Shown here piece after piece: positions 1 through 64,000 of a DNA stretch of 64,000 bases. A model generated the notes under the pieces. That model searched no databases, was not told the DNA's origin, and saw only the letters and a program-made list of their open reading frames with translations. Position numbers and translations under genes: made by a program. Where the stretch lies: NCBI RefSeq assembly GCF_009834535.1, contig NC_045696.1, positions 55,802,001 to 55,866,000 on the forward strand, written 5' to 3'. Numbering within the stretch: position 1 is the stretch's first letter; every line of letters begins with the position of its first letter. The DNA comes from Camelus ferus. Its lineage: Eukaryota.

Positions 1-2294
1 CAATTTAAATTGGTGGTTAGGGAGGATATCTCTGAGAAGGTGGTATTTCAGCTGACAGCTGAATGACAAAAAAGTACCAGCCGTGACAAGATACGGGAGC
101 AGAGAGTTCTAGGCAGAGGAAAAAGTAATCACATAGGCTCTAAGGCAAGAAAATACTTGCCTGGTATGTCTGAAAATCAGCAAGAAGGCTGGAGAGAGAT
201 AATAAGCAATAAGAGATCGAGTTTATGTATCTTTTGGCTAAGGGGAAGTCATAGGAGTGTTTTAGGCAAAGGGTGCCATGATTGTATTTGTATATTTACA
301 TGGTCACACTCATTGCTATGTGCAGACTATACTGTATTGGGGCAAGATCAGTTACAAAGCTATTTCTTTTAATTCAAGTGAGAAAAGATGATGAATTGAA
401 CAGGGTCAGTAGCAATGGAGATGGAGTGGCCAGATTTGGGATACATTTCAAAGGTAGAGCAGTCAGAATGTCAAGAGGCTGGGCTACCACTCCTCAGACC
501 ATTTCCTTTTCCCGCTAAGTTTTCTTAAATAATTCTAAAAATTATTTATCCCCTCTTAGTTGATAGACTCTTCCTTGCTCACCCTACTCCTCCAAAATAA
601 TATAAGCAAATTCACGGGATTCTATGGCTAATGTCTGGGGGTCTATTAATTCAAACCTAATATATAAATCTGACGAATTTCTGAGTCAGGCAACGCATAA
701 CAGAAGAAAACTTGTAAGAGACAAACCACTAGTTGAGATAGAAGTCCCTTCTAAAACACCCCAGTCAAGCTGCCGCCTGCTGTGCTTGAATAACTTCAGT
801 GGTGGGAAGTAACTGGGTCTTTGGCAGGCCATTCACCTTTAACAGCTCACTGATGTGAGAAGCCCTTTTCAGATTCATGGGCTAAAATCTTATTTGCTAT
901 TTCACATATGTAACTCTTAGCTCCACAATTAAATTTTAAGCTCTGTGTGAGCAAGGATCATATGTGGCAAATAAGTGAGCCGGTCCGCATGACAACCTTC
1001 TTTAAGTGCACTTTCCTCTACTGTAGTGACTGGAAAGCTCAAAACTACATTTCCAAACTTTCTTGTAACTAAAGTTGATAGATTAGATTTAATTTCTGCC
1101 AACCACAGGCATCACATAAGCTGAGTGAAGTGGGGAGAGGGGCAGGGTAAAAGGCACCCATTTTGGGTGGTATAAGTCAGAGCAAAGGAAGCATAATTCT
1201 GGAGTCAGCAGCCATAGCAACAGCTTTCTGATTCTGAGAGGAGCACTGGTTCGCTTCGTTTCAGGCAATATTAGTAAGGGATTTTTATAAGAATTCTCAT
1301 CAGAAATGGTTGACTGTGAGCATAACTCTTTGATTAATCTGAAAATTCAACAAATGAGAAGTTTTCATGGGATACCAAAGTGGAAACCCAACAAGTATTT
1401 ATGGAGTAAATATGTAATAAATACAGGATATAAACCATAACAGATATGGCTGGATTTGAGTGTTCACTCTGTCACATGCGGTTTTAAGCCATTTTCATAA
1501 TTTCTAGGTCTCCTATTTCTAACTTATAAAATGGGAGTCATACAGTAGTACCTACCTTCTTTTAGGAAGAGTAAATACATCAACACTTACAAAGAATATG
1601 GTAAATATTTTAAAAAGTATTTGCCAGTGTCACTGTTAGAATAATGAGTTATTTACTTATAGAAATACATAGCTGGAAAAAGCCTTAAAAATCATCTATT
1701 TGAGCCTTCTCATTTTATAACACCATGCATGGCCAAAGAAGGATGGATGAAGTTGAGTTCCTATGCTCAATAAACCCATAATCCAAGTAGGAAAAAAGAC
1801 TATTAAAAAAAAAAAAAGAAAAAGCATATAGCTTGACACTAAATCATTATAATTCTTAAATAAAGAAACAAAATTTCTCTTCACCTGATTTTAGGCAAAT
1901 AGGTGGTCAACATGGAAAAAAAATTCTTAATAGTTAACACAAATATTTAAAATAAAAATGTTTACTCCCTTCTCATACTATGTTGAAGATTTTGTACACA
2001 TTTCCAGTCTATGTTTAACAGGCCAGGGAGGTTTTTTTTAACCACTTAAGTCCCAGCCACATATATAATCTACCCAGGACAATAGTCTTCTTTCTTCTAG
2101 AGCTTATCTCCATCACCCATCCAAATCTGCCACTGCCAGCCACTTACCTACCAGGTCATTTGACTATCCTGAACTGTTATTTTATATACCCAACGATGGA
2201 GAACACTTTTTGCAACAAGATTACCACAGCACTACTAAGTAACCAGAAAGAGGGCACAAAAACCTACAGTATATTTTGATGTACTTCAGCAGAG

Positions 2295-2680
2295 ATAGCT
2301 AGTTCTTGTCTCCACTGTATTTTTGTAACAGAACCAATTTTATTCAGAATAACAATGAATCCAGCCAAGGGACTATATTGTCCAGCCTCCCGTACAGTTA
2401 GGAGTGGACACACATGAAAATGATGTAAGCCTGACCCATAAGAAATTCTCCTTTATACTTCCCTATGTTCCTTCCCCTTTCTGGCAAACAGCGATGGACC
2501 ACAGCCACCTTGGAAGTCACATGCTGGAAGATGGCAGAGTCTCCATCAGCCTGGGTCCCCTGCCAATGGAAGTATGCTACACTTGCCAACCAGGACAACT
2601 GCCTCAGACTGCTACATGTTTGAAGCAGTATACAATTTGGGGTTTATTTGTTATAGAAGCTATCATTATCCTAATACAGC
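2295..2680. mobile_element. MaLR (MLT1-like) LTR remnant
   Basis: CAGCCTCCC...CAGCCACCTTGG...GAAGATGGCAGAG...TTTGTTATAGAAGC...CCTAATACA pattern. Confidence 0.5.
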
Positions 2681-3016
2681 CATTGAAAGGGTAAAGTTCT
2701 GGAATACAATCATATTTGCATCTTAAACTTCCAACAAATTTAACATGGTGTAGGGAAAGCTAAATACCAAAACCCTTCTGGGATATTGTTATAATAACAT
2801 GTAAATGTTTTCTGCATTTTCATTTATGTTTTTACTTCCTCTGGTCACAGACTAAAGTCAGATATTTAACAATCTTATAATATTACATTCTGAAAGTAAT
2901 CTGCGGTTTAATAGAAAAACAATTCATTTGAAGAAAAATAATTTCTACACCTAAGATCTCCAACTAGTTTCTTGACTAAGTAACATGAAGAACTTAAAAG
3001 GCCTATTAAGACTTAC

Positions 3017-3239
3017 CAAAGAAGTACAAGAGGCCGGATGATTATAAGGATACCACCACACTGTTTTATAGATGTTGATGTACTGGATGAACAAAGCAAC
3101 CAGCAAGTAGATGAAAAAGAGAAACTCAAAGAGCAGGTTCCCATCCACAGGCAAGTCAGGAATTTGGCAATGACGAACAGGGCCTGGGGTGATTAAGGCT
3201 GTGATAGGTGGGACCGGAAGGCCAATAGCACTACCATTC
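3017..3239 (-). CDS. TMEM39A: TMEM39A exon 3 (223 nt)
   Basis: Acceptor tctcttttcag|G AAT GGT; donor TCT TTG|gtaagt. Overlaps track ORF 2951..3154. Confidence 0.95.
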
Positions 3240-5534
3240 CTGAAAAGAGAAAACTATGGTTAACTGAAAAGGCAATACCTCTCAGAGTCAAAGAGCATGA
3301 AAGGGGTCCTGCCCTCTTCTTCACCTACACTTTAGCTGATGGCTTTCCCCAAGACTCCATTCTAGGACCACCTGCTCTTGTCTTCTCCCTCCACACACTC
3401 TCAGTAATCTAATATGTGGTCACAGCTTCCATTATCTGAAGCCATGATAATGGATAATGAAGTCATCATCCACGTTGAAAACTAAAATTTCTCTCCATAA
3501 AGCTCACTGTTGAGTTTTAGACCCATGTTATCAAGCAGTCTACTGAGCATTTCTATGTTTCTCCTCTTAATAGTACTGACCCTAGTTCGTGGCCCAGTTA
3601 GCTGCCCAAATCAGAAAACTGGAAGTCATAGTAGAAATTTCCTTCTCTAAATCACTCTCTAAATCATATATACTCCACTTCATAAATCTTTTTCCAAACT
3701 GAACCCTCCTCTCTAAACCCACTGCCTTAGTTCAAGAATTACCATTTTTCACCTGAACTATTGAAGTAATTCCTCTAAATTCAATTCTACTTTCACTAAA
3801 TCCTCCAACCTGCCTTCAAAGATCTTTCTAAAGTAAACCTCTGATGTATTATTTTCCTGCCTAAAACCCTTTCATGACTCTCCACTGCCAATAGGATAAC
3901 ATCCAAAAACGTTTAGTCTGTCCTATGAGACCCTCTGCTTAACAGACTAGCCTCATCTCTTATCACTCCTCCACACGCACCCTATACAATACCTATGCTA
4001 TCTGCTATCTGTGAATATACATACATGCTATTCCTTTGTACACATTATTCCTTTACCAGCAATATCCTCCAAAATCACCTTCCTTAACCCTTCACATACA
4101 CATTTACAGACTCTGTCAAGACTTTATCCTCTAAAAGCTTACTCAGACTCACTCAATCAACATTGACTCATCTTTCATCTGTGCCACCATTATACCTAAA
4201 TTATGCCTTTATTATTACACTCTTCATTTGATTATTCAGTTATTTTTATATAACTTTTTGTATACATCTATCTTGTCTATCAGACCATAATCTTAGGGAC
4301 AGACACTGTACTTTTTCTAGTTCACTGCATGTATATACCTTTAAGTCGAAAAGACAGACCAATATAGTCATGAAAAAGAGAGCGCTTAAAACACAAATTA
4401 AAATATAGATTTTAATCCCTATCTTCTTGTTCTTTCTTCCAAGCTCTTTTATAGGTAGATAGCTGGGCTATCTAAAATGGTAAGATGGGGGTAGGGAATA
4501 AAATTTCCTATTGTTTATATGCCAGGAATAGTTAGAGATCTAAGGGTCTACCATTATTTACAGAACAAAGAAAAGACGCCTGACTTGGCTATTTCTAAAG
4601 AAGATTCTAGAGAAGGAACAATATTAGTGTTACCATTCTCCCCTAAAATTTCCAAATATAGAATTCTAGCATCAGTATGAGACATTTACAGTACTTTAAC
4701 TGACTCATGGGAATATGAACCCTGCTCATTCTGAACATTTAAGAATATCATGGCAAAAACTCAGAAGAGCTAGAAGGGAAGAACAGGGACGGAGGAAAGT
4801 CATAAAAAATTATAAAACTTTCCCCCTCCTCATTCTCAGAATACACTCCAATAGAACAAGCTTACCAAGGAGTAGGTTGTGATCCACCAGTAGGTCTCAA
4901 AACCTTATCTGCTCAATCGTAAACCAATCATTAACACACCACAGCTCTCTGATATGTTCTGGAAGATGGGCCACAGCATAGCACAACTCCCAGGAATTCA
5001 CAAGGAATACAACATGAAAGGTGCTCTCTGGAATTGTTCGAGTTGGTGGACTTGAATGGAAGGAATTAATGCCAGCAGCTAATCTATTCCTGTACTTCAT
5101 TTAATCATAAGGTATGAAAATAAAAAATTCTGGTGAGGAGCCTTTACTCTAAAACAAACTAAACATATTCCAGAACAAATAAAAATTCTTATTCCTCTTC
5201 AGTTAAAAGTACATGAAGGGAGAAAGCATGCTAAATTACTTGTTATGATTTAAAGGTTAGAAAGGTTTTTACAGAATTTTCCCAAGTAAAGCAGACTAAT
5301 GTGCTTCTGCCATTAACAGAGTCAATAGTATGCTGGGCTTCAATAAAGACACACAAAACGAAGTATGAAAGATCTAAATTAGTGCTATTCCACACAGCCT
5401 TGGTTAGTATACTTCAAGTTAGAAGACAAAGAGACAAAGGTCAAGTAAAGTGATCCAGAGCATCAGTGGGAAAGAGAAAAGTATTCCTATGAGTTGAAAG
5501 CTTGAGGGGAGATATTATCAAAGTTCTTAAAACC

Positions 5535-5566
<32 letters not shown>

Positions 5567-8500
5567 AAATAAAATGACTTGGTCAATACGTCTTTGAAAA
5601 TCAGCTACAGATTTTAAGAAAAAAAAGTACCGCCCTTCTGAAAGAATGTAAAACAGATTCAAAAAAAGCAGTGACACAAATGTTTCAGATACAATGTGGG
5701 ATGGTTCTAGTCCCAGATTTTCCACCAACCAGCTGTGGTCTTTGAGAAAATAACTTTATATTCCTGAGCCACAGTTTCTTCATCTATCATATATGAGTTG
5801 GAAAAGATTCTCTTTAAAGAACTCTTTCCAGTGCTAACATTGAATACTCTTTCAAATTGGACTGCAGGTCTCCAAGACCAAGGCTAGGCTTGATGATTCA
5901 CTAGGAGGACTCAGGACTCGGCATACAGTCATGTTCAAAACTATAATTTTTTACAGCAAAAGGATACAAATCAAAATCAGCAGATGGAAAAGGTACCGGG
6001 CAAAGTCCAGAGGAAACCAGGTGCAAACTTCCAAGAGTCCTTTCTAGATGGAGTCATATAGGATGCAGTTAACTTCTTCAGCAACTAGTTATGACAACAC
6101 GTGTGAAGTGCTATCTACCACATAGGTTCATTAGAGGCTGAGCAAACAAAGTTTTTACTGGAGGCTGGCAACTCTACCTAGCACTACCAAAATTCCAGGC
6201 TCCCAAAAAGAAAGCAGGTGTTCAGTATAAGTATCCTTAGAAAGGCCTGAGTGCAAGGCTGGCATCTGGGAACTTGACTGGTAAACAGTTCCTTCTGATA
6301 CAAAAGTTTCCCTAAATAATAAGAGTGGCTCACTGTGCAAACAATATGGATTATGCCAAACATCTGCTTTATCCTTGTATATAAAGTTTGTGTGCAAGAA
6401 AGAGTTAACATAGCAGGCTTGAGAATGGCCTTCATAGAGCCAGCAAGGAGCAAATTTTAGCTAAGCAAATGGATGAAGCAAGAAAAATTTAAAGGAATAA
6501 AAAGGAACTAAAAGGGACAGAGAAAGCAATGATCATTTGGACATGATCAAGTGATGTTAACTAAGTACATGCAAGAACAAAGCAAAGAAAAAATCACTTA
6601 GTCTTTTTCAATTAAGACTGTTCCTCAACTCAGAAATTCACAGTATATCCTTTTTCTTTAGAAGGCAATCATCTAAGCATATCACATCCCAAGAACAAAT
6701 TCCTGCTCCCCACAGGTGGGAAGCAGGACAGGGAACTATGGATTTCAATCTTGACTATGTCACCAAACTTGCTCTTTGACATTCTCAAGTTTAGCTTTAC
6801 CAATCAGGCCACAAAAACCTAACAAACGGGGGCAAATCCTCTCTTCTTCAGCCGATCTATGTCTTGCAGCATCAAGGATATCACCCCAAATTATACCACA
6901 CTTGAACAATTACCTACTTCTCTCTACAGACACTTCAGAAATGAGTTCTCTTCGTCTTAACACTGTCTTTCTTTGTACACATCCTTCCTAAAACTATATT
7001 CTAGGCTACCTACCACTGGTTTTATCCACATTTTTTAATATCCTTTCCCCAAGTCTTATAAAACAACCTATTCTAGGATGCTTCTTCCCCATCAACAAAT
7101 ACAGAACTATCTTCTTCCAAAATAACCCCTCTAGATAAAAATGTCACAAGACAATTTCTCAATAATAGTTTTAGTGACTTTTCAAACCATGAACAATTAT
7201 GCTCTTTCACTTTATTCTAATCTGTTGAAGAATAAGTTCTTCTCCCTATCACCCCAATTAACTGCTAAAGAAATATGTTAAAGGAGGAAAGTTGGTAGAA
7301 TGGTAGACCAAGGTAACCATGACTGCAACCTTGACAGCCAGGATAGAAGAGCTACAAGGAAGGCAGATCACATGATCATAGCTAAGCCCACTTAAGAGCA
7401 GAGGAATTTTCCAAATGTTCCTAGTTCTTCCCAGTATTCTATTTGCAGACTTCAAGTGCATGCAGAACCATCTGAGAATGTGGTTTTCAGATCTTTTAAA
7501 ATAGCAGAACATTTCATTTTCCCTCCCCCAAAAGACATTATACATGGCATCCCAATATTTAAAACACACAAGAGAGAAATTCTGATTAAGAAAGGACTGG
7601 GAAACCTGAAGCCTAGACTACTGGCCTGAATGACTTTTTCTCCCTTCGATGTGCTCTACAGCAACCCAAGATACTGAAGAGGGATTCCATGGGACAGCGT
7701 AAGAACCTAATTATCCAGAGAAACCTTCAAAGTCAAAGTAAAAGAAAATAAACAATGAACTGCTGGAGTTAATACAGAGGCAGAGTTAGAATGCTTTAGC
7801 TAGCTAGAATCCTAGCTAAGAATAGCTACAATCTTCTGTTGCAATCTGAAAGGACTAAGACACTAAACTGATAGTATATACTACTAAAATTAAGGCACAT
7901 ACTTCAAATAGGAAACATCCTTCACCTCAGTATCTATGTTAGATAGTACCCTTCTTCAAAAGCATTTTCACATATTCTCATTCTTTTTATTTTTTATTAA
8001 AAGAAAAATAAATATGTGTTACTTGTAGAATATTTGGAAAATTCAGAGTAAAGTTTAAAGCAATTTATTCCTTCATTCATTTACAACATTCTGCTATGAA
8101 GCGGAAAGTATCACCATCTTTAAACTGAGGATATCCAAAGAACAGGAGAGTAAAAATATTACTCTAGAATAAAATACAAATACTCTTATACATATGTGAA
8201 TATAAAATTTGGATTGAAAATCAGTATAATGGGAATCAGAGACTGGAAAAAAAAAATCCCTTCAAACTGGAATTTCAGGGAGAAACCCACTGAAATGACA
8301 AGATCAGAACTGATTTTGAAGATTGAGTAGAGCTTGGGGGTGGAAGGTCAGAAAGAAAGGAGGGCAGGCCAGGAAGAGAAAAGTATACAAACATCAGGAA
8401 GGCCTGAAAAGACAGGAGCAGTACTGACTGCTAGCTTTGAAAATTAGAATCCAGGCCAAAGAAAACTCTATTCAGGGAGGAAGCAGGGAAAAAAAAAATT

Positions 8501-9259
8501 ATCTTGACCAAACAATCTGGTAAAAGCCATCTCTTTCCACTGCCACATGATCAAACCTTCTGATGAAGTGAGTTATCCCAGATAAGAAATAATTCTAACT
8601 TTTGAAAATTAAGAACAGAGATAAATTTCCATTATGAAGATCAAATTCTTTATTCTCATAAAACGTGACACAAATCTTAAGATGGTTGGGCTAAAACTGA
8701 TATAGTTCATTCATTTCAATTTTTTAAACAAAATAATTTTTGAAACCTTGATAGAATATGACATAATTTTAGAATCTCATGTTAACTGCCAGTTTCAATT
8801 TGTTCTCCCCCTAAAAGAATGGTAATATAGTTAAACCACCATATTTATCTTTTACTTTAATTGACTTTTCCCTTCATTTAAGAGCTAAAAAAAGCTGATG
8901 ACTAGAATTTGGATTATCAGCCTTAAGGAAGAATCCGCCTGTTTTCACTTTGTGGGCCCCATATCACAACTTTCTACCTCCAAAGTATTCTGAAATACTC
9001 AGCTTTTAGTCTTCAGGTCAAGATTTTTACTTCAGTGTCAGAAAAACAATTTTGTAAGCAAATATCTGAAAAGCATGACAACTTCTATGGTAGTTTTACT
9101 GATCATAGGATATTACAAATTATGCATAGTCTTATTTCTTCTTTACCTGTTTCTCAAGCCTGTTCCATTGCCACAGCCCCCACCAACCAAAGTCTGTAAA
9201 GAAGGTAAGGCTGAACGGCTTAGTTGCTGCCGACTAGGGCCCCTCCTTCCACCGGGCAT
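3017..9259 (-). CDS. TMEM39A: TMEM39A (ER multi-pass membrane protein), N-terminal 112 codons; join(complement 9147..9259, 3017..3239); continues off the left edge
   Basis: The spliced translation [112 protein letters not shown] matches the TMEM39A N-terminus as recalled. Splice sites are GT-AG, and 113+223=336 nt stays in frame. Confidence 0.96.
5535..5562. repeat. A28 homopolymer
   Basis: Direct reading. Confidence 0.9.
5860..6450. mobile_element. MER21/MER39-like LTR remnant
   Basis: GATGATTCACTAGGAGGACTCA...CAAAAGGATACAAATCAAAATCAGC...CCAGGCTCCCAAAAAGAAAGCAGGTGTT resembles the MER21-group consensus as recalled. Confidence 0.55.
9147..9259 (-). CDS. TMEM39A: TMEM39A exon 2 coding part (whole exon 9147..9333, including 74 nt of 5'-UTR)
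   Basis: ATG at 9259 (ggacATGc); donor AAC AG|gtaaag; acceptor tttttgttcag| at 9334-9335. Confidence 0.95.
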
Positions 9260-10429
9260 GTCCGGGAACCAGTCTGCTTCCAATGCCACCTGTAGTTGCA
9301 ATCCAGGTTAATGGCTGTCAGCCCGTTTCAAAGCTGAACAAAAAGAGACATTTAAATATCAGTCTACTATTTTTAAAGTAAGCAATGTAACAAAACAACC
9401 AGAAAAACTGAGTGAGCAGACCTTGTAAAACCAGATTTTCAAACAAATGCTCCCAATGTCTATTGCCTATTTTATTCTAATGAAAGGACTACTCAGGCTC
9501 TAATGGGTCAGAAGCCTAAGTTCTAATCTAAGCTCTGTTCAGCATTAGGGAAGTCACAATTTGTGTCCTTTGTCAGTTGACTTGTAGTATATGAAAGATA
9601 TTACGATCAGGTAAAATTTACAAGAAACACCTAATATATACACTTCCAATTCAAATTTAATACTTCACAGTAAGCCACTTGAATTACAAGAGAGCACTGT
9701 CCAAAATGTTAGGTTATATTATCAAGGGATTTTGATTCTGAGATCAGATGTGTCATATATTATCTGACTTTGAGGCATTTAACCTCTGAGTCTGTTTCCT
9801 TAGTCAGAAAAAAAAAAAGTGTTCCCTGTCCTACAGAGGTGGTTGTTGGGACTGACAAAGATGGATGAAAGTACATCAGGTCTTTTAACTGCTTAAAAGT
9901 AAAACTGTTCAAGTAATATCTTCATATGTTAGAGTGAAAATATTGGAAAGAGCTCAAGTGGGTGCCCACTCTAGAAAAACTGATGTAAAATCATTTGATA
10001 AATTAATAAAACCGCAGGGTTAAAAGACAAGTAACAGATAAAGGCCCTCACTGAAAAGAAACTGTGTTTCCATCAATCTATGGCAAAATCATGGCTTCGC
10101 CAATATGGATACCAAAAATCTGTTTCCTAAACAATACGACTTAAAACGAAGAGTGACACCCTGGACAAACCCTGGTTTTCAAAACGTTACAGCAGACATC
10201 CTATGTTCCCTATTCCTAACAGCTTTCGGCTGCAGACTGAAAAACGCCAGGTGAGACAAAGCATTAAAACAGTTGGATCCAGGGGCGGCTGGTCCTTGCT
10301 CAATTAACGAGCAAAGGGAAAGAAAACAACGTGGAGCAAAAAAACTGGGAAAGAGAGGTGAGAGGATGGGGTAGTGGAAGGTGGGCGTTGAGAGACCACA
10401 AACTTCAAAAGACTAACCCCTAAGAGGGG

Positions 10430-11050
10430 ACGGCAAAGCAGTCCTCGCCGCACATACCGGAGGGCCGAAACAGTCCCACGACAATCGGACAGCGCTGCAG
10501 CTCGGTAATACTCACGCATGGAGGAGGCCCGGCCGGCGGGGCGGGATCCCTGGAAGGAGGCGGCGGCTTTACAGGCTGGACCCCAGGAAAGAGAACTCCC
10601 TCCCTAAGCTGAGGTGCTCCAAAACAGCTGCTTGTCCGCAGGCCGTCCTCTCCAGGAGAGTAGAGAAAAGCTTTCCAGGCTTCGGGCTGTTGACCCAGAC
10701 CCGGAGTCAGTGCCAGAGTCAGAGCCAGAGCTACAGCTAGAGGCAGAGCCCGGCCCCGTCAGCACTCATCCTTAGCCTCCATTACCGCGGATCTGAGCAG
10801 ACGTGGCAGCGCACGGCGATGACGTCAGCTCCGCGACGGCCCGCCGCCCCGGCCGCGAGCGGGCTCCCGGAACTACACAGCAGCCTGGGGAATGAGCACC
10901 CCACCCCCTCCCGCGCGCACCTGCGCAGTGGAACTCGCTTTCTCTTCTGGGCTCGTGGTCCCGCCTTCCCCGCCAACCCTGGCCAACGTATTTCCTTCTT
11001 GGGCATCAGTCGCCAACCCTACGATGTGCGGTCCCCATGCTAGGAGTCCT
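10430..11050 (-). promoter_or_regulatory. TMEM39A CpG-island promoter with palindromic CRE (TGACGTCA 10820-10827) and a GACGTGGC bZIP motif (10800-10807)
   Basis: GC- and CpG-rich relative to its flanks; motifs read directly from sequence. Confidence 0.8.
10516..10800 (-). other. TMEM39A: TMEM39A non-coding exon 1 (5' boundary approximate)
   Basis: Strong donor ATGC|gtgagt at 10510-10515 inside a CpG island. The TSS cannot be fixed from sequence. Confidence 0.7.
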
Positions 11051-14000
11051 TCCTGATATCTCTTGGACTCCAAGTGACACTCGTGTTCTAGTTGTCGCCC
11101 CCATATACAGATGGGGGAGGTTGAGAGACGTCAGCTAAGATCAAGTCACTGCTCAGGAACCCAAGACGCGAATTCGTGCTTCAGCAACCAATCGTGCGCT
11201 TATTGTATGTTAAGAAAAGGACTAGATAGATGCTGGAGTTAAGGAAACTGAATACCTCAAAGAGCTCACAGTCTAGTGGAAGAGACAAAACACCAGGAAA
11301 ACGCAGTAATAACAATTTATTACAGCAAATGCAACGTTAGAAGTATGCCCAAGGTCCGGAGATAGCATGCAAGACAGGGTGATAAACTCTGTGGGATGGT
11401 TGTGGTGTCAATATCAAGAAAATCTTCACAGAGAGCTTGGGGTTATTCAAGACTGCAAGAATGAATAGGCAGTTCGTGGGAGAATGGTTTTCTAGTAAAG
11501 AAGTGGCAGATAAAAAGGTAAGAAGAAAAAAAAAAAGGTGGGCAACATCATAGTGAATTCAAAAACTGTCAATAGGTGTTAGAGGAAGAGTAAGTGTGTC
11601 AAAAGGAGCACTTGTGTGAGATCTCTCACTCTGGGGATTTTAAGCACATTAAGAGAATGCCCTTTGTATTCAGTATATGATTAATCTTTACTGAGAGGGA
11701 TTTTTGTTGTTGTTTTGATTTGGTTGGGATTTTTTGTTTTGTTTCGGTGCCAGACACTAGACTAGTAGCTTTATATAATTTCATTTAAATCTCATAACAT
11801 TTTGATATTATTCCTGTTTCACAGAGAAAACTGAAGGTAAGAGAAATTAAATAACTTGTTGAAACCCAGCCAATAGAACCCACTTAATAAATGACAGAAC
11901 CAGAATTTAGAGCCAGAATGACCAAAGTCATAACCACTAAAGTTAGTAATAGCCCCAAGTATTCTTACTGTCCTAATGTACCACAGAACTTTCATTCATG
12001 CAACATAAATCATTACATATTTTCATTGTATACACTTGTAGGCTTATGGTACATTTATTTTCATGTTTACTCTGTTAACTACTTCCTAGCTTGCTATACT
12101 GAAACTCTGCAGCTTTTCTTTTGGCTCACCAGCATTCATCTTTCATTCAGCAATTACGTATTTGGTGTCTACTGTGTACCAGGCACTGTGTTGGTGAATA
12201 AGATATGTCCCTGCCCTCCTGGAGCTTGTATTCTAATGAGAGAAATATTTATTTAATATCAATCAAATGATCATAGATTATAAGTATTATGAAGGAGACA
12301 AATAAGGGGGAAGGTAGAAAAAAGGGTGCTATTTTGAAGGGAATCTAAGGAAATGACATCTCAGCAGAAACCTGAATGTTGGTAAGAAAACAGGTGCCAA
12401 GAGGGGAGAGAAATACAATCCAGATAGAAAACAAAACATATTCAGAGATTCTGAGGTGGATTAGAGCTTAGCATGTGTAAGAAACATAATGAAAAGCTGC
12501 ACAGCTAGATCAAGGTGAGCATGAAATGAATTTGAAGACACAAGCAGGAGCTTGAACATAGAGGGTCTTTTAAACTATAGTGTTTGCATTTTAAATTAGT
12601 GGCTGGCATAGGACCTAGAAATCTGTGGTTTTCTTAAGCTCCAGGAGAATTCTGGCACCCATTCACATTGAGAACCACTGCAATAAAACACCTTACCTGT
12701 TAGGGAAATGAAACAAGTACTATTTGGATTCATGTTCAACTTATTCCTCCTGTGTAGAGGGCTCACTTACCTCCCAACCTCTTACTGCAAAGATAAGCAT
12801 TGTAAAGCTGCAGAAAATACTGATTTTTACATTTTGTTTATTTTCATTTCAAAGACATTTTAACACAAGGTGATTCCATTTTCTTCAGATCACAGAAAAC
12901 TGTAATTACGGAAAATGAACTCTTTCATTAAAGTTTTTATAATTGTTCTCCACTATATTCATTTTGAACTAACTTTGAAAGTGAGGGTTAATGTGGTGTT
13001 CATCTATGAGTACACTGCCTTAATTATGTGCCTTTGATGAACTATTCATTTTGAAGTATTGCACACCTTCCTGAAAGTAGAAGAAACTGACTCAAGTTTT
13101 CATTTGGATTCCTAAAGAAGTCTTGTAAGATATTGTTAGGGATCCATTTTCTCCTCTTTCCTACTCACCCAAAATGAATTGCATACCCCATTCATAACTA
13201 ATCAACATTATTTTATCTTCCATCATTCCTCACCATGCATCCTAAATCCTCTACTACTATCAACCTAGAGTCTACTCCCACCTGCAGATTATGGCTTCCC
13301 TCTTTTTCAGCATCTCCAGCGCCATATTCCTTCACTGCAACATCTCCTTTTCTTCAGCCTGGAATACACCTATCCTATCCCTTTCTGCAGTTCATGTTGA
13401 TCTTTGCCTCCACTGAAACCAGTAGCATTTCAGTGTTGCCTTAAGTTGTAAATTATCTCTGGGGAAGCGTATTTTTCTTCCCACTAGTTCTAAACTCCAG
13501 GGCACAGATCTCATCTTGTAATTCCATGTATTTCCAGAGAGCGTAGGGTGTCATCATGCATATTTTAGACAATAGATAAATTCTTGTATGATCACATATA
13601 GTGATAGACCTACACTTTACTGTAGATACCTATATATAGCTATATATACACCTATACTGCACAGTATAACATCACCCACTGATTTTTTCCAATGTCTAAT
13701 CCACTTCAACTGCTACAAATTCCCCTTACAACGAGATGTATCCTATACTATTTGCAACCCTTTAGGGTCTAACAGTGCTGTACACGTTAAGGTGCTCCAC
13801 AAATCTATGCTATTAAGAAGTAGTTTGAGATTCTGAAGCTGTGGTCAAGAAACCTAGTTTCTCTGACCTTCAGTTTTTTGGCTGCAGAGAATAAGTTTTC
13901 AAGACGTTATAGAATGTAAGGAAGTGCCATATTAGACATATTTTCCTAGGGGATACCATTTATTCATCCTCTCCTGGAATCTGAGGCGGTGAGGGAGAGA

Positions 14001-14290
14001 GGGAGATGCATTTTGAACCCTTCACCACACTTGAACATGAAGCAGCTAATTATATGGCTCAGCCCTAATCAAACGCGCAGGACAGCTGCGGCCTGTCCGC
14101 CCCACCTTTGGCGTTGGTTTACTGCGCGGTGGGTGCCCAGCTTCCCGGCGCCGCCTTCCCAGGGAGACCCGGAGGCCCGGCGGCGCGCGGGGCGGCCCTC
14201 TGCCCACGTGGTGCGGCTCCACGGCCATCTTTGTGCGGGGCTGCGCTTCCGCCCGCGCCGCAGCGGGACTCCGCAGTGGGTCGGCTGGCG

Positions 14291-34260
<19,970 letters not shown>

Positions 34261-37200
34261 TAGTCATCATTGGACTGTAGTCCTCTCCGTGGCAGCGGCT
34301 CTCAGATGTCCTGCAGTCAGAAGCTTACTCTGAGTGTGGTACCTATCCTTGGATACTATTACCAAGTCAAATATCTGATTTTCCTTATCATGCCGAACCA
34401 AGAGCAACTTTCAAGAAAAATCCAAAATATATCTAAATACAGATATGATGCGGCTCAATGCTTTGGCTGAATAAGGACAAGAAATCATGAGATATGGGTT
34501 TTGAACCCAATTCTGCCTTTCAGTTTCTTGGGACTAATCACAGCTTGTGCCTCAGATCATCCACATGTGTATGTCCGTCACTGTGAAACTGAGTGTGTTC
34601 ATGGGATGATGCCCTTTGTCCTGTTGTTTGGAGCAGAAAATCGATTATTTGGAACTAGTACAACTCATCACCGCAATTCTGCAGTTATGCTACACTTGAT
34701 CTGTGTCGCTGTATGTTAATGTAGAAAGCCCTGTAGGGTTTGTGAAAAATACTTGGTGATTATTTCCTGAGAGGTCTAAGGAAGCAGTAGCTGTGCTGTC
34801 AGTGACATAGGATTTCTCTTTGGTAAAGCATAAACTCCTTAGTACTCAGGAGGTTTCTATAAAGCCACATAGAAAGGGGCCAATTTTATGATTAATTATT
34901 GCAATTGGATTTCAAGTTCCCTTTTTGTGCCTTCACACCCTTCTTTATAGTCTGTTTCCAAAAAAGAGATAAAAACCTCTTAATGAATTTAGGAAGTAGT
35001 CCTTACTCTTTAAAGGAACTGTGCATAAAACAGCAACTCTTCCTCATTCTTCACACACCCTTAATATTTTTCCTCCATGAATTGGGAGCCATCCACTCTT
35101 GCAGGTGTCTCAAGGAGTCTTCATATGTGAAATGCTGTTAAGTTAGGAGTTTAGAGCATTCAACTTTAGCACTTAATCTATATAGGAATTATTGGTTTTA
35201 GTGCACATCCATGTGTTGGAGTGCTTCCTTTTCCCTTTCTTCCCTTTTTGAAAAAGCCACGTGGATAGTAGTTTAATCTCTCAGGATGTTCTCCCTAATG
35301 TAGTAAAAAAATGAAGAAAACAATTTAGATTAAAACCCACATAGTCTGATGACTTAGAACAGCCCTTATCCCTTAGGCACAAACTTCACGCAGAGAAATC
35401 AGCTCTTTTCCTTTGCCTCTTAAGAACTCTTTGGTGTTAACTGGTTTTAAAATTAGTAAATGTAAGATTCAGTTATATAAAATCAGGGACTTTCTTCCAT
35501 TTGTGAAATATGTATTTGGCCTTTTAAACTCCCTTTCACAAAATTCTAAGCCTATGGACCTTCTTAGAGGACTTTCTGGTAAGATCATTGCATGGAATAA
35601 GGCAGATGTTTAAAGTTGGATTTTTTATTTGAGTATTAAAAACCCATGGGGACCATGTCCTTTGGTGCTATAAGTCTGGCGATAAGCAGTCTGGATTTCT
35701 GAGTTGTACTGTGGTTTTGCCTTATCAATAGGAGGCCATCGGAGAGATTACCACTCTATTTTAATTTTCTTCTCACTAAACTAGGAGCAAAATTTTCTGT
35801 CCTTTGGATTAGGAGCCGAAGCTGCGTTTACCTGGGAGTGTTTCCCACTTTGCTTCAGGTTCCAGCTCAAGCATCATCTTCTCTCAGAATCCTTGTTTTC
35901 ATTCCTCTTGGCAGTTAGAGGCTATCATAACACTTTGCTCATTATATTTCCTCTATTATATGTCATCACATTGCACTGTATTTGACTGTTTCTCCTGCTA
36001 TTCTGTGAGCTTCTTGATGAGTGAGAATCATGTTTTACTCATCCTGATATCTCCATTGCCCAGCACAGTGCCTCACACAGAATGATGCACAGAAGGATGT
36101 TGGAAGGATAGGTGGATGGATGGATGTGTGGATGGATGAATGGAGACAGTAGGCTTAACTAGATCCTATTTATAGATTGCTCAGCCATTGGCTCCAAGGG
36201 GGACTGGACAAGACTGTAAGAACTGGATCAATGCAAATTCTTACCTGCCCTCTGAAGAATCAATAAGGGCATCTTTTTGTATTTAAATATAGCAAATGTT
36301 ATTCAGATTTTACACTTATCTGTTTACCTCAGTGTAGATGCTGAAGATGGTGTGTAATGATATGTAAAATGTATGGTATTGAAAATAATTTTTATCTCCA
36401 TAACTTGAAGGTGGTGGTTGTTTGTTGTTACACTAGCTGGGTCCCAAACTTACCCTTTCTTCTTCAGCTAAAAGCGACACTTTTCTTTGAGGAAAGAGAA
36501 TAACTGAGTTTATTTAGTGAAGTGGGATACTTGGGTAACACAAGTAATGCTTTTCCGTTCTTTATCTGGGGAGTATAATCTGTGTGATGTTGGCAATGTG
36601 CCACCTTGATGTCAGGTTCTCCTAGGTGCCAAGAACAGAAACCACCTCTAGCTGGTTTAAGCAAAAAGAACTTTTTAGAAGAATGTGAGGGCAGCTCAGA
36701 GAATCTAAACAAATTTTGTAGCAGCTGGAAGGGTAGAAAGCAGGGCGGCTCCAGGAATCTCAATAAAAGTTTGGACTGTCTCTAGTATGTTGCTGTGAGC
36801 AGTTTCAGAGACTGCCGGGCTCTGTCTCACAGCCAAAGATTCCCAAGAGAAAAAAATTTCATGAGTGTCTTTGGGTCAGTTCCAAAGAGGCTAGTTCCCT
36901 ACCCTTCACCCTTGCACTGGCTGTGGACAAGAACATAGACAGATATCTAAAAACCCATCTTTTCATCCATATAAAGATGTCATCACTTAAGATAACCCTA
37001 CAGCATCCAGAGGTAAGATGTGGGTGGAGCAGAAGGGTACAAATTACTCATTTAATATTTATCAAATACTTCTTGAGCATCTACTGTACACAAACAGTAG
37101 GAGAAAAAAAAACGTTTACAACAGGCTCGCTAGCATGAAAGAGCTCTCTATTTGAGATGATAAAGTAAACAACAATAAGAGAGGCTTCATAGGCAGAGGG

Positions 37201-37791
37201 TGATTAAGGAGATAGGAGGCCTTAATCAGAAGTACAATTATTTATAAAGACAATGTGAATTTGAAGGTTAGAGGAAGAAGAAATTTATATCTGGTGCAGA
37301 TGGAAACTTCATGGAGGTGAAAACTGAGTTACACTTTGAGAGATGGGTACATGAAGTGGTCCTTGGAGCTCTCAAAATTCATTCTACCTACCTGTGGTAA
37401 CAGTTTATGACATATATAGTATAATAAAGTGTAATAGATGTAGCAAGGGCAGTACCTGATGAACCTAGCAGGGAAAGGGAACCTTCTAACACCTGGGAGA
37501 AAATTCATGACGAAGGAAGAAGCTATTGGGTTCTATGAGCAGAACTCAGCAAAAGGTCTGAAGGTAGAATAATGGTGGTTCCAGGCACAGTGTGGTGACT
37601 GCACTGAAATTTTTCCCTGATGCCTTTACTTTGGTGGCAAACGCACATCCTGCGGAGGAGTGAGCTGTATGTGAAACAGAGTGGTCCAAGTGAATCACAC
37701 ATCTTTTGGTTTAGTGTTTCTCTGAGCCCCTTCAAAGAAGCAGACCACAGAGGAGGGGAGAGTATTTCCGTTGTGGGAAAAGAAGGTGGCA

Positions 37792-37935
37792 GGGAGGGTA
37801 TAGCTCAAGTGGTAGAGGGTATGCTTAGTATGCACAAGGTCCCGGGTTCAATCCCCAGTACCTGTCTGAAAATGAATAATAAATAAATAGCCTAATTACC
37901 TCCCTCCCCCTGCCAAAAAAAAAAAAAAAAAAAAA
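37792..37935 (+). mobile_element. tRNA-Ala-derived SINE (Vic-1-like)
   Basis: GGGAGGGTATAGCTCAAGTGGTAGAG...CCCGGGTTCAATCCCCAGTACC, then CTAATTACCTCCC and a poly(A) tail. Confidence 0.85.
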
Positions 37936-38250
37936 TTAAAGTAAGCCAGGGGAGTCAGAGGATCATTCAACAACCTATGTGCCAGCCACTGTAGGTAATG
38001 GAGATACAGAAATGAATAGACATAGTCTCTGACCTCAAAGTTAAGCTACTGAGACACAAAGCAAATAGGAAATCGTGATGCAATGTAGTAACTGCTGTAA
38101 TGGGAACTGCCATCTAATCCTGTCTCCCAGACACCATCTTCCTGGCACCGTGACTTACTCAGCTCGTCACTCTATCAGTCACTTCTCTGGGCCTTATGTA
38201 CAGAATTCCAGCTATCAAATTCCAAAACTCTATTTACTGTATCCTACTAC

Positions 38251-38768
38251 TGTTGCAGAAAAAACGTGTTACAGCTCAGTTGTGACAGCAACCTGGATCT
38301 GGGGGAGAGACCAAGCAGCACTTGAAGAGTTGGAAAACTCAGGTTTACTACCCCAGTGGGCCCAGAAGAGTTAACACTCCAAGCTCTGGAACCCTGTCTG
38401 TAGATTTACACAGGCTTTTATAGGCTGCCAGTTTACACTTTGCAACATCATATGCAAATAAGGTATAACAAAAGTTGACTAATTAGGAACAAGCCTAGAA
38501 ATGGACCAATCAGGAGGGAAAGAAATAACCAATCAGGAGTGAGGGAAATGGACCAATCAGGAGTAAGAGAAATAACCAATCAAGAGTGAAGGAAATAACC
38601 AATCAGAAGTGAACTCAGGGAACCAATAGAATTTTAGGGGTAAGTAAGCCGTTTCAAAGGCAAAAAGTGAGATAGAGCTTCTGGGCCAGGTAACTGGATG
38701 GTGCTGGCAGGAGAGTAGTGTCCCTGCCTGAGGATCCTGCCGGTCTGTTTATGGGGCTTCTTGCCTCA
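38251..38768 (-). mobile_element. Solo ERV1-type LTR between POGLUT1 and TIMMDC1
   Basis: TG...CA termini; 4-bp TSD CTAC (38247-38250 / 38769-38772); minus-strand TATAAAAG at 38415-38422; internal CCAAT tandem repeat. Confidence 0.8.
38497..38630. repeat. About 23-24-bp tandem repeat, 6 copies, each with CCAAT
   Basis: CCAAT at 38506, 38529, 38553, 38576, 38599 and 38623 in units like GAAAT(GG/A)ACCAATCAGGAGTGAGG. Confidence 0.9.
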
Positions 38769-39099
38769 CTACAGAATGTAACAATTTTGAATTACACCTA
38801 GAAAGGAATAAAGGATGGGTAGACATTGGCAAAGAGAATGTGACTATGGTTGCTAGCAAACATTAAATGAAATTACACCAACCAGTCTGAGAATATTTTA
38901 AATGCGTGTATTTTGATAGAAACTATCTTGAAGCATGTTTGTAGAGGCTGTTGTGAAGGGAAATTATTGCTGGACTATCAAACAACTGGTAGAATTTCCA
39001 GAAGTCCTGCCTTTTGAGAAACTGTATGCATATGGACTGAGGGAAGTAAAGCTCTTATTGTGAGACGCAGAACTGATTTTTCAAAAGTGTTCTGGAAAT

Positions 39100-40050
39100 C
39101 TCGGGATAAGTGGCACCAAGACGCATCTGCAATGGCCTCGGTCCGTTCTAGACACGAGAATGGACTTCGCCCAGTCCGGGAGGCTTCGCGTGCTGTGGCA
39201 AGGTGGGTTGGGCTTACATTTGCGCAAGTTGCCTTCTCCTTTCCGTTCTCCGCTTGTATTGAATACTGCAGTTTCTAAATCTACAAGAGATTTCTGTTGT
39301 TTTAAACACGCTAAGCTACTTCAGCCTACGAACTACCTCTGGCCTGTGGAAACTGCCTGACCCCAGTCGGCCTGACACAGGATGCCCAGGGAAACGGGGC
39401 CGGAGGCGGGGCCAGACGGCGGTGACCTTAGCTGCTCGCCGCCAACTCACTTCCGGCGGGCGGGCACCGCTAAGGTTCCTCCTGTCCCCTACCGGAAGTG
39501 TTTTCGGCTCTGGCTCCGCCCTCGTTCAGCCCCTTGGCCTTTACCCTTGTTGGGGCGGGACTTCCTGTCTCGTGCGTCCAAGGGCTTCTACAGTGACGAC
39601 CGGCACTGAGGGCAAGTGTGCCTAAGCGGTGTGGCCTCGAACACTACGGCCTAGTGTACGGGAAACCGGCCACTCATTCTTGTAGTTATCCTCTCTCCTC
39701 CCACGGCGCCTCCAGGGGGCTTTGGGGCCCTGAGCGCCCAAGTGTGTGTCTGCCAGCAGGTTGGGAGAGGCCATGGAGGCGCGGCCGCCGGCGCCACAGA
39801 CCTTCATCTACAGGGCGCTGGGTCCTTTCCCTCGGGTCTTTGCTGCTGAAGCCGTGGCTGCCGATTCCAAGGCTGTTGTGGAGGACCAGAAGCTGCCTTC
39901 CTATGTCCAAGAGCCCCATACCCCGGAATCTGGATGGGACCGCCTCCGGGAGCTGTTTGTCAAAGAGTAAAAGTGCCTACGGTCTGTGGGGAGGGATTAC
40001 GAAGGAGGTGACCTGCAACCTGAGTCATCTAAGGCGAAGGACCCCCGGGT
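39100..40050 (+). promoter_or_regulatory. TIMMDC1 CpG-island promoter with ETS/GABP motifs (CACTTCCGG 39448-39456, CCGGAAGTG 39492-39500, ACTTCCTG 39560-39567), GC boxes and a TGACCTT nuclear-receptor half-site (39423-39429)
   Basis: CpG-rich region upstream of and overlapping exon 1; motifs read directly. Confidence 0.8.
39773..39966 (+). CDS. TIMMDC1: TIMMDC1 exon 1 coding part
   Basis: gccATGg strong Kozak; [32 protein letters not shown]...[13 protein letters not shown]; donor AAA GA|gtaaaa; 194 nt. Confidence 0.95.
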
Positions 40051-43000
40051 GGTGTGATTTATTTTTAAATGGGATTAAGGGTTCTATTATTTGTACTCCC
40101 AAGTTTGTATCCTAACATTGCCATTTGGTAGTTTTATGACAGGCCGGTTTTTAGATAGTAAGGGTGAGACTCATTGAAAGTCAGTGCTTTTAGGGATATT
40201 TAGAGAATATAGTCTTAGTGTAATTTCCTGATTTTACAGATTAGAAGAATTGGACCAAGGTACTTAGTGACCCAGGAACCCACGTCTGCAGGACTTCATT
40301 CCATTGTTCTTTTTCATATTTCATTTGATCCCAGATTTTGATGGTTTATGACCAGTAGCCCTCCTCCCCGCTGTTAAAATGGAAGTTGGAGAGATAACAG
40401 AGAGTTGTAAAATGTTTATTCTGCCAATTTTTGAATATATAAAAAAAATAGTAGCAACTGTTGTCTCATCATTTTATGAAAGTAATTAGTTGGATTCACA
40501 GGTAAGGGTGTTTCAGAATAAAGGATAAATAGCCCTTTATATTGAATTAACTTTAATGGAAAACTCAGGATAATTTTATCATTTTTTCATTCATCACTTA
40601 CTGGTGAAGAGGTGGCCCTTTTATTAAGTACTTTACCATATACACACTGTGTTATCAAGTGGTTAAATTAACATTGAAGCTTTATTATGTTGCTGAGATA
40701 GTTGGAGCAAGGTAGCTGGTGGAATTGTATTTAATTACTTTATTTAGGTTTCATCATCTTTATTTTAAAGATGAGGCTGCCTGTCTCATTGGACCGTCTA
40801 AAATTTACTTGAGGTACTTGTGAACAATCCTATGTAGTATAAAACAGAAAAGGGTTATTTTGATTAGTTTTATAAATCACAGAATGTTGGAGCTGAAAGA
40901 AATTTGAAAGATAATTTAATGTAACTTTCATCCTCTCCTGTTATGGGTGAGGAAACCAAGGTTCAGAGCGATTTAATCTGGCTGCAGATCACTTAGCAGT
41001 GGATGACAGAACCACAACCACAACCCCATTGTTGTTACTTACAGTCTAGGTCCTTACCACCACTGTGCCCTGTTTCTTCACCATTCGTTAGCTGTTAGGG
41101 CCCATCTTGTAACTTCTTAGAGCCTCTTGATAAAATGGAGAAAAATGTCACCTATGTCATGGAATTTTTAGAGGATGAAAAAGAGGAAATCATATGCATT
41201 TCCTGGCTTGTTAAATCTTAAGCCTTTACATTTTCTCTTTTCTGAGTTCTACCAGTTTTCATGTAAATGTTGTTTTTGATTATTCATTATAAAAGATAAA
41301 ATACAAAGTTCAAATTGTATCATTTTTTCCTATTGTTATAGAAATTAGCTTCCTAAGAGATTTTATTTAGGTTTCTCTCTTGTATATGCAAGAACTATAA
41401 CAACTCAGTGATTTTGATTTCAGAAATGTCGTGGTTGTTATTGGTAATTAGAATCAGATAAACACTTGTACAATGTCTGAAGAAAGCAAATTGGTAATGT
41501 AAAAAGTTAACATTTAGTAGTTTACTTACACAGGAGGGCCATTGTTCATAATAACCTAACACTTAACAAACTTAGCTGTTTGTTAGAGCAATTTCCAGAG
41601 GATATCTTGAAAGCTCCAGTACAGGGTCTTGTTTCTTACGATTTTGAGAGTAATAGATTGAGTGAAATGGTACCTTTTCCCTATTTTTTTAGGTTGGTCT
41701 CTGCTTCTCATTCAGTGCTCTTTAATTGTATTGTGTAGGCCTATCTGGGCTGACATAAAAATTAAGTATTCAGAAAGGTAACTTTTAGATTTTTTTTTTA
41801 TATCTAGGAATTCATTCTTGCATACATTGTCCTAAAATCTCATAAGTTTGTGTGATTTCCAAAAGTTATCTAAAAATTCAAAAAGGGAAATACTGATCTC
41901 TACATCCAATTCACAAATTCTTTCTGTTTCCAGGGATATAGTAGAGCTGTAATAGTCATCAATTAGAATCACCTTTAAAAAAAAAAACCTTTTTTATTGG
42001 AGTATAGTATGCATCTAGAAAAATGTACATAAGTATACTGGTGGATGGCTTCTGTGTATCCAGCCCCAAGAGACTGTTAACAGCATCCTAGCAGCTCCCC
42101 CTTGTGTCTCTTCCTTGTTACTACCTTCCCAAGAATAACCACTAGCCTAATTTCTGAGAGCATAGATTAGGTTTGGCTGAGATTTGAGCTACTTGTAATG
42201 TAGTTATTTAATTCATCAGAGGATTTAACTGGTTCTGCCCATCATGAAAATTGTGATCCTGTTAGTGTTTGGGATAATTTTGATCTACTGTCTTGGAAGG
42301 TGGTATCCATAAACTAATTGCAAACAACACTGTCTTTTTGATGTTTCAGTGAACAGCAGAGAACTTCAAAAGAACTTCAGGATATTTATAGGGCAGCAAT
42401 TTCAGCAGGTGTCATTGGCTGGGCATATGGGGGGATACCAGCTTTTATTCATGCTAAACAGCTGCTACGTTGAGCAGAGCCAAGCAGAAATTTACCACAA
42501 CCAGCTTGATGCTGTGGTACGTACTGGTATTCTAACAGGGCACACCTCTGTAGCAGTTCACTTTACACTTAATCATCCAGTTAGATGGTAGGGTTGGGAG
42601 GGTTTAGGAAACACACTTTTCTTATCATCAGAATAGATCACCACTATGGCCTTACTGTCTGACACATATTTCTAATCCCCTGCTAAATCATCAGGGTTCA
42701 GCTATAACTTATTTATCCTATTCACGGAGCCTCCATGTAGTACACTAGCTCAATAATTACCTGAAACAATAATTACCACTTAGAGCTTTACACTTTATAG
42801 ACTGCCAACCCATTTGTTATATCTTAGATCTGTACATCAGTTTTGTTGAATTAGTGAGGAACTTACAGCTCAGAATTCTTTGTTTTTTGAGGGTTTTGGT
42901 TTTTTTTTTTTTTTTTTTTTTGAAATTGTGTGAGACTTAAAGGTTGCAGAAGTAGTACCAGTGTTCCTTAGTATCCAAGGGGGATTGGTTCCAGGACTCC

Positions 43001-46000
43001 TGAAAGATACCAAAATCTGCAAATGTTCAAGTTCATTTTATAAAAAGGCACAGTACCATAGCCTTCCTCCCCCCCAACCCCACCCATATCTATGGTTCCA
43101 TATCCTCAGATTCCAAATTGGAGTATACAAAGGGCCACCCGTACAGAGAATTACTGTATACCTTTCAATCAGATTTCCCAAATGTTAACATTTTACCATA
43201 TTTGCTTTCTCATTCTCTCTTTGTATACATCATACTATTTTTTTGTGAACCTCCTTGGGAGTAAGTTATAGACCCGATAAGTGCTTCAGCATGTATTTCC
43301 TAAAAACAAGGACATTTTCATCTCTAACCACAATAAAATTATGCAGAACAGGACATTAAACTGATGGGTGACTATTATCTATGGACTTTATGTAAATTTT
43401 GCTAGTTGTCCTACTAACACAATTTATTTTAAAAGTAAATAAATCTTAAAAATTTTTTTTTCTTGTCCAGCACCTAAAACTAGATCAGATGTTGAATTTG
43501 TCTGTCATGCCTCTCTAGACATTTTCCTTTAATCTAGAATAATTTTTCGGTTGTTCTTTGTTCTTTGTTTCATGACTTTGATTTTTTTTTCTTTTATTTA
43601 TTTTTTTTAAGAATATGGACCATTTATTTTGTATAATGTCTCTCAATTTGGATGTTTGATGTTTTCCTGTGATTAGATTTTACTTACATGTTTCCCAGGA
43701 ATACCCTAGAATTGATGTTGTATTGTCAGTAAGTAAGGGTAAGAAGCACAAGATAGCTAATTGTTCTTGTACTGCTGATGCTTACTGTAGTCACTTAGTT
43801 AAGATGGTCCCTGCCAGATTTATCCTGTAAAATTACTATTTTTTACCTTTGTAGTTAATAAGTATCTAATGAATACTTATTAGATACTTTGAGACTATGG
43901 AATCTCCTATTTTTCATCAGATTTCTACCCTCTATTTTTAGCATTCAATGCTAATTCTTGCCTGGAACAGTTATTACTGTGGTGGTTGCCAGATGGCAAT
44001 TTTCTCTCTTTTTATTTATTTATTTTTAAACATTTTTTTTAATTTATTTTTGGGGAGGTAATATTTATTCATTTTATTCATTTATTATCATCATTTTTTA
44101 TTCAACAGAGGTACTGGGGAACGAACCCATGACCTCGTACATGCTCAGCATGTGCTCTACCACTGAGCTATACCCTCCCCCTAGATGGCCATTTTCTAAT
44201 TCCATCATTCAGTCTACATTTATTGGTTAGTATTCTGCTATAAAGAAGAGCTTTACTTTCCCTCTGTTTATACATTTATCTATTTATAATTTATTCAATG
44301 TGGTCTTATGGATTCTTACTTTATTCTGTAGTTTTATAATCCATTATTATTATCATTTATTTTGATACTCAAATTGGCCTGGAATTGGAGTGTTGGAGCC
44401 CCTTCAGATTAGCTCCTATGTCCTTTCGATATGTCCCTATTATTCTTTGAGCACACCTTTACTTTTTGGCACAGCAAGGTGTTCCTGGCTCATATCTTGC
44501 TTTTCAAGCACCAGCCTTGGAATAAGCCTATTTCACCAAGGAGTTATGGTTTCTTTTAACATGGTATTTAAAAACCAAGATGTGGTAGTGGGTATGTTCA
44601 TTGCTACTAGGGTATCATTGCTTCTAGGCCCTAGGCAGGTAGAGTTAGAAAATGTGTATGTGTATGTGTCTGTGTGTGATTTATACACATTAATGCACAT
44701 ATATGTATCTTTTAATATTTACATACCTATTTGTTAAAAGCCATATGTTTGCACTGATACCTTTCAGAGAGGTTTTGACTTGCCCAATATCCAATACATG
44801 TAGTAGTTAAGACTACTCTTAGGGATTCTATCAGATTCTTTAAAAATCTAGGCTTTACCCTCATGACATTATGACTTGCTTTATGGTGGTCGTGTGAAAA
44901 TGGGCTGTGGAAGCAGACAACCTAACTTCCAGTTCTGGCTTTATTCCTTATTACCTCAGTGATCTTGGTAAGAAACTTCCTCTCTTTGCTTTAGCTAAAC
45001 TAAAACACCTGCTTGAAAAAAAATGTAACGATTAAATGAGGTAATATGTTAAAACTTTTACCTAGAAGGTGATCAGTAAGATCAGTAAAGATTTTTTCTT
45101 CCTCTCTTCCTTTCCTGCACGTATGTATGACTTAATCCTTACCCTTTACTGTTTACTCAGTTCTTCTTTATTTTGTATTTTTCTTTTCCCCACAATTACT
45201 TGAAAAAAAGTATGTCTAATACTGATTTTATGTCTGTTGTGGTGTTTGTTAGAGTCTCAGTTGATAATTGATGGATCACTTGGTTGACATAGGCATTTGT
45301 TAGTTCCTTTTCCACCTCCTGATCGGATGCACATGGTACTTCTGCTTAAGTCTCAGTACTCAAAGAATGATATGTCTAGAGATTTTCTTTTGTTTCTGTC
45401 TGTTTAGGTGTCCCTACCTAATCCATAGCTGACGTTCCTCTGCCACAGTTTTAGAATAAGAAAATATCAAGGTGTCTCAGGACCTCATCGCGTTTTTATT
45501 CACTTTAGCAATCTGCACATCGTGCTGCCACGCGAGGCTTCATCCGGTATGGCTGGCGCTGGAGTTGGAGGACTACCGTGTTTGTGACTATATTCAAGTA
45601 AGTTCTCTGAATTGTGACAGACAGTCTTGGATATTCTTTTAGAAGCACATCTTTTGAGCAAGTGAAATTATGAAAACCGAATGCCCATATGAAAGTGGTT
45701 CATAATACTTTTTTCTCAAGAACTGTTATCTATTTGTGTAAAAGATTGGTCCAGTTGTAGTTTTGCATCCATGGATGGAGGTTTACCAACTAGTATTAAA
45801 ATGGATACAGGGTTGCTAAGTAAGGGGAATTCTGCTGAACTCTTCTTTACATTCTGTTGCTAATTGGCATATTACAGTAACCTGAACCAAAGGAGCCTAG
45901 ACCAGCACCAGGGATTGACATAATAGGCTCTTCTAAACTAATAATAAGTAGCACTTTAGTGAAAGAGTCAAGAAGGTAAATGAAATATGCTTTAAATTTT

Positions 46001-49000
46001 ATGTTTTCCTCCTCTTTTAGCACAGTGAACACGGGTCTAAATGTGTACCGAAATAAAAATGCTCTAAGCCATTATGTTATTGCAGGAGGTAAGACATTTT
46101 TGCTCTTATTTACATTTTTCAATCTCAAATGTGGTTTCAGTAATACATAAAGACTTAGAAGTCATGGCTACTGAATTCTTTAGTTGGCTTGTCCTCACAT
46201 CTCATTCAACATTCATGCAAATTTTAACATTCATGCAAAATGTATGGAGAGTATTGTGCTTGGTCCTGGGTATATTTGGTGGACAAAACAGAAAAGCTAT
46301 CCAAACCAAACTCTTGTCTTTGTACCCTAACTTGCACATTTGCTCCTGCTATATGTTCTCTATAATCTGCCCTGTTAAATTCCAAAACTGGAAATCAAGT
46401 AGTTATGTGGTTCAGCCCTTTATTTCCCCTTTCCAAACTTCTGCTTCTGTTAATTTTATTCCTTAAATATATATGGACTCTCTCACCTCCTCTTTGTTTC
46501 CACTGCTGCTGTCAGGTCTTCCCTGTTCCTAATCTTGGTTTGCTTCATCACTACTGTTACCTTACTTTTTTGAAATACGAACAAGATTATAACATTTTTC
46601 TGCTTCAGATTCTTCCACAGTTTCCCATTACTATAATGTCAGTTTTTGGCCTGACCTCATGCACCATTCTTGCCCGAGCCTTATGAATCTACTTGTGTTT
46701 CTCAAACCCAGCATATTCTTGCTTTACACATGTTGGTCTCTTCTTGAACCCACCTTCCTGCTTCCACAACTAATTTTGTTCAGATCCTTATTTAACCTGT
46801 CTTTCAAGGTTCACTTCAATCTGTCAGGCTCAGCTTTCCCTAAAGAGTTCTCCTAGCCCCTATTTCCCTATCTTAGGTCCCTTTCCCCTGTGTTCTCATT
46901 ATTTACTATAAATAGTGTTATCAGCGCAATTATCACAGTATATTGTAGTTGTTTACTTGTTTTGCTTCCCTGCTAGACAACTTACTTGAATTCAGAGAAA
47001 GTGTTTGCCTTTATTTCACAATTGTTTGATTCATAGCAGGATAGAATAAAGGTTTCTTGATTGAATATAAATAATAGTAAAATAAGAATAGAAAAATATA
47101 TCTGATAGAATATGTATTTTATCTCAAACCAGCAACCAACATTAAAATTAATGGTGTAACATTAAAGTAATTTATCCTGAAGTCAGAATCAGGTAAGGAT
47201 GTCTCTCCCCTCACCATTATTATTTGACACTGGTCTGGACCAATGTATTTTTTGACATCTAGAAGTATTTTTGACATCTAGAATGCCTTTGTAAGTACCT
47301 TGGCAAATCCTCTCCCCCCAAAATAACAATAAAACTGGAAAAAATTATCAAAAACAACCATTTAAAAATTCTGGAAATTGACCAAGGACACACAACAAAT
47401 TAAGAAGCGTTTATTCAAGAATTTCTACTGCATCTCAGTAAGAACAGTGGGAGTCTGTAGTGTTTCAGCCTGAGACTGCTCACCACTCCTAGCCCCCAGC
47501 TCCATGATGTAGAAGTTCCGCAGGGGGAGGGCAGGTTGAGAGGATCAACAGTTCTGCTGTTTGAGGTGGCTGATTTGATTTGGAGCGGAGCATGTAAAAT
47601 TCCATACCTAGGGTCAACAGTTAGGGAAGGACAGTATCACACAGCTAACCTGAGGTTTTGATATTGTCTGGGGAAGCAATAGACTTGCAGATGAGGCAAA
47701 GTGTTAATAGAGATTCCAGGGAATAAGAAAGCCAAAGAAGGCTTTAGTAAGATCCTGCTAATCCCCCTGGAAAGTTACCCATATGTGTAAGTACACTCAG
47801 GAGAGACTGGTGAGGGCCCTAGCAAGCTACTTATCTTTGGTTAATTGTGAGGCCTCATGAACACAGAAAGTAAAAGCTGGAAAGGATTTATAAACTGCTT
47901 AAAGCTTGAGTGCATTCTTCAAGCCACAGACAGATCCACTAAGAGAGGGTAGCAGCCTTCTGGCTTAATACAACCTTTGACAAATCATTAGCTGACTACT
48001 AAGCAGTGTGACTCCTAGGATGCCAAACATAAAAATAAAAACTGAGCAGAAGTAATAGTGGCTGCACTCTGGCAAATCATTACATAAACAGAACCACAGC
48101 CATGCCCCTGGGTAGGGCGATGTTCCAACTTGGGTTGTTATAATTTAATACCTAAAAGTCCCAGTTTTCAAAAACAACAAAAATATCACATGACATGCAA
48201 AAACAGGGAATTTTTTTAAAAGCAGTTATTGGGTATGTCTGCGTCAAGGGCTATCTATTGGATATAACAGGAGACTTCAAGCTATTTTAAAAGAATAAAA
48301 TCAAAGTGTGATGACTATTATATAGAAAATATCAATGAAGATGGAAATTATTTTTAAAAGAATCAAATGAAAATTACGGAGTTAAATACAATAATGGAAA
48401 TTTAAAATTCATTAGAGAAGAGGCACTCAACAGCTGATTTGAGATAGCATAAGAGAATTGGTGAACTTGAAGATAGATCAATGTAGATTATCTTTTACAA
48501 AGGACAGAATTTTTAAAAATGAAGACAAGTGAACAGAGCCTCAGAGATCTGTGGGACACAGTCAAGAATATTAACACGTGTGATGAAGAGGGAAGAAAAA
48601 GTATTTTAAGAAATTATGGCCGCAAACTTCCCAAATTTGATGAAAAACATTAATCTACATACCCAAGAATCTCAACAAACTCCAAGAAGAATAAACATGA
48701 AGAGATTCACACCTAGACATATAATAGTTACACTGTTGAAAGGTAGAGAAGAATCATGAAAGCAGCAAGACAAAAACAACTTACACAGAAATGCCCAGTA
48801 AGATTCACAGCTGACTTCTTAACAGAATGCTAGAAGACAGAAGGCGGTAGAGTGACAAAGTGCTGAAAAGAATAAGCTATCAACCAGTAATTCTGTATCT
48901 AGCAAACCATCCTACAAAATTGAAGGCAAAAATAAAGACATTGGCAGATGATGAAAGAGGCTTTGTTGCCAACAGACTTGCTTTCCAAAAACACTGAAGT

Positions 49001-52000
49001 TCTTCAGGCTGAAAAGTTATATCAGATAGTAACTTGAGTCTACATGAAGAGTTTTGATGAAGATGATTATGTAATTATTGAAGGCAGTATAAATACATAT
49101 TTTCTTAACTGATCTGAAAGATATTTACATAAAATAATGCAATTGAAGTGTTGGCCATGTACTATTTAAAGCTATATATTACATTAATAGCACAAAAGAG
49201 AGGGAAGGAATGGGCTTCTGTTGGAGCAATGAAGTGACATCAAATAGTAACTTGGCTCCACAGGAAGACATGAAAAGTACTAGAAATAGTAAATACATAG
49301 GTTAATATAAAAGACTTTGTAAATCTGTTGTTTCCCCTTTTCTTAGTTGTTTTTCCCCTTAACATCTTTAAAATTTATATGGTTGTGTAAAGTAATAATA
49401 TTCTACTGTTGTTTTTAAATGTATATGCATAACAAATGGCAATAATAGCACAAAAATGGGAGAGGAGTTGAGCTGTATTAGAACCATGTTTCTACATTTA
49501 ACTGGAATTAAATTAGTACTGATCTGAAGTAGACTGTTGTAAGGTATATCGTATAATCCCTAAAGCACATAATAAGAAAGTAACTTTTGAAAGTAGTAAC
49601 AAGGTCAAAAGGGAATTGGAGAAGATGTAGAAAACAAATAGCAAAATGGCAGATCTAAATCTAACTATATCAGTAATAGCATTAAAATATGAATGGATTA
49701 AGCATTCCAATCAATAGAGATTGTCCAACTGAATTTTAAAAAGGATCCAACTATGCTGTCTGCAAGAGACATATTTTAGGTTTGAAGAACCAAATAAGTT
49801 GACAGTAAAAATATCAAAAAAGATACACTATGCAAACGGTGAGAAAGAGCTTGAGTGACTATACTAGTATCAGACAAAATAGACTTTAAGACAAAAGTGC
49901 TAGAGATGAAGGACATTTTATAATGTTAAGAGGGAAAATCCACCAAGAAGATATAACATATGTAAACATATTTATCTAACAGCTCCAAAATACAGGAAGC
50001 ACACACTTTGAAGAGAGGAGAAATAGACAACTCAATCACAGTGGTTTAATATTCCACTTTTAATAATGGGTAAAACAACTAGAGGGAGAATCAACAAGCA
50101 TATAGAAGATGTGAACAACACTATCACCCTATGTGATGTAATAGCATCTCTAGAACACTCCACCTAGCAACAGCAGAATTCTCATTCTTTTCAAGTGCAC
50201 AGGGGACACTTTCTAAGCTCAAGCATATGCAAGGCTATAAAACAAGTCTCAATACACTTAAAAGGATTGAAATCACACGAAGTATGACCTCTGACATCAA
50301 TGGAATTTTTTTTTAATTGGGAAATCCACAAGTATTTGAAAATTAAACAATGCATTCATAAATAACCCATAAACCAAAGAGGAAATCACAAGGTAAATTT
50401 GAAGTATTTTGAACTGAATGAAAATGAAAGCACATTATATTAAAATTTATGAGATGCAGTCAAATTAAAAGAAAGGCCTCAAATGAATAAGCTCTCACTT
50501 TAAAAACTGGAAAATTGAAGAGCAAAAAATAAACCTAAAATAAGCAGACAGAAGGAAGTTAGTAGAATTAGAATGACAGTCAATGAAATCAAAAGAAAAA
50601 CAGTAGGGAGTATCTATGAAACCAAAAGTTCTTTGAAAAGAGCAACAAAACAGACAATCCTTTAGCAAGAGTGAACAAGGAAGGAAAAAAAAGACACAAA
50701 TCACCAAAATTTACAAAAGAAAAAGTAGAAAATCTGGATAGCCCTGTAACAAATTAATAAACTCAATACTTAGTTTAAAATCTTTTCACAAAGAAAAGCC
50801 CAGGACCAGATGGCTTCCCTGGCTATTTAGGAAGTCTTTCACAAACTCTTCCAGAAAATAGAGGAAGAGGGAACACTCCCCAGCTCATTCTATTAGACTA
50901 GTATTATCCTGGTACCAAAGCCAGATAAAGATAGCAAAAAAAAACTACAGATCAATGCCCCTCAAAAGCATATACACAAAAAGCCTTAACAAAATGTTAG
51001 TAAAACAAAATCCAGCAACAAATAAGGATTATACACCATGACCAAGTGGAACTTCTTTAAAGAATTCAAAGTGCATTTGACAAGATGCGTTTGACAAGAA
51101 ATCCAAAGTTCATGATAAAAACTCTCCACAGACTAGGATTAAAAGAGATCTTTAACCTGATAAAGATCATCTGTGACGAACAGCTAACACCATATTTAAT
51201 GGTGGAAGACTGATTTTTCCTTAAGATTGAGAACAAGACACATAGGTGAATACACTTGTGTCCATTATACTGGAGACTTTAGGCAGTGCATTCAGGCAAG
51301 AAAAATAAAAAAAATCCAGATTAAAAAAGAAGTAAACTGTCTTTGTTCACAGATAGTATGATCCTGTGTAATAATCTGACTCCATTTTTGATGTGTGGCC
51401 TCTGGCAGCTTCTAAACCCCACTACTCACCCTCCTCCCCCTTTTTAATTGACTGTTTTTTAAAGCAGTTTTAGATTCACAGCAAAATTGAGCAGAAGATA
51501 CAAAGAATTGACGTATACTTCTTCCCCCCTACATACACAGTCTCTCTCACTGTTAATATGCCGCACCAGAGTGGTATGTGTATTACAATTGAAGAACCTG
51601 TATTGATACATCATCACCCAAAGTCCATAGTTTACTTTATGGTTCACACGTTGTTTTACATTCTATGGGTTTGGGCAAGTGCATGATGACATGTATCCAC
51701 CATTATGGTATCACAAAAAGTGTTTTCTCTGCCCTAAAAAATCTGCTCTGCCCACTGATCTCCATCTCCCACCCTCAGCCCCTGCAACCGTTGATCTTTT
51801 TATTATCTCCATAGTTTTGTTTTTTCCAGAATGTTATATAGTTGGAATCATACAGTATGTAGCTTTTTCAGATTGGCTTCTTTTACTTAATAATATGCAT
51901 GTAAGTTTCCTCCATGTCTTTTCATGATTTGATAGCTCATTTCTGTTTAGCACTGAATAATCTATTGCCTGGATGTACAACAATTTATTTACCCATCACC

Positions 52001-55000
52001 TATTGAAGGACATTTTGGTTGCTTCCAAGTTTTGACAGTTATGAGCACAACTGCTGTAAACATCTGTGTTCAGGTTTTTGTGTGTACGTAAGTTTTCAAC
52101 TCTTTTGTGTCATTGCTGGATGGTGCAGTAAGACTATGTTTAGTTTTATAAGAAACCACCAGTCTTCTAAAGTAGAGACACCATTTTGCATTCTCACCCG
52201 GAAGGAATGCAAGTTTTTGTTGCTCTATATCCTCATCCAGCATTTGGTGGGGTTGTCAGTGTTCCAGATTTTGGCTAATAGGTTTTTAGAAATATTTGGT
52301 TTGGAAGAGAAGACTGAAATGAATCTGTAGTACTTAAATAAGGAATAAACCTCAAATGTTAATTTTTAAAAATGTTACCACCTGGAATGGCATTAGTTGT
52401 GTTGTACATGTTGAAAGAGGAAAACGAATGGACATCTTGAGTGTTCAATCTTAGTGAGAAGGAAAGTCGGCCTGTGCCCCGGCCACCAGATGGCGTTGTA
52501 GGCCAACTGCCCACTCACAGGCCTGCTCCAGAGGTGTAGGGTAGCTGTACAGACAGGGGAAGGCTGGGGGAAGGCATAAACTGCAGGGGCTGGTGAAGGT
52601 GTTATTTATTTGGGGAACGCTTTCCTTAGAGAAGGGAAGAAATGAAAGAGGTGAAAGTGAAGAAATAATAGACTTTTAAGGTGAGGTTGGCAAAAATGAA
52701 GCAGAATAACAAGAGGTTAGGTCCGTGGAACAGATTGAGCAATTCAGTTTGTAAAAGGACCATTTCTTCCTTTGAACCTGCAGAGTGGATAAGAAGCTGG
52801 CTGTAACTGTACTTTAGATTCAGGAAATGCTAGGTTGTGGTGGTATATTTATGTTGGGTTCAGAAAGCTTATTTAGAGGTTTATGCCCTTTTTATAGAGG
52901 GGATATTTTTAAATGGAACTCTAGTGTTAAAAGATGATTTAATATTGCATTTTGTTTGTTTCTTTTAAAATAGCTGTCACAGGAAGTCTTTTTAGAATAA
53001 ACTTAGGCCTGCATGGCCTGGTAGCTGGTGGTGTAATTGGAGCCTTGTTAGGGTAAGTGTTAACGTGGTTTGATTCTAAATTAACATAACTTTTATTCAT
53101 GCCTTGCCTGTTAAAAGTCTCATCATTTCTAAAGAACAAATTTAATCCTTAGGGCCTATAAAAGGTCTCTAGTCTTGTATTGGCAGTAGCTTTGACTATC
53201 TAATTCTGATTCTACCCTAATTGTTGACTTGGAGTTTTCACCAGGTAAAAACTGTTTAAATATCACTAACACCTGAAACTATTTGAGGTTTGAACAAAGA
53301 TATTATAAGGGGCAGGAAAAAAAAATAAGAAACAGTTAAAGAGCACATTCTGTAAGAATTTTTCAGTTAGGTTTTATTTGTTTAGTTTAATAAACTTTAA
53401 GAATTTTCTTCTCCAATTTTTACTTTGAAAAATTTCAAACCTGTAGAAAAGTTGAATTAGTACCCTTCACTTAGATTCACCAATTGTTAACATTTTTCCA
53501 TATTTGTTTTCTCTCTCTGTATATGTGTGGGATGTGTGTAGATTTCTTTTTCTTTTTTTTTTTTCCAAACCATTTGAGACCTCATAATTCTTCAGCTCTA
53601 AATACATCAGCATATATCTCCCAGGATGAAGAACATTCTCCAATGATATCACAGAACAGTTATCATAATAAATAATTTGGCATTGATTCAGTACTATCTA
53701 AGATAGGGTCCAAATTCAAAATTCCTCAGTTATAATAATACATATATAATTTTTAAAAATCCAAGATCTAATTGTTTCTTGCATTTTGTCATCATGTCTC
53801 TTTAGATTCCCTTAAGTTAGAATGGTTCCACTGCCTTTATTTCCCCAAGAATATTTCTCAATTTTACTTGATTATCCCTTCATGATTAGATTTAAGTCGA
53901 ATATTTTCATGAGGAACACAACAGAGGTGAAGTTGTATCCTTCTCATTGTATCACATCAAGAGACATATTATGTCACCCATTGTAAGTGATGCTAACCTG
54001 GTGTGTCAGTTTTCTGTTGCTGTATAACCACAAATTCAGCAGCTCGAAACACCACCCACTTATTATATCACTTTTCTGTAGGTCAGAAGCCTGGGTAGGC
54101 TCAGATGGGTTCTCTGCTCAGGATTTCAGAGACCAAAATCAAAGTGTTGGCCACACAGGCTCTTAAACTGGTGGCTCTGCAGGAAGAATTTGTTTTCATA
54201 AAGTTCAACTTGTTGACAGAAACCTTTGTGGCTGTAGGTCTGAAGTCCTCATTTCCTGGCTTGCTGTCAGCCAGGCACCACCCTGTTCCTAGACGCATCC
54301 ACATTCCTTCCCACAGTGCCCGCTTCGTGTTCAAACCAGCAACCAGCATGTTGAATCCCTCTCATACTTTTAATCTCTCTGACTTCTATTCTGCCACCAA
54401 CTGGAGAAAACTGCTTTTAAAGGGTTCACCCAGATAATCTCCTTTTTGATTGGCTCAGATTCAACTGATCAGTAACCTTAATTCCATCTGTAAAATTCGT
54501 TTTGCTGTGTAACATAATATAATCACAGGCATAATACTGTATTCATAGTTGAGAAATTAGGACAGGAAATTTCAGGGGACCATTTTAGAATTCTGCCTAC
54601 CATGTTTGGTATCTACTAAATTTCTCCACTGCAATATCTTTTTCCCATTGTGGTTAATAAGCAATCTGTGGGGTAAGACTGTGTGAACAGCCCACTGTCT
54701 GGCTATCTTTCTTCTAGTGGTTTTAATGACCCATTGATGATCCCTGTTGGAATCAGTTATTATAAAGGTGGTTGTAAAACATCCCTTTTTATATCCCCTT
54801 TTGGGGAGGAAACAATAAAGCTTTATGGATTTTTTTAAATTAAAAATTGTTTTGAAATTCAGCATGTTACAACCTATTGCTGACCTTATTTTTGTTGTGT
54901 TGTTAATATACTAGCTTGGTTTGAAGGGAAAAATTATTGAATTAGCCACAAAATAATTTTTTTATTGTGGTTAAAAAAAAGCCTAACATAAAAATTACCA

Positions 55001-58000
55001 TCTTAACCACTTTTAAGTGTACAGTTCAGTAGTGTTAACTATATTCACGTTGTGCAACAGATCTCTAGAACTTTTTCATCTTGCAAAACTGAAACTGTCC
55101 CCATTAAACACTAATTCTCCCTTCCCCCACCACACATCCTTTGGCAGCCACCTTTCTACTTTCTGTTTCTGTGATTTTGACTACTATGTACTTCATATGA
55201 ATGGACTCATACAATATTTATCCCTTTATAACTGGTCTGTTTCCTTAGCATACTGCCCTTGAGGTTCATCCACATTGTAGCATGTGACAGGGTGTCCCTT
55301 TTTAGAGCTGCATAATAGTCCACTGTATATACCACATTTCCTTTATGCATTCATCATTGATGAATATCTCTACCTAGCAAAAACAGTTTTAAAAATGTGG
55401 TTACAACTTAATTTATATCAGAGTCAAAAACTCCTTCTCTTTGAAAACACGGACCAAACCCTCTTTATTACTGTCCTGATTGTTATCTAAATCAGTTTTT
55501 CGGTGAGCATTCGGGGTTGAGGTTAGTTGTGCCAGACTCTTGAATTTTAGGATGTTTTGGCAGCTCCACCCCTAAAAGCCAGTACCATCCTTCCCACAAC
55601 CAAAAATGCCTTCCACATTTCTTGCCCCTTAAGGGGATCTGATAACCATTCCTGATATTAATTTCACTTCTAAGAAACCTTCAGTATAAAGCTGCTTATT
55701 GGAACTTGTCATAAATATATTTTTCCCACTTTATTTATCATTCGTGATGAAAAACAGCCAGTTTATAGACCTTTTGTTTTTATACCAGTTAATTTTAGGA
55801 AGTTGCGATGATTGTTTTTTCTTTTATTCAGACCAGGAAGGAAATTACCTTAATATTTTTTATTTGACCAGGACACTTTAATTGTCAGATGTTCCTGTAT
55901 ATGTCAGTGAGCAGGTGGCTCAGTTGGTGTTGCTTGTGCCTTAGCAGAAACACTCAACGTGTTGCATGGTCTAATGGCTCTTTCTCCTAAGCATTCCCTC
56001 CGCCTCCCCCTCAGCACTCCTATAGGAAGCCTGTTGATGGCACTTCAGAAGTACTGTGGTGAGACAGTTCAGGAGAGAAGACAGAAGGATCGAAAAGCAC
56101 TCCAGGAGCTGAAACTGGAAGAGCGGTAAGGAGCACACATTAGGATCAGGGTTTCTGACTTCCCTATCTGCAGGCTATGGTGCTCTCTGAAACTAAGGAC
56201 TGTAAATTGCCACTCAATTCAAAGAAGAGTTTCTTTTTACCTTCAGCTTGTACCCACCCTGGTCTTTTAATCTTTTTAATTAAGGAGAATGGAACAATGA
56301 AAGACACTGAGAATCTTTCCTTAGATACATTTCTTTTAAAAGTTAAAATGTTGTAAATCTCATTTAGTTGCCTATTTTTTCTTTTCCTATGTTCTCGGTT
56401 GCATAGGAAATAAATTTCCTTTACTTGCCTTTATTTAAAGATGATCTCCTTGTTTACACACACATCTATGAACACTACAGAGCATGTAAGGCCTCCACAT
56501 TCAAAGATTCTACTTCTTGATGTGGATGCACAGGAATTCAGCAGATACAGTGGCTGTTCATGGACTGGATGCCACTGAGAAGGATGTAAACTGTCACCTG
56601 TTCATCTAGTCACTCTCTGAGGTCCAGTGATAGCGGACTTCGTGCTACTTCTTTGTAAGAGCATCATAATAGGCTGTCATCTAGTGCTTTGGTACAAATG
56701 ATTCTCATAGTTCTGCTTTCTGGCCGCTAAGATGACATCTGCTGCTACTGCTGCTTTGATAGTTGAATAGATAAGTGGTCTTCTTTTTCCCATGTTTTTA
56801 CTTGAAACTTCCGTTTGTGCTAAACACATACATACACACATACACGAAAATTCTTAGTATCTGAATACCTCTTGTCCAAGGACTTAGGTGCTATAGAAGA
56901 AAGAGCATTGATTTTGGAGCCAATGAAACCTTGAAAACAAAGCTTACATCCCAGCTAGACTATTAATTAATTTTATAACCTTAGATGTTTTCCTTGACTT
57001 TAAGCCCTCAGCTGTTCAAAAGGCAGAATCACACCACAATATTCAACATATGTTTGTTTCACACCTTCCTCTTCTCCATAGTAAGAGAGTGAGTGAGATA
57101 TGCAGCTGTCTAGGTTCTAGGATAAAGCACTTGAAATTCTGAATGCCAGCATAAAATTTGATATTATGGAGAATTAAAAGCCTGAAAGCATTAGCTTATT
57201 TCTAATTCTTTAGGTGTCATAAGACTTCTTTTTTAAAAAGGAAGCTTTGAGAAAGGAATTGGAAAGGTGTAAGGAAAGTATATTGGTTATTTGAATCTGA
57301 TATAGGAAGTTATAGAAAATTGACATTTGGAAAAATATGAACAAATAATAATTGTATTCCAATCAGGAAAAAGAAAACCAAAAAAAAAAAACAAACTAGA
57401 GAAGTCACTTAACTAGCAATGGAAAGCCTCAAGAATGGGTAAAAACAATAACTTGAACTATAGAAATGGAAGAATATTTTGGCAGAAGAAAATAGTGTCA
57501 AAAGTATATAGGTTATTTAAATTTATGTGGAATTCTGAGGAGAGTTAGTAAATAAAGAACTTTTTATATGTCTGCTTCTTTGCTTGAAAATAACTACAGT
57601 ATAGAGAAATCAAAATGAGAATCTAAAAAGTTGCCTTAGTGAGGAGAAAATATAGAACACTGACTGTAGAGATATGGAAAAAGAAATGGTCAAATCTGGC
57701 TCTGAAGAGTTGAGAAGAAAGTCATAGGTGACCCTGATAACCACTTAAAGAAAGAAAGACAATAATACTTGACTTGGAAAAAGAACTGATTTGGAAATTG
57801 ATTTTAACTCCTAGTAAACATACATCTGTAGTGTTGTCCTATCTGACTTCTGTACCGAGATTTTCAATGTTACAACCTTTGTGCATGTCCTACAAAGTCT
57901 GTCAACAGAGTTTAACAGAGTGGTGGGGGATTTCCCTGGGCCCTGGGGCCTGAGGACAAAAGGACAGTCTTGTTTCAAGGCTCACACCTTAGTTCAGGGT

Positions 58001-58417
58001 GTCATCTCAGAGAGCTCCGGAATATCTTCAGGATCAGAGCTGCTGCCCCAGCAATGTCCATTTTGGTAATGTAAGAATCTTAGTTGGCTTGTGAGTGGAA
58101 TAGATTGGGAGAGAGAAGAAAGTCATTGTATTTAAAGTGTAAGGAGCAGTGTTTGCTAATAAGTTGTAGGAGAGAATGAGATAAATACTATCTTAAAAAA
58201 TAAACTCTCTAAGAACTAAAGAAATGGAGCAGTACTTGATACATACTTTTCATTCTTTGATTACAGGAAAGCCAGAATACAATTTACTGAGCTCCTCCCT
58301 GAAGAAATTGAAAGTAGTTTACAGAAAAATCAACCCAAGGATGATGCTAAGAAAATTGAAGCACTGCTAAATCTTCCTCGAAACCCTTCTTCGACAAATA
58401 AGCAAGACAAGGACTAA
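39773..58417 (+). CDS. TIMMDC1: TIMMDC1 (Tim17/22/23-family mitochondrial complex I assembly factor); join(39773..39966,42350..42516,45509..45597,46021..46088,52974..53052,56015..56125,58267..58417); 285 aa if one extra base in exon 2 is removed, 105 aa as written
   Basis: Seven GT-AG exons translate to TIMMDC1-like segments ([50 protein letters not shown]...QDKD*). Total length is 859 nt = 858+1. Confidence 0.95.
42350..42516 (+). CDS. TIMMDC1: TIMMDC1 exon 2 (contains an apparent +1 frameshift near 42462-42465)
   Basis: [37 protein letters not shown] reads in one frame and [17 protein letters not shown] in the next. Acceptor tttcag|T, donor GTG|gtacgt; 167 nt. Confidence 0.92.
42959..43143. 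mobile_element. MER2/Tigger-like DNA transposon remnant
   Basis: GTATCCAAGGGGGATTGGTTCCAGGAC...GATACCAAAATCTGC. Confidence 0.65.
44006..44182 (-). mobile_element. tRNA-Ala-derived SINE (Vic-1-like) inserted in old LINE-like sequence
   Basis: Same consensus as the other copies; 15-bp TSD AGATGGC(A/C)ATTTTCT at 43991-44005 and 44183-44197. Confidence 0.85.
45509..45597 (+). CDS. TIMMDC1: TIMMDC1 exon 3
   Basis: [29 protein letters not shown]; 89 nt. Confidence 0.95.
46021..46088 (+). CDS. TIMMDC1: TIMMDC1 exon 4
   Basis: [22 protein letters not shown]; 68 nt. Confidence 0.95.
47130..51370 (+). mobile_element. Old degenerate LINE-1 (ORF1 and ORF2 remnants) in TIMMDC1 intron 4
   Basis: A-rich plus strand. 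ORF1-like AACTTCCCAAATTTGATGAAAAAC, endonuclease-region GATCCAACTATGCTGTCTGCAAGAGAC and RT-region AAAGCCCAGGACCAGATGGCTT. No long ORF. Confidence 0.85.
51455..52290 (-). mobile_element. Old LINE-1 3' end (L1MC/MD-like)
   Basis: TTTTAAAGCAGTTTTAGATTCACAGCAAAATTGAGCAGAAG...CCATTTTGCATTCTCACC is typical of L1 3' sequence. Confidence 0.75.
52481..52498 (+). promoter_or_regulatory. Candidate CTCF site GGCCACCAGATGGCGTTG
   Basis: Matches the CTCF core CCASYAGRKGGCR at 52483-52495, in a small GC/CpG-retaining patch within an AT-rich intron. Confidence 0.6.
52974..53052 (+). CDS. TIMMDC1: TIMMDC1 exon 5
   Basis: [25 protein letters not shown]; 79 nt. Confidence 0.95.
54003..54602 (-). mobile_element. 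MaLR (MLT1-like) LTR
   Basis: TGTGTCAGTTTTCTGTTGCTGTATAAC...TCTGTAGGTCAGAAG...CCATTTTAGAATTCTGCCTACCA. Confidence 0.7.
56015..56125 (+). CDS. TIMMDC1: TIMMDC1 exon 6
   Basis: [36 protein letters not shown]; 111 nt. Confidence 0.95.
58267..58417 (+). CDS. TIMMDC1: TIMMDC1 exon 7 coding part
   Basis: [49 protein letters not shown]; 151 nt. Confidence 0.95.
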
Positions 58418-58880
58418 AAATGCTCTGGAGTTAAAACTCATTGGAGAGTTGAAGGGAGCTATGTTGCCATGTCCTTTGAATACCAGCTGGTCGGGCTGCT
58501 GACAGATGTAAGCACTGGCATCTGGAGTGGCAATGCCGTGCTTTTACCTTTTTCTTTTTAACCAAGAGTTGGACTATTATACTCTTGCTTTACTCTTCCT
58601 TAAATTTAAATACATATTTATATCTATATATTTGACATTGTATTGATTGATCAGTATAGATCTCCTTCCCTGAGTGTTTCAACAGTAAATTTAAAATCTC
58701 CCAGAAGATCACAGTTGAATTCTACGGTTGTAAATTTATTCCTGTTGTCCTCCAAAAGGGTACTGTAGGGATGACTAGGAGGAGGAAAGGAAAGAACCAG
58801 GTAAGGCAAATGGCAAGTGAAACTCTTGTGCCCTTGGTCCTAGAAACAGTAAGGGCCTAATTGTATAGTAGTTTTTTTTT

Positions 58881-58925
58881 AATAAAAATCAAAGATGGTT
58901 TCTATGCCATTTGAAAGAAAATAAA
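58881..58925 (+). terminator. Candidate TIMMDC1 poly(A) signals (AATAAA at 58881 and 58920)
   Basis: Two AATAAA hexamers about 460-500 nt after the stop, with a T-rich upstream element. Confidence 0.6.
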
Positions 58926-59214
58926 ACTTAACAAAAAGGAAGTAGGTAAACATTATTAAAGAAACACTCAGACCTTGTTTCCTCTGTCAGTATTGCAGAC
59001 CAAGTATCTCTGCTGTAGCATGCAAGAGTGACTCAGAATAGATACCCAGTCTCTGCACTCCGGGAGCTTGCTGCCCAGAGGAGGCTGCCCTGCAGATGGT
59101 AACATTGAAATGACTGAATAAGGTGTCCTGAGGGAAAAACTGCTCGTGCTTTGTTTGGGGTTAGTCTCTTAGTTCCTACTCTGAAAATACTGTTGTTCAC
59201 ATGAGCAGTGTTTG

Positions 59215-59445
59215 GGAAGCAGCCTGGAGTAGTGGCTAAAACTGTGGGCTCTGGAGGCAGAACCACTGTCCTGGAATGTCAGCCCTGTGGCTTCACAGCC
59301 AGGTGACCTACAGCAGAGCCATTTGACTTTGAATCTCAAGTTTTCTCGTTTGTCAATTGAGACAGCATCTGCCTCAGAATGGTCATTAAATGAAATGATG
59401 TGTGTAAAGCATAGTGCAATGCCGTGGGACACAGGGCATCATCTG
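59215..59445 (+). mobile_element. MIR SINE
   Basis: GCAGCCTGGAGTAGTGGCTAA...GGCTCTGGAGGCAGA...GTGTAAAGCATAG. Confidence 0.6.
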
Positions 59446-59480
59446 ATAACACGTATCAGCAGTTAAAAGGATATGAGAAC

Positions 59481-59606
59481 TGGCAGGGAGAATCTAGCTC
59501 AGTGGTAGAGTGCACGCTTAGCATACATGAGGTCCTGGGTTCAAATCCCCGGTACTTCCTCTAAAATAAAAACCCTAATACTTCCCCCTACTTCCCCAAA
59601 ACAACA
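59481..59606 (+). mobile_element. tRNA-Ala-derived SINE (Vic-1-like) between the TIMMDC1 and CD80 3' ends
   Basis: A and B boxes; 16-bp TSD AAAAGGATATGA(G/A)AAC at 59465-59480 and 59607-59622. Confidence 0.85.
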
Positions 59607-59709
59607 AAAAGGATATGAAAACCTTTGTGCTAGTATGTTTCACCATGATTTACGTATTATTGCCACACTCCACAAAGCATCCCATTCATAAATTGCTGAC
59701 AGATTGGCA

Positions 59710-61289
59710 ATTAGTCAATCTGTTTATTGTTTTATTCACATATAGATTAAATCCTTCAGCTACAAATTAAAAAATCTGATGGTTGGTTGTAAAATTATTC
59801 ATATCACAAAAATGTCAGAATGAAAGTAAAATATAACTCTTTGAAAAAATATTAAATTTTATTTAATAATTTTTATAATTTCATAAATTTTTTTAGATTT
59901 GTACTGTTTTGTAGCGAATTTTTAAGAACTTTTGATCATGTCCAAGGATTGTACTGACTTAACTAAATGCAGCAATTCCTGGGTTTTTCTTGTTATTTGT
60001 TTCTTTGCTTCAAGTTCTTGTCAACTTCACTACCTTTATTTTCTAAAGTAATTTTGTTCTGGGTACAGCCTGTCTCTTAGACTATATAGCATAATTTAAT
60101 CTATTGTTTAATTTTTGGAGCGGGAACATCATTTATTTTTGTCCCTAGAGGTATTATATTTTTGAATTTTCAAAAGCTACACTGTACCTCAGTTACAGGG
60201 TGGTGTTCCACAATTAGATTTCTTTGTGCTTCTAGGTCTAGGTTGCACTGTGGGCTTAGGCCCAAGTGGAGTTGGGTGATCTCCCACTAGATCAGTACCG
60301 TGGTGCCTCTGTACCCCTCACAATATTCCATTTCAATGGAGGGATCCTTAGAGGCTTTGTAGTGACAACATTTGGGCCACCCCTATAAAGAGGACTTGAG
60401 TCTGCTCTCTGCCAGCCTCTACTACCTACAGAGCACCTCAGGAGTTAAGTTGGTGGCCTTGGGGTCAGTCAGATGAGCTCTTCATGGATGATCTGTCTCA
60501 TTTTAAATGAGAACTTTGTCATAAATACTTTACAAATGAGACTAAACTAGCATAAAGCCATTTAAGGAGATTATCAGTCCAATGTGAACCAGTAGAATGT
60601 AAACCATCCCTCTCCAATCTGACTGTTACTTTGATGTGTATAACTCATTCCTCTTACATGCCAGAGGAAATTGGTTTTAGCTGGATCTGCTTCCTCCTGA
60701 ACCTGGTAGAGAAGTGGGAGAGGAACAATGAAAATGAACTGCTAGCTAAACACCAGTAATATTTCCATTATCCTCATTTGGTGTGCACACCACATACTTC
60801 CCACACATTTGCATTAGGTTGCTTTTAACAACACAGCATCCTCCAGTGCTGCATCAGATCATCTCTGAAGCTGACCTTGATGATGGTAAGTTTCTGTTTC
60901 CAGAAGCACTATGACTGGTGTGTGTGTATACACACACACCAGTTAATAGCACAGAGATGGATTGATGAAGGAAAAGCACCAGAGCAAGGAAATCTAAGTT
61001 CTAGCCCTGGCCTTTACAATTCAAGTTACCTCCCAGGACTCCGATATCCTTGTCATTAGTAAGACTAGTATTCACGAATGTCTCTTCCAGGTCTAAGGAA
61101 TTCTGTTTTCAAATCCTTGGTCAGAGTCACCAGATCTACTTCTGACCCCACCATATTCCTCTGATCACTTTCTGCAAAGCCACTGGTACGAAGAGGCTCC
61201 CAGAGAACAGGTACATGAAGGGCGAGATGTGATAATCTTGGTCATTTGAGGAAATTCAAGAAGAGGTCAATCTCAGATGGAGGTGGGAC
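59710..61289 (-). other. CD80: CD80 terminal non-coding (3'-UTR) exon; 3' end approximate
   Basis: Acceptor gttttcttcag|GTCCCACCTCCATCTGAGATTGACCTCTTC resembles the start of the human CD80 last exon as recalled. AU-rich. Confidence 0.75.
59723..59863 (-). terminator. Candidate CD80 poly(A) signals (minus-strand AATAAA at 59858-59863, 59731-59736 and 59723-59728)
   Basis: TTTATT on the plus strand at the AT-rich end of the CD80 last exon. Confidence 0.55.
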
Positions 61290-63115
61290 CTGAAGAAAAC
61301 ATTTAAAGTTTTATATTTTTTATTGCTACAGTATTCCCAGATTGAGATAACATTATAGATATTAATCTTGATGGCTAATGAACAGAAAGGCAAGTCTAAA
61401 TTACAAGTCTGACATTTTTACTACACGAAATATCAGGCAAATATTAAGCTGCCAGCTATCACCAACCAACCAAATGTTATTGATCAGGGCACTCATCTGT
61501 ATGTGGGGCAAACAAAGGTGTATCGGGCGTGATTGGCTATAATTTGGTAGAGAATATAAGACACAGCCCATGAAAATAAACCCAGGGTGGAGAGTAAAGT
61601 GCTAGGGGTGGCACTGCTCCAGCAGTCAGAGGCAGAGCTTCTTGAACTGGTCAAGGGGGACACAGAAGGCTTGTGTAGAAGACTGGCTTTGTGGCTTCAT
61701 TGTGAAGTATCAGCTGACTGAGCAGAAGACTTTTAAGACAGAAGTAAAGTCAGGGAAATGTGAGGTAATGGCAGAACTGAAGGGAATATCCTGGGAAGGG
61801 CTTCCTGAGGAATGAGCAAGAAGTTGATATGAAAAGAAAACAGGATAGGAAGCTAAGAGATTGCTGTGGGGAAAATACAGGATGCTTTGGTATCATGAGA
61901 GGAGCCTGAGCTTGGTTTCCAGCTGGGGCCTGGTTTTGCTCCCTTTTAGCTATCTGACCTTAGGCAGGTCACTCAACCTCTGGGAGCCTTGGGTTTCCCT
62001 CCCATAAAACAGAAAGATCTTGCTCATAGAGATTGTTATAAGACTAAAATGAAATAATGTGTTTGTGAAACAGAACCTGTTCTGTAAGTTTCAGGTATTA
62101 CATTTCATTTTCTTTTATGTTTAAAGGTAACTCTCCAGACTCTCGTTTTTGTTTTTTTTTTTTTTTTTTTTATGTAGGTGTTACCCTAACTTCTGCAAGT
62201 CAAAACTGAACTGATTATGGATATTATAAACCACCCTGAACCTGCTATCAGTCTCTTGGATTCTAATGTCCCAATGTTTCTGTTACCTGAAAGGACCTGG
62301 GGATTTTAGGATAGTGCAAAATTGATGTAAGTTGATAGTTTGACTTACAAAAGCTGATTCTGTGTTAGTTTCCCATAACAGAAAGGACATTCCAGACCCT
62401 GGATAGTAATTACCCCATCATATGTAGAATCAGATCAAATCTAAAGTCTTGGACACCACTTATTGACATCTAGTGTGTTTATGTGGAGCTTCTGAAAATT
62501 GTCCTGTGAAAAACAATTGAAACAGTTGAAACAACTGAGGATGTTTAGACTGAAGAGATCAACTGAATGTGGAAAGTTGAAAGTTCTAAAGCTTTTCCTG
62601 TAAACACGGGGGTCTCCTCTGAGTTTTTTAAATGACATGGAGAAGTAATTCTTTATGAAATTTGGCTCTGTGATTGAGTAGGTAGGATGACTCAGTAAGA
62701 AGCAGAGAGACCAGTGACATGTTACTGAATTAGTACAGAGTGACCCCAGTCTGTGTCCATCAGTACAGCAGGTTACAGGGGAAAAGGAATGATAGAATAA
62801 GGAGTTAACCCAGGAACAGTGCGTGTTTGAGAGATACTGAAAGACACTCAGTTAATAGACAACCGGAGAATATTTCAAGACAGCAAAATGGCACAGCAAA
62901 GGAAGAGGTTAAAATAAGCAAATTTTATGTGGGGAGAAAGGTGCCAACCATCTGTTTAGAATACTCTGAATGAGGATTTTGAGAAGGTGGTAGTAGATAA
63001 AAGTCTAAAATTTGGTACTGAGAGGAAGAAGACCCTGTGCCCCATCAGCCACAAGATCTCACACATCCCACATTGGTAGAGAAGAGCTAAACGGGGCTAC
63101 CTCCATGTGTTCTGG

Positions 63116-63216
63116 TCAGCCCGATCCTTCCACACGTCCTATGCAGACTGGAGAGAGCCTTTCCATTTCCAAGCTCTCCTCATTCCTCCTTCTCTCTCTC
63201 TGTCTTGCAGCAAGTC
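63116..63216 (-). CDS. CD80: CD80 (B7-1) last coding exon, cytoplasmic tail; the rest of the gene lies off the right edge
   Basis: Acceptor ttgtcttcaag|GA, then LAARQRERRRNEESLEMERLSPVCIGRVEGSG*. The basic RERRRNE motif is typical of the CD80 tail. Synteny downstream of TIMMDC1. Donor GAG|gtagcc after 63101. Confidence 0.9.
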
Positions 63217-63314
63217 CTTGAAGACAAGCACAAGCACTAAGAATCTACATACGTCATTTTCCCTTAAGTTGCACCCATATACTTCAGCTGACCTTTGACT
63301 GGCTTAGAACTAGA

Positions 63315-63552
63315 GCTGTGGTTCTCAAGCTGGGGTGATTTTCACCACCGCCACCCCCCCCCCACCCCAGGGGACATATGTAATGCTTAGAGACATCTTT
63401 GGTTGTCACAGCTGGAGGAAGAGGTGCTATTGGCATATGGTGAGTGGAGGCCAGGGATGCTGCTAAACATCCTACAATGCACAGAACAGCCCCCTAAAAC
63501 AAAGAATGGCCCAGCCCTCAAAGTCAGTAGCACTAAGGATGAAAAACTGAAC
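63315..63552 (+). mobile_element. MER20-like hAT DNA transposon in a CD80 intron
   Basis: GTGGTTCTCAA...GGGGTGATTTT...GAGGCCAGGGATGCTGCTAAACATCCTACAATGCACAG. Confidence 0.8.
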
Positions 63553-64000
63553 TAGAGGAGTAAGGCTGCACAGTCTGTGTTAGAAACATTCTTGAGCCCA
63601 TCAGACCTCTTTGTTACCTGTGGGGTGAGTTGTTCATAGTGAAGAGTAGTGACTTCCTTGAGCTTTGACATTTTTTGTGTGCTGAGAGTTGGGAAAATCA
63701 GCAGATGTTGTTCTTCCAGTTTTCTTTGCTCAGTGTACATGATTTCTAGTTCAAAAGAGGTTGGTGTTCCTTTGTGGTGACTATAGCCTTAGCCCTGGCC
63801 TAGTGTTCCTCTTCATTTACAGAGATTGAGGGTAGCATGTGTGCAAGGCCAAAAAATTAAATTCATAGGAAAAAAAAATACCCTACATGTCTCTTCCTCA
63901 GCTACTCTTGATCTTTCTCCCAAAAATAAATTCTGAAGAATTAAGAATTGGTAAAATCACCTGTGGCGATTTGGCTACTCAACAACATCTCATTTGTGCA

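What the first reader, a model, noticed from the sequence alone, without database searches (positions are those of the whole stretch)
42455..42473. +1 frameshift and premature TGA in TIMMDC1 exon 2 of an otherwise intact gene
Seen in sequence: the frame from exon 1 reads ...GCT AAA CAG CTG CTA CGT TGA (AKQLLR*, stop at 42471-42473). The conserved [12 protein letters not shown] continues one base out of frame. Exon 2 is 167 nt, whereas 166 nt would give an 858-nt, 285-aa ORF. The extra base lies around 42462-42465, not in a homopolymer (the nearby G6 run is in frame). The other six exons, the splice sites and the promoter are intact. Established knowledge: TIMMDC1 is needed to assemble the membrane arm of complex I, and biallelic loss causes complex I deficiency in humans. 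Inference: as written this gives a 105-aa NMD-targeted product. It is therefore most likely an assembly error, or a heterozygous loss-of-function allele captured in the consensus, rather than a fixed gene loss.
Basis: partly seen in the sequence, partly recalled or inferred. Interest (0 to 1): 0.8.

Follow-up and report, generated by a model that had tools for sequence, protein, structure and literature searches.

The report
One-base frameshift in camel TIMMDC1
A camel genome assembly carries one extra T in exon 2 of the otherwise perfect mitochondrial complex I assembly gene TIMMDC1; it is most likely a sequencing or consensus error that NCBI's annotation has already flagged, not a real gene loss.

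Summary
The window is a Camelus genomic region holding POGLUT1 and then TIMMDC1. TIMMDC1 has seven exons with canonical splice sites. Exon 2 (42350-42516) is 167 nt, the frame coming from exon 1 stops at TGA 42471-42473, and the conserved sequence continues one base out of frame. As written the CDS is 859 nt and gives 105 aa.

Leaving out T42463 gives a 285-aa protein identical at 285 of 285 residues to the C. dromedarius/C. bactrianus protein. Leaving out G42464 or C42465 gives a protein identical at 285 of 285 to an NCBI model named "LOW QUALITY PROTEIN ... TIMMDC1 [Camelus ferus]". That label marks frameshift-corrected models, so the break is already flagged.

Thirteen of 14 camelid protein entries read Arg at the site; only the flagged model reads Leu. 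The 13 come from five other assemblies, including an older C. ferus one. The gene is single-copy in this genome and shows no other damage.

The read-level test could not be done, because read laying returned an error and its single call was used. A consensus error (about 0.72) is therefore not formally separated from a private, probably heterozygous, allele (about 0.22). Fixed loss is very unlikely. Interest is low.

The parts
39400..39999 (+). CpG-rich region around the TIMMDC1 start (presumed promoter and 5' end)
   Evidence: GC 0.58-0.66 and CpG o/e 0.49-0.84 in 200-nt bins. Promoter function is inferred, not tested.
39773..39966 (+). TIMMDC1 exon 1 (ATG to ...AAA GA|gt), 194 nt
   Evidence: The encoded residues equal P0111.
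42350..42516 (+). TIMMDC1 exon 2, 167 nt as written (166 expected); encodes the start of the Tim17 domain
42463..42463 (+). The most likely extra base: a T inside what would be the Arg103 codon CGC (a CpG). Without it the gene gives 285 of 285 identity to P0111.
   Evidence: Arg at this column in 13 of 14 camelid entries and in 91 of the 108 proteins that carry the motif.
42471..42473 (+). Premature TGA in the frame set by exon 1; the product as written is 105 aa
45509..45597 (+). TIMMDC1 exon 3, 89 nt
46021..46088 (+). TIMMDC1 exon 4, 68 nt
52974..53052 (+). TIMMDC1 exon 5, 79 nt
56015..56125 (+). TIMMDC1 exon 6, 111 nt
58267..58417 (+). TIMMDC1 exon 7 coding part, ending in TAA; the first AATAAA downstream is at 58881

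Best explanation
The window is a Camelus chromosome stretch with a normal, single-copy, seven-exon TIMMDC1 gene. The assembled consensus holds one spurious T at 42463, inside the Arg103 codon (CGC written as CTGC). This shifts the frame, creates TGA at 42471-42473, and would cut the protein to 105 aa, after about 24 of the roughly 119 residues of its Tim17 domain. The animal's real gene most likely reads CAG CGC TAC and encodes the usual 285-aa complex I assembly factor. NCBI's pipeline already met this break and issued a frame-corrected 'LOW QUALITY PROTEIN' model, which drops a different base and so shows Leu103. Shown: the break, its exact place, the intact rest of the gene, the intact orthologues, and the flagged model. 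Inferred: that the T is absent from the animal's DNA.
For: (1) Leaving out T42463 gives a 285-aa product with 0 mismatches to P0111 (C. dromedarius/C. bactrianus). Leaving out G42464 or C42465 gives 0 mismatches to P0119, named 'LOW QUALITY PROTEIN: complex I assembly factor TIMMDC1 [Camelus ferus]'. (2) That label is given when Gnomon corrects a frameshift or premature stop that protein alignment contradicts. Such breaks are described as typical of indel errors in long-read assemblies (passages read in bioRxiv 10.1101/2021.07.16.452324, and PMC12906968). (3) Thirteen of 14 camelid entries read Arg103 in an open frame. Judged by their contig lengths they come from five other assemblies: V. pacos, C. 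dromedarius twice, C. bactrianus, and an older C. ferus scaffold (P0115). (4) There is no other lesion: seven exons, all AG/GT, and every other residue equals the congeners. The neighbouring POGLUT1 exons are also open. (5) There is no second copy or retrocopy in the genome that could have misled polishing or served as a back-up; all 7 matches at E <= 0.001 lie at this locus. (6) Leu occurs at this column in 1 of the 108 proteins with the motif, and that one is the flagged model itself. (7) Base rates, from general knowledge: consensus indels break far more gene models per long-read assembly than real loss-of-function alleles do, and least of all in a gene whose biallelic loss is severe.
Against: No read or contig from any sequencing run was examined, because read laying returned an error and laid nothing. 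The absence of the T from the animal's DNA is therefore not shown. The extra base is not in a homopolymer, where residual long-read errors concentrate, and it does not duplicate a neighbouring base. If the assembly was short-read polished, a unique exon would normally have been corrected, while a heterozygous allele could have been kept. The sequencing method of this assembly was not looked up. The other assemblies were compared only as proteins; a homology-guided gene builder could in principle have hidden the same extra base in P0115, which is unlikely but unchecked. None of the 24 listed runs holds more than 0.93 of the sampled words of 41900-43000. That fits private differences in the window but does not say which words are missing.
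Confidence: 0.72

Rival explanations
1. The T insertion is real DNA: a private or rare loss-of-function allele of TIMMDC1 carried by the sequenced camel, most likely heterozygous, and picked up by the pseudo-haploid consensus. Its mRNA would carry a stop in exon 2 of 7 and be removed by nonsense-mediated decay. A carrier would be healthy because the disease is recessive in humans.
For: The insertion is not in a homopolymer. It turns GC-GCT into GCT-GCT, a quasi-repeat context in which templated insertions can arise (read from the sequence; the mechanism is recalled). Everything else in the gene is perfect, as expected for a very young allele. No listed run holds all sampled words of the region, with a best share of 0.93.
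Against: The same facts fit an error equally well. [quoted passage not shown] Thirteen of 14 camelid entries lack it. A search for the 54-aa ORF that only the insertion form would create found nothing among proteins of 22-72 aa; this is weak, since such short ORFs are rarely called.
Confidence: 0.22
2. TIMMDC1 is truly inactivated, either fixed or homozygous, in this camel species: a unitary pseudogene at an early stage.
For: Only the break itself and the absence of any second copy in the genome.
Against: An older assembly of the species that NCBI names for the flagged model gives an open frame with Arg103 (P0115). There is a single lesion, with all splice sites and all other residues unchanged. 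The gene is single-copy with no back-up. Loss of TIMMDC1 causes severe complex I deficiency in humans (start of the PMC8799713 abstract, seen in the listing).
Confidence: 0.03
3. The insertion is real and is read through by +1 ribosomal frameshifting at CGU UGA G, the last sense codon before the stop (antizyme-like geometry, recalled). This would give a 285-aa protein with LLR in place of RYV.
For: Only geometry: any +1 slip between 42463 and 42473 restores the frame, and a sense codon followed by UGA is the classic +1 site (read; the antizyme comparison is recalled, not tested).
Against: No relative has the shift: 13 of 14 camelid entries, and every non-camelid protein with the motif, read straight through. 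No stimulatory element was sought. There is no precedent for TIMMDC1.
Confidence: 0.005

Closest known systems
NCBI model XP_006190534.2, 'LOW QUALITY PROTEIN: complex I assembly factor TIMMDC1, mitochondrial [Camelus ferus]' (P0119)
   Same: 285 aa. It is identical at 285 of 285 residues to the window's spliced translation when G42464 or C42465 is left out, so it is a frame-corrected reading of this same break.
   Different: The model shows Leu103. Comparison with the other 13 camelid entries (Arg103) points to T42463 as the extra base, so the true residue is most likely Arg.
Intact camelid TIMMDC1 (P0111 C. dromedarius/C. bactrianus; P0004 V. pacos; P0115 older C. ferus scaffold)
   Same: Same seven coding exons, and identical protein if T42463 is left out: 0 of 285 mismatches to P0111 and 1 of 285 to P0004 (Q39 against R39). 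Tim17 domain PF02466 at residues 80-198.
   Different: As written, the window's exon 2 has 167 nt instead of 166 and stops after 105 aa.
Consensus indel errors of long-read assemblies that break gene models (Merfin preprint, 10.1101/2021.07.16.452324; passages read)
   Same: A single-base indel in an otherwise perfect coding exon, flagged by Gnomon as 'low quality'.
   Different: Such errors are commonest in homopolymers (recalled), and this one is not in one. The sequencing technology of this assembly was not looked up.
Human TIMMDC1 loss-of-function alleles causing complex I deficiency (PMC8799713; only the title and the start of the abstract were seen, in the listing)
   Same: If real, the allele would also abolish the protein.
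   Different: The human allele named in that title is intronic and biallelic in patients. Here there is a coding 1-nt insertion of unknown zygosity, and it may not exist in the animal at all.

Membership tests
TIMMDC1 orthologue (Tim17/Tim22/Tim23/Pmp24 family, PF02466) | Tim17 domain above Pfam's gathering score | tested here: met
   The frame-corrected readings P0119 and P0111 score 67.1 and 68.9 bits against a cut-off of 32.7, at residues 80-198. The as-written 40-aa piece of exon 2 and the 55-aa exon with X at the break give no match on their own.
TIMMDC1 orthologue (Tim17/Tim22/Tim23/Pmp24 family, PF02466) | Best sequence relatives are named TIMMDC1, with near-identity to congeners | tested here: met
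   107 proteins at E <= 0.001 among 113 candidates. Nearly all named rows are TIMMDC1, and the top hit is V. pacos at 98% identity. Identity to P0111 is 285 of 285 after leaving out T42463.
TIMMDC1 orthologue (Tim17/Tim22/Tim23/Pmp24 family, PF02466) | Conserved position downstream of POGLUT1 on the same strand (the human gene order is recalled) | tested here: met
   POGLUT1 exons lie from about 14291 to 34260 on the + strand, ahead of TIMMDC1. Two C. dromedarius GenBank models even fuse the two genes.
TIMMDC1 orthologue (Tim17/Tim22/Tim23/Pmp24 family, PF02466) | Open 285-codon reading frame | tested here: not met
   As written the CDS is 859 nt with a stop after 105 aa. The frame is open only if one base of 42462-42465 is left out.
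Frame-corrected 'LOW QUALITY PROTEIN' gene model (annotation class for suspected sequence errors) | The genomic frame break is contradicted by protein alignment, and the model is corrected by the pipeline | tested here: met
   P0119 carries the label and equals the window minus one base. The meaning of the label comes from passages.
Unitary pseudogene (fixed gene loss) | The lesion is shared by other individuals or assemblies of the species, with further decay | tested here: not met
   The older C. ferus entry P0115 reads Arg103 in frame. The window has a single lesion, intact splice sites, and all other residues unchanged. Proteins only were compared, not DNA.
Heterozygous loss-of-function allele | About half of the animal's reads carry the insertion | not testable with these tools
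   Read laying returned an error and laid nothing, and its single call is used. All 24 runs listed are kept as contigs, not raw reads.
Programmed +1 ribosomal frameshift (antizyme type) | Shift site and frame break conserved among relatives | tested here: not met
   No other camelid or mammalian entry has the break. Stimulatory RNA elements were not tested.

The most novel reading that the evidence does not exclude
The T at 42463 is real germ-line DNA and the animal still makes working TIMMDC1 or lives without it. One route is a +1 ribosomal slip at CGU-UGA-G, giving a 285-aa protein with LLR in place of RYV. The other is that a camel tolerates loss of this complex I assembly factor. The milder version, a real heterozygous carrier allele, has a probability of about 0.2 and would be of modest interest as a natural large-animal carrier of a complex I deficiency allele.
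Probability: 0.01. Interest if true: 0.8.

Novelty: not a real feature. Interest (0 to 1): 0.08.

Why it matters
If it is an error, which is the likely case, it matters only as housekeeping. The exon should read CAG CGC TAC, and the public corrected model probably carries the wrong residue (Leu103 instead of Arg103). Gene-loss screens that treat 'LOW QUALITY PROTEIN' as loss, a practice described in PMC12906968 (passages), would wrongly score TIMMDC1 as lost in this camel. If it is real and heterozygous, the sequenced animal would carry a recessive complex I deficiency allele, of some interest for the conservation genetics of a small population. Only a real, homozygous or recoded break would be of wide interest.

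Tried and rejected
1. Read-level test. The look-up of sequencing runs listed 24 runs, of which 20 hold at least part of 41900-43000 and 17 hold half of its words or more. No allele count exists, and the shares say nothing about the site itself.

2. PDB sequence search with the first 40 aa of exon 2. The only row had E 2.6, which is not meaningful.

3. P0110, a 107-aa protein from a Logan contig, was suspected to be the same truncation. It is exon 2 plus intron read-through from another mammal (AKQNYIEQ...) and is unrelated to the break.

4. Protein-database search with the 41-aa piece YVEQ... plus camel intron read-through (42466-42588), near lengths of 22-72 aa. The aim was to catch the 54-aa ORF that only the insertion form would open. 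No candidate was found. This is weak negative evidence only. The 'longer' variant, which might catch intact read-through ORFs of 73-97 aa, was not run; those ORFs have no ATG, GTG or TTG start in camel (reasoned from the exon sequence; one search gave only the ORF extents), so the yield was judged low.

5. Earlier notes of this scan. There was nothing near the place, nothing under 'frameshift' and nothing under TIMMDC1. One search reported that 14 notes fit this genome and showed 8 of them; none of those 8 concerns a frame break.

6. A second copy, retrocopy or alternative haplotig of TIMMDC1 in this genome was rejected: all 7 matches lie at this locus.

7. A wrong exon phase or an alternative acceptor as the explanation was rejected. 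The upstream 38 residues of exon 2 match only in the frame set by exon 1, and the downstream 17 only in the next frame.

8. The G6 run as the source of the shift was rejected, because it is in frame.

Full report
**What is in the sequence**

The stretch 42453-42473 reads GCT AAA CAG CTG CTA CGT TGA. Translated from 42351, exon 2 gives [40 protein letters not shown]. The next frame gives ...[17 protein letters not shown] up to the donor site.

Exon 1 is the ORF beginning [11 protein letters not shown]... at 39773. It ends ...AAA GA|gtaaaa, so T42350 completes an Asp codon and fixes the frame of exon 2.

**Which gene and which organism**

The exon, read with X at the four-letter step CTGC (P0002), found 107 proteins at E <= 0.001 among 113 candidates.
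- Nearly all named hits are TIMMDC1.
- The best is Vicugna pacos TIMMDC1 (98%, that is, every residue except the X).
- Two Camelus dromedarius models that fuse POGLUT1 with TIMMDC1 follow.

A script tblastn with P0004 and P0006 placed POGLUT1 exons between 15158 and 33655, and seven TIMMDC1 exons between 39773 and 58414, all on the + strand. POGLUT1's first exon (about 14291) and last exon (ending KTEL* at 34260) are also present and open.

The window reads EDQKL in exon 1, as the Camelus entries do, not EDRKL as in V. pacos. Earlier notes of this scan on the same genome also call it a camel genome. The window has no N.

**Anatomy of the gene**

With boundaries refined by eye and verified by script, the exons are:

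| Exon | Coordinates | Length (nt) |
|---|---|---|
| 1 | 39773-39966 | 194 |
| 2 | 42350-42516 | 167 |
| 3 | 45509-45597 | 89 |
| 4 | 46021-46088 | 68 |
| 5 | 52974-53052 | 79 |
| 6 | 56015-56125 | 111 |
| 7 | 58267-58417 | 151 (with TAA) |

- Every intron begins gt and ends ag.
- The total is 859 nt, one more than a multiple of three.
- The product as written is 105 aa.
- The Tim17 domain (PF02466) covers residues 80-198 of the full-length camelid proteins, at 67-69 bits against a cut-off of 32.7.
- The as-written product would therefore keep only about 24 residues of the domain.
- A stop in exon 2 of 7 should also trigger nonsense-mediated decay (established rule, recalled).

**Where the extra base is**

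The script left out each base from 42456 to 42471 in turn and compared the 285-aa result with stored camelid proteins.
- Leaving out T42463 gives 0 mismatches to P0111, the protein shared by C. dromedarius and C. bactrianus. It gives 1 mismatch to V. pacos P0004 (Q39 against R39).
- Leaving out G42464 or C42465 gives 0 mismatches to P0119.
- Every other choice gives additional mismatches.

The parsimonious reading is therefore an Arg codon CGC, a CpG, with a T inserted: C-T-GC.

**The break is already flagged in public annotation**

The 90% cluster of P0004 has 12 members. One, P0119 (XP_006190534.2), is named [quoted passage not shown]. It sits on a contig of 122 Mb.

Passages in two papers state what the label means: NCBI's Gnomon gives it when a protein alignment supports a model across an indel or premature stop and the frame is corrected. 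Such corrections track consensus indel errors, above all in ONT- or PacBio CLR-based assemblies (bioRxiv 10.1101/2021.07.16.452324, passages; PMC12906968, passages).

P0119 reads AKQ-L-YVEQ, exactly what this window gives when the third or fourth letter of CTGC is dropped. The window and that model therefore describe the same break.

**Other assemblies**

- Of the 14 camelid entries in hand (12 cluster members plus P0006 and P0007), 13 read Arg at the site and one, P0119, reads Leu.
- Judged by source names and contig lengths, the 13 come from five other assemblies: V. pacos, C. dromedarius RefSeq, C. dromedarius GenBank, C. bactrianus, and an older C. ferus scaffold of 2.8 Mb (P0115, EPY76835.1).
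- Across all 118 stored TIMMDC1-like proteins, 108 carry the motif used for counting and 10 were dropped because the regular expression did not match them.
- The aligned residue in those 108 is R in 91, H in 6, Q in 6, N in 2, S in 1, C in 1 and L in 1. The single L is P0119.
- These rows include isoforms, so they are not independent species counts.
- The comparison is at protein level only; no DNA of other camelids was available to the tools.

**Is there a back-up or a source of confusion?**

The window's own genome is held (2.09 Gb, 2043 contigs). A six-frame search with P0111 scored 11 candidates and gave 7 matches at E <= 0.001, all of them the exons at this locus. There is no duplicate, no retrocopy, and no alternative haplotig for the gene.

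**What could not be done**

The decisive test is to count reads with and without the T.
- The look-up of sequencing runs listed 24 runs. Twenty hold part of 41900-43000, 17 hold half or more of the sampled words, and the best share is 0.93.
- All are kept as contigs, from two main organisms and nine studies.
- A substitute search of the protein collection, for the short ORF that only the insertion form would open, found no candidate. Such ORFs are seldom called, so this weighs little.

**Weighing the explanations**

Fixed loss is effectively excluded, for three reasons.
- There is one lesion and no other decay.
- Every other camelid assembly examined has an intact frame, including one of the species that NCBI names for the flagged model.
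- Loss of the gene is severe in humans (starts of the PMC8799713 and PMC6097471 abstracts, seen in the listing).

The choice between a consensus error and a private allele rests on priors.
- Frame-breaking consensus indels affect on the order of a percent or more of gene models in long-read assemblies; the Merfin passages report less than 3% even after improved polishing.
- A real frameshift in one particular constrained gene of one animal is far rarer (general knowledge).
- Against the error reading, the site is not a homopolymer and the inserted T duplicates neither neighbour.

I put the error at about 0.72, a real and probably heterozygous allele at about 0.22, fixed or homozygous loss at about 0.03, and recoding well below 0.01.

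**Comparison with what is known, and novelty**

The gene is an ordinary TIMMDC1 orthologue. It is a Tim17-family, four-pass inner-membrane assembly factor of complex I (family membership; function from the abstract starts listed and from general knowledge).

The feature is an ordinary frame break of the kind the annotation pipeline corrects and labels. It has in fact been corrected and labelled. The only small addition here is that the correction most likely chose the wrong base, so residue 103 should be Arg, not Leu.

**Verdict**

The feature is probably not real in the animal, and interest is low.

Noticed in passing
window 14291-34260 (+): POGLUT1 lies upstream on the same strand, with all exons found open. 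Exon 1 reads [11 protein letters not shown]..., against MQRWERSQLGL... in the C. dromedarius model P0006. The last exon ends ...KILKTEL* at 34260. Two C. dromedarius GenBank models (P0006, P0007) wrongly fuse POGLUT1 to TIMMDC1, skipping POGLUT1's last exon.
   Followed up: partly
window 46089 onward (exon 4 donor of TIMMDC1): P0007 (C. dromedarius) and P0037 (a Logan-derived protein of another mammal) carry ...VIAGGKTF(L)LLFTFFNLK... after exon 4. This looks like read-through of the exon 4 donor into the intron, either an alternative isoform or a mis-modelled one. It truncates in P0037 and is in frame in P0007.
   Followed up: no
window 39850-40011 (+), overlapping exon 1 in another frame: The 245-aa 'isoform X2' models (for example P0005 of a whale, [28 protein letters not shown]...) start in an alternative frame across the exon 1 donor region. 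The window has the same ORF (…[26 protein letters not shown]). These isoforms also pass through exon 2, so they would not escape the frame break.
   Followed up: no
window 42462-42467: The inserted T creates the palindrome CAGCTG and the tandem GCTGCT out of what would be the palindrome AGCGCT. It is a quasi-repeat context at a CpG. This might matter for either a templated mutation or a methylation-linked base-calling error.
   Followed up: no
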